This document shows positions 1 to 64,000 of a stretch of 64,000 nucleotides of DNA, in pieces. The DNA is taken from contig ML978124.1 of the NCBI GenBank assembly GCA_010015805.1, positions 806,001 to 870,000 on the forward strand. The letters run 5' to 3'. Position 1 is the stretch's first letter. The number at the start of each line of letters is the position of its first letter. The notes below the pieces were generated by a model. The model was not told the origin of the DNA. It worked only from the letters and a program-made list of their open reading frames with translations, and searched no databases. A program made the position numbers and the translations under genes. This DNA is from Rhizodiscina lignyota (taxonomy: Eukaryota).

Positions 1-585
1 GTATTTATTCGTGTCTAACGCTCCACCGGGCCCTATAAACTTCTCCCACCATCCTTTTTGAGGATTTTCAGGAGTGCTGTGTGCGTGGGAGGAAGCGGAC
101 AAGCCAGTGTGGAGGAGGATCGCATTGCTACGCTCGGCGTTCAATGTTCCCCATGCTTCGTATGCAACATCATACGAAGGGAGAATACCGCCCCAATCGA
201 GGAGAAGAGGGTCCGAAGAACGGAATGTGAGATGTTTTCCGGATGTATACGAAGGCTCAGGGCCAGATAATGATCTTCGGGAGAGAGATGCGGAGCGCGA
301 CTCTACAGCGTCGAGGCATGGAAAGGATAGCGCGGGATTCGTCGAATCCACAGGAGGTTGTGATGGTTCATATTCCACAGCAGCTGCCGCTGCTTGCGCA
401 TTCCGCGGTGTCTGCTGATGTATTCGTCTCGCCGCTTGGGATGACTTTCGTCTGATGGGGCGGCCGGCGGAGGACGGCGAAGCGATGGTGAAGGGAGCGG
501 CGGCGGGGCGGGAGTTCTTGGAGGTGGAGCGGACGCATTGCCATGCAGGCCGTAGTATGGGCCCAATCGTCCGTGAGGCGCTCAT
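1..585 (-). CDS. cysA: Serine O-succinyl/acetyltransferase (homoserine O-acetyltransferase family, CysA/Cys2-like), 5' part; runs off the window
   Basis: Not in the ORF track (no stop inside the window). Manual translation from ATG 585: basic, Ser/Ala-rich presequence-like N-terminus, then [10 protein letters not shown]...[66 protein letters not shown], typical of fungal Cys2/CysA enzymes. Confidence 0.88.
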
Positions 586-2183
586 TTTGAAGGCTATAAC
601 TGGGGTTAAGGTTATTGCATGGTGGTAGGAAATATATGTATCGTGATTGAGGTCGCCGAAGATGACAATTACCCCACGCCGCTTCTAATCAGTGCGTTGA
701 AAGGCCAATGCACAGCGGCGGGATTGCGTGATTGATGTCCGCTCCACCCTTTTCAACTCTCGGCGGAAGTCAAAGAACAGAGGATTCAATATCAACCCAT
801 ATATACAACAGACACTTCAAACCATATATTTAATTATACTGGGATCGTACTTCTCAGCGATCACGAGATAGAGCACGCTGCCTGTTTGATCTCCTTGTTC
901 ATGTCCCACGACGTTGAATCAGTCGACTGTTTTCCATAAAAGGGAATAACTAGGGCGTCTATGTAAGGCGTACTTGTCATATCAACTATCCTGCCATGTC
1001 CCGTGCGAGCCTGAGGAAGAGGGATCTGCAGCGGTTGAACGATTCGGCAACATTGCGTTTGAAAGTCCCAGGCCCTTGCGCAAAGCCTGTGACAGGCGAT
1101 CCTGAGCTGGTTGTTGCTGTACTTTCTCTACCATAACGAGCATCCCGCACAAGGCCATAGCCACTGTGGATATGATCTCCGTTGTGGGAGACTTGACGCC
1201 TCCCATTTACAGTACAATATCCCATAACATCTTGACGGGGCAAGCGTCGCAAGCCTACAAAGCATCACGATGCCGCACGTCAAGAAGTTCCACTTCTCTA
1301 AGCTCGTCGAGTGCTGCTATTGCGCCCATTGATACCTGCTAATTGCATGTGGTAAGTATTGTTTAAGCTCTATGATAAAAGTGTATCGAAACTCGTGGAG
1401 ATTTCCATTTGTGTGAGACCACGGTGGTCGCATAGACCACGACCAAAAAAGGTGCGAATGTCTGAACACGAGGGTTCAGAGACTCAGTGGCTATATATAC
1501 TCTGTCAATCCTAACAAAAGGATTGCAAAGCGTATTTATCCCATTTGTACAGACGCAGGGGTAGGCATGGTGTACGTTGGGGACATCGGCAGCCGTCGCT
1601 GCTTGTGGTTGTCCATTGGGCCCAAGAACTCTAGAACGAGGTCGAAGTGTCGTTCAATAGCTCCGCTGGGTAGTTGGCCAGCCAATGGCCCTCCGCCTCT
1701 CCCTATAAGTGTCAAGGGGCTGCGAATAAGCACCGGTACAGTCGTGTTGCTGTGTGATTCCGGTGCAGAGAAGTAGTCGCTACTTGAACGCTTCTCTGAC
1801 AACGCATTTGAACGCCGCGGGAGTCTCCACGCGAAGCTTGCGACTTGGAGTGGACTTTGAAATCCACGTGAAGAAGACTATACACAGTCCTATCGTTTCA
1901 TATATCGCAGATCGAGCAGGCAATCGTGCTGATTGGCCATAGCAGATATGACAAGTGTACTGGATGGTTGACTGGGCGTAGTGTTGCTCCAGCGAATTGA
2001 CGCTACCGGCAGTTTCTAGGTGCTATTTGATCTGTATCTCACTGTTCACCTCTTCCTCTCTGCTGGCGTTTTAGCTCTGCCTCTTGATCACGATTGGAAA
2101 TGAAAGGTGGTTGGAACAGATGAGAAGGTAGTTGTAGAATCTGATAGTAGATACTGTCTAAGCGGCAGAATTCTAGTTCATTT

Positions 2184-2900
2184 TAGTGTTTGACGTTGGT
2201 CGGAAGGATCTCGTGGTTGTAGCGGTCCCGCTCGAATGCTTCCAGAACGTAGGCAAGCCGCTTTTTAACCGCCCAGTTATTGAAGACGGTAAGAGAAAAG
2301 TAGAATTGTATCCCACACGCGACGATGGCGTTCCCCTTCGATGCTGTCTTTCTAGAATGTCTAAGGTCGCGTCAGGTTGATCTGGAGATGCTGTTTTCGG
2401 AAACGGAAGAAGAGATCCATTAGCTTCTTATTTCCTGAGAGGCGGGAGTCCGCAACCATCGTACTATGCCCCATACGTCTGCCCAAGGGCATGTCGTGTT
2501 TCAGTTCTGTCTACCACCTGAAGAAATTGTTTGTGCGCCTGTAGTCCTCTACCAGACCAGTTCGCTCATCGCGGCTGACGTAGTCGTAGAAGTGGCCGGC
2601 CACTGTGAGGAAATTAAAGATTTCGCGACGTGTAGCATGAGAGACGTGCAACAGGTTCAGGATGTTCTGGCGCTCCGTGCGGTTCATAGAAGGATCCAGA
2701 TCCACCTTCAAGTCAGTATCATCGTACACGAATTTATACATCTTACAGCGAATCTCTAAAGGAAGAGACATCAGCTGTGACGCAACTGCCGGTGTCAATG
2801 GATTGGATTCCGGCCGTGCAGGCGAGGATGATGCTTTGCAAAGGCAGTTAATAGCCAGTCAAAGGTCTGAGGCGCACGACATACCTTTTACGGCAAACAT
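2184..2900 (-). pseudogene. Possible decayed gene with F-box-like N-terminal motif
   Basis: ATG 2900, intron 2884-2834 (GTATGT..TATTAAC..AAG), then LMSLPLEIRCKMYKFV...LLHVSHATRRE, a pattern common in fungal F-box-like hypothetical proteins. In-frame TAG at 2513-2511 is followed by further coding-like text with more stops. Confidence 0.4.
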
Positions 2901-3282
2901 GAGCTCGAGGAATATGCCCAAGTCTGGCCTTTTCCTTCGGAGGTTCGCGTTGAGTGATTGTGGACGCAGTGTTGGACCAGGGCTTTGGTGTGAGAGTCGT
3001 TATTTCTAGGATGAATCTGTGATGATAGATTTGAAGAGTGGGAGTTTAACCTTATATAGCCCAGAGCTTTTGATGTAGGGGGACAGAACGTTGAACTGAG
3101 ACACGAATCGGGAAAAGCGCAGAAGAGAATAATCAGCGTCCACCTGTTTGGCACAGGAAACAAATCTGCACTCGAAGAGTCTCGTTAGATTAAAAGTACG
3201 TGCTGCGAACCAATTTATTGGCCTAAACTGCGGCCTTCGAGAAGATGCGGTACAACGGACTCGAGAGGAGATACTCTCACTT

Positions 3283-3814
3283 CTACGTAGCTCTTGTTCT
3301 TAACTGTACACCGTGCCATTTCTTGATGTCTTCCCCTAGCACCTCATTTACCAGTCTATGTTGCTTGATGACGGAAAGACCGTGGAATCTGGGGGACGCA
3401 ATGTCTATCGCATACATCGAACCGCAGCCACCACTGATATCTTGTACCTATACCGATGCCAACGCGTTAGTCTTTCAAAAGCATTCCCGATCGCAATCCA
3501 ACATATTGTGTCTTACGTACTTCAAGTGTCTCCGGGCTCAGACCTGCTTTGATCTTGTCGAATATGTCTCGCTCGCCCTCAGAGAGATAGTCGGGAGGTT
3601 CCGGTTCGGTTGCTGTCACGCTCGAGGTAGCAGCTTCGGTAGATTGGAAGCGCAAATGGCGGCGATGAAACGTGTTTGAACATGAAATAAGGCGGAAGTC
3701 ATGGTACTGAGACTTTCGTATACTGGACTGGAGGTTTACGCATGGTAGATATTGCGATGTTGGCCGCTTCAAAGCACCGCGGAGGAAGCGCAAGAGCGCT
3801 CTGGAGGGGACCAT
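3283..3814 (-). CDS. BOL3: Mitochondrial BolA-family protein (BolA3/Bol3/Aim1-like)
   Basis: Exons 3814-3521 and 3447-3283; intron GTACGT..CTAAC..TAG. Spliced product has an Arg-rich presequence, then LEVQDISGGCGSMYAIDIASPRFHGLSVIKQHRLVNEVLGEDIKKWHGVQLRT. Confidence 0.92.
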
Positions 3815-6800
3815 TGGTACACTGCATAGTTGTCGTTAGTACATAGTGGCGGCATGAGCATCATGCTCTTGTTGCAGCTTGCTCACCTCTCGAATCTCTT
3901 CACTCGATTGAGATAGCTCTACCGTCCGATCCAGCCAGTTCGTGATACCTTACCTTTCGTCATTAAGCGTCGGCCAATCAACGCCAAGGGCTTACAATCT
4001 GTAATCGGAAGCAATATCTATTTTCCGACTAAGTACCTCCGTACCTCCCCTCCTCATTCTTTCTTTTGACTCTCCGCACTTTCTGCACTCCGCAGTTAAC
4101 GTTACACATCAGCAGTCTGGGCATATCTTCAGGAAAGACTATGCTCACGCCATCAACAATGGCTACTGTCGGAGGCTGCACAATCCGACATGGCTCCCTC
4201 ACCAAGCTGCAGCAGGGTCCGAGAGAATCTGGGGTGAGGCTGAAGTACCGCCGAAGTACCTCCAAGTCTCGTCTTGAATCTCTTTCAAGTACCTCTGTAA
4301 CTCTTTCCTAATGGACGAAACTTCCCCGGACTCCGAAAAATTCTGATGCTTTAGCTTCCCCACCAGCTTCAATCCCTAGTCGTTGGCCAGACCGCATCCC
4401 CAAAGGTCCCATTATTCGAACTCTGCGGCTCTCCATACTGCGTTGACATCGAGACGGCTCATTTCACCCTTCCTAGGTGTGATCGACCTTCCTCCACGGG
4501 GAAATCAAAGCCTCTCCAGACGCCATCTCGCACATCAGTCGTGATATTCCTCGAGTATCTCAGTACCGTCGCTGATCCACGCACAGTCCAATTCACATGT
4601 CAAGCACCACGCAGGGCCATGCTTCCCTGCATAGCGGCTGGCTAGGTGGAGTCATCGCCGGAAACCTACAATTGGTTTAAGATGATCCTTCCTAACCTCT
4701 AAGCAGCACGGGCATCGATACACGAGCTCCTCCGGCAAAGATCAGCGCCACCACTGTGCAGTCTGGCTACTACTCTGCGGCGAGGAGTAGCTGGACCCTC
4801 TAAACGATGGCGCCACATTACGTCCCCAAGAGGCGCCGACATCGCAGTCAAGCTCCTTCTGTGGTAGTGTATAAAGTTTAAGATTGGCGGTGAGGAAGAC
4901 ATCGCCATTTTCCGACTTACGAGGTTTCCAAAAAGTTTGATTGATGAGACACGGGATGCGTTCGCCACAAGTGGTGTAATAGCGAGACCCGCAATACTGC
5001 TGTATCTCCGCGCGGAGGAGAGGCAGGGAGTGCGGAAAATTGCTTCCTAACAGTCAACGGATTCTGGAGATATTGTGGACCGCGGAGAATGTCTGTGGAC
5101 CCTTTGCCGCAGCCTCTACAATACCCTACCGCCGTAATGGCACTGCCAACGCCGAATTTGCATGTCTCCATTGCATGCTGTGGAGAACTCTTGTGGGTCC
5201 TCTACAGGCGTACATAATACTATCATTCCGCTCCTTGTTCTCAACGTCTTTAGCAGCGACGCCGCATACGGCGTACCTCCACCTCGAATGTTTGAGGCGA
5301 CAGGACAATGTCGAGGCACTGAATTTACAGCAACCATGAGCGGCAGGGACGGCTTCGCAATCTGCAGGGACTGAAATTCGTCATGGCCCAAAAGCTCCAA
5401 GCAAATCGCTTGCTAATACACAAAATTCCGCGTTGCTAAGTGGCTGTTATCAACTGCATGCTGCGATGCAAACGCAAGGCAACACACCACCTGCGAGCTT
5501 CTAGATAAGAGGTACCTCTGTACCTGACCCGAGCGCGCCGAGCTTCCTGCAAGCACGACCCTTGGCAACTGCTGGCGCAAGAATCCCAGTCCACTGCAGA
5601 AGATGAGGCTCGCTTCTGTCGCCAACCCTCGATCTCGCTCGCCAAAAGCGCTTCCCTTGCAACTCACGGCCCTGTTCTGCATGCCATAATGAAGGGCAAG
5701 ACGGCGCACTGTCCTCTCCGCACTGTAGCAATACTAATGCCGCTCGTAACCGCCGCCCGCCCTCCATGAAGCAGAAAATAGCTACAGCGGTACTGATACT
5801 GGCAGACGCGCAAATTTTGCTCACCTCATTTCGGGGAAAGCGTGCTAAGCACGCGTGTCTGGAGTGCGATTTCGTAATTCGTTGGCCGGCCCGCCACGGA
5901 GGGCGGGAGCTACGGCATTGGCGGCACGCGCGGAGATCAGGGTCTAGATTCCTGAATAGTGTCAAATAGTGGCTGTAAGTGCTGCATTAATAAGTTATGA
6001 GCGACTATTTCGGGCGGGAGGTCTGTGTTGAGCTGCGTCGTCGAATCTGTTTGTGATCGTCGCGAAGCGAGTGCACTTTCATTATGAGTGCGGGGCTCTT
6101 GGTGTTGCAGCACGGAGTTCTCTCGCAAAGTCGCTGCGGCGAGTCAGCGACGTGGGAGGGGCAGGCTGCGGCTGGATTACAGCCTGGATTACCAAGATGT
6201 GTGGGGTAGCCTGAGATAACAGAAACATGTGATAACGATTTTCAGGACAGACGGGACACCCAAACTTCACTCTTTGGATCGGCGACGTTGGGACGGGAGG
6301 GCACGTGGATCAAAGGGGTGCGCAATCGAGAGATGTTATACAGCATCGAGCAGAGAGTCGAATTATGACATTGAAGAAATCGTTCATCGAAAGCCCGTTT
6401 CCCAACAGCTTTTGAGCGACGCTGATCAGACGGGCGGCGTGCGGTCGCACAACATACGTGCAGAGAGCTCGAGATTCGACCCAAGCCCAGCAAAGCGTTC
6501 AAGCGATCATGCTGTGAAACCAAAAGTCCAACCCAACGCCCCAGAGGCCCTTCCCCAGATTTTTCTACTCCACCTCGCTGGCCTGCCGAGCATTATTGCG
6601 GAGGCGGAGGTAATATCGCCTTGGCACTGGCTGCCAAAGGCTTGCGCGACGCTCGCTTATTCGCCCTTTCGAGTGCATGTTCACGATCCTGCAAAGACCT
6701 TGGAAATTACCAGCACATACATACCATACGACGTGCGTACATGCGCTGCGGCGTCATTGCTCGCAGCTTTTGGCGAGAGTACGAAATCTTGGAAGCAGGA

Positions 6801-7326
6801 TGCGTCCTGTTTGCGGGGAAAGCTGCGAGCCTCGAGCGCCCTCGAAGCTAGCACGCGATAACGCGGGTATTGTTATCACCCGTACGGGGGTCGACGTCAG
6901 CGGGAAACAGGTGGTTGAATCTCCAGATCAGGCGAGTGGGTAATGCGATGGTGTGATATAGTGTGAGGCCGACAGGGCTCGAGATTACATGTGAGAGAGT
7001 GCGCTTCTCTTTTTGGACTGTTTGCTGGATTATTGAATGGAGCTCGTGGCGAGGTGCTTCTGTATACGAGACGGACAAGCGAGAAATGGCGAGAGGTGTC
7101 GCCTCTTGTCTTGAAGAGACTGCGAGGAGATACGAGATGAACACCACTAGGGTATCGAAAATAGGCGAAGTTATGAAAAGTCGACCAGTTTGAAAACAAT
7201 ACTGGAGGAAATAATGCAGTGTATACCTCCCTTGAAATAGATTGACTTTATGCTTGCTAGCGGTTCAGCGTTTGGTGGAATCTGTGGCTACTTCACATTA
7301 GCTCTTCAACAATAGTCGAAGCCATC

Positions 7327-7339
7327 CTCTCTCTCTCTG

Positions 7340-7370
<31 letters not shown>
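7327..7370. repeat. Imperfect (CT)n/(AG)n microsatellite, about 22 units
   Basis: Directly visible run with two interruptions. Confidence 0.95.
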
Positions 7371-10300
7371 ACGAGGCGAAGGCCAACCAGTCCCCGAAGA
7401 GACAGCGCTCCTCCCGCGAAAGGACAAGGTGTGTCGAAGAAATGGCTGCGGGATACTCTTTACTGAATATAATGCTGCACAAGCATTTATTTTTCTCGAT
7501 GCGCATCGGAGACTGAATCGGAGTATCAAAAACAAAGTCGAGCATCAAGCCCCTTGACGTCGAAGGTCCGCATCGGACATTTCCGACGTGAGCTTTTGCG
7601 ATATTCGTCCTCATCGCTGCCTCGTGACCCTTAAGTATCACATGGAGATTCCCAATCCATCTGAACATGCAGATGCCGAGAGCGGAGCGCGCGGTTATCG
7701 CAGCTGAGGCTCATTTGAAATGCACCCCGTTCGGCACCGTCGGAACGCATCGGTCCCCACATACGGCAGGATGTATGTACAACTGTACGTACCGGCTGTA
7801 AAGGAAGGAGAAGCAGGCCGGGCTTCGATGCGTCATCGTCCGCGTGCGTGGTGGCTGCGGGGTCATATGTTGTGCAACCTGAAAGAAGGAAAATGCTCCG
7901 TTATGCTCGATGCTAGAGTTTACTCCACAATGCTGTCAAGTCGCCGGCCATGCCTCGCGCATCTTGCATTGCGCGACGTCCCGCGGATCCTGGCGTGCAT
8001 CGCGAAACTGGTCCGTGGAACCGCTGGCAACTGCAGGAGGAATAAGCATTGGAGGGTTGGAGAGGGCGATGCGCTTATATCTGCGAGAGCGGTGCGCCGG
8101 TGGCCAATGGGGCAGGGTTCTTGGCTAACGTGTCTGGGAGCAGTGCTGATAAGTAGCGGACTCTTGCCCTGCTTCGCCCTCCTTGTAGGTCAGCTGCGTC
8201 GCTCTTGGCACTGAGATCGACAACTCTCTTTCCCATATCGAAGCGACACTCGCGAAGAAGGATCCTGTCGTTACGAAGGGTAAATACAAAACTCGGTGAT
8301 AGGGAAAGTGGCATCTGAGAAGAAGGCGGGCATCTTGAGGCAGGACAGCAAAGTCGAAGTTGAAAGCTGAGAGTCAGAGAGAGGGAGAGAGACATCGATG
8401 TTCTTCAAACTCTGCATCGTGGGATTCGTGTATGTACTCTGCGTTTCATTAATATGAACCTCTTCAGCGTTAGTTCGGCCACAGCCACGACTCCATGGCG
8501 ATTCTGAGACTCTTCTCCGCGATCGCAATTCGCTTGACGATACGAGAGAAGCAGGGTGAGAAAAATAAAAGGATCAGGCCGCCGGGGTGGTTTAATGCCC
8601 GTTGCTATTTCCAAGCTCCTGCTGACCGCGTGCGACGTAAGGCGTTTGCCGCGTTTTCTCCATAATATTACAGAAGCAGAGATCTGATGTGTGAAGGGCA
8701 TTTGAAAACTGCATTGTCAGAGACAGAGGGCAAGCAAAGAAACAAAATTGTTGAGATGTAAGGTACTTGATAAGGGCGGTCGCTTGTAGCGATCGCGAGG
8801 TCACTTGCCACTGCGCGCGTCCGTCCCGCTGCGCAAAGGTCATACGGAAAATAGTGCTCGCATCATCGACAAAGCAGCAGAATATTTTAGGAGCAAGCAG
8901 CAGAGTGGAAGGCGGGCGTCAATATAACCTCTTCGCCTTCAAGGGATCAGCAACGGGTACCTGAAGATTCATAAGTTGCTAAACGGGCCGTTGCGAGGAA
9001 TTGGCGATGAGCTTCAGAGATTCCTCACTGCGCTCGAGATCTCAGCGCAGAGTCGAATTGTGATGGTGTGGTGAATCGTCGATGTTTCCACAAATGCGGC
9101 TTAGATGCGAATGCGGGCGCCATGCGGCTCATAACTAGCCTCAGAGTGCCAAGCGCATGACGCGGCTGCTGATTTGCCAATGGCTCATCTGCCCCGCCAT
9201 CTCAGTCCAAAGTGGGCCGTAGCTCGCCTGCGGATTCAATAAGCGCCGGGATGTCAATTAATAGTGGATGTGTGGGGAGCAGCCGGCTGGGGATATCCTG
9301 GCAGGCGCGGGTGCTTTGACAGTGAGTGTGCTGGGATGCAGCGCGTGCTGGTGCGAGCCACAAGCCACAGGTTGGGGGTAGCGGAGGAGATTCGAGGACG
9401 GAGAGTTTCAGCTAATTTTAAAGAGCGGGAATGGCGACGCGACGGGTTATGGGATTGCATCTGGTCATGAAAATATTTTATGCGCCAGTTCAAGGGGCAG
9501 CTTGAGCGTCGCGGTACAAGACACGATGGCAGACAAGGAGCGAGGTGATTGGAAATCATGCTGTCGACAGATAGGAGTGAGTGAACAAGAGCCGAAAACT
9601 GGTTGGGAGAGCTGACTCGCCGACATCGCTCTTTCACCGTAATTGCATCGTCATCGACATGTTGAAGAATGCCCATTGCGTGCGGACGGACATCTTGTGA
9701 CCATCAAAACCAAGGTTTTACCCTAGCTTTTAGTCAAGACACGACTTACTATTCGAGTTGGCCAATTCTCTCTCCCCGCAAGGAGTGCAAAGGAAGAGGA
9801 GGTTCGGATGAAGCATCCGCAAACATTACTGCCGTCGGCCTCGATAACCTGAAGATGACAGCGCAGAGAGTGTTCGAGTCAGGCGCTTGCCTCTCGTGTC
9901 GACGGTTATTCGACTGAGCGAGATAGGGAGTTGAGGGAGGTTTCCCTTCAGAGTAAGGCGACGGCCGTCTTACGGTCGTGCATGCATTTTGCACGAGATC
10001 TTGTTTCGCTGCGCCCGTTTGGCGAGTGTGGGGTAACGATGGCAGCCCCTCTTCGCTTTTCGCGACTCTTGTAAGCTCCTATTCGGGCCCGCGCCCCTGC
10101 GCATCCACGGCAGCTAGCAGGTGCCTGTAGCAGGTTCTGCTTGACCTCGTCTGCGGAGAAACGAGGCCAAGGGCGAATAGTTTCAGGATTTTGCGGTGGG
10201 CAGTAAGAGACACAGAGCGAGTGCAAGTGCCGTGCAGATGACACACCTTCCTGAGAGTGAGTGATGATGAAAATGAGATGAAAACGGATGTGTGGCCATG

Positions 10301-12284
10301 GCGGAATGGACGATGAGGCGGATGGAGAATTTCACGATGCAGAATTGTGAGCGGATTTGTGCAATTGTCATTATTCGGCCGCTATCGTGAGCGGGTGCGA
10401 CTCCGAAAATGCGAACGCTCGTCTTTCGCTTGGGGTTAGCGCGAGCCGTGCGCGCAGAGTGTTTGTGGCGCATGAGGGCACAAGCCAGCAAGACGCGCGA
10501 GCACGCGTTGATTCGTCAATGGCACTGCCAGACCGCCTTTATGCTGGGTGTCCCGCTTAGAAATGCTGCCCGCAAGCGGAAGGCCAACCAAGGCTGAATG
10601 ACGCTGGATTGCGCAACAGCAGCTGCATATTGCGGTTTGAGAGATAGAGAGAGGGAGCAAGAGCGTTTGGATGGGCGCTGCAAGAGCGAAGACGAGGCAC
10701 GGGATGCAATTAGATTACTGTGAGGAAAAAACCGTCGTAAAGCAATACGGGTGGCGAGGGCGGCGAAGATAACGGGACTGGCGCTGCTGCCACTTACATC
10801 ATGCCTGCACGAGCGCATGTGTTGCATGCAAATATAAAGCTGCACAGCACCGGGCTAAAGCGCAGGCGAATGGCTGATGCGCACGCTGGATTCGGCGCTT
10901 GCGCGTTCGGGCCTGGTGAGGATGTACGAAATCAAGCCCATGAAAACGGCTTGTAAAATGGCATTGCTCCCAAACGTGCATCGCACCCGGCCTTCCGCAA
11001 GCGCACAAGTGCCTTTGCACGAGATTCGGAATAGCGCGCGCACGACTCAATCGCTACAGAGCAATCGCGATGGAGCAATCAGCACGCTGCATTCGTCCGG
11101 CGCGAGTCCGGCGAGCGTGAGCAGTCATGCGCTGTGGCGTGAGAGTCAAACGGTGTGACGGGCTGATAGTGATAGCGGAGAAATTCTCGGTGGCTTGGGT
11201 GGGAGCGTGGGAGGCTTTGGGGAGGGAGTTGGCGGGCAGCGAGCGGCTCGGCGAACGCTGCCAGAGCAAGGCATTTGCGTGATGGAAATGAACGATGATG
11301 ATGGAAGCGGAAGGCCCATCCAACGGGCAGCATCTGTACATAGCTTGCACTCGCCCTTGTACCTCGACGTACCGCTCGAGTACTGGCGCACGGCCGCCTG
11401 GCACTGCTTTGTTCCCACTTCCTTCCAAGAGCGAGTGCAGACGGCGCGCCACCAAAGAAAAAGGCTCCTGGCTCCAGACCATCCCCGCGAGCACTAGTCC
11501 TCCTCTAGCCACGATAGTAGCGATACTGTACCCACTCTGCAAGGCAGCGGCAAAGCAGCGGCAACGAGACTGCGCGCCCTGCCCATCTCGCATCCGTGGG
11601 CCGTCGAGCGAGCGCGCTGCGAGTGTTGGGACGCGATCATCTCAGATATCTCAGCACTGCAGAGCACCCCTGCACTCGGTGAATCAATGTATCAGGGCCT
11701 GCTGGAGGGCAATCAAGCTAAATCCACTCCCTGATCCTTGCCGCCTCTGGCTTGTCTGGATATCCGAACCGCCCCAATTACCTGCGATCCTCAACTGTTC
11801 GCCCACCGTCGCTCCATCCTCCGCCTCAACAGAGCGCTGCTCCCCTCACGCTTTTTTTCGGGGCCATACATATCAAAGAGAGCCTCCTCACGCGCACCAC
11901 CTCTCGCCGTCACATCGCTGCACCCTCTGAATTCCACGGGCAGGAACGGGCTGCCAAATACTGGCGGCGACCTTATCTAACTAAACAGGTGACAAAGCCT
12001 AATAGCGGGTACCTGTCCATCAGTCAAGCAGCAGCAGCGCCCATATACCGGATCCCACCGGCCCTGCCTGCCTCAGTAGACTCTTCGAGAGATCAGTTGC
12101 TGAGTGACTTGATTAATATCACCACTATCACCCCATTGTCGTCGTCCGGGCCGCAGACCTTGTCGTCGACGTCAACACCTACACGCTTTCACTAGCAGTG
12201 TCCCTCGACCATTCCTTGAGCCTCGTGCGCGGTGCAACTAGCGTCTCCGCGGCTCTAGGCGCTTGCTTTCAACACATCCTTCTG

Positions 12285-12418
12285 GTGAGTCGCCTCTTTC
12301 CTTTTCTGCCTGCAATTGCACGCTTCCCCAGACGCTCCTCCTGCGTGGCGTTCCTTCCTTTCAACGCGTTTCGAGAAATCGAGCTGACGATCGACCGGCG
12401 TCACGGTCCCTTCCACAG
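12285..12418 (+). other. Probable 5'-UTR intron of the Gac1-like gene
   Basis: GTGAGT donor, GCTGAC branch site and pyrimidine-rich CCACAG acceptor ending 88 nt before the ATG at 12507. Confidence 0.65.
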
Positions 12419-12506
12419 CACCCTAATACTTCAATAATCCTTTGTAATGCCCTCGACACCTTGAAGCATTCTCGACCGAGTATCCTTCATCCGCCTCGAC
12501 GAAGGA

Positions 12507-14920
12507 ATGCCTTACACTCCGCCCTCCCAGCGTTCGCCGGCCTCCTCCAAACCCAGCAGCCCCGTCATCAGTCGAAACCATTCCTACTCGAACAATGCCC
12601 ACCTCCACTCACATCCTCAGCACCCCTCACAGAGGCCTTCACTGCCTCGATCGATGTCTTCCACGTCGTATCTGCAGAAGCACCGTCGCTCGCCGTCGAT
12701 ATCCGATCACAAGCCCGAGCAGCCCGCACAGATAAAGGCAGAAGCGGTGGCAAACGGTACAAAACAACCTCTTCACCGAGTTGTGCAAAATTTACTAACT
12801 CAAGAAGGCGAGTCGAGCAACGAATCGCCGAGTTCTGACGACGATCGGGGTCGTCCAGTTGGTCAGCCAATCCCAGCTGAGCACATGAAGCAGATCGAGG
12901 AAGCCCTGTCCAAGCTCCAGCCCTTGGGACATCGTGCGCTATCGCCTACTCGTGATAGTGAAACTGCCTTGACAAATGGCACTGACGGGTCTGCATCAGC
13001 TCCGGTTCCTGGTTCACCGGGTCCGGCGCTGTCCAAAGAAGCCCGAAAGATCTCACATTCACGCTCGTCGAGTGAGATCCAATTATCCTCTTCGAGCCGC
13101 CTCGCCTCGACCGACCTTCCTACCACACACTCTTCCGACGATAGCGATGTCGAGGATGACGAATTGCGGATAAAGCCACCATTGCTGCGGAAGAAATCTG
13201 GCGAGCTCGTCAAGCCCGCACTGAGACCAGCGTCCAGGCGAAGACCATCCAGCATGCCGGGTACCCCCACCTATTCAAAGGCAGTCCACTTCAATGAGGA
13301 TATTGAGCAGGTCCGACACTTTCTCCAAGTCGATCGTCCCATTGCCGTCAGCGCAGGCTCGTCGCCGGTTGAGACATACGACAGTGAGAGTGACTTTCCC
13401 TTCGGCTACGAAGAGAATTACCGGGAACGGAAGTCTCAGATCGTTGAATGGGAAATCAAGACGTCCAATTTCCCTCGCGACACTTTCGAGAGGAAGTCGA
13501 TGCCCATCCGAGTTGAGCGCATTTTCCTGTCGTCGGATAACAAGAGTCTCGTTGGTACGGTCGCAGTTGCCAACCTCGCTTTTAACAAGCTTGTCGTCGC
13601 TCGATTCACACTCGACTACTGGAAGACGACGTCTGAAGTTGTTGCAGAATACAATAACGATATCAGAAAAAAACAGGCCAATGATGGTTGCGACCGCTTC
13701 AACTTTAACATCAAGCTTGCTGACCAAGCCAATTTGGAGACGAAGACGCTGCTACTGTGCGTGCGATACAATGTCAATGGACAAGAGTTCTGGGACAACA
13801 ATTCAAATATGAATTACCAAGTCGACTTTATTAAGAAGACGAAGCCCAGTACTAAGGTGCAAAACAAGGGCGGAATGCAAGCCGGCCCCTTAGGTGCCAT
13901 TCCACGTAGCCGACAGTCCCCACCTGCACACAGTGCAGGCCGCAACGCTCACACCCAACCAGCGTCTCCCGACGATGACTTTGTCCGCAATTTCGACAAC
14001 ACGTATCAGTTTGGCGTGAAGCGGGTAAATCTAGAGACGCCCAGCAATCCCATTCGCCTAAAAAACCATCACCGCCAGCCACCACGAAAAGGCAGCGGGC
14101 TCCCAGACGAGGCACGCACCTCGACTGCTACCGGCTCGAACCAGTCGCAAGCGTTCTCCACCCGTTACGACTTCTCGGCATCTCTCTCTGCCGCACTCAC
14201 CAACGCACAAAATGCTTTGGGAGACCGCAGTGGCATCAAGCCTAAGCCATCTCAACAAACAGCATTCAACTCAGATGGACCTGCCGCCGCCCCCAAACCA
14301 GCCGATGCTCCCAAGCCAGGAGCACTCAATTCTTCTTCGGAAGCTCGACCGGGCCTGCAGAGTGCAGAGTATAATGACTTGATCCAGAAATACTGCTTCG
14401 TACGTCCAACACCTTCAACCACTTCCGGCGCTTCCGCTGCCTAAGTCCTCTCTCCCGCCCTCTACTTTCTCTCTGGCCATGGCATTGACTGACTTTTTCA
14501 CAACAGTTCGGCTCTGCCAATGGTTCGAAAGCTAGTTCTCCACCAAACACTACACCTTTGAAGGGTCCCGAGGTACCAACTTCTGCGCCCAAGGACGAGG
14601 CGGAAAAGACTACTGCACTTGACCACACGATCCATAGTTACAATAGTTCTACAACTTCCTCCGCAACTAGCTCTGCGGCCTCGTCAACTCAGTCATCTGG
14701 ATCAAATTCGCCAACTCAGCAACAAGCGGTTTTCGACGGCTCGGCTGACTCGCGTCATCATTCTCGAACTCCTAGCGCTTATGGAAGCCGATCCGCAAGC
14801 CCAGGCAGTGTTGGGAGCTTTGGAATTACTGCAAGAGCGGGGAGTCCGGTGCCTTTTTCGAGCCCGTGGCAGCAAAACATCCTTGGAGAGGGACCTGCGG
14901 CGGTGGCCAGTCATGGTTGA
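12507..14920 (+). CDS. GAC1: Protein phosphatase 1 glycogen-targeting regulatory subunit (Gac1-like, CBM21 domain)
   Basis: RVxF-type motif KAVHF; CBM21 (GTVAVANLAFNKLVVARFTLDYW...EFWDNN). Intron 14400-14506 joins KYCF|FGS in frame with the 14558-14920 ORF. Confidence 0.92.
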
Positions 14921-16250
14921 GACATTGGGAAAAAAAAATCTGCAAATCGTGCGGACGACTCGGAGATCTGAACTATGCGACACGACTCACGAAAAAAGAT
15001 AAACGTGAATATGGCGAAACGCTTAGTTGCGTCTTTGCTGGGATGGTGACTCAACCTCACCATTTCAATGATTCACGACTGTCTGACTCGAAAATTTGGT
15101 GCTTTTGATCGACTTTGAACGTTCTAGCGAAGACGGAAAGATAGGGTTAAAATTGGAGGATTGGTGGTACATATGGCAGCCGATGCTTGGGCTGTGTGGG
15201 ACTTGTTTTCTGAATTTTGCATTGCTTGCATTCTTCGGAGGGGCCGACTTTCTACTTCTTGCATGTCTTTTCCTCCCTCTGGGCCTGCGCCCTTCGGTCG
15301 TTTCCGCACTTCGATGGTGAAGCAAGGCGTATTCGGCGCGTTTGTTTTTCCTGGGTTGGGGCTTTGCTTCTTCACCTTCTCTTTCTATGTGCGGACGACC
15401 GAAGGCGACAGGCTTATTTGGCCTGAGTTGATAGAGCCACGGTTGTAATCTTTTTCTCTTACGTTCTGGCTGCTTCTCTTCTACTCTCCGCTCACTATCG
15501 TGACGACGGGACGAGAGACGTATACGACTTTTGCGCTTGTTTTTGTCCGGGCCGGTTGTTCTTCCATGCCTTTCATGGGCGTTATCAGCGAAGGTGGTTA
15601 AAAGTGCTTTTCAGGGCTGGTTTTTCAACGTTCGGCCTGCTGTTTCTGCTTTGCGTGCTCCTTTTCATTACAACTCCAATCGCGTCTCGTCGAGGTCGAC
15701 GCGCGCATGGGTCCATTGGAGGGCTGTTTCCAGACCAGACTGCTAGGTTTTGCAGACTGTTGCTTTTCAGTTCTTCGGGCACACGGATGGGTCTGTGTTT
15801 TACTGGTGCATAGCTATACAGGCGGGATTGGCTTTATTCGAATACAACTCCCAATTCTCAGAAAGCTCAGAATCTCCCCCGATGCACTCTCGTGATGTCA
15901 ATTCGACGCCGTAAATATCAAATCCGCGATCTTGGCGGTTACGGACGCCATGCATTCGCTACCAACGGCGGTGCATGCTCACGAGGCTCGTCCAATTCTC
16001 CGGGTATCGTGAGATTGTCTGAGCTTGACCCCACAGATGCACGTAGCCGGCCCCGCACTTGAGGCGAGCCAGCATGGCGGCGCGGCGGACGGATAATGCC
16101 GTTCACGATTGTCGCCACCCGCAACCCTGCACCAGTCGCGTCTCAGCCTGACACCCCCCCAATTCCTAATCAGGAGTCCACCTCACAACATTACACCTCC
16201 TAAGATATGCAACTGTCCTCTACACACTGAACCTCTCACAAGCACGTAAA

Positions 16251-17120
16251 ATGGCAGCCTCCCCATCCACCGGCCCGGTAATCGACCAGACCACCGTCCT
16301 CTCCCTCCTCTCCACCCTCGCCATCCTCCTCGTCGCGTCCCTCGCGTCCGTCCGCTTCCTCCCCGCCACCTCGTCCGCCCGCACCCGCGTCCTCTTCACC
16401 TGGCACGCCTTCGACGCGCTCGTCCACTTCCTGCTCGAGGGCTCCTTCCTCTACAACTGCTTCGCCGTCAGCGTGCCCATCTCGCGCGCCGACCGGCTGA
16501 GCGCGACGCTCGACGCCGCCTCGGGCGCCAACGGCGCCGCCGGCTACTGGATCGTGTCGCCGCCGGGTGTTAGCTTCCTCGGCCGCGACGACAGGCTGTA
16601 TGGCCCGGCGTACGGGGCGAATCCGATGGCGCGGCTGTGGCAGGAGTACGCGAAGGCGGATCATCGCTGGGGCGGGGCGGACTTGACGGTCGTGAGCTTG
16701 GAGCTGTTGACGGTTTTCATCGGCGGCCCGTTGGCGGTGTGGGTGTGCTGTTTGCTTGCGCGCGAGGGGGATGTGGCGACGAAGGGCGGGAGGAAGAGGC
16801 TGGGCGGGCGCGCGAGCTTCTGGATCAGCTTGCTTGCGACGGGCGAGCTGTATGGGGGGTTCATGACGTTTGCGCCGGAGTGGTTGTCGGGGAACTCCAT
16901 GCTGGATGGGAGTAATTGGATGTATCTGTGAGTGTGGTCCTTGGTTTTGCTTGGAGACTGTGGAGAGATTTGCTAACGTGAGCTTGGCAGATGGCTGTAT
17001 CTTGTGTTCTTCAACATGCTCTGGGTTGTCTTTCCGTTTTGGGGCCTGGTCGAGGCGTATGGGTCGATCGCTGCTGCAGATGAGGCAGCCGGCGTTGGTG
17101 GAGAGAAGAAGAGAGCTTGA
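16251..17120 (+). CDS. Emopamil-binding protein (EBP/EXPERA family) ER membrane protein
   Basis: WHAFDALVHFLLEGSF, LWQEYAKADHRW, VVSLELLTV, ELYGGFMTF motifs. Intron 16928-16990 gives YLWLYLVFFNMLWVVFP. Ends in KKRA, a KKXX ER-retrieval signal. Confidence 0.9.
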
Positions 17121-17780
17121 GAGCATTGGTAGACGAGAGCGTCCAGGCATCGAGCATCAAGCATGCGGATGCGGAAGGGATTGGGCGTCATGTCAGAGCA
17201 TTTACGGAACCATGGCAATAAAAGAGCAGGAGAGTCTCCAATGCTCTCTCCGGAGATTGAAGACGCCCATGGTATAACGAGGCTCATGCTCACGATTTAT
17301 TCCATGTATGCTTGAATGGCGCAGAGCTGGCCTCATGCGTATTTATTCATGTATTCAAGCTAAACCGAAATATTGATATCGGATGTTTTGGCGCTGCTTT
17401 CATCTCTGCTCGATTTGCCGAAAGAGCTGTCCCCTCTCGTCTAGTCGGCATAGCACCGCCAGGAAGCATTGAAAGTCCCTGGACATTGTGATATTTGAGT
17501 TAAACGTTTGCTACTAGGAAACGGTCCTTCGGGACGACCGCATTCTTCGGCCTGTTGCTTGGTTTCCACATCTACCGTTCGTAATGTTCAAGGTTAAGAA
17601 CGAACGGAACATGCACATAGAAGTCACAAACAGACAGGTTCAGACACAATATTATCGTACGTATTTCGCTGTGTTTTGCTAAGAGAGCATGTTCTCATCA
17701 ATCATGCTATTCGTGGTATACCCAATTCATATCGCATCCGCAAATGGCCAAATTATCTTCCCGCGACAATGCAGATTACT

Positions 17781-20601
17781 CTATCCTTCGACCCTACCTA
17801 CCACCTTCCCATAATTTCCAGGAAATAATCCTTTCGCTCCAGCATAGCAGCCCCAGCACCAGTCCCCATTAATATCATCCGCCTCCGTGATCTCCGCACC
17901 TTTAGGAAACATCAACTCATCCTTCGCCCCTTCCTTCGGCCACCACGCATACATTGCATGTATGCGCAGCCCCACACCACCGGAAGGCGGAAAGCGTTGT
18001 TCAGACGGGAAACTCAAAGCGCCCGCGGGGGGCAGTCCAGGTGACAGCTGCGGCGAAGGCCCATTCCACGAACCGTGGCGCAACGTTCCATCTTCATCTG
18101 TCCAGCTCCACTGCGGGCCGGTCGAGGCAAGCTGCTCCTCCTTGAGTGCGAGTCCGCCGACGCGCTCCGCCGCAACAAGGCGCCACTGTCCACCGACTCT
18201 GTCTTCGAAGCCCACAATGCCCATGCGGTGACCTTGAGGGCAGCGGCGCCAGCCGTGCGGTCCGTCCTCGCGCTTTATCCGGCCCTTGGCTACGAGGCCA
18301 TAGTAGCAGGTTTTGCAGATGTCGTAGTCGCCATTGTTGCAGTCTGGACAGTGGAAGCGGGTGTCGGAAGGTGAGATAGCGCGGACGCAGACGTCGCACT
18401 TTGTTGCAAAGGTGAGGGGAGTAAAGGGTAGGCCGGCGAGGATTGTTGGAGGGAGGGTGTCAAGGAGTGGCGAGGCTGATTTGGGAGTAACTGGTCGATC
18501 TGGATCTGAGCTCGGATGTAAACTGTTGTCGGTAGTGGGGTTCGATCGGTCTGCGGCAGCAATGGTGTCATTAGACTGGCTTATCCCAGAGTCGGCAGTC
18601 GCTTTGTGGGCAAGAGGGAGGAGCGCATGTGTGCAGTGTCGGAACTGGTTAGCGCAATTATTGCAATAGCCCCAGGCACCATCGTTGCAGATCTCGCACT
18701 TCCAGTAGCACGCATTCGCGAACGCACCGCATATATCGCAGAACACTCCTGCTTCGAGACGCTTGGCCGGATCTTCGTCCGTCATCATGCGCGCTGTTTC
18801 TGTAGAGGATCGTACGGGAGGTTGCTTTGGACGTTGATATCGTTGGGATATCAGAACGTGTGGGAGCTCGTTCCGCTGAGCAGGGGTAAGTACATCGAAA
18901 AGCTCAGCATGATTTCTGGCGGCCGTGGCAGGAGTATATCGAAACCAATGACGGCAGCGCATTCCGTGGCGGAAGCAGTTTTGGCAGAGGTGGAAATTGC
19001 CATTATTACACTTCGAGCACGCGTAATGGAGTTTATATTGGAGATTGACTCTGTGGCATCGGTCGCAGGATATGGAAGGTTCGAGGAAAAGCGAAGTTCG
19101 AGGGCGGGATGGCGCAGCAGAAGTTGGAGGGAGTCTAGTAGAGGCTGCCGGAAATGTGGCACTTGAGGTAGGTGGTGGGGGAGAGGAAGCAGTCGCTTGA
19201 TTTGGTGTCCGCGAAGAAGGCGTATCCCTCGAGGCGATAGGGAATGTGGCAGACGGTCGAGTATCTGCGACATTGAATTGAGTTTGAGTAGCAGCGGGTG
19301 ATGCAGGATTCGAGTTCGTCCTCCGTTCGGGCGGGGCTCGCATGGCCCGCTCTGCAGGATGGACTCGAGGCTGGCCTTCCGGATCAGTCGTTCTGCGTGT
19401 ATTAGCTGATGCTCTTCGAGGCCGCTCCCCGCTCCCTTCCACTCTTGGAGGATCGAGTGAGAGATCTGATGCAGAGCGAGATGCCCTATTGTTTGAAGTT
19501 GGGACGTCCAGTCCGTGATGACCGTCCGTACGACCCGATCGTGAACTGCCCTGGCTTGATGTCCTGCGTCGATGTGTTCTTGGGTTTGGATGGTCATTGA
19601 CAGCATTAAAGAGATGAGGTCTTGATACTGGCGGCCTTGATGTGTGCCCTTGGGAGCTGCTACCCTCTGGACGAGCCTCGGCTGATGTGATTGAAGCATC
19701 TGATGTACCGTGTGCCCGGCTAGTGGACCGCTCGTCCCCTATTTCTCTTCGGCGACGCTGAAAGGACTCCAAGATCCTTTCCTGGATTTGTTCCTCTTGC
19801 GTCCGGTCAATGTTGTCAAGGTCTATCCCCTCAAGGAGGCCCTCTTCTAGTATTTGCCGTAAAATTTCCTCCTCCAACTCTTGCGAGTCCAATTCAGATG
19901 CACTTAGTAAAGACCTTAGACTAGACTGGTGCTGCACTTGTCGCGCAGTAGGAGGTCCTGATACTGTAGATGGCGTTACTCGAGGTGGTCTCGCAGCAGA
20001 CTCGACTCCGCTCCCACTCGACTCTCTTGATCGGTGCGGCCTGTCTCTCGACTGCCTACTTCTGCTCCGACTCCTGCGTTCCCTGGTTCTTGCAGGCTCT
20101 AGAGAGGTTGGAGGAGAGCTAACTCCCACCTCACGTAGACTCAGTGCCCTGACCTCGTCCATCAAGCGGGTATCAGTTTCATCCTCTCGGTTTCTGCGCC
20201 TCCTCAGCTTGGGCAGGACGTTGTCTCCAGGCTTGTATATCCTCTTCTGGTCTTCCATCTCTTCTTCGGTTTTCCCCTTCGTTGGGTTCGCCTTAAGATA
20301 CTGCTCCAATATGCTCGTCATCCATGCATGTCTGGTTGTGCCCCTCACCGATGCGCGACATGAGGGGCAGGTGTACGGGTGAGCGCTTGTTGCAGTTGAT
20401 GCCTGTTGCGCAAACCATTCTTTGAGACAGGCACCACAGAACGTATGGAGACAATCGAGAAGCGCAAGCGGCTGGTATAGGATATCTGTACATATCTATG
20501 CGATTATTAGCAGCTGTATCAAGCACGTAGAGAGTCGAACATACCGAGCATGTGAGTTCCCTCTCCCAGTCGATGCCGCTCATTTGCCCTTCCTCAGCCA
20601 T
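17781..20601 (-). CDS. RING finger + ZZ-type zinc fingers + C-terminal SH3 domain protein (putative E3 ligase)
   Basis: Intron 20544-20496 gives ELTCS|ICTDILYQPLALLDCLHTFCGAC...CPSCR (C3HC4 RING). Three ZZ-like units (CDRC..CSKCNNGNFHLCQNC; CDIC..CEICNDGAWGYCNNC; CDVC..CPDCNNGDYDICKTC). SH3: AMYAWW..DELMFPKG..GDWCWG..GLFPGNY. Confidence 0.9.
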
Positions 20602-21550
20602 GGTGAAGCGTCAGCGCTGTCTTGAGCGCACATTTGGATCTCTTGTCAGGCTTGGGCGGGCATAAGTAGAGGGGAGAAGGATTGGATGTCACGGGCTGAA
20701 GACTAGCAGACCGACAGTATGGGCCTTGGCATTGGAAATCTGGAGGATCTGCGGTGAAGCTACCGCCAGGGTCGTGCAGTGGTTCGCTCCAAGCTACGTG
20801 GCGGACGGTGAGCTTTTACTTTCCTTACAGAATCTTGGAATGAGGCACATATTGCAGCTTATAGTCTATCATGTGCTATTGGTGGCGATGCAAATATTGG
20901 AATGCGCTCGAATGAGATTAGTCACTGTCTCAAGACGCATGTCGGCTGCCAGAACGAGTCGTTCTGACGTCTTAAGAGATCGTTCACGCCAGATGTCGTC
21001 GGCTCACCGCAGAATATGACGGGAATGACAAATTGGGTCTCATCCAAAACTGAGGTACTATCTCCCGAAACCGGGAGATAGTTGTGCTCCTGTATCATAC
21101 CCATCAGAGAGTTGAGGATGGCTGGGGACTGTGAGCAGTGTCTATCTAACTGTACACCTTGGAGCTGTGCGAAGGTACGGCTAGCGAAAAGACTGTTCAA
21201 ATTCGGTCTAGGCATTTGTAAATGACCAGAATATCATGAGTAGATCGATACAATGGTGATAAGGATTCATGCCATACATAGAAGAAAGAAGAGATGGAGC
21301 CGAGTTCCCGCCAAATGTGAAGAGATTGAAGGTCACGTGCGTGCCGAATTCGGTAGTCACCTCCAGCTCCGAAGCTCAGCTTTCTTCCCACACTTTCTTC
21401 GAGCAACTTGCGTGAACTTCAACATATCCTTCACTCTTTTCCATAAGTTCCTCTACTCCGCGCAATACTCTTCACTAGAGAATTGTGCATCGGTGCGGCA
21501 CTCTCGCGTCTCTCTGGGCGCAACAACTGCGAGGAGACCAAGTATTCAAA

Positions 21551-22663
21551 ATGTCGCACTCCAAACGAAACACCTCCCTCGCCTTCTTCACCTCCTACGA
21601 GCGCTCCCTGCTCAAATCAACCTGGGGTTCTCGATCCACACGCCTGACACGCGACTCCTTTCTTCCATTCGGCTCATGTCAATTATGCCTTCGTCCGGCA
21701 GAGGATCCAGTTGCATGCCCCCAAGGTGACCTCTTCTGTCGCGAGTGCGCCCTCAAGAACCTTCTTGCGCAGCGGCAGGATATCAAGAGACTTGAGAAGG
21801 AGATGGAACAGAATAAGGCGGAACTGGAAGAGGACGAGAGAAGGCAGGACGAGGAAGCGAAAGAGCGGGCTGTGAAGGAGTTCGAGATGGTTCAGATGGG
21901 TCTGGAGGCCAAACACAGCGGTGGCAAGGTGGTCGGCAGGGAGAATGGGAAGGTGATTGTAGAGGCGAATGGAAATGGGAAGGAGCCGGCACAGAAAGGC
22001 ACGAAACGGAAGTTTGAGATTGACGAGGAGGAGCTCATACGCATCGCGAAAGAGGACAGATCCAAAATGAAGCGGGTTATCGCAGACGAAAAGAACGCGA
22101 AGCCACACTTACCGTCTTTCTGGGTGCCATCAGAGACTCCAGGAACCGACCCAGCTGCATCGAAAGCTTTGAAACCACAGAAACTCCACCCATTATGTCC
22201 CCAATCGTCAGAGTCCGCGCCACATCAGTACTCACTGAAGACGCTTATCTCTGTTAAGTTCACAGAGGAGAAAGACCGTCAAACTGGAGACCCTGTGCGA
22301 AGCTGTCCTGCATGTCGTAAGGTCTTGAGTAATGCGACCAAGGCAATGGTAGCGGTACCATGCGGGCACGTCCTATGCAAGCCATGTGTGCAGAAGTTCA
22401 TGCAACCCCAGAAGACTGTCGATGCACACGATCCGGATGCTGAGCTTGGTGTGTTGAGATGTTATGTTTGTGAAGAAGACTTGAGCCCAAATTCGAGCAA
22501 AGCTAAGGAGGGCAAGAAAGAGAAAGATAAGCCCAGGAAGAAGGACAAGGGCGACAAGGGAGGGCTCAAGCCCGGTCTCGTTCAAATAAAGTCTGAGGGC
22601 ACTGGCTTTGCAGGAGGAGGTCAGAACATGGCACGTAAAGAAGGCGTTGCATTTCAATGTTGA
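21551..22663 (+). CDS. NOSIP-like RING/U-box protein
   Basis: MSHSKRNTSLAFFTSYER..RLTRDSFLPFGSCQLCL..PVACPQGDLFCREC; LPSFWVPS; second RING CPAC..PCGHVLCKPC; C-terminal EGTGFAGGG. Confidence 0.88.
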   Translation: MSHSKRNTSLAFFTSYERSLLKSTWGSRSTRLTRDSFLPFGSCQLCLRPAEDPVACPQGDLFCRECALKNLLAQRQDIKRLEKEMEQNKAELEEDERRQDEEAKERAVKEFEMVQMGLEAKHSGGKVVGRENGKVIVEANGNGKEPAQKGTKRKFEIDEEELIRIAKEDRSKMKRVIADEKNAKPHLPSFWVPSETPGTDPAASKALKPQKLHPLCPQSSESAPHQYSLKTLISVKFTEEKDRQTGDPVRSCPACRKVLSNATKAMVAVPCGHVLCKPCVQKFMQPQKTVDAHDPDAELGVLRCYVCEEDLSPNSSKAKEGKKEKDKPRKKDKGDKGGLKPGLVQIKSEGTGFAGGGQNMARKEGVAFQC

Positions 22664-22809
22664 GGGATGCTTTGCATACTAAGCCGCACTAGCTATTGGC
22701 TTGCCCCAATGATACCCAATTTACGGAACGCTCATACCGCAGATGCAGAATCTAACTTCGTGGCCCTGACGCCTGTTACCGGCCAATGTTTAGCCAAATC
22801 ATCCCGGCG

Positions 22810-24673
22810 CTATGACAGGTGAACAAGACCCTCAACCGTGCCGAAAGCCCTCAACTTGTTACCGTACACACGCCAGAAATCGCTCTGAAATGGCGGCATC
22901 TCAGCCCTGTCACTCTTCTCCGTAGCTGTGCTCTTGGAAGCGCTTTGGGGAGAATGGCTATCCGTATAGCTCGGCCCGTCTCCTTGCGTCTCTTTGTCAT
23001 TGTCGGACTCGATCGAGAGACTACCTAGCTTGTCGTATATGTTGCCGTGTGAGAAGCGACTGGGCACAGAGTAGCTCCTTGACCCATCCTGCTTGTCTGT
23101 TTCGCCTGTCATTTCCCCTGCAGGCGTCTCAGATGACCGCTCGTCATGGAGGGCTAAGGATGCAGGCAAGCTGACACCACCCTCGACAGAATCCTCAGAG
23201 CCTAGGCCTGAGCTATCGACTCGTTTCACGTACGTTCCTTCCGCTTCCAGCTTTGAGGACAAGCGGATCAAGACTAAGGCCGTGAGATAGCTGTCAACTG
23301 CATAACACTAGTTAGTGTATTAAACAGGGGGGAGTTCGAATCCTTACAGCCTGCCTCGTGGAAGAAAGCCTGATTGCCATCGTATTTGAGATGTTCGTTG
23401 TGTGTGAGACATATCGGTCGCTTCTCAGACTTGAGCTTGTCATCGATTTCCTGTAGTGAAGACATGGGATTGATGTCTCCGCAGTTGTGCGTCGCCAAAT
23501 ATTTGGTATCTATGACAAGCGGGAAGAGCGCGTGGAAGGCCTGCTGAAACTCCTCAACGGTGTCTGGAAGAGGTCCAATGAAGAACTTGTAGAAGTAAAC
23601 TACGTCTGTCATGCAGTTATGTCCGACCAAAACTGTTTTCTTGGTTTTGAGTATATCTTTGATCCTATCGAAGCGTGAGTTGAGAGCTCGTAGGTCAACG
23701 GTCCTTGCAGCTCCATCCGGATAGTATGCAAACGACTTCACGTCGATTCTATGAAGCGTCTCATTCGTCATGGCATCAACAATCCATCGAAAGCCCGTCT
23801 GACGGTATATTTGCTGCTTCACGCTATGTTTTCGCTTGTGTAGTATCTCCTTCTCGCGCTCCTCGTTCAAGGGAATGATCGTAATGTAGCTGGCTCTGCT
23901 GAGGGTTACCAACTGCGGGAACTCGGCTCTGACAAGCTGATGCACAAGTCGCTTCTCAAATCGTGAGAGATCTCCACCTTCAGGCTCTGGTGTACTGTCA
24001 AGATCGATGTCCTTGGATGGCTGCTCTCGTTTTCCCAACTCTTTCCTCGACATAATGTCTAATGACGTACCACCGTTCTTCTTCCATTCCTCAATCCGTT
24101 TTCGAATACTGTCGAGGAGAGCCAGCGACTCTACGTCGTCGGTGTCAAGGTGGATGTCTTCGATGTTCTTTCGTCCTAGCCGGTTGTATGCGGTCTCCTT
24201 TGCAAGCTTGGCCTCCTCATGTGAGAGATATGGCACACCTTCTCTGAATGGCTTCTCCAACTTGAAGTCATTACGAAGCAGAAATTCTATCGCGCCGCTC
24301 TGGAACGAGAAGATGCGTTCGATGTCAAGTTTTTCATCCAGCAGAGGGTTCAAGTTGAAGTTGTAAGGCTTGAGAAGATAGGTTTCTTCCTCTTGGTCGT
24401 GAATGGCGAACGTCAGGCCAATCTGTAGGATTTGATAACGTTCGGCTGCCTCTTTGATGTCCCTATGTCGAATGGACTCAGCTTATCTTGAACTGGCTGC
24501 GATCAATGTGTTATGTACCTGTAGCGCTCTTGAACTGTTTGCCTGCCGGTCGCGTGGGCAAGCTTTGTAGCGATGCCCGAGAGCTCGAGGTCAAGAGAAA
24601 CAAAGTGGCATTGCGAGAGATCTTCTAATATCTCAAGCAAGCGCGGCGCAAAGGAAATGCGGTCGACGTCCAT
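22810..24673 (-). CDS. CAF1-family (DEDD) ribonuclease, PARN-like, with R3H-like insert
   Basis: Introns 24518-24463 and 23347-23298. FVSLDLELSGI, ILQIGLT, RLVHQLVR (R3H-like), LVGHNCMTD, IDTKYLA and HEAG|FDSYLT motifs. Confidence 0.9.
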
Positions 24674-25194
24674 CTCCGCAAAATGCCCAAGGCTAGATGG
24701 TGAGGTGGTAGAGGGAAGGAGAGGAAGAGATGAAGAGTAGAGAAGGTGTTGTTAAGAGAAATCGTAGTCACTAGTCGCGCCTGTCACAAGAACGCATGAA
24801 GTTCAACAGCTTGCGCACGCGACATGATGTAGAGAAGTGTGCAAAGGAAAGGTTATGCGCCTACGCATGGACAATAGTGGGCGCGGGCACCGCGTTGAGA
24901 GCTCAATTGCTCTGTAATTTCACGGTACATTATGTGAAGCGTCAATCCTACTGTAACTCTTTACAGATTTACTTGAAACATTAATACGTTGGAAAAGTAG
25001 AGATGATATCCCTGATTCACGTGGTCAGGACACCCTAAAAACGCCATGCCGAGGTCAAGTACTTTACCGACTAGCCAACTGTAATCCACGACTGCATTCC
25101 TCACCCTCAAACAACAATCACCACCGTCGCGTCCTAAATTATCTCTTCTCGCGCTATCTACCGTTCTGACCGATGTGGGCATAACCAAGACGCC

Positions 25195-26654
25195 ATGACA
25201 AGCGGCACGACCGTCACCTCCACCATGCCTACCTATACCGATCCCTCTGAACCCGCATCCGATGGCCCTCTGTACTCCTCTATCTCGAGCCTCTCCTCCA
25301 ACCCAGCAACACAACGCCAACAGGCGTCAAACATTGCTAAATCATACAGACAAGCGGCGCAACTATTCTTAACGCGGAGACTTCCGGAGGCGCTCTCTAC
25401 GATCGAACCTGTCATAGCTCCGCAGCAAGGGAACCAGGATGGGACAGCAACCGGTAGTGATGGCAGCGGTCAAGAGACGGAATCCACAGCGGCGCCAATT
25501 GCCTCTGCAAGCCGCGGAACAAGAATCAAAGTTTGGAGCTTCTATTTGACGTTCCTGAATGCGGTCGTTGACCTAGGGCCGGAAGAGGGCAAGCATGCCT
25601 TCGGGAGCACCAAATGGAAAGCTTTAGTTGCCAAAGCTAGGGATGGAACGGTGTGGGAGGACGTCGTAAGAAACGGTTACAATGGCATAGAAGGAGAAGT
25701 AGATCCAGACGTCGTCGTGAATCTGTAGGTTACCTCCGGCAAAAATCGTCTGCGAGAACTGATGCATCTAGCGCAACGCTTCTCTTAACGCACTCCCCTT
25801 CCCAGAAGCTCAACCAATCCCGCCTTGAAACTTATCTTTCAGCAACCTCTACTCCTACATTCTCAATCTCATCCTCTCAAGTTTCTGGTCCAACCCTCCA
25901 ACGGCGATCCTCTAACTCCTCTCATCATAATGGCACATCCACCCCAAGGGACTTGAATACGAGATTAAAGCTTCTCGAGCTCTACACTCTCCATATCCTT
26001 CCAAGGAACCAAGAATGGCAGTACGCACGTGAGTTCATAATGATGAGCGAAGTACTGGACGACGAGCGTAAAGAGACGTTCCTCCATGCATTGCACAACC
26101 TGCGCGAAGAATCCGAGCAGAGCGAACAACGGGAGCAAGAACTTGCCCGTGAAAGAGAAGAACAACTAGAAGCGCAACGGCAACGAGAAGAAGAAATTCG
26201 GAAGCAAGAGGAGGAGCGAGACCGTGAACGGCGGAGGAAAGAGGAAGAAGAACGTAAAAGACCGCCCAGTAGGCGGCAGAATGGCGCCACAAATGCAAGA
26301 CCCGCGGAAGTCCCAGGACCAACGGATCATGGAAGGAGATTAACCAGTCCACCGAGCAGACATCGACCGAACCAGCCCTCGCGAACACCTGCCAAGAGAT
26401 CAATAACTGCGTCACAGGGAATATATAGAAGGGCTGCGGCTCTTGTTGCGGCCATACAGTCTGCAATTACTGGGACGGCGCAGAGTGTTTCGAGCAACCC
26501 TATGGCCTTCCTACGGGCCTTCTTGTTTCTCCTGGCATTCGTATTGGCATTTGCAAGGGCAGAAGTCAGGGAGAGAGTCAAGCGATGGGTGATGGATGCT
26601 TGGGACAGGATAAGAAGGACGATCGGAATGGGTGTGAAGGTCAGCTACATCTAA
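25195..26654 (+). CDS. PEX26: Peroxin Pex26 (tail-anchored Pex1/Pex6 receptor)
   Basis: YRQAAQLFLTRRLPEALS, RIKVWSFYLTFLN; intron 25725-25771 gives VVNL|ATLLL; LELYTLHILPRNQEWQYAREFI; coiled coil; C-terminal TM and GMGVKVSYI. Start could be the second ATG (25225). Confidence 0.85.
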
Positions 26655-27177
26655 AGCTTGAATTATATCCACGACTTTGAAATGTATCAATATTGGAGTA
26701 TCCTGCATGCCGCAAGGAGCGTTCAATGTAATTGGAGGATACTTTGCGTGTATCACCGTGGAGTAAGACTTAGCAGTGTATTGCATTATACCAAATGCAT
26801 TAGCTCGCCTCGTTACTACTACGCTTTTGATAATGTTCTTCTCCTGCTCCTCTGCCGAGCTCGATCTGGGTCCTCCATCATCCCCAATTCGTTAAGCAGA
26901 TATCATTGCCGGCCTGCCAAAAAGCTTCATTCAACATCGCATGTTTTAACTCCCAGCTTCGGCACCGAAGACAGCGACCTTCAGCCTTTGAATTCATTGA
27001 AGCTTCTTCCAATATGCTGCTCTTCCAGGCCCAAAGCTTGCTTCTTCCTCCACATGAGCAGATTGATCTGAGCCTTGCCAAATGATGTCATGTCGAAGTT
27101 CGTTCTATTGAACCTGGGAACATCGTCTTCGCAATCATCTTTTGTCATAGAATGTCACCCAAGGTCCCCCGCCCGGA

Positions 27178-27504
27178 TTATTGATTCCTAAAATTCTTCT
27201 TCTGGTAGAACAGATCCGTTCTACTACTTCCCAAGTTGATAATCTTCGGACATCCGTCCCGGTCCTTCTCAAGTCGCGTGCACTCGGCGCAGTAGAACGC
27301 GTCACTGATGCCCTCTCCACCGCACACGATGCACTTATTGTTGTAATTGCCGAAGGAGCACTCGTCGCAGATTCGTACCAAGGTTGTTGGGCGCACATAC
27401 GAGTCGCAGATGGGGCATTTGCCGTCGCATTTGTCGCATAGACGGCCGATGGCGATGCCGGAACTCTTGCGGCACATTACAAGATCGGGGTGATGTCGCG
27501 ACAT
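27178..27504 (-). CDS. RDS3: PHF5A/Rds3/Ini1 SF3b splicing factor
   Basis: Highly conserved sequence [39 protein letters not shown]...[22 protein letters not shown]. Confidence 0.97.
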
Positions 27505-27823
27505 GTTTGTGGCTGATGCTTCGGTTTTGCGGTTGTTGAGCGGCGATAGAGATTGTAAGTTCTTTTGAAGTTACTTTTCGAACTTGGAGGATTCTGGGCT
27601 CTGAGTGTGTCGTGTGTTCGAGGTGGTGAAAGAAGTGGCGAAGATATTGATGCATTTCAAATGTTGTCCTAACGCTTATATACCTTGCTGTTATGGCCAT
27701 AATTCGGCTGCAGTCGGACTTCGAGATCTTTCTATCACACTCCATGCCGTAACTTCTCCGCGAATCATTCTCCGCGCACGACCAACCAAAGCGAACCAGC
27801 AATTTGACCACTGGATTGCAAGA

Positions 27824-28871
27824 ATGGCGGATGAGGAATTGTACTGCTTCTGATTTTCCTGCGCGCAAGAATGTCAAGCTAATACTATCTAGAATGGTAG
27901 AGTCCGCGGTGGTCGTTCCAGCCGAACCTCTCATAGAATCACAAGCTTCACCACCTCCTCCACAACGAAATGGCTCTCTCAAACGCCGCCAGTCCTCCAT
28001 TTCGTCAATATCTAGCAAACGTCCTCGCCTCAGCTTTGATGGGGCTCCCGAGTCTCGCTCCGCCAACTCACCTACCCAAGATACTCCAGCTCCAATTCAC
28101 TCCCCAGAACGCGCGCCTCTGCGCAAAGCCAGCATAGACATGGACAAGAAGCGCGCAAAGAGGATGTTTGGCAATTTTCTCGGTGCAATCTCACAGAAAA
28201 GCGAGACGGTATCCCAAAGGAAAAGAGCAGATGTAGAGAAGAGGGCACAGGCTAAGCTTCGACAGCAGAGTGAAGAGGACGAGGCAGCGCGTCAACAGAA
28301 GCTGGAGGAGATACAAAAGAAGCGCAAGGAGCAGCAAGTCGTGTGGGAGGAGAAGAGCGTGGAGGTTCGCCATAGCAACATGCGTGCAACAGCAAACTTC
28401 CTGAGAACAGATGCTGAGCCGCACCTAGTGAGTATACCGAGCACGATGCCCATTTCTGTGTATGTTGACCTATTATTGCACCAGTACTACAAACCATACG
28501 AGCTTCGACCGTCCGACAAAGAGCGCATCGAGCGCCAAGTGAAGGATGTGGAGGAGATCATCGAAAGCGAGAAGGAGGAGCTTGAGAAGCGAAGGCAGGC
28601 GCGGTTAGATGCGACTGAAGCTCAAATGATCGATCAAACAGAGCATGGTGAAGAAGACCGTAGCAAATTCGGAGACCCCGGCGCAGTCCATGAAGAAGCA
28701 GCAGCAAGTGAAGAGCAGGGGGCAAGTAAGGCTACAAACGGGGATAGTGAAGATGCCTCTCAGGTCGCCAATGGCGCACCGACGGCTCTCATTGAGCATG
28801 AAAATAACAAGGAGATGGCCGATGATGGCGGAGAGGTGGTCGAAGGAGAAGAAGACACCGTGATATACTGA
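27824..28871 (+). CDS. Pinin/SDK/MemA-domain nuclear protein
   Basis: ATG 27824; intron 27841-27892 gives MADEELMVESAVVVP; KKRAKRMFGNFLGAISQ; FLRTDAEPHL|YYKPYEL with in-frame intron 28428-28484; acidic tail ending EDTVIY. Confidence 0.82.
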
Positions 28872-29012
28872 TTTGCGTGCACAGTTGCGTTGACTCCTTG
28901 GAGTTCAAGCATTCTTGGAGTTGCTTGAATTGTAACATAGTTTAACGGGCCACAGAGCAGATCCTCAGCAGCAGCTATATGATACGCAAGCGAGCTGCAA
29001 TTAACAAAGAAC

Positions 29013-30455
29013 TCACAGCTTCACAACGACCTTCGCCGCTGACACGCCTTGCTTGTGACGATCGACCGCTTCCTGGCATTTAGCGAGGCCACCCTCTATC
29101 ACAATAGGATCTGGCTTCGCTTGGAGAGTACCATCGGCCAAAGCTCCTGGTACCCACTTGCCCCATACACCTTCTGCTACGGCCGGTGACTGCACCGCGA
29201 TAGTTGCTGCATACACTAGATTTTGTTAGTCTACATTCTCGCTCGTGTAAGACAACAATCTTCTCCCTGTAGATATCGCTAAGTTCGAATAGAGCGGTAT
29301 AATATTCTTCCTGGTTGAGAAGAATACACTTGAATGGATAAGAAACCCTATGAATCGGACTTGGTGACATGATTGAAGATGCATTTGGGCGGAAGAAAAG
29401 ACTGATCAATCAGAAAGGCAGACATACTTGAGGATCCGGTGACGTTCTTTCCCATATCTCCTCCAGCGCCGGGCTTCGTCAATGCCAGCTTTCCTCCACC
29501 AAATCGTTCAGCGACCTCGACACATGTCTTCAAGGTATCGTCCGTACAGATGGAATCAAAGCCCCCTGCAAACGTGCCTCCTTCGAGGGCTTGGACCAAC
29601 TGATCGACCAGGTTTGTGCTATGATGATCGACGACCGCCTTTGCGCCAAGGCTTTTCACGTATTCAAGGTTGTGTTTAGAGGCAGTTGATACGACGTCAA
29701 ATCCAGACCCAATGGCCAGTTGGATTGCCACTGTTCCAACGGAAGATGAGCCACCGTAGACGAGTAACATCTTGCCATTGGGTTTTGTGCCCTTTGCGGG
29801 CAACGGTAGTCCAAGGAGGTTCTCCTGGTACAAGCCACATGCTGCTGTTGATAGAGCGAGAGGAAGAACAGTAGCCCTTTCAAAGGAGAGGGAGTCTGGG
29901 ATTGGGGCAACGTTGCTCTCTTTACAGATAGAGTAAAGCTGGAACGCGCCGTCCTTGGGATCGTTCGTCATGAGTCCAACGCAATGACTGTCGACGTTTA
30001 GTAAGTGCGGCAGTGATAATTGATTGGTGAACTTACCCAATGACTCGCTGGCCCTTCTTAAGATGGGTGACATCTTTGCCAACTTCTACGATTTCCCCTG
30101 CAACGTCGGTACCGATTACATTTGGGAACTTCTCGTAGATGATGCCTGTGCATGGTCAGATTTGATTCTGAATACCACGATATCGGCATACCGAAATCCT
30201 GCCATTATGGAGTCAGTGCATGCAATTCAATAAGAACTTGAATCAGACCTCACCTGAACCACTATTATCAAAGTCAATGTCAGCAAATTTCGTCTAGCGA
30301 GAGTGAGTAATTGACGCACTCCAATCAACTGGATTGATCCCAAGGGCGGAATTCTTTATCAAGACCTCGTCCGCTCCAGGAGTATAATATTCAGCATCGC
30401 CAACCTTCAATGGCTTCGCTTTGGCTTCAGTGAGCCAAGCTGCCTGATTCTTCAT
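29013..30455 (-). CDS. Medium-chain dehydrogenase/reductase (trans-enoyl reductase-like, CipB/ToxD type)
   Basis: Exons 30455-30320, 30261-30254, 30198-30192, 30145-30037, 29987-29428, 29215-29013. Product MKNQAAWL..INPVDWMVQDFGII..GTDVAGEIVEVG..GAFQLY..LLVYGGSSSVGTVAIQLA..GVSAAKVVVKL. Confidence 0.9.
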
Positions 30456-31300
30456 CTTTCTTGCTCCTTTTTATGAGACAACACTAGTGAGAATAGATGA
30501 CTGCGTGAAAACCGCAACGACTGAAATGAAAGAAGCCCACTGTCCGTTAACAGACCTTCAACTTAAATGAAAACATACAAGGCATCTCTTTGTTCCCACT
30601 ACACGCTCTGTCTACTGACATAATAGACTAAATGGAGTACGGAGCAAAATAGTCGGTCTTATCTCCATCACCGACCTTTATGACGAATCGGAGCCTCGGG
30701 ATCGCCTCGGATTTCAGCTCCACCTTTCTCGCTCTTACACAATCGGCCAGTTTATTTCGCCGTGATTGTTTCTAATAGATCCTGTCAGTTTCACCAACGT
30801 AAATATGCCGTAGATGGTTTACGGTACTCCTGCACCGATAATTCTGCTTCCAATCATGCCGAAGCCGTGCGCGTCGGAGTTCACCGAAAGCGTAAAGTCG
30901 CCGGCCAACAGAATATCCAAATCTGCTCCTCTATTTGTCCAACTCACCAATTCATTTCATGTGGTCCATGTGTTCTTACAGACTTCTAAGCATCAGCACA
31001 ATAACCCTTACAGATGTTCCGACCCTGCTGGGTTTGGGAAACTGATTGTGTGTTGAATTTACGTGACTTTGGCCTTGGACTGCTACAAAGAAGACAGCAC
31101 GAACGACGTCCCGTGTGCTCGCACAGTAGTAGGGAAGGAATCTGAAGATCTGAAAGCTTACAGATTAAGGCTTCTCGTTACAATTTTTTACTTTTGAATA
31201 TCATCGCTGAAAAGACATCAAGGTATCGTAGAAAGATTCGAAGTCTCCAATAAGGTCAACTCCGAAAAGTGGAACAATAAAACCATCTCAACCATCGCCC

Positions 31301-32119
31301 CTAAAACAACGCAGCACCAAGAAGTGCCCCTCCAAGCAACCCACCAACCAGAGGCAGCCCTAATCCTCCGCCATAGCCATAGCCCACGGGACGGTTATAG
31401 TCATATTGTGGTCGAATGAAACGTGCATTTGGGTTGTTTGCATATGGTCCTTGTGTATATGGGTTGTACCCGTATGCACCCCGCGGTGCACCTGGCCCAC
31501 TCGGCGGTTCGATGTACACGTCTCTACCATTTCGATCCTTGCCCAGATACTGCGGCTGGCCGCTCTGAATCGCCTGTGACAGCGCCCGACGATAGGCGAG
31601 GTGCTGCTCGTATTGCTGGCGCTCTAGCTCGGCACGCTGCCGTCTCGATGTCTCGCGCTCCTCATGCGTAGTCTGCGTAACTTTGTCCTTCAGCCTGCGA
31701 CCGAACTTGTGAATTCCGGTCGGTTGGCCGGATGATCCGGAAATTTCAGGCGCTCCTGCTGTCCTGGATGGACCAGCATGCCCCTCTTCATCGCTGCTTT
31801 CTGCCTCGATATCCTTCAGACTGATGCTCTTCTGGAGGCGGTTTATGTTCTCCCGCTCTTCCTTAGGCAGGGATTTGAGGTACTCGTCATCGTCGTACGG
31901 ATGATGCCACATTGAGCGCGGAGGATCTGCCGTGGTGTCTACGAAGAACTGATGATTGTGCGCAGTGTCGAATTGGCGCACCCAACCCTTAGGTAGGGGC
32001 CTATGCTCATCTTCCATTGATCTCCGGTGATCCGGGGGAATCCCATTTCGAGTTTCAGCCTTAGACTTCCCTGTAGCGTTCTCGTAGCTTGGAGGTGCTT
32101 CTTTCGGTTCGTCTGCCAT
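31301..32119 (-). CDS. WW-domain protein with Gly-rich hydrophobic C-terminus (Wwm1-like)
   Basis: LPKGWVRQFD..FFVDT..RSMWHHP WW domain; N-terminal PPSY motif; C-terminal GGLLGGALLG. Confidence 0.85.
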   Translation of the reverse strand: MADEPKEAPPSYENATGKSKAETRNGIPPDHRRSMEDEHRPLPKGWVRQFDTAHNHQFFVDTTADPPRSMWHHPYDDDEYLKSLPKEERENINRLQKSISLKDIEAESSDEEGHAGPSRTAGAPEISGSSGQPTGIHKFGRRLKDKVTQTTHEERETSRRQRAELERQQYEQHLAYRRALSQAIQSGQPQYLGKDRNGRDVYIEPPSGPGAPRGAYGYNPYTQGPYANNPNARFIRPQYDYNRPVGYGYGGGLGLPLVGGLLGGALLGAALF

Positions 32120-32743
32120 GGCTTGTATGTTTTGTTATGCGATTTATGAAAGAGTTGAGGAAATTGGACAGTAGACAGAAGAATTTATCCTGATGAATGT
32201 GAAGGCAATTGCGGTGTGGCTGTGTCAAGAGTCGTTGACGCGTGACACCGTAAGTGGCAATGGTGAGAACTTCTGACTTGGAGCTTGAGAGAAACGTGAA
32301 GAAAATTGCCTGCGAGTCCGTATAGATCTATATACTTCGACAATGTGGCTTTGAGGTTGATTTTGAGTTGAATTTGGAATCCCGCCGCGTGCCCGAAGTC
32401 GTGTGAGAGGTTGGAGTTGTTGAAGCGTGCGCCTCAAAGATTCATAATCCAGCTCTCGCCCAAAGCGGTAAGGTGCGAACGCCTTTGTCAGGAGGAACTT
32501 CCGGAACCTGTTCAGCTGTGACGTCTTCATCTCAATCTAAGGTGGCTTGGACGCTTTTTCTTCTATGGAATGAAGAGTTGCCGAAATCCGTTGAAATCTA
32601 ATGCTATGGTAATACGACAAACCCGAAGTGCTTCATCCCTCCGTAACGCCACAATCTCGGTCTAAAAATTAATTTACAATGACCGGACGAAATCTTAAAA
32701 AAAAAAAAGCTGGCTCCCCTGTCCTCAGGCACTAACGGTTAAT

Positions 32744-33758
32744 TCAAACCCACGGTACTACTTTAGGAGTTGCTCTCCGCGCGGCTTCTTCATCGTCACG
32801 ACCGTGTGCAGCGTAACTCCCAGGTCCAGACTTATTTTTTTCGACAAGCGGAATAGCAAAGCCAGTTGCCAGATACATGACAACGACAATGTACTCCATC
32901 AACGAATGCATAACGATCAATGCGGCGATTGAGCCAAAGAGCGGGCTCCACGTCGGATCCTCAAGGTTACCGGAGAAGACCGACAGGCAGGAGTAAATGA
33001 TGCGGACGGTCAGGAATGGCACGGATGCACTGATAGCGTACAGGATCTATTCAGAAATGTCAGTCATACGGGGAAACCTGCAAATTCGATCAAAAATGGT
33101 AGAAACTTACCCTCAAGCTGCTGTTATGAGCGAGACCTTCACGTTTGGTCCAGAAAAGTAAATCAAATGCAATGATAGCACCAACGATCGCGGCGAATAA
33201 GATGTAGCCAGCCTTTGAGAGCTTCGTTCCAGTGGACACATCGCTGGCATTGTTGTAGTTTCCCTGGAGGCAGCTGCCAGCAATGACGAGGGTGACACCG
33301 ACAAGCAAAATGACACGTAGAGCGATGATCTGTATTTCGATTCGTTTATGCTCCGGAAAGTCGATAAATTTGCTGAGATCATATGAGTCTTTGAATTTCT
33401 CATTCATACCACTCTCGGAAACTAACATTATCCTTAAGAGTCCGATGGTGGATAAGATTAGCGGGATAACACCAGTCCCTTGGAAAACCAGTCCTGCGAT
33501 GATATACCCGACACTTTGAGGGTGGTTCTCGAAGACTACAAGGATAGCACCTTCAGCAATGCGAACTGTAGAGACTTTTTAGCAGAGGCTTTAGTTAGGC
33601 AAAAGGCCAGTCGTACCTGAGCTGAACAAGACGAGGGAAGTCCACGCCATCCTCGGTCGTCCATGTTTATGGAAGATCAGGAAGCACGTAGCAAACAGCG
33701 CTGGTATGTAAAAGGCAATCTGAGCAATTCCGACATCCGAATGCACGTTCAAAGTCAT
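32744..33758 (-). CDS. Multi-pass integral membrane protein of unknown function (fungal 7-TM type)
   Basis: ATG 33758; introns 33616-33566, probably 33426-33373, and about 33110-33047. About seven hydrophobic segments; PFLTVRIIYSCL and MEYIVV motifs. Confidence 0.75.
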
Positions 33759-34158
33759 CTTCGATTTCGTTCTGTCGTTCTTATTCCGTGGAGAAGAGGG
33801 CTGAGAGAAGTGATAGACCGCGATGACTTGAACCAAGAGAAGATGAACTTGCAATACCTACACAAGGCATTCCACTTGCTCTATATACTGTTTGCCATCG
33901 CAAGCGAGAGTTCAGCACGCGAAGTTCGCAGCGTCATTGAGGTCATTGTGGCCACGCCGGTTTCGCGAATTGTCTCTTAATCTGGCGGGATCTGTTGAGG
34001 CTGTTGACATCTTCATATCTGCCAGTGTACCGAGTATAACACGTCCATCGATCTGGAGGTGTGCGTTTACTTAAGTGTTCGGAATTCTTATGTAATGCAG
34101 ACTTGCCACGCAAATTTAAGAAGCAATGAAGAATGCATTTCCAGATAACCGCGTGATC

Positions 34159-35481
34159 TCATGTGTTCATTGGAAAAGACACCATGGGGAACAGCACAGC
34201 TGGTATATACGACGAGTCTGTCAACGACGGTCTGTGCCTCCTAGCCATAGTACGTTTATGTCTTCTGAGAACAAGCTTGATGTAAGAATAGAGTATCGTC
34301 CGATATGCTTCTCTCGAGATCTTGGCGGGTAACCTTGGATCGCGGTGGAATCTATGCCACGTTTCTTGATACACGGCTTCCAAGCTGTTCAAGAATTCGG
34401 AAGAACCATCGTTTTCCGAGTCTGCCGCTATGCCGTGCGCTGTCGAGGATGTCGTATGAATGAGTCCAAGTCGATTCCAAAGCACCCAGGCTACGCCGAC
34501 AAAAATGCGCATTTGCTCTTTGGACTTCTCCACGATCCAACCAGCTGCTATTTTCGCTACAGTAGTCATCCATACCTCCCGCAAGGAGCGTCTATAATTT
34601 ACGGGCACTTGATAGACTTCACCCAGCATGGAGAGGAGCGCAAAAACCTGGTCTCGCGGTTCAGAGCACTGGCATCCCGCCGTAAGCAATAACACAGAGT
34701 GCCAACTCCTTTGCGATGCCCCCTGCTCGCCGAAATGACTACGGCCGCGAACAACCAACATGACTGACAGGCGGTCTGCATACTCAGCTTCTCCAGTTCT
34801 TAACAGGCCGCCTCGTCGAGATACATTCGGGTCGAAGGTGTCCAGATCGAGGGAGCGCGAACCAAGATACATTTGCAGCCGCTTCGCGAGCAGCATTTCC
34901 TGACAGACCCAAAGACGCGTCCAGTAAGAATTATCAAACACTTGCTCCAATGCCGCTCTATGATTTTGTGGCTTCAGTCGTGAATCTCGGTCGTTTTTAA
35001 GATTGCTACTCCGTGATTGCAGAGCAGTCATCAAGCCGCCGCTACCTGGGAAAGCTTGACCGAGCCATATGACCACTTCCTCGGCATTGCTGTAAATATC
35101 GCCCATTTGCTGAACCTGATGATTTCGTTCTATTTTATTGTCCTGGTCAATGGTGATCTGGTCAATCCAAAAACGAGTTGGTAAACTCAGCTCAGGCTGC
35201 GACTGAGCCATTGTCAAGAACTCGTAGAGATTTTGCCGAACAGAAAGAAGCCTGCCCTCGATGACTATATTGCTGCTCGGATCAGGCTCGCCCCAGGTGT
35301 ACGAGAGTGCTTTGTAGACAGGCTTGTCATCCAGACTGACATTTTCGATTTTACATCTCACACCTGTGGAAGCCCCTGCAGGAGCACGCAGAATCTGTAC
35401 GAGACGTATCTGTCGTTGATTAAGGTCGAGAGGCTTGTGGTGGAAGCGGCCATCAAATACACCTCCGATGAAAGGGACCAT
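34159..35481 (-). CDS. Heterokaryon incompatibility (HET domain, HET-6-like) protein
   Basis: IRLVQIL, YKALSYTWG, FWIDQITIDQ..ERNHQVQQMGDIYSNAEEVVIWLG, YWTRLWVCQEM, CSEPRDQVFALLSM; no intron needed. Confidence 0.92.
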   Translation of the reverse strand: MVPFIGGVFDGRFHHKPLDLNQRQIRLVQILRAPAGASTGVRCKIENVSLDDKPVYKALSYTWGEPDPSSNIVIEGRLLSVRQNLYEFLTMAQSQPELSLPTRFWIDQITIDQDNKIERNHQVQQMGDIYSNAEEVVIWLGQAFPGSGGLMTALQSRSSNLKNDRDSRLKPQNHRAALEQVFDNSYWTRLWVCQEMLLAKRLQMYLGSRSLDLDTFDPNVSRRGGLLRTGEAEYADRLSVMLVVRGRSHFGEQGASQRSWHSVLLLTAGCQCSEPRDQVFALLSMLGEVYQVPVNYRRSLREVWMTTVAKIAAGWIVEKSKEQMRIFVGVAWVLWNRLGLIHTTSSTAHGIAADSENDGSSEFLNSLEAVYQETWHRFHRDPRLPAKISREAYRTILYSYIKLVLRRHKRTMARRHRPSLTDSSYIPAVLFPMVSFPMNT

Positions 35482-35925
35482 GGCAGTGCATACCTTCTCG
35501 GTATCAGTTGCAGATTTCTCGAGAGAATTTCGTCCTGAGGCTGAGCAACGCCACAAAATCTCGCAATCACGTGTTCGGTGAATTGATTCCGCTTTGGGTC
35601 TTAGGGCAATTCGGACGACGAATAGCGAAGGCTAAGGCGCGATTCGCGAGTCAACCTCCACATGCAGCCCCACGACGATGCCTTGCGAAACTACGCAGGG
35701 CAGACTATACAGTGCTTGGTTGTTGTCCAAGCCACGATGGTCAACGTGGATGTAGCTCAGGGCAACTTGAGCGGGCTTTTCCATTCCTTTTATCTTTGCC
35801 GCAGGTGATCTCAACTCGCGCAATGTTACTCTCTTTAGCTTCGCTTCGACGCGTTTTTGCCCCTCAACATCAAACTCCAGTACTAGTTGATCAATCATCT
35901 GAGTGTTCGAGAGTCCTTGTCCAAT

Positions 35926-37647
35926 ATGGTTGGTGTGCCAGGTAGATCCAAGGCGTGCAATACATGTCGAAGACGGAAAATAGCCGTGAGTCAGCCTTTC
36001 CCATTGGCGTAAGTGAAAGACTGTGCTGACCATTGGCTGCCCTGCACAAAGTGTTCTCTGGAGCGCCCTCATTGCTTCCAGTGCATCAAATCAGGGCGAC
36101 AATGCCTCGGTTACCAGAAGGAGCGAGTCTTTGTCACTTCTGCTCCGTCCTCCGAGCCATATGCAACCTCGTGGCGCCCAGACGCATACAGCAAGACGAC
36201 CGAAGAGCCTCAGCGGCCCGTTGCTGCGGCTCATACTGCCGCAGTTGTTCCATTGGTCAAACCAATCGCAGTCCCCCGGAACGAAAGCTTGGAGAAGTCT
36301 GCCATCCGTCAGTCTGTGCTTAGCACGTTCCTATCGTCAAGGCTCCACCAGGCCGCAAAGAGTGGCGCAAGAGCTATATCCTGGATTGCCATGATACCCG
36401 ACTTACCGCAGACCACCCAAGCTCTGGAGATGGCCGCATTTGCGGTTTGTACTGCCAGAATTGCTCGCAGCTCGCTATTCGATGTCGATGACCGTTTAGT
36501 GCATGAAAGCTTGAAACTGTACGGCCAGGGTTTACAAGCCACTCGACGAGCACTATCGGACCCCAAACTTATGTGGAAGGATGAGGTATTAGTTGCGTGT
36601 GTACTTCTTGGCCTTTATGAAGTCTTTGAGTGCCCATCAAATAGCCGCTCGGGTTATCTCAGCCACTTCGACGGTTGTGCGAAACTCATTCAACTACGTG
36701 GTCCACATGCCCATAAGCATGGCATTGCACATTCCATATTTCTCGCCTTCAGGACAATGGGCGCGCTCGAGTCCCTGATCCGCAAAAACACGTACCTTTC
36801 TAGGCCATCTTGGAAGACTATACCCTTCTCTGCCATTCCAAAATCACCTTTTGACAGGGTCATTGACATTTATCTCGAAGCGCCAGCCATGTTTGCCCTC
36901 GCTGACGAACTTGTCAAAATCACCTCACCATACGAGCAATTCAAAAAGGCCACTAACCTTGCCGAGCTCTCCTGGGATCTCGATCGCGCACTAAACGAAT
37001 TCTACGACGACCTAAAGGCCTCGGCCAATGGTCCGCTATACTGGCCGGTGTTCTCGACAACTTCAGAAAAGGTCAAGGATCTCGAGCGGGAGGAGGAACC
37101 AGACATCTTCCCCGTTCAGTACGAGTTTATCGACGGCAGAGTGGGGGGCACAGTGATGTTTTACTGGGCAATATGTCTCATTCACCATTCCGGCATGTGC
37201 CAATTGTACAAATTACTGGACGAATTACGTCCGCTGGTGATTGCGGCAATGAAAGAATCCGAAGACAGCGGAGGAGAAAACGAGACCATCAAGCTGGAAC
37301 AGCCTCCTTTGGAGCACCGCAAAGATTTCGTCGAAATAGCCCGGAATATATGCCAAGGAGTCGAGTTCTGTATTCAGGACGACCTGGGACAATCGGTCGT
37401 GACGTCGCCACTGAATATAGTCATCAATATCCTCTGCCAGTGGCCGGGGCTGTACGATCGGGAGATTGAGTGGGCTAGGAGAGCGTTGGATCGATTAGAG
37501 CAACGGGGAGTCGCGATTGTCAAGTATTTGCCTCAGCACACTCCCGTTGGTGAAGGCAGGCCGAGTCTAGAGGAAGAGTGGGAGCAACTGTCACCCGCGC
37601 AGAAACAAGGGCGGGCTGAATGGGATAGTGCGTTTGGCGAATGGTGA
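35926..37647 (+). CDS. Zn(II)2Cys6 fungal transcription factor
   Basis: Intron 35986-36051 gives MVGVPGRSKACNTCRRRKIA|CSLERPHCFQCIKSGRQCLGY, followed by a fungal-specific TF domain (LLGLYEVF..HFDGCAKLIQLRGP). Confidence 0.92.
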
Positions 37648-38432
37648 TTTATGATGACATCTACATGTCAACAGTACGACCGACGACCGACGATAGAACT
37701 TCATGTCCGCTATGCTTGTAGGTTTTAGATGTTTTCTGGACGAGGTTCCCCCGTTAAGGCTGGACTGATACCGTTAATTGCTGCGGTGGCTGCGCGTTGT
37801 GTTCTTTGGCATCGAGCGTCTGCTCTGTTTGTTACTTATGGCTTTGAAAATATCAATTACATTTTGACTTGCTCTTTCGACGACAGACATCAGTGATTCA
37901 TTCGTGGCTTGTTCTCTGGGCTGGCTCTGCTCACCGGCCGCCAAAGCGGGAGTGCGGGCATGACATAATCAGGGTCAGGCTCGGCAAGCCCCGCGCTAGT
38001 GCGCGCGCCTACGTTCTCTGGCCATAGCTTCTTGTGATAGCGCCACCTACTGCCGAAAGTTCACCTAAGATCCAAACACGAAATTCACTGCACCCTCGAC
38101 CATCTTTGCTTGTGTTAAAGCATGGGTTGTGTCTTCTTCTTGAGCACACCGTTTGACACGTCTGCCTGAATTTTTAACGCCTCGATCTTTCTTCCGGGGC
38201 CTCAACAAGCAGCCTTGCTACGTCACCTTTTTTTTCTCCCTTAAGGCTGAAGTGCCAGGCTACAGCTGCGGCGGACGTGCAGGAGCTATCAATTCATTCT
38301 TGAATTCTGCTCCCGCGCCTTCACTGCCTTCTTTTCTCGTTTGGAAGCAACAACTGGTTGTAGCTTTCGGGCACGCACTCGCTCGCGTTGATCGATACAT
38401 ATTCTGGTTGGCCTCGTTGCAGGGATTCCGCT

Positions 38433-41400
38433 ATGGAGCCAAACGACGACCGCGATGGCACTGCACCTCCACCCACCACGGTTCACAGTTCGCGTGCCCC
38501 AAGCTCGGAGCCTTCTTTGCCTCGCCGCGACCTTGAAGAGGATGCCGATACATCAGTGACCAGAAAACGCCCGCGCTTGGATAGCGGAGACCGGGCCACC
38601 AGAAGCATGTCGGCCGACAGAATATTATCCATGTCAACAAAGCCTGAGCCTCAACACTCCGCGGATGCGAACTCTGTCGAACACCACCAGAACTCTACTA
38701 ACGCTGAAGACACTCCAAGCAAACTCACCATCACCGTTCGACCACATCTAACTTCTCCTTCAAATGAAACCATCACTGACACCAGTCTTTCTGCTGGCAA
38801 CAATCACAACGGTCTTCCTACACCACCTGATGCCATGAATATCGACACGATGACGCCATCAACACCAACGAAAGAGCCTCACGACATGCGCGATGAGAAT
38901 GCTCGTAATGATTCTCTGATTGACGAAATGAAGAGCTCGCCGCCGGTCGTGGAAGTCGACGGGTCGCTCGATGATGGTGTTTCGGCACCAATAGTCACCA
39001 TGGATAACGAGGAATATCTGAGCCCCGCCGCTTTGCTTGGGTCTTTTCCCTTTCGCCAGCCTCACGAGACATATATCCAGGCGGCCAAGAATGTTACAGA
39101 AATGATGCAAAGCGGCACCCTCAAGACTGAAGTGCTTCGAGGTCTCTCTGACTGGATTGAGGAACACTTACGAGTCACTGCTCATTCTGAAGACCTCTGG
39201 GCCGACTTGTATTGTGAAGATAGCCCTTTTTGGGAGGAGATTGGCACAGGTTTCTCCAAGCTCTCCAACCGAAGTAAAGTTCAGTTCCTCGACAGCACTG
39301 TGCAACAAGGATTTGCGGCTGTCGAAAAGCTCGTCAGATCTTACGTCCAGCTCTGTGCCCGGCTGTTACGGGTCGATACATTTCTTCTCCAGCAACTAAA
39401 GGAGGACGAGGAAAAATTCCGACTCCTCTGCGCGCGGTATCTCCGAGCCATGGCGCAGATTGCGCAGTGTCCTTGTGGAGGCGACGACGGCGGCATTCGA
39501 GATCTGCTCACAAAAGCCTACACCCGCACACAGACCAGAGTTACGATGCAACTACTTGATGTCTTCTTCAGCGAGTCCGTCAACGGAATGCGTTCGCTTG
39601 TACCTTTCGCGGCGCATTGCTTTGAGTGGTCTCACCGACACGCAGGACTCTGCCAGCCTCTTTTGTACGCCATTAAGATCACCACTGGCTTCGCGAGATG
39701 CGTCGAGGAAAATACGATGCATTATGGGCAATTGACTATCGACCCGCAACTGCAAGCTCCGTTCATCACGACTGCTGTGCAAATGTTTCGTGCTATTAAT
39801 GTGCATCTTCAAGATTGCGCCGGAAAGGTTTCTTTTCTACCAAATGAAGTCCGCAGGAGTCTCTTCGACACCACCTCTTCTCTCCTCATCGAGCTCTCAC
39901 GATTGTCCGAGGAGCAGGCGACTCTTCTTTTCCAAGCTCTTGTCGGTGATCCAAACTCGTGCCCTAAATCTCTCCGGCCGGAACTCATTGGCCATGTATG
40001 GAAAATCAAGACCTTGAAAAAGCACATCGCCAAAGGCAAGATGGAGATACGGGTCATGGGCGTTGATATCATGCAGCACCTGCTGGTGTCAGTGTGGCAG
40101 GAGCGCGACAGAAACGGCAATGACCCAGTGCTGCAATATCTGGTGACGGTCCTGTTGGAGGAAAAGATTATCAACTACATGGTTGGGGTCGACTCTCACC
40201 CGACTCTCATCTCACGATGCGGAAACATCATTGGTCTTCTTGCTGTGACACACAGATATGGACCCGCTGAAACGGACATTATCTGGAACACAGTCGCCAA
40301 CAGCCCAGATCCTCGTGTCGTCGCCGCTACACTCCAAATGTTCTCGTCAATCCTGAACTTAATTCACATGCCAGATGTGCTGCATATTTGCAAGAAAATG
40401 GAAGAGCTACCGATTGCAGCTTTCAATGTTGATATCGTCCAATTTTTTCGAAGACTTCTCGGTCGAGTACGGGGTACCGATGGCAACACCAGCATCCAAG
40501 AGTGGCATGACAGCCCCGATAGAATGAATGCATACCACCTCTGCATGCGCATGACGAAGGAAACTTTCCCTGGAAAGTCTCAGGTGCCGCAGTCGAAGCA
40601 CATCCACGCCGAGGCCGTGACGGAGTTATTAGGGCTTGCTCAATCGGGCATGTTGGCGGACCGTGCGCTCATTTATGCAGACCTCTTGAAAGAGATTCAA
40701 GCTCGCTCTCCAGAGACAGGGGCAAATATGGAAGTTCTGTTCCATATGCTCAGAAACTGTTTCGAGCAAGATCTTGACACTGCCATGCAACTTGACCTCT
40801 TCAGAATAACAATTGAAGAGCTGCGCAGCTATGTCCAGGTCAGATCGCAAGAATCGTCTACCACGAGCGACCAGAGCTTTTGGCTGGCAGAACTTGGGTC
40901 GAGACTTGACCTCGTGGTCCTCCTCTTGCACCGTAGGCCTGGTTCCGCGCCAGAGGACCTTCTGCGCCCTCTGTGGGATGTCATGGTTGGAGACGAAGCA
41001 ATCAATAACTCTGCAAGAGATGCTGCTTGGTACAAGCTTGCCGACATTGCTCGACCTCAAAATGTCCACCAACCGTTTCTTGATCGGTCTCTTACTCAAT
41101 ACCTCCCGGAACTGAATCCTCAATATTACACCCCTCAGCTGTATTCCTTCATCGAAAAGGGAGTCAGATATCAACTCGTCCTTCAAGGAGGTGCTCGGTT
41201 GAATGGGGAGGGCCTCGTTGATGTGCCAAGTGCAGACTTAATGTGGCGTGCAATGCTCTCCGCACCAGTCGGCACTATTGAGGACGCTGTGAGCAAGCTC
41301 CTAGCTGCCGCATACAATGATACAGCTCTTGGCAAATTACCAAAGACTGCCATTGAGGCGACACACATTTTTGTTGCCAACAAATGCGTCAGTGAGATGG

Positions 41401-44400
41401 TCAAAGCAGCCTCTGAGGCCCAACCACAGACTATGGATTCTAGCGACGCTATGGAAACTGAGGAGCCAAGTAATGTCGTTTCTTCAGTGGTACGCTTCCG
41501 TCGAACGGTCTTCTTCCTTGGGACGTTATTGCAAAGCGTACGAAGCAATACAGCATTCATTACAGCTCCAAAGCCGACTATTGATACGGATACTTTGCCA
41601 GACATCAATCGTGGTGATCCAATCATCATTAAGTATCAATCGTTCAACGGCCATGTAGGTCCTTGGGAATCGGTTGAGGTGGGCGACCTGGAGACACGGC
41701 GCGACCTCTACGTTAGACTCTCTAGGCGAACAGGATTCCAAAACTTTTTCATCATCTCTTCCGGTCAAAGATTGAATCTGCTGGACAATGCCTCACAGAC
41801 CCTGCAAGAGTGGGGCAAAGCTAAGACACCAATACTGGTGAAGAAGGATACGAATGCTGCAGATTTTACCGACAATAATCTCAGCGTGGGACGATGTGCC
41901 ATGGAGATGGAAATTCTGAAGAGCTTTGATAAGCTATACGCCCTGATGGACCGAGATGACGAATTGGCTCGACTGACGTACGATTTTCTGGCAAAATTCC
42001 CACCGCACCAAAGCACCCAGCTTGGTCCGTTATGCAGCGGAACTGCAACAGTGGACGACGCATTCCCGGCCGGCAAACTATTCAAGACAAGATACAGTAT
42101 CCGCTGCCTTCAAGCACGCCTTGAGTCACAACTGCGTTCGAGCAGCGTAGATTTGCCTTTCGTGCAAGGTTCCTTGCGCCTCCTCTCAGCTGCCTTTAGC
42201 TGCGGCAGAGTATCCAGAGAATCCAGCAATGATCATCTCGACATAACGGTGATCTCTGAAATGGTGCATTGCTATTTGAAATTCCTTAGGGAAATTCCTA
42301 CCAAGGCTGAGGATATTCCTGACGGCGAGATCTTGGCTGACCAACTCCTGGCCGTCTTGGAGAACTCTATGGCATCTTCACTAGAGATTCTCATGTGTGA
42401 GACCTACTACACGATATTGCTTGCATCGCTGCACTGGCCCTCGGTATGGAATAGACTTCAAACGAAGGACCTGGAAGAGCTTCATAAGCAACTCCTACTC
42501 GTAGATTTCCAACCAGGTCCGATACCGAATCTCGGCAATGCTGAGCGTCCCACTGTCAGAGCCAACATATCACATTTCATCAAGGAGCTCATATCAACTG
42601 ATCTCCCGTGGGCGTGTGTGACCGCAAACGAGATTGCAGCATTCTTCTGGAAGTTGTTCGTGCCTATGCTCCCGGAGACCATCAATTATGAAGCCCATTC
42701 TGTCGACTTCTTTCACATCGCGGATAATGTTTTTGTTAAGCTCTACGAAGAGTCGGATGAATCGAAATTGAGAGACGACACAGATGAATTGAGAGTGCTT
42801 TTTGAGACCTGGAGTGCTCTGCTTCTAGAGCACAAACCCGAAGAATTCGCCGGGCGAGATGAACGTGTTCCTATCGTCTATGGCTTTGCCCAACTGCTGC
42901 GACACTGTGCTTACTTCCTTCGGCAAAGCGCGAAACCAATACAGGCTGATCAGTTTATTGAAGACCTTTTCGACCGATTCCTCTTTCCGCCCTTGGCTTT
43001 ATCTGAAGCCGATCCGGATGCAACGGCCGCGGAGCTCATGCCATTACTCGATACACTTACGCGGAAGAGAGTCAATCAATTGATCTTGGCTTTATGCCAG
43101 AGCCAGGAGAGTTTGAAAAAGATGATCGCTCGCGCGAACGACTCACTTTTCGACTATGATCCTCAACAAGGTCTTTACTGGAGAAACCGTACACTCCGAT
43201 CATCTACTGGACTTGTTGGAATCAAGAACCTCGGTAACACATGTTACATGAATTCGTTGCTCACTCAACTGTTCATGAATGTTGCATTTCGAAAGTTCAT
43301 TCTCAGCGTACCGGTACAGGAAGATTCCCAAACTCAGCCGCTAGTCTGGAATATGCAGGTTCTCTTTACGAAAATGCAAAATGGATATGGGAAATATGTC
43401 GACGCTACGAAGCTTACGCAGTCCATCAGAACTTTCGAGGGAGAAGCAATCGACATCACGCAACAGATGGATGTAGAAGAGTTTGAGAATTTGCTCATCG
43501 ACCAACTTGAGGGCCAAATTTTGGATCCGGTGTCTAAGCAAGTTTTCCGCGACTTTTATGGCGGCCAGATGATCAATCAGATCAAGTCGAAGGAATGCGA
43601 GCATGTTTCGGAAAGACTTGAGCCTTACTTTGCAGTTCAATGCGATGTAAAGGGCAAGAGTAATCTCTGGGAGAGTCTACAAGCCTTTGTCGAAGGAGAT
43701 GTGATGGAGGGAGACAACAAGTACAAGTGCGAATCATGTGGTGGCCGTTTTGTCAGCGCTGTCAAACGGGTCTGTCTGAAAGATGTTCCAGACAACCTCA
43801 TCTTCCATCTGAAGCGCTTCGACTTCGACATTGGCACGATGCAGCGGAGCAAGATCAACGACCTGTTCGAGTTCCCAATGCGCATAAACGTCCACCCATA
43901 CACCATCGAGCACCTCAACAATCCCGCCAATGCAACCGAGGACAACTTTGACTTGGTTGGAGTATTGCTACACAAGGGCGTTGCAGAGCATGGCCACTAC
44001 TTCTCTTATATCCGCTCGCGACCTGGTGTAAACAACGAGCCACCGAAATGGATTCAATTCGACGATGCAGATGTGACAGAGTTCAACCCGTCAGAGATAA
44101 AGGAAAAATGCTTTGGCGGCTGGATGGACCCGAAAGAGGTGCCTCTTATTGACGGCCAAATTCTTCAAAAGGGTTACAACGCGTACATGCTTTTCTACCA
44201 GCGAGCAAACACAATCGAGCGCACCGATACCCTCATCCAGCAACCATTGCCAGGACCACCTGGCCCGCCCAAAGTTGCAGTGCCGGAAGCGCTTGAGAAA
44301 AGTGTCGCTGGCGAAAACGAATCAATGCTTCGCGAGTACGCCACCTTCGATCCAGAGCACATGGTCTTCATTGAGAACTTGCTTGGCAAGCTGCCATCAC

Positions 44401-46125
44401 TCCAAGGCCAGCAGTCCTGCTCCAACTCCCATGAATTTGAAAAGGCATCCATCAAACTCGCCATGAGATATCTCCACCAGGTCTATAGTCGCACAAAGGA
44501 TGTGCAGGCAACTCAGAGAATGTTCAGACTCATACGCAACATCATCGGGGATTGCTTGACCTGCAATATGTATGCCTTGACTCTCATCGCTCCAGAGCAA
44601 GGCGAGGAGCTGGAAGACACGAACCTCTTCCTCGATCTCACGATTCGTACAACCCTCGTCATTGTTCGCCACGAGTTTGCCGAGTTGATACTGGACATTC
44701 TCATGCTTCTGCGCGAACATGCGGATCTCGAAAAGTATGGCGTTCCCAATTGTGACGATGAATTTGACCCAGACCATCCATTTTTTGGCGTGGCTCCTGC
44801 AATTATTAGAATCTCGAAGGTTTGCGTCGAAACCATTCCGAAACTGGCCCTCAACCTCCGAGCTTGGGATGACTTTTTCAATTTGGTCCTTCGAATAGCC
44901 GGATTGGGCATTGGAGAAGTCAGCGCTCTCTTGTCTCATGGAGTATTCCAGATGTGTCTGGAGATCCTCTGCTGCAGTTGGACCCACCAGCGAGAAGAGC
45001 CTGAGTGGAAGAGACTCTACAAGCTACTCGAGAAACGCAGAGCACCTCACAACAAGCTCGTTGAACTGGTCCACATGCTTCTCAGCTCTATCGACCTACA
45101 GCAAGAAGTTGCCTTTGACAGTGAAGATCGCCTCGAGACTCTAAACGCGGAGACATACAAGTTCAGTCTCACTCAAAAAGAAGAGGCGCTTCTCACGGCC
45201 TGGGACTCCAGGAATGACGAGTATCCTCTGATTATGCGCATGTTTGATGCCTGGGATTATTTGCCGAATGAGCCATGCTACCCAAGCGAGATCCTGGCCA
45301 TCCTCATGAACGCAAACCTTGGGAATCCCCGCCAATTCCAGACCACTATCAGGAATGGACTGGAGGGGTATGGAGGTACAAACCTACAACCATTCTACGA
45401 TGGTGCCGCGGTATTCTGTCGTCAGAGCCATCACCGTCAGCTCATAATTGATATCCTCGACTTCTGTGTCGAACAAACCTTCCACCTTGATGCAAATAAT
45501 CTGGGCGTGCCCATACTTCGCTTCTTCAATACAATAACGAAGGCAGAAGCAACCAGTTCCTGGAAAGGTATCTACACACATTTGATGCGGAAGGTGGGTA
45601 GTTGGGCTCCGAATTTGTTGATGGATACGGATCACGCTGTACGCAACAGCACCTTCGACTTCGCCTTCGAGGTGCTCGTGGACTACACAATTCCAACGCT
45701 AGAGGAGCCATCCCAATTTGACAAGGAGAGGGTTAAGGCTGTTCACAGTTTCATCATTGAGGGAAGCAACAAATTGCGCCGTTCATTCAACACACAACAA
45801 CTTGGAAAGCAATCACTCTCGTCCATTGTCACCATGCTAGTTGATGCTGCGCAGTTCCTGCAGGATCTGAACAAGAGCGAGAAGCCGGGAACGATCGCTC
45901 TTAGGGACAAGATTGATGACGATTTGATCGCCAAAGTACATGAGCTTCGCCAGGAGTACGAAAGCTGGCCGTTCGAGGATTCTGAAGTGGCACAATCTGG
46001 TACGTTCAGCAAGTTCATCCACGAGCTACTTGACTACTCTTACTAACACAAGCTGTTCGCTACCCGCAGACGAAGAGTGGCCGTCGGACGGGCTTCTCAC
46101 AGATGATGAGTACCTCGACAATTGA
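38433..46125 (+). CDS. Large ubiquitin C-terminal hydrolase (peptidase C19; USP34/USP24/USP9-like)
   Basis: Cys box GIKNLGNTCYMNS, QQMDVEEF, FHLKRFDFD, His box HKGVAEHGHYFSY, FDD, NAYMLFY. 3' intron 46000-46069. Confidence 0.95.
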
Positions 46126-46677
46126 AAACTTCTTCTGATCGATCGACCTTCCTCCACAAATGTCTTATTATTTGCCTTTGCAAAGCGAGCGCATGATACC
46201 GCATTTGGCGAGAGACTCTTTTCCTTTTTTCTTGTTTTTTCTATTGGCACTCTCTTTGCTTTACACACCATTGTCTTAGCGTTGCAAATGGGCTGTTAGA
46301 GGATCAGCGGCAGAATACGTCCTAATCTTTTCAGCGCCCTTGGCTTGAATGGGACACTGCCGCTGTGCGCGATCACTGATGACGATTGACGACAAAAGAC
46401 TACGGAATTGGGATGAGTTCGGCGTTTGGTGTTTTTTGCTCGACATGAAAAAGGCGTGTATCATATGCTCCGGTCATCCGGGGTTGCTTCTACAAAGAGA
46501 CATAGTGTGGCATCAGCTTTTGAGCCTGTGAGCCTCTTTCGGTTTCCATACTTCGACGTAACTATTTCCAAAGATGCGTGCTAGTGAATGGATACGTATG
46601 TTCAGAGCTGTATTGCGCTTTTACTGCCAGGTCGAGGCATTCATAAGCTAAATCACATTAGTCGCACTACCTCTCTA

Positions 46678-47424
46678 TCAGATCCTACATAGCGCCTGTA
46701 AGGATTCTGTCGTGCTCTGTTTAGTTTCCTTCACCAGTCCGGCAATGGCTCTGAACTCTTCAATTCCCGCATCTCCCATGCATTCGTATAGCCAGCTCTC
46801 GCTCGTCGTCACAGTCGCACCTTCAGCTCTCAACCTCGCTAATGCAACAGGCACTTCCTCCTTATTACAGCTCGATACGCCATCCGCGAGAACGTATACC
46901 TTGTGGCCGGCCGCCATGAGGTCTAACGCCGTCTGCGTCACGCAGATATGACTCTCAATGCCCACTATTACAGCGGAGTACCTCTGGTTCGGCTGCCTGC
47001 CGAGCGCGTTCCTCACCTCCGGCGTCCACATGGAGAATTTGGACTTGTCCGAGTGAACCAATGTTTTGATACCATTGGGGCCGTCGGAGTCAAGACCAAG
47101 CTCAGAACATGTCTCGCCTAGCTTGGCGCGCTGTTGTGTCGTTGCGAGGACGGGGATGGAGAGGATGGAAGCGGCGCGCAGCATCTTCTGCGTCGTGGCA
47201 ATCACGCGAGGGTACTCGTAGATGGCAGGGCGGAACTTCTCCTGCAGGTCGCATATGCTATCGCCATGGTGTGAGCAGATGTGTAGGAATCCGTTTGGGT
47301 GGCTGCTCGGGTGGGCGGAGAGCGTACAATAGCGCGGGATTCACTGTGGATTGGTTAGACATGTGCATGAGGAGCTTGCAATACTGGAGGTTGGGTACAA
47401 CTTACAAATTCTTCGTTTGGCCAT
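46678..47424 (-). CDS. Isochorismatase-family hydrolase (ISOC/YcaC-like)
   Basis: Exons 47424-47406, 47343-47328 (16 nt) and 47257-46678: MAKRRILNPALFICDLQEKFRPAI..DKSKFSM..GIESHICVTQTALDL..LADGVSS. Confidence 0.92.
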
Positions 47425-49200
47425 CTTGCAGTCTATTTGGGTGATCAATTGACAGATTGTCTCGTGTGAGACATGAACTTCTCTGCGGACCTGTCTTGAC
47501 CTGCGGGGGACGTTCGGAATTAAGGTGGGGTTAATTTCTGCCAAGCCTCTCTCGGAGAATAATTCGAACGTTTATCCGTAACGGCGTATTGGCTGACGAC
47601 GGAAATGGAAACACGAATGTTCAAGGCTTCTGGGGCTGAAATGAAACACTTCACTCGCATCGTGGTCGCTAGCTCCAGCTCATCTGAATGGCTGCCTTTA
47701 CTTCATCAACATTTCCTCTTCCTCTGCGCCCGTTCCCGCCTGTGTTTGCCGGTGTGCTTTTGCATTTCTTGGCCTCTGGGGAAAACGTGCCGCAGGGGTT
47801 CAGCCCTGCCGGCGCGTGTTTGGGGAAAGTGGAAATATCGAGGCGGAGAAGCCTGTCCCTGATTCGTTAGCGCAGCGTGATGTCGAGGAGCAGGAGCCGG
47901 AGAGTTCAGGTGAATTTTCGCCGTCACGCAGCGGAAGGAACCGATGCAGATCCACGCTAGAAACCCGTGCCTCCTCGGTGCAGGAGGCGCTTAGGGACTG
48001 TATGTATGTCTCTCCTCACTCAACATTAACTGATCAGGGCTCCGCGATGGCAAAGAAGAGAGGCGCAGCATTGCCTCTCTTTCCAAGGACCCTCACACGA
48101 TGGTGATGTCAGGTGAAGACCTTGCAGATTTGGGACGGTCCTACATCACAGCGTGAGGCGGTTGACCAGCTTCGCCGGCCGCTGCCCGAATGGACAGGAG
48201 CTTTTACGATTTCTAGCCTCTCGACAAGGGAAATGATCGTTCAATAGACGCTGGATCTAGGCACAGCATATTAAAGTTGCACTGGAGTGCCGCTTGATTC
48301 CGTAAAAGATCGTTGCTGACGAGAGGAGTGAAGGATGAGAGTACCAAGTCGCGAAGTACTGGCCTTCACCATGCCACGCCGAGACCGCTCAGCCCCAGTA
48401 AAGGCGTGAGAAAGGCTAGAGTTCTATTTGGAGCGCCCCTCGAGAGTTATTGGTGACCCTGACTCTGCTGCAGCGCTGTACGACAGTTGTGAGGCTATCG
48501 ATTTCGCTTGACATCCCGAGTGAAGCTGCAGGCCGTGATCATATGGCTGCCCTGATGGGCGTCCTTGAATTAAATGACGTGACAGTATTATGCAGAAGGG
48601 CATCCGAATGGGCCTTTTGGGTGCTTTGTCCTGAGTCTCGGTGTGCGGCGTGGAAACATAAGTGCAGACTGATTGCGCGCGCGCAGGTTGTCGTTTCGGT
48701 GTGGTGGTGCTCTGCTCGTTTGGCGCGCCCGGCATGCGTTGTTCCTCCCCGTGCTTGAATCGATTTGGTGATCTCCGAAGGTCGAGTTTAGCCTCCATCA
48801 CGACTTTCCTCGACACCACACTGCACCGCCCCTTCCCGCCGCCTTTCCCCCCCTCAGCGCGTCTGTTTCTGCGTGCCAGACCCGCCAGCTGCATCAGCTC
48901 AAGAACATCACTCAGCATACACGCATTGGCTACCGCTCATTCCTGTGGCGTCCCGACTGTTCAGCTTCTCATCCCGCATTGAGAGCAGGGGCAATTGGCC
49001 CACCTTCGTCCACCAGCCCTACGACTGCACCCGACGCGCCTCTATCCCTTCATTCTACTTGCAAGGCCAGCGAGCGAGCCATTCCACTTCTCTCTGGGCT
49101 TGTTCGCGTCTTTCTCCTCGACGCAGCACACGCACCACCGACACTGCTCCTCACCTGACATCTAACGGCAGCACAAAGAGCTGGGCCGTGCCGATATTGC

Positions 49201-52200
49201 ATGGGCGAGTCGCAGCTTTTCGAGCCGAGACTGGTTCACTCTCACGGTACCCAGGGCAGCTTGAGAGGGCTCTACACAAAGCCAGACAACTTTGTTGCAT
49301 CTTCCTTCGGCGGCAGAGTTTCTGCCGATCCTTGTCCTTCGACCCCATCCCTTCTGGCGTCGCGACACCGCCGAACCGCGCAGTCTACCTCAGTTTTCGA
49401 GTTTTCAACCGCGTCTTCTCGACATCACACCAACCCTGCCATCATCGTGCATTCTGTTCAAGCAGACGCCGGCGTGGCGGATACTCCAAGGAAATCGTCT
49501 CCCACTCTGGTCTCGCATCGCGGAGAGCACATAAATGGGAAGTCAACTACAACTGCAAACGGTCCAGCTGGCAGTTTGCCGATAGCCTCGAGTCGGAGCC
49601 CCAACATGGCGGGTAGTAGACACAACCAACACCTCCCTACGCGTCCTCCAATGTTATCTCACCAGTCTAGTTCAGTCCCTTCGACCCCACATCAACATGC
49701 CCGCGACACATTCATCTCTCGATCTCGATCCCCATCACCACATGCAAGTCTAGGTGGTAGTCATTCTCCTCGCTCAACCAAGTCAGAAAGTTACATGGCT
49801 GCCCTTCCCCGTGGTCGTCCAACATGTAAGTATGAGACCGCCGCCGCGTTTGGGAGGAGACGCATCTTGTACGATATTGGAGACGCGCCTCTGGAGAAGG
49901 CGAAGGAAGAACCGAAAGCTTCGTTGAATCCGGATGAGGAGGACAAACTTAGCGGTGACATGCGCGAGTTGTACGACCGGTTATTGCCGACCGCCGAAAG
50001 CGAACAACGGCGACTGAAACTGGTGGACAAACTGGAAAGGATACTGAAGAAAGAGTGGCCTGGGAATGAATTCACGGTACATGTCTTTGGATCATCAGGG
50101 AATCTGCTTTGTACCAGCGAGTCCGACGGTACGCGATGGGACCTCGTATTTCTATAAGACAATTGCTGACGCTCTATCAAAGTGGACATCTGTGTCCAGA
50201 CGCCGTTCAAAAAGCTTGAGACAATGCACCAGCTGGCCGAGGTCATGGCCAACAGTGAGTTTCACTTTCCAACGCCAATTTTCCGATGAACTGACACATT
50301 TCAAGATGGCATGGAGAAAGTTATTTGCATCGCGTCCGCCAAAGTTCCGATCGTGAAGATTTGGGATCCCGAGCTCAAGTTGAATTGCGACATCAATGTC
50401 AACAATACCCTCGCGCTTGAGAATACGCGAATGATCAAGACGTATGTCCAGATCGATGATCGCGTGCGCCAGCTCGCCATGATCATCAAGCACTGGGCAA
50501 AACAGAGAGTCTTGAATGACGCCGGTATGTCTGAGAAGAAAAAAACATGACGTGAATTACGGCTAAAGGAGTACAGGTCTTGGAGGAACTCTTAGCTCAT
50601 ATACCTGGATTTGCATGATCCTCAATTTCCTGCAGACGCGCGATCCGCCAATACTTCCCGCCCTTCATCAGAGGGAACATGAGCGCTATGTCGCAAACGA
50701 CGGCTCTGAGGCTGGTTTCAACGATAACCTTGACGAACTTCGTGGCTTTGGGAAAGACAACAAGGAAACACCAGCGCAGTTACTGTTTCAGTTCTTCCGA
50801 AGATACGGTCATGAGATAGATTACGAGAAGTCTGTCATTTCCGTCCGGCACGGGAAGCTTCTATTGAGAAGTGAGAAGAGCTGGGACTCTGCGAAAGAGG
50901 CGTTATCGCGGTTATGCGTGGAAGAGCCATTCAATACTACTCGTAATTTGGGAAATACCGCCGATGCTACCGCTTTCAGAGGGATTCATTTGGAGATACG
51001 GCAAGCATTTGACCACCTTGCGGATGCTGCGCCGCTCGATAAGCTGTGCGAGCCTTTCGAGTTCCCGCCAGAGGAGAAGAACTTGTTCAAGAGACCTACA
51101 CCTGGAGCCCGACCAATCATGCCTCAGATGCCACCAAATATGCGACGTAATGCTCCTGCGCCAGTTACTATGCGAGCACCTCGAAATCCTCAAGGACTCC
51201 GAAGTTCCCCGGGCTACCGAAGATCGTCAAGCGGCGCGTCATTTGCGAATATGCGACCTCAATATGGTTACCCACAGCAATATCCAATCCCTCACGATGC
51301 GCTCGAACAACTGCGGCAAGGGTTTCTGATGAAGCAAAATCAGATCGACGTGTTGAAGGCACAACTCGCTGCTCAGAGCCACGCACAACACGCTCAAGCG
51401 TATGCACATGCCCACGCTGTCCAAGTTCAAAGTCTTGCACACGCACAGGCGCAGGTACAGGCCGGCCTTGCCGCAACGGCCTCACCGCAGAGACAGGGTT
51501 TCATGAATGGACCACCAACTCCGCAGCTTGATGATGGCAGGGGTCATTCATCTGTGTACAATCCCTACAGCTATTCCTACTATCCACAATATGACCTCAC
51601 CCAACCGATGTCATTAACGGCTTCACAGGATGGCACGAGGACGAACCCAACCTCTCCATCGCTATCGAACGCCATCCCAGCGCGAAGACAGTTACAGCGA
51701 TCAGTGACTGCCGGTGGAATCCAGAGCAGTTCTATTCGTTCGCAGTCCCAGCCTGCAAGGGCGTTGCCGAATCACATGCTCCATGCAGCCGGGTATCAAA
51801 TGCCACTATACGACTCGAACACATACGCACCCTCCACGCAGCAGGTGAATGGCGTCGATGCTGGGCAGGCTTACTCCTCCGACCTTCCACTTCGAGCTGC
51901 CCGGGCGATGTCCATTGCAGAGACGCAGTCGAACTCTGGTTCGCCTCGGGAATATGTGGGTTATCACATCGAGGACTCCTCCCCGCAGATGCAACAGAGT
52001 CTCCCCCAGCCTCAGCCAAAGGTATCAAACTTCCATCTCCCGCCAATTCCCTCGTACGGCGACCTTCGGAGGCAGAGGGGAGGCAACGATCTTCAGCTGC
52101 CAGTTTCAATATCGGCCCGTCGGGCTTCGCGCTCGCCATCTCCGCTTGGTCATATACGAAGCTTCTCAACAGCCAGTGGTCTACGGTCTGCACCACTACC

Positions 52201-53191
52201 ATCAATGCCATTACCGCGTCAGAGGAATGATCCAGTTCAGCATATACCCGAGAGCATCGGCCCGCTGGTTGTTAACGGCTCCTATGCGTCGACTTCACCT
52301 CCAGCATGGGATTCTCAAAGCACTCCTGGCGAGTCGCAGGCTGAATTGACTGATCAATTCGCGGCGGAATTTGCGTCGACTGTGAATGCTCCGGCTCACG
52401 TACAGTCTGCCTATGACGTCTTTGGAATTCAGCACCCTGTCGAGACTGCTTCCGAAGCATCAGTGACCGATAGTGAGCACGCCCCAATGACGGCACAGAT
52501 CAATGGTACTCACGGCGAGTCTGCGAAGGGTCCTAATGGAATTGTCATTGCTTCATCCACTCCGCAGCAAGCCTCGGAGCCCTTCCCGCCATTAACCGGT
52601 ACCTCTCCAGAGATTGTCCACTCACCAGAAATGGCAACATTGACGGCTTCGCCATCTCCCGCGCCTGTCACAGCCAACAAATCACCATGGCGAGAAGTTG
52701 CTGCAAACCGAGGCCCCGTTCCTCCACTAGATCTGTCAGGGGTCTCAGATGTCCCGAAGGCTCTCACCTCTGGCAAAGCCCTTCTTTCGCCTGTCATAGA
52801 GACACGCACACCCTCACCCACAGCCAATCGCCGAGGTGGAACTCCTAAGGCATTTAGGACGAACGGTTCAATCTCTATCGCGAATGGCACGCATGCCGAG
52901 TCGAGCAAGAGCGATATGCATCACAATGAGAAAGTGAGCGCTGCAAAGGAATCTGCTCCTGCGCCGCTGGCCAACCGTACGAACAAGTCAAATACGCCAA
53001 AGGCAGAGGCAGGATCGGAGAAGAGCAACTCGGCCTCAAACTCGAAGCCACAGCAGCAGCAGTCCGGACAGTGGCAATCCGCGGCTGGTAGAAAGAAGAG
53101 GCGTGGAAGAACGAAATCGAATGCCAGTTGGGCGAAGCCAGGAGAAGGTGAGCCAATGCCCGCGAATGAGGCTGAGCGGAAAGGAGGATGA
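49201..53191 (+). CDS. Non-canonical poly(A)/terminal nucleotidyltransferase (Cid1/Cid13/CutA family, PAP-associated domain)
   Basis: Introns 50129-50182, 50255-50305, 50525-50576 give VFGSSGNLLCTSESD|VDIC, AKVPIVKI..CDINVNN, GLGGTLSSY, LCVEEPFNTTRNLG; long disordered tail. Start codon uncertain (49201 or about 49606). Confidence 0.9.
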
Positions 53192-54602
53192 GTTTTCCGC
53201 GTCGTGCGAAACAGTTGGCTCTCACCTGGAAATCGATAGGGAGATACGAACAACAAGAAAAACGAGCGCGGTTCAAAGCGAGTAGAGACTACCATCAGCG
53301 TTCTCGATCCACAGACGCTAGCAGTGATGCAACAGACAACTATATCGAGCCGCATGGGGAGTTGGCGGGAGATGACGTTTTTCGACTTGAACTGAACGCA
53401 TGGAGTTTGTACCACGCGTGAAGCGATTGATTGGGCGTTTTCAGGGAGTCCCCAAAGGTACATTATAGTGTACGCTGCGAAACGTCGTTACCCTTTGGGT
53501 TTCTTGTTTCCCGTCTCGCTCTGGTAGTTTCTCACTTTCCTGTTTTTCTTGGGTTTCCTGGAGCTTTTTTCATGCGAGGTACTCTTGTTTTGCGGCACAG
53601 CGCGGGACTCAGAACTTTTTATTCTCTCGGTTCTGAATGGGATCATCGGAACTTGGGACTAAAGTTTTCTCCTTGTCTCACTTGTTTCTTTTTCGCCTGC
53701 CAATCAACAAACTGTTGGCTTTGAGGGCGCCTTCTTTGATGTATAGATAGCAGTCTCAACTAAGGTTCGGCTTTTTCGAACCACCGTGAACTTGGGGATA
53801 GGCCTGGCCGGGTAGTGGATACATAGGCTTGAACAATGACAAAAAAACAATTCAAAAGAAACGCTAGTCTGATTGAGATTGTGATGGGCGGGCTGCTGCG
53901 AAGTGGGGCAGACAGAGAGTTGGACCGTCTCTGGGCTTTATTCTACTTCCCCCTCGATAAGCAATGGATTGCAGATTTGTTTCAGATTACTCGTCTTCCG
54001 CACAGCTTGTACGTCAGTCTCGAGAGCAATCTCGCCTCTGTCCGCCCTTCTTCCGATATCCTACAGCGCTACAGAAAATTTGGAATAGTGTCCCGATTGC
54101 CGCTCCGACGCTCTTCTCGTGCGATACGCACGCGCCCACTTGATAAATCAGACCTCTAACTCCCGTCACCGGTCTTCCACCATCCCACGACACCTTAGAC
54201 CGCTGGATGAACTCCCGGTACGCCTTATTCATGATGTTCGAACAACTCGGCGCAATATCGACTTCAACAAAACTTTCTTGTCTATCCCCACGCGAACGTA
54301 AGTTCAAATTCACATTCTTCAGTTCATCATCAGTTTCGCAGCAATTTTTTTAAATTTCGAAATCTCTAATACCTTGGATTTCGAAGACTACTTACAACAC
54401 TGTCCGATGACCCGACGTTGTAGTCCTGTACCGTTCGAAGATGAGTGCTGAGCAGGCACCCTGCTGTTACAATCTGACACCGATTTTGAATACCCGAAAA
54501 ACCCTTGATATCATTCTGATTCCAATCCGCACGTGTCATTCTGATTCCATGTCGTCCACTGAAGCCTTTTCTCCGTCATCTCATCGTTAATCCAATCGAC
54601 AC

Positions 54603-56460
54603 CTACTGCTCTGCATCTTTCGCAACCTCCTCGTCGTCCACGACTTCTTTCTGATCAGCATCATCCTTCTGAACCACACCAACCTTCTCCTCTGCACCGG
54701 TTCTGTCCTCTGCGATGTCATTCTTCTCTGCAGCGTCCTTCTCCTTTGTAGTGTCCTTCTCCTTCGCAACTTCTTTCTGATCCGCACCATCCTTCTGAAC
54801 AGCGACATCCTTCTGAACAGCGACAGCCTTCTTCTGAATAGCGACAGCAAAAGGATTCACTTCAAACTCCTTTAGTACGAAGGGGCATCGTTCCTGAGTC
54901 ATGCTGCCCCACGTGTTGCCTCCAGATGGCGGCAGTCCTTTCATCGCCAGCATAACGCTCCATATGAAGTTGTGTGGAACCTCTTCTCTGCGAGCGCTAT
55001 CTATCAGGTGAAGGTCAGCGTGGGAGCTGAACTTGACCACAAGGACCTTCAGCAGTGGGTCTTGCTCCGGAAGATTGTCATATGCCTCCTTGATCATATC
55101 TGGCGACAGTCCCTCCTTGCAGAATGGGTTTCTCATCTGCGTCCAGATTGCCTGAAGGGTTTCTCGCTTGAGTAGAGGGATGCGGTAACGATCGGCGAAG
55201 AGATAGAGCTTAAGGAGGAGCTCGTAGGGCAAGCGCTCTGGCTGTGCGGAGCCGTCGAAATCATCGACGAGCTTTCGGGAGTGGAGCCACTCGATGAAAT
55301 GGACGATTACCACTGGTTCGGTCTCCGGAAACTCCAGGACGTCCTCAGGTTTGTCCATGAAATAAGGCGATACGGCATAGAGCCAGGACTTCCAAGACTT
55401 GTACTCCTTTTTTTCAGGGCCGATGAGGAGGGTTACAGGTTTGAGGTTCTCAAATCTAAATGTCCAGTTCAGCACTGTCAAGAACTTAATTGCTTTGTAG
55501 AACATACTGATGAGTAGGCCGGAGTCCGTCGGGTAACATATTGCGCATTTTCGGGCGAGAGGCTACTTGGAACTCGAAGGATCCACCCATATTCGCGGTG
55601 TACTCCGCGAATGGAATTGTCTGGCGAGAGCCCTGCTCATTCGAATCTTTATGTGTTGGCAGTTTTCCCCTGCCCGCGATGGAATCGGCAAGTCGATGTT
55701 CCTCTAGAGACCACAGTTCATAAGTCGGCTGCATCGAAATGGACTGGAAGACTACTATTCTCGTACCTTCCTTCACCTTTGTCGGCTCAAACGGACGAGT
55801 GCCGGTGCCTGCATCCTCAGGCAATGCTGTTACGCCTCTTGGAGGACCACCACTGCTTGCAATACTGAGCCCTGCTCCAAATCCTCCAAACGCTCGTGCG
55901 CTTGAAGCCATGGACTGGCCGTTGCCGCCGGCATTGTTGTCAGTCGAGACACGAAGGTTGCTGAAGAGCCCGCCTCCGGTGTTGCTGCCGCTCCCAAAGC
56001 CAGAGTTACCGCCACTCCCAAAGCCAGAGTTGCCGCTCCCAAAGCCAGTGTTGCCGCTCCCAAAGCCAGAGTTACCGCTCCCAAAGCCAGAGTTACCGCC
56101 ACCGAAGAGTCCGCCTCCGGTGTTGTTGCTGCTCCCAAAGCCACCGCTACCGTGACCGAAGAATCCAGGTGAAGGGGCACCTATGGCGGCGAAGAGGCCA
56201 TCTCTCTGAGGACTGCCGAAGCCACTAAAGGTGCTAAGATTTCCCAGGTTGTTGTTGGATGACGTGCTTACCACACTGGCAGTTGGAACACCGCTGGTAC
56301 CGCTTCCACCGGATGCGTCTTGAGCACTCGAGCTGTCGAAAACCTTGCGAGCAGCGCCTTTCATAGCAATGTCTGCTGTGAGCGGATGGGCTCCACATGG
56401 GTGAGTAGCACCACAGATTGCGCACTTTAGTGCGCCGTCGCCGTCATCTCCGCCAGACAT
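54603..56460 (-). CDS. BTB/POZ protein with N-terminal Cys/His motif, FG repeats and Nup98-like GLEBS motif
   Basis: Exons 56460-55508 and 55455-54603; phase-2 intron GTATGT..GCTGAAC..TAG keeps the frame. BTB: VTLLIGPEKKEY..AVSPYF..FIEWLHSR..LLKLYLFADRYRIPLLK. Confidence 0.8.
55987..56100 (-). repeat. Coding 21-bp minisatellite encoding (GNSGFGS)n FG repeats
   Basis: About five copies of ccaaagccagagttRccgctc, flanked by two copies of a GFGS..NTGGGLF-coding unit. Confidence 0.9.
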
Positions 56461-57296
56461 TGTGTTTTTGTTGCAATAGATGCAACTAGTTCAAGGTCGG
56501 TTGAGTATCTGACCGCAACCTCTGTGGAAGTGGGTTGATGAGGGTGGTGTTTTTTCCAAAGAGGTTGTGGAAGGTAAAGAGAGAGGAGATGTAGAAAGTT
56601 GAGGCCTCGACCTTTAACTACAGGCAGCAGAGAAAGAGGTCTTGGCGAAAGTTTAATTAAAAAAAAGAGGGCTGGTGTTAGGGCTGGTGTTAACAGTACG
56701 TCATGAAGCGAATTGCACTGCCGCTTGCAGATGTGCCTTCACTGCGAAGGGTGTTGGAGGTCGAGATGTTAATACTCTTAAAGACGCTTACTCTCAGAAG
56801 GGGAGCCCGGTGAATAGGCCAATCTCTGTACATAGTGCGAGCTCGGCGGAAGAAGGCGTGTTGGGTACACAGTTTAACCTCTGCGTATAATACAAGCATT
56901 GGCGGAAGAAGGGTTGCCCTTAGTTAAAGCAATGCTCTGTCTATCCATACGAACTGTTAGTTGAACTGTTGTATTGGATCAAAGCAATACTCTACGTACC
57001 TGTGCGAGCTGAAAGTTTGACGCCGACCTCTAATCAAACCAATACTGCATCTGCCAGTGCGAAGTTAAAGTTGAAAGCTTGCTCGAAGTGTGAAACATCG
57101 CTCGAAGTGTGGTGTTCATCATCGATCAGGATTTTAATCTGCTAGCTAACCACATTGAATAAGCTATCCTTTGCAAATTTGTCTGTTGAAGCAATTCGCC
57201 ATTGCTCTGCCATCTGAGATCCATTTTGAATATCTACTGCGCTTCAGCCTTTCCCAGTTTCTCCTGAATGAACTGGTGATGCAGATTCTTCCTTCT

Positions 57297-58665
57297 TCAC
57301 TTGGTCTTCCTGGATACTTCCTCAGATAGCTGAAAAGGACACCAGTGCTTCTTCAGAATCGACTCTCCACTCCCAGCGCCTTTACCCTTAACCTTTGAGA
57401 GGACACGAAACAGGAAGTCATTTGGATACTGTTCCCCATCACTTTGCTTCAGCTGACTCATGTCGAAATCCACAGCGAACTTCTCAGCAAGTATCTCCAG
57501 CAGCGGATCCTTCTCTGGGAGGCTACTGTAGGCCTTTGTCACCGACTTCAATGAGAGCGCCTGTCCATCTCCCTGACCGAGTCTCACGTGTGTCCACAGC
57601 ACTTGGAGGACGTCTCGCTTAAGTTGCAGCACATTGAACGTGTCGGAGAAGACGTAGAGGTTAAACAGGAGGTCGTACGGCCACTGTGATGCTTTTTTGT
57701 GTCCTTTGTCGTCAACAAGGCAACGAGAATGGAGCCACTCGAGGAAGTAGGCAAACGTCTCGGGGTCCGTATCTAGCTCAACAGTGTTTTCCGTTGATTC
57801 TCTGGTGCCCCCGTTGAACACGCCTTCGAAGTACGGCGAGACTGCGCAGAGGAATGACTTCCATACCAGGAACGGCTTCTTCTCGGAGCCCACGACAACA
57901 GTCACGGGCTCAAGATTATCATATCTGGTTTGCGTCAGTATCTTCAATCCGATACACTTTCGAAGTCCCTTACCGAAGAGTGGGCCTGTACACTAAGTCC
58001 GTATCGTCGGAACGTTTACGCTTCACTGTGCCTGGTTGTGTGGTCTGCGGAGATGGAGGCGGAGCAGCTGCAAATGGACTGATTGAGTTCGCGTTGCTGA
58101 ACAGAAGGCTACCAGAGGGTACGGTAGCTTGAATAGGTGTTTTTGCGCTTCCTCCAAGTGAGCCGCTGTTACTCAGGGTGTTGCTAACATTGCTGCTGTT
58201 GTCGGGCGAGGTGTTGTGAGCAGCAAGATATGGAGTGGTCCCAAGGACACCGCTCTCTTTCCAGTTACGAAATATGGCACTGCTGCTCCGCTGGTCTTTC
58301 TGTAATGACGTGCCAAGAGCACCAGAGCCCGGTGTGAAGGGGCCGGATTGGGACGACGAATTGGAGTTGCTGGAGGATTCTTGTCGAGGTGGGAAGGTTT
58401 GTGGGATGCCACCACGACCTCTTGGGGTGCCACCACGGCCTCTGGGGCTGCCACCACGACCTCTGGGGTTGTCATGGGCGGGTGTCTGTTGCGGCATGGC
58501 AGCGAGGACCGCGGAGCCACTGCCAAGGTTGCTTGGGTTGCTGTTGTTGGTGTTGTTGTTCGGCGCGTTATTAGATGACGAAGTATTTACAGCGCTGGCG
58601 AAATGCGCTGCACATGGCCAGGCAGCACCGCAGGAACTGCAGTAGGATGGAGCGCGACTAGCCAT
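57297..58665 (-). CDS. BTB/POZ protein with N-terminal Cys/His motif, RGG repeats and basic NLS-like motif (paralog of the adjacent gene)
   Basis: Exons 58665-57974 and 57924-57297; phase-2 intron GTAAGG..ACTGAC..CAG. BTB: VTVVVGSEKKPFLVWKSFLCAVSPYFEGVFNGGTRES..FLEWLHSR..LYVFSDTFNVLQLK. Confidence 0.85.
58408..58470 (-). repeat. 3 x 21-bp coding repeat encoding (xPRGRGG)3
   Basis: gccaccacgRcctctKgggNt present three times in tandem. Confidence 0.92.
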
Positions 58666-59242
58666 TGTGCAAAGTGGATGAAAATGAGTTTGCAGAATTG
58701 GCCGAACGCGTTGGAGCAACGATGAGATTGGTAGTGAAGTGAAGAGGTAGAGGTTGATGGTGAGTGAAAGAAGGTAAGAGAGCTTTAGTTTAAGGAGAGT
58801 GCTCAAGAGGCAATAATATACTTCGAGGCAGGAACGCGGCCTTGGCGCGCCAAGATCGGTTCCTCGAAGTGATATGTTAACAAGCCGCAGTCTATTGTTT
58901 GAATAGTGTGCTTTGAATAACAGAGACCGATATTTCAACCGCATGACTCCCTCTTGGTACAGAAGGGCGGCAAAGGCCCAATAACGAAACTTGACGAGCT
59001 CGTGGAGCAATTGACTTGTAATAAGACTCCTGCAACCTGCCATTGCACTTCTCACCTGCTTTCCCTCTCATGCTGCATAATAATTGGTACTAAGACACAT
59101 CCCCTTTAGAGCGTCTCGTCCCTACCAGCTCTGTACACTGTCGGGAATCCTTACGTCTCGAATTCTACTTCTATTCTTACGAACTCCGTCCTTATGTTTC
59201 ATTCCTCGGCTATCCCCTCCACTCTTCTATCAATTCATCCAC

Positions 59243-59735
59243 CTACTTGTGGCTTCCACCTGCTCCCGTAACCCTCAACACGAAATTCACAATCACCGCC
59301 GCCAACAGCGCAACCGCTAGCACCGTCGGCCCAAAGCGGTCATCGAACCCTCCTTGGCCTCTCACCCGGATGCTCCTCGCGCGCCAATGGAACGTGAACA
59401 AGGCGTACACCATCGCCGCCATGGCGACCAGCGTGAAGAGGCCGGCGCTGATCTGGCCGACCTTGTCGCCGAAGTTGAGCAAGCCGATGGCCAGGCCACC
59501 CAGGATGACGGTGAAGTTGAGCCAGGAGAGGAAGGTACGCTCGTTAGCGAAGAAGACTTTTGGCTCGACGCGGGTGGGGAGGGCGATGCGCTTGCCTGGG
59601 AGGGGAGTTAGCTCGATCGTGGAAGAGCTCGTAGAATTGAAGCACAGGAATGATTGAGGTAGGGGAAATCATTTTCCTGGAGCTAGAACAGCTTATCATA
59701 CCTGGAGCAGCCTGGAGCAAAGGTTGGCTTGACAT
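59243..59735 (-). CDS. VTC1: Vacuolar transporter chaperone 1
   Basis: Intron 59701-59596: [47 protein letters not shown]. Confidence 0.96.
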
Positions 59736-60118
59736 GATGGGCAGTGACGAAAAGCTCTGAAGTGGGGGTGCTGAAGGTGAAGATGGAGCTTCGAATGACG
59801 TCCTGGAGCTTCGACCGTTTGCCTGAAGCTCAATTGAGATACCGGATACTCAAACAGACTCAATTGAGCAAAGAATAGAGATACAGAGGTCGTGTGCGGT
59901 TAAAACGAAGAGGCAGCGGAGGCGTCACACGGGATGGGAGGAGGTGCTCTAAGTGGCTCAATCCCGGTCGCCCCGCGCAAGGTTTTGCAGGGTGGAGCTT
60001 CCCGTGATCGTCAACACCATCCCGCTCTTGCCAAAACAAACGCGAACATCATCACAACTTCTACAACTCCACACAATCGCGTCAAAAGCTTTCACATTTT
60101 CCAAATCCACAATCAACC

Positions 60119-60612
60119 ATGGCACCAACGCCCGTAAGGCGGCCCACAGGTAACCCCCAAATTCCAGTTTTAGACACGCTAACAAATTTCCTACGCAAAA
60201 GCCCCTCTCAGAAACGCGCCTCAGGCAAATCGCAACCGACGCGTGCGAATCAACCCTCGGCTCGCAGAGCGAGTACGTGCACTCCAGCACGCCCTCCTGG
60301 AACAGCAGCATCATCAACAAGATCCTCGAAGCGCTCATCTCCGAGACCGCGCCCGCCAGAAAAGACCAGCCGCCAGCGTGGAAGTTCTGCGTCAACAGCA
60401 CCATCATCCAGCACCCCGAGGCGGTGAGGGCTGGGGAGGAGGACGATGAGGACGAGAAGGAGGGCAAGGGGCGGGGCAAGCGCGGCATGCATGCGGCCAG
60501 CGGGGCGTACTGGAATAACGAGAAGGATGGGATGTGGAACTTTAAGTTTCAGGGGGAGGAGCAGTTGGGGATGGATGTGGTGGTGACGATTATGTGGATC
60601 TCGGCGATTTGA
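60119..60612 (+). CDS. Dynein light chain, Tctex-1 family
   Basis: Intron 60134-60201: MAPTP|PLSETRLRQIATDACE..WNSSIINKIL..WKFCVNSTIIQ..RGMHAASGAYWNNEKDG. Confidence 0.9.
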
Positions 60613-61754
60613 GGATGCGTCAGCACGAAGGAGAATGAGAGAGATGTTGGTGGCCATCTACGTTGCGGCAATCCCGGGTGGATGGTCTCCGCAACGAAGT
60701 TGACGGTGGGATACTAGGGCGTCTTGGAAATTTGTGTGCATAGCAAGGAGCTTCGGCGCACATATCTACGTCATCTGGAATTTCGGTACATTCGACAAAT
60801 AAATCTACCCCTCCAGGTGCTTTGTCACTCATTGTACCGCTGCCTGTTCTCTGTTGGGTGATGCTAACCGCTGGAACCACCCAAGATATTCTATATTTCA
60901 CTGCCACAATCACGATCACCCTCAGTAATTATGAGAAGACTGGAAGTCTGTTTCCAAACTTGGCGCTGACAACAGCTACATCCTTTTGATAGAGCTACTC
61001 TCTATTGGAATTGAGAGAACGGAGGCTCGCTCGCTCCAAACGTCGATACCAGGACATAAGAGGAATGCCGCCCCCGGAAGAAAAGGAGAGCAGAGAAGAT
61101 GGCGACGGAGGACGCTACACTGTCGCGATTAGAGGATGGAGAAGAACTGACAGCCGAGGACCACAAGATTCTAGATGCGAGAGCCAAGAGGCTCGCTGCT
61201 GACCGGGAAACCCACAAGAAGGCAGCAGAGAAAAAGAAAAAGGCAACAGCATCGTGAATTGCGTGATTAGAAGGTCGAGTTCTCTCCGAGCTCTGATGTC
61301 AAAAGGCTGACCAGATCATATTGACAGACTACTTCGCCAGACAGGTTATCCTCAGCACCAGTTCCTCAGATGAAAACCTTTGACTGAGAAGAAAGCATGG
61401 AGGAAATAGTTACACAACCATAAACCCTTAGTGTCACTATTCCACAGGCATGGAAACATGCTCATGTCAATTGCAGGAACGTCATTGTCCTCAGGCTTCG
61501 TGATGGAACCGATGGCCTCGATCACTGGAATCCATTCTTAGGTCGGTGCCTAGTTCATTTAGTTCGCATTGCGTAAATATTATGCAGTATCAAAATCATC
61601 GAGCCTGCAGAGATTGGAAGATTCCGCATCATTCTCCGGAGCTGCGGTCTAGTCGAGAGTGATAGAGACTACCGGGCGCTGACATTACATAGCGGACCGA
61701 ATTTACTCAGGCATTGTTGAGGCCATAGCCAAAAGCCATGAAGTGGAAAGATAC

Positions 61755-61794
61755 TATCCCATGCTTGCCGGCCAAGACCGGCAGGCATGGGATA
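61755..61794. repeat. 17-bp inverted repeat with 6-nt spacer
   Basis: TATCCCATGCTTGCCGG-CCAAGA-CCGGCAGGCATGGGATA; one T:G mismatch. Confidence 0.9.
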
Positions 61795-62290
61795 AGAAAT
61801 CTGTGGACATTTTATCCTAACTCTTGGCATGACCACTAACATTTAGGAATTCAAGCAATGCATATTATAAAAATTGAACATAAATTAGCTTCTAGACAAT
61901 TTTACTGTAATCTGGAATTTCTGGTAATGTTTCTAATAAATTCTGTCTATGTGTTGTGGTGGAATAACTATCTTCAGTATTCTAAACTCTCCACAAACTA
62001 TTATCTCATACCTACCGGTGAACCCGGTCCGGGAACTCAACCTTGTCTATGCCTTGATACCGCCAATATGACCAGCAATCGTGCTCGGCTGCTCGAAAAC
62101 GGCTAGTCCTAAGCTCGATAAAGCTGCGCGATCAACGCTGGAGAAGTGCAGGTACGATCGCAATGTAACGCACCGGCACCACATTCTCCTCTTCTCGAGC
62201 TCAAGCTCCGCATCATGATATACCAGCCACCATGGCTCATATCATGGAAACATTCTCCAGGTACCATTGCCTGCGACAATCCAGTCTGAA

Positions 62291-64000
62291 ATGTGGTCGA
62301 AAAGTGGAATTGTAGCTGCAGTACAGCTTTCCGCCTTTGTTGCTGCTGCCCAGCAATATGGCAGACCATTTCTCTCGGGCCCTGGGTCGAAGAGCCTGAT
62401 TCCTGGATGGTCCTTACAATCCTCTGCAAAGACAGGAAGCATCTCGAGTGTCTCTCATCCGAGTGTAGATACCTCGTCGTGGTATAACATTGGCCCAAGA
62501 GCCACAGTTTTTGGTGGTCTCCTCGACGCTGGCGTTTATACCGATACTCAACTTTGGTACCACACAAATTTAGTCACAACACCAGACTACTCTGAATTCG
62601 CTGTGCCTTGGATATACCGACATGAGTTCTCCCTCTCCACAGGAAAGGGCTCGCACTACTTCCTCATCACGAACGGCATAACCTCTAAAGCGGACGTTTA
62701 TCTCAATGGTCACGAGATTGCCTCCAAGCTTGTCCAAGCCGGTGCCTACGGAGGTTTAACATTCGACATTACCAATGCGGTTGGCAAAGAGAATGCATTG
62801 GCAATCCAGGCGTACCCAACGGACTACAACTTGGACTTTGCACTCGGATTCGTTGATTGGAATCCTTACCCACCAGACAATGGCACAGGCGTCTGGAGGG
62901 ATGTCTATGTCAAAGAAACTGGCCCGGTTGCTCTGGGATCCTTGAGGATTGTGACCGACTACGCAGGTGGTAGTGTGGAAAAAGTCAATGTGATGTTGAA
63001 GGTAGCTGTCACGAATTTGGAAGACGAATCTGTGACGGTGAAGTTCGCTGGTGCAATTGAGGACGAAAGCGGGAGCAATATCGGAAAGCCTTCCACAGTG
63101 CTGAAACTATCTCCTCATGAGAGTAAGACTGTCACATTGTCTACTTCAGTCAGCCATCCGAAGATCTGGTGGCCAAAACGCTGGGGCGGTCAGCCTCTTT
63201 ATGCGGCTCAAATTTCTGCTACGGTTGGCAAGGGGCTTTCAGACATCACCGAGAAGCGTAATTTTGGTATCCGCCACGTCACTTCTCATGTCAACGAGCA
63301 TAACGATACCATCTTCGCTGTCAATGGCCATCCATTCCAAGCCATCGGCGGAGGTTACTCTCCAGACATGTTCCTCCGCTGGGATTCTACTAGGTTTACC
63401 ACAATAGCTCAGTACATGCTCGACATGGGTCTCAACACTTTGCGTCTGGAAGGCAAATCAGAGCACCCAGAGCTCTACGACATCGCAGACCGTCTAGGCC
63501 TTATGATCATGCCAGGCTGGGAGTGCTGTGACAAATGGGAAGGCTGGTCTTACAATGATGAAGTCAGCGGTGTTCCTTTGTGGAATGCGAATGATTATCA
63601 AACTGCAAACCATTCAATAAGACACGAGGCGGCCATGATGCAAAGCCATCCTTCAATACTTGCTTTCCTGGTTGGTAGCGACTTTTACCCCAACGACGCC
63701 GCGACGGCCATATATGTGACGGCACTCGACGACTTTGATTGGCAAAACCCAATCATCTGTTCTGCGGGCAAGTTGGGCTATCCGAAGCTCTTAGGACCAA
63801 GTGGAATGAAGATGGTTGGCCCGTACGACTGGGTTCCGCCAGACTATTGGTATACTAAGCAACTCGGTGCAGCTTTCGGCTTCGGCTCTGAGCTCGGTGC
63901 AGGTGTCGGCACGCCTGAGAAGAGGAGTTTACAGCGCTTCCTCACCGAGAGTGACCAGAACGACCTGTGGCAACACCCAGACAAGACTCTTTACCACATG
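62291..64000 (+). CDS. Secreted GH2 exo-beta-D-glucosaminidase (CsxA/Gls93-like), 5' part; runs off the window
   Basis: Not in the ORF track (no stop inside the window). Signal peptide MWSKSGIVAAVQLSAFVAAA; GFVDWNPYPPDNGTGVWRDV, GGGYSPDMFLRWD, MPGWECCDKWE, FLVGSDF, GMKMVGPYDWVPP, FGSELGAGVGTPE. Confidence 0.92.
   Translation, partial: MWSKSGIVAAVQLSAFVAAAQQYGRPFLSGPGSKSLIPGWSLQSSAKTGSISSVSHPSVDTSSWYNIGPRATVFGGLLDAGVYTDTQLWYHTNLVTTPDYSEFAVPWIYRHEFSLSTGKGSHYFLITNGITSKADVYLNGHEIASKLVQAGAYGGLTFDITNAVGKENALAIQAYPTDYNLDFALGFVDWNPYPPDNGTGVWRDVYVKETGPVALGSLRIVTDYAGGSVEKVNVMLKVAVTNLEDESVTVKFAGAIEDESGSNIGKPSTVLKLSPHESKTVTLSTSVSHPKIWWPKRWGGQPLYAAQISATVGKGLSDITEKRNFGIRHVTSHVNEHNDTIFAVNGHPFQAIGGGYSPDMFLRWDSTRFTTIAQYMLDMGLNTLRLEGKSEHPELYDIADRLGLMIMPGWECCDKWEGWSYNDEVSGVPLWNANDYQTANHSIRHEAAMMQSHPSILAFLVGSDFYPNDAATAIYVTALDDFDWQNPIICSAGKLGYPKLLGPSGMKMVGPYDWVPPDYWYTKQLGAAFGFGSELGAGVGTPEKRSLQRFLTESDQNDLWQHPDKTLYHM

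Follow-up and report, generated by a model that had tools for sequence, protein, structure and literature searches.

The window analysed here, a stretch of 64,000 nt from contig ML978124.1 of Rhizodiscina lignyota, contains two adjoining paralogous genes on the minus strand, which we call gene A and gene B. The predicted coding region of gene A (56460..54603) consists of two exons and encodes 601 aa plus the stop codon; both exons are open across the 1806 nt of the spliced coding sequence, in which the sole stop is the terminal one, and the splice signals are intact. The first ATG is located at position 56460 and has an A at position -3. Exon 1 (55508..56460), an open frame, corresponds to residues 1-317 and two bases of codon 318, while exon 2 (54603..55455) comprises a BTB domain, a helical extension and a charged repeat tail, and ends with the stop codon TAG at 54605..54603. 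The predicted intron of 52 nt (55456..55507) is in phase 2 and has canonical ends (GTATGT...TAG). Since it contains an in-frame stop, its retention would yield a protein with the FG repeats and the GLEBS segment described below, but without the BTB domain. A single predicted spliced ORF joining FG repeats, a GLEBS-like segment and a BTB domain had been proposed in the first-pass annotation of this DNA, and the gene model agrees with it.

The tandem paralogue gene B (57297..58665, minus strand) encodes 439 aa with a Cys motif, RGRGG repeats and a BTB domain, without GLEBS. Its inferred splice corresponds letter for letter to a public 439-aa protein record, whereas no record for gene A was found in our protein searches. 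The position and the phase of the intron are the same in the two genes. They also have in common a Cys/His knuckle of the form C-x2-C-x5-C-x2-H, which in gene A is found near the N-terminus (residues 13-25; 56386..56424, minus strand) and is identical to that of gene B in 8 of 13 positions (E 7e-4). This motif could bind zinc.

FG repeats and a Nup98-type GLEBS segment in exon 1

All 11 FG dipeptides counted in the translation of gene A lie in residues 81-195 (55876..56220, minus strand), a disordered region of approximately 115 residues rich in Gly, Ser, Asn and Phe, and none is present elsewhere in the protein. The region contains three GLF and one exact GLFG. A 21-nt tandem array (55986..56099, minus strand; 5.3 copies, 88% match), which codes for heptad FG repeats, accounts for five of the 11 FG. 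Recent in-frame growth of tandem repeats is seen in both disordered regions of the protein, the other being the C-terminal tail. A search with the Pfam model Nucleoporin_FG (PF13634) gave no match in gene A, and the look-up of exon 1 in a protein atlas returned no usable match.

Downstream of the FG repeats, residues 218-265 (55666..55809, minus strand; 48 residues) form a segment for which likeness to the GLEBS motif of Nup98, including the diacidic pair EE, had been claimed. A phmmer search with residues 200-317 against 1.84 billion representative proteins yielded eight matches at E<=1e-3, seven of which are GLEBS proteins; the remaining one (P0011) is unrelated. Six of the eight (P0005-P0008, P0010 and P0012) contain Pfam PF21240 (Nup98_GLEBS) with E-values from 5e-9 to 8e-25. 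The seventh GLEBS protein, P0009, is a fungal Nup98/Nup145 orthologue according to PF04096 (9e-50), PF13634 and its PDB matches to Nup98/Nup145N. In BLASTP the GLEBS segment of gene A aligned to P0009 without gaps, with 27 of 51 identities (53%, E 2e-13). Among the 18 GLEBS copies that we compared, the per-copy identity to gene A is highest for P0009 (26/50), and the Met in the stretch SI-x-MQP is common only to these two.

Profile comparisons gave the same picture, although the GLEBS profiles were built from matches fetched with the query itself and are therefore biased toward likeness to it: in hhalign the segment matched a profile of seven GLEBS copies, from which the query was excluded, with a probability of 99.3% (E 2.9e-20, 53 columns), and with a custom HMM of the 18 copies it reached 57.5 bits (E 6e-17, HMM positions 2-48 of 50), while no other of the 1314 six-frame ORF pieces in the window exceeded 9.6 bits. 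When the seven-copy profile was compared to the PDB, the crystallised Nup98 GLEBS 3MMY_B was matched at 1.1e-11 and three other Nup98 GLEBS chains (7BYF_B, 4OWR_B and 7VPG_B) at approximately 1e-11, and no Bub1 or Mad3 chain was among the 17 PDB matches. Exon 1, a 62-aa segment and exon 2, searched as single sequences against the PDB, had no relevant match. The profile match expected by the first-pass annotation was thus obtained with the profiles built in this analysis, but not with the curated one: PF21240 (cut-off 27 bits) gave no match at E<=10, either for exon 1 as a whole or for three sub-segments of it. Since the true Nup98 GLEBS of P0009 scores just 16.4 bits against the same model, the latter under-calls fungal GLEBS of the gene A type.

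The arrangement is also that of Nup98, as had been suggested. In tblastn a Nup98 orthologue matched 114 collinear residues of the window, covering the FG and GLEBS part, with 41% identity, and nothing beyond this part was matched. The autoproteolytic domain (PF04096, peptidase S59) was absent from the gene A protein and from the whole window according to Pfam and tblastn. Judged by these alignments, the segment is truly related to the Nup98-type GLEBS, by homology rather than by chance, with a fungal Nup98 orthologue as its nearest relative, and in the disordered N-terminal half of gene A a short FG run followed by one GLEBS forms a module with homology to the N-terminal part of Nup98/Nup145N. 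We are highly confident in the anatomy of gene A and in this homology, and it is reasonable to assume that FG repeats and GLEBS were captured from Nup98. A weak alignment between the linker of gene B and a GLEBS flank (E 33) had raised the possibility of a GLEBS remnant there. This was ruled out, because the custom HMM found no piece of the linker at E<=10; the sole gene B piece listed is N-terminal (E 9).

In the core of the motif (EEHR, residues 253-256; 55693..55704, minus strand), E253 and E254 align with the EE pair that is invariant in all 18 copies. Altogether, six of the seven invariant columns (I, Y, S, E, E and R) are kept, and the hairpin is preserved without gaps in both of its arms across approximately 50 residues. 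The two substitutions noticed previously are indeed present: the Leu following EE, common to all 18 copies and to the human motif that was crystallised, is His in gene A, and the Tyr of the D-Y pair, found in 13 of the 18, is Ser. According to PMC3783196, E201/E202 of Nup98 and E154/E155 of Nup116 form salt bridges with conserved Arg of Rae1/Gle2 and are required for binding, and a review states that one substitution in GLEBS can disrupt the interface with the propeller (PMC3061984). Because the change from Leu to His affects an invariant position, weakened or lost binding of Gle2 is a serious possibility. We would place the chance that the GLEBS of gene A binds Gle2 today somewhat below even.

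A divergent BTB domain in a small, fast-evolving family

Exon 2 begins with a divergent BTB/POZ core (exon 2 residues 1-110; 55125..55454, minus strand), which was recognised by means of the paralogue and a family profile. It is followed by an extension conserved with gene B (residues 111-200; 54855..55124, minus strand), the helices of which are taken from a low-confidence model, and by a C-terminal tail rich in Lys, Glu and Asp (54606..54854, minus strand) with 18-nt tandem repeats, the arrays of which lie within 54683..54848. Exon 2 and gene B are 38% identical (E 1e-46). Exon 2 alone has no match to Pfam PF00651 (BTB) at E<=10 (cut-off 20.5 bits), gene B scores 33.8 bits and P0021 is also above the cut-off, the best E-value being 6.5e-10. 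A BTB family profile made of three sequences (exon 2, gene B and P0021) matched the solved structures of KLHL26 (1.1e-7) and SPOP (7.5e-7), with further matches to KLHL3, KEAP1, KBTBD2, BCL6 and Elongin C; the values for KLHL26, SPOP, KLHL3 and KEAP1 span 1e-7 to 1e-3. A language-model look-up placed exon 2 at 0.97 to Ascomycota BTB clusters. The AlphaFold model has a mean pLDDT of 44, and the Foldseek matches listed for this low-confidence model are nearly all Skp1, KLHL3, BTBD6, SPOP and Elongin C, with high rmsd and none at E<=0.001. The identity to gene B and the family profile support, at the level of sequence, the assignment of exon 2 to the BTB family, and in line with the earlier suggestion this domain stands where Nup98 has its autoproteolytic domain.

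The BTB domain of gene A is eight residues shorter than that of gene B, the loss being located before strand 3. It aligns with the stretch of SPOP around Met-233, which was placed in the alignment by eye; this residue is described as part of the loop clamping Cul3 (PMC3597819). Prediction of a homodimer with exon 2 residues 1-200 as both chains, run without a supplied alignment or controls, gave scores of 0.19 and 0.15 versus a mark of 0.32.

No orthologue of gene A was found among the 1.84 billion protein representatives or in metagenome contigs; the latter, scanned for the BTB alignment and the GLEBS segment, gave pattern matches, none of which was confirmed as a relative. Exon 2 had no match in word-index searches of proteins at near and longer lengths either; this type of search is lossy, since the 38% identical gene B was also missed. 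Using the BTB alignment as a query we recovered P0020 and P0021. The sole close relative found is the adjoining gene B, and gene A is known from one species. Gene A is best explained as one lineage-specific gene of a fungal BTB family that is small and evolves fast. The ten publications found to name both GLEBS and BTB, judged by title and abstract, did not include a GLEBS-BTB protein. We consider the combination of FG repeats, a Nup98-type GLEBS and BTB to be real, lineage-specific and not previously described; as for its function, we can only infer it.

Comparison with known GLEBS and BTB proteins

Gene A resembles Nup98, Nup145N and Nup116 in having FG repeats followed by a single GLEBS, in which the pair of Glu contacting Rae1/Gle2 is present. 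It differs from them by the missing autoproteolytic domain, by the BTB in its C-terminal half, by its FG part (11 FG, a single exact GLFG and no FG after GLEBS) and by the His in place of Leu. In Aspergillus, the GLFG nucleoporin of this kind is SonB. In Bub1, BubR1/Mad3, BuGZ and NuMA, as in gene A, a GLEBS is located in a disordered part of a protein that does not belong to the pore, but it is combined with kinase/TPR, zinc-finger or coiled-coil parts instead of a BTB domain. The motifs of Bub1 and Mad3 bind Bub3 and are missed by the profile which matches the gene A segment. Such carriers outside the nucleoporins are reported to recruit a WD40 propeller by means of GLEBS (PMC3061984, PMC5749825, PMC9203020).

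Nup98-type GLEBS outside nucleoporins also occur in the multi-GLEBS proteins retrieved here, namely P0005 from a chytrid, P0010 from a plant and the metagenome proteins P0006-P0008 and P0012. They belong to other lineages and have two to four copies with the canonical EELR and no BTB; a BTB domain was found in none of the eight phmmer matches to the gene A GLEBS region. In P0010, three GLEBS copies are located on a RING-H2 protein (zf-RING_2, 7.5e-12), and this combination with a ubiquitin-ligase domain parallels that of GLEBS and BTB in gene A. Among solved structures, the best relatives of the gene A family profile are the Cul3 adaptors SPOP, KLHL and KEAP1, with which gene A would share the logic of a BTB domain plus a separate element for binding of a partner. 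In gene A this putative element is a linear motif upstream of BTB, while the Cul3 adaptors use MATH or Kelch domains downstream of it, and the BTB of gene A is shortened. The NUP98 fusions of human leukaemia combine, like gene A, an N-terminal FG/GLEBS part with a foreign C-terminal domain (PMC2725295). They arise by somatic translocation, contain the full GLFG domain and have chromatin- or DNA-binding partners, whereas gene A is a germline gene with a far smaller FG part, and the likeness would be one of form only.

Possible role of gene A

If functional, the GLEBS of gene A would fold as a hairpin across the top face of the beta-propeller of Gle2/Rae1, and its conserved Glu-Glu would make two salt bridges as in Nup98 and Nup116. 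The BTB domain would provide self-association and possibly docking to Cul3, and the FG repeats would help the protein to enter the FG phase of the pore. In this way the gene A protein could keep a pool of Gle2 off the Nup98 of the pore or compete with Nup98; alternatively, it could pass Gle2 to a Cul3 ligase. In human cells, overexpressed free GLEBS is reported to pull RAE1 off the nuclear envelope and to block the export of poly(A) RNA (PMC2133102). We regard the complete mechanism, a Gle2-binding GLEBS on a BTB scaffold, as possible, its chances falling a little short of balanced.

A competing explanation, which we also consider plausible although we rather doubt it, is that FG repeats and GLEBS were copied from Nup98, or are an ancient trait of the family, and that the segment no longer binds Gle2, so that the gene A product, if made, would be an ordinary fast-evolving BTB protein whose linker is of low complexity, or gene A a young gene drifting to loss. 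This would fit the His at the invariant Leu position beside the Glu pair and the Ser in place of Tyr, the missing Pfam match for GLEBS, the degenerate BTB with its loss of eight residues and no Pfam match, the recent in-frame repeat growth in both disordered regions, the failure to find an orthologue or a protein record in the databases searched, and the absence of any GLEBS from gene B. However, the 1806 nt are fully open and the splice signals intact, and the retention of six of the seven invariant columns and of both ungapped hairpin arms over approximately 50 residues would not be expected if GLEBS had long been drifting neutrally. We think it quite improbable that the motif instead reads Bub3, in which case the BTB scaffold would be linked to the spindle checkpoint and not to the export of mRNA. 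The motifs recognised by Bub3 and by Rae1/Gle2 are related and are in both cases read via two Glu (PMC3061984), and the exchanges of Leu for His and Tyr for Ser could alter the specificity; yet the gene A segment groups with the Nup98-type copies, its profile matched Nup98 chains and not a single Bub1/Mad3 GLEBS chain among the 17 PDB matches, and in the same review BUB3 is described as having no affinity for the NUP98 GLEBS (PMC3061984).

The compositional bias of the flanks and the missing Pfam match could also point to a chance, low-complexity likeness to GLEBS or to a mis-joined piece of the real Nup98 gene of the fungus. Against this stand the scores given above (hhalign E 2.9e-20; 57.5 bits with the custom HMM versus 9.6 bits for the runner-up in the window), the GLEBS nature of seven of the eight database matches, the lack of a Nup98 autoproteolytic domain in the window, and a downstream exon that encodes BTB behind an intron at the position used in gene B, and we give practically no weight to this explanation. 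Returning to the Gle2-binding GLEBS on a BTB scaffold, one could speculate further that GLEBS is a portable handle gained repeatedly by ubiquitin-ligase scaffolds to seize Gle2/Rae1, by a BTB/Cul3-type adaptor in a Dothideomycete and independently by the plant RING-H2 protein P0010. Gene A would then be a natural Nup98-BTB fusion in the FG phase of the pore, controlling how much Gle2 there is or where it is located, and hence the export of mRNA or pre-60S particles, by ubiquitylation or sequestration. We consider this extended scenario unlikely.

To our knowledge, the cell positions Gle2/Rae1 and Bub3 solely by means of GLEBS, and the list of known carriers is very short. A germline gene whose product combines a BTB scaffold with FG repeats and a Nup98-type GLEBS would extend this list by a new class. 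The value of the finding is limited by its occurrence in a single species and by the substitution at an invariant core position. Gene A is an example of the reuse of a nucleoporin module and a natural, formal parallel to the NUP98 fusions; a functional protein would suggest that an mRNA export factor is turned over or sequestered in a regulated way.

Gene model and domain layout

The frame listing of 54300..56800 contains two long open frames on the minus strand, 56490..55486 and 55562..54603, which make up the gene under study (gene A; 54603..56460, minus strand). They overlap a candidate intron of 52 nt, which has the canonical fungal signals (a 5' GTATGT at 55507, TAG ending at 55456). Joining 55508 to 55455 restores a Gln codon at this phase 2 intron and results in a CDS of 1806 nt with 601 codons and one stop, the terminal one; without splicing, exon 1 (56460..55508) meets a stop a few codons inside the intron.

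The predicted protein carries a C-x2-C-x5-C-x2-H motif at its N-terminus (residues 13-25; 56386..56424, minus strand) and a region rich in Gly, Ser, Asn and Phe (residues 81-195, minus strand) with 11 FG dipeptides and three GLF, five of the 11 FG being encoded by 5.3 tandem copies of a 21-nt unit. The segment flagged in the first-pass annotation as similar to GLEBS, the Gle2/Rae1-binding motif of Nup98/Nup116, corresponds to residues 218-265 (55809..55666, minus strand). A linker of 50 residues leads from it to a BTB-like domain, which is followed by a helical extension, and the protein ends with a Lys/Glu/Asp-rich tail encoded by in-frame 18-nt tandem repeats (54683..54848, minus strand). 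The tail repeats and the FG array indicate that repeats have grown recently in both of the disordered regions. The collections searched yielded no protein record for gene A, and a sequence identical to it would have been detected there. The neighbouring gene B has such a record. Gene A possibly lacks annotation in the public genome. Elsewhere in the window, an uninterrupted frame of 2560 aa (38364..46046, plus strand) resembles, by eye, a very large ubiquitin-specific protease, and a 490-aa frame (34159..35631, minus strand) resembles, by eye, a fungal HET-domain protein.

GLEBS homology and its probable source

Searches of Pfam with exon 1 and three sub-segments of gene A gave no match even at E≤10, and nothing relevant was found with single sequences against PDB chains. 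A HMMER search with residues 200-317 against 1.84 billion representatives retrieved eight proteins at E≤1e-3, none of which contains a BTB domain. In six of them, Pfam PF21240 (Nup98_GLEBS) matches two to four times (E 5e-9 to 8e-25). Another, P0009, with 1344 aa, is an orthologue of Nup98/Nup145 that has FG repeats, the autoproteolytic domain PF04096 (9e-50) and PDB matches to Nup98, Nup145N and Nup116. The eighth, P0011, was rejected as an unrelated repeat protein. In BLASTP, the segment aligned with P0009 over 51 ungapped residues with 27 identities (E 2e-13).

From the seven proteins 18 GLEBS copies were taken for a custom HMM of 50 positions. It scored the segment with 57.5 bits at positions 2-48, the runner-up among 1314 six-frame pieces of the window reaching 9.6 bits, and hhalign of the segment against seven copies (query excluded) gave a probability of 99.3% (E 2.9e-20); these profiles are biased towards the query, because they were made from proteins retrieved with it. 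The assignment of six retrieved proteins by Pfam and the PDB matches serve as independent anchors: the seven-copy profile finds the crystallised Nup98 GLEBS chains of Rae1 complexes (3MMY_B, 7BYF_B, 4OWR_B and 7VPG_B; E ~1e-11), and its 17 PDB matches at E≤1 include no GLEBS chain of Bub1 or Mad3. The profile check proposed in the first-pass annotation succeeded with the custom HMM and hhalign but not with PF21240. The failure of Pfam weighs less than it might seem to: the true Nup98 GLEBS of P0009 (residues ~225-290), scanned alone, reaches 16.4 bits with a cut-off of 27, and PF21240 is not reported in the full-length protein either. Pfam PF21240 under-calls this fungal GLEBS type.

All 18 copies agree in seven columns (I, Y, S, E, E, L, R), six of which gene A keeps. 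As had been noted from the sequence alone, the Glu pair is retained, the following Leu is changed to His (EEHR), and the Tyr behind the conserved Asp is replaced by Ser. The Leu is also present in the human motif, and the Tyr in 13 of the 18 copies. The nearest copy is that of P0009, with 26/50 identities versus at most 20/47 elsewhere, and the Met in SI-x-MQP is found in these two alone. With P0009 as tblastn query, the window gave a single significant match (P0009 residues 177-290 on 55980..55669, 41% over 114 residues), collinear from FG repeats into GLEBS, in which only GLEBS has real weight since the FG part is of low complexity. The autoproteolytic domain has no match anywhere in the window. 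The simplest reading is that the FG and GLEBS module was derived from the Nup98 of this lineage.

The BTB-like exon and the tandem paralogue

Gene B adjoins gene A directly upstream on the same strand (57297..58665, minus strand). The second exons of the two genes share 38% identity (55455..54603 in gene A; E 1e-46), and the first exon of gene B opens with the same Cys motif (58603..58641, minus strand; 8/13 identical). No family in Pfam matches this motif, which could be a small zinc knuckle. The gene B intron has the same phase and lies one codon ahead of the same conserved BTB start, and the inferred splice reproduces letter for letter a public 439-aa record for the Dothideomycete Rhizodiscina lignyota. 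By this comparison, the paralogue argues for the splice model of gene A. Gene B has a canonical BTB domain and three RGRGG repeats where gene A has FG repeats, and the custom HMM detected no GLEBS in its six-frame pieces. Gene A may have gained the module, or gene B may have lost it.

Exon 2 of gene A alone has no Pfam BTB match. Gene B passes the BTB cut-off (33.8 versus 20.5 bits), as does P0021, a 211-aa relative. With a cut-off of E≤10, a profile of the three matched 78 sequences in the PDB; the 60 best-scoring ones are all of BTB fold (top KLHL26, 1.1e-7, and SPOP, 7.5e-7, then KLHL3 and KEAP1), and a language-model look-up placed exon 2 with Ascomycota BTB clusters (0.97). AlphaFold, given an alignment of two sequences, produced a poor model (pLDDT 44); Foldseek with it returned almost exclusively Skp1, KLHL3, BTBD6, SPOP and Elongin C, all at E >0.001, which is weak evidence. 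Eight residues ahead of strand 3, present in gene B and P0021, are absent from gene A. They align with the SPOP segment containing Met-233 (placed by eye), a residue located in the loop closing on Cul3, according to the available text of PMC3597819. Because of this loss, a role of gene A as Cul3 adaptor cannot be assumed.

Novelty and possible role

GLEBS outside nucleoporins is not new in principle, since Bub1, BubR1/Mad3, NuMA and BuGZ carry one (PMC3061984, PMC5749825). Uncharacterised chytrid, plant and metagenome proteins (P0005-P0008, P0010, P0012) also have two to four Nup98-type copies outside nucleoporins. The plant protein P0010 combines three of them with a C-terminal RING-H2 finger, a hint that ligase-type scaffolds took up GLEBS more than once; this is the boldest interpretation of the data and one that we consider improbable. 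In a limited literature collection, none of the 10 papers naming both words describes a GLEBS-BTB protein by title or abstract. Gene A joins known parts in a new domain combination, which was seen in a single species.

With open exons, FG repeats, GLEBS homology and a BTB-family profile match at this locus, the original observation is confirmed, and its interpretation is partly supported. Glutamates E201/E202 of Nup98 and E154/E155 of Nup116 form salt bridges with conserved Arg residues atop the Rae1/Gle2 propeller, and reversal of these Arg abolishes the association (accessible part of PMC3783196). In human cells, an overexpressed free GLEBS fragment displaced RAE1 from the envelope and led to nuclear poly(A) RNA accumulation, effects reversed by proline mutations in the motif or by extra RAE1 (excerpts of PMC2133102). 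According to sections of a review (PMC3061984), single GLEBS substitutions can break the Bub3 interface and the NUP98 motif is not bound by BUB3.

Nearly as likely as a binding function is that the module is a non-binding relic, as the His and Ser changes in the GLEBS core, the shortened BTB and the lack of detected orthologues and of a protein record would suggest. The best-supported mechanism, by analogy, would be a BTB scaffold capturing Gle2/Rae1 via the Nup98-type hairpin. The function that we infer from the sequence of gene A is that its protein may compete with Nup98 for Gle2 or, alternatively, present Gle2 to a ligase, and its FG repeats could help it to enter the pore's FG phase.
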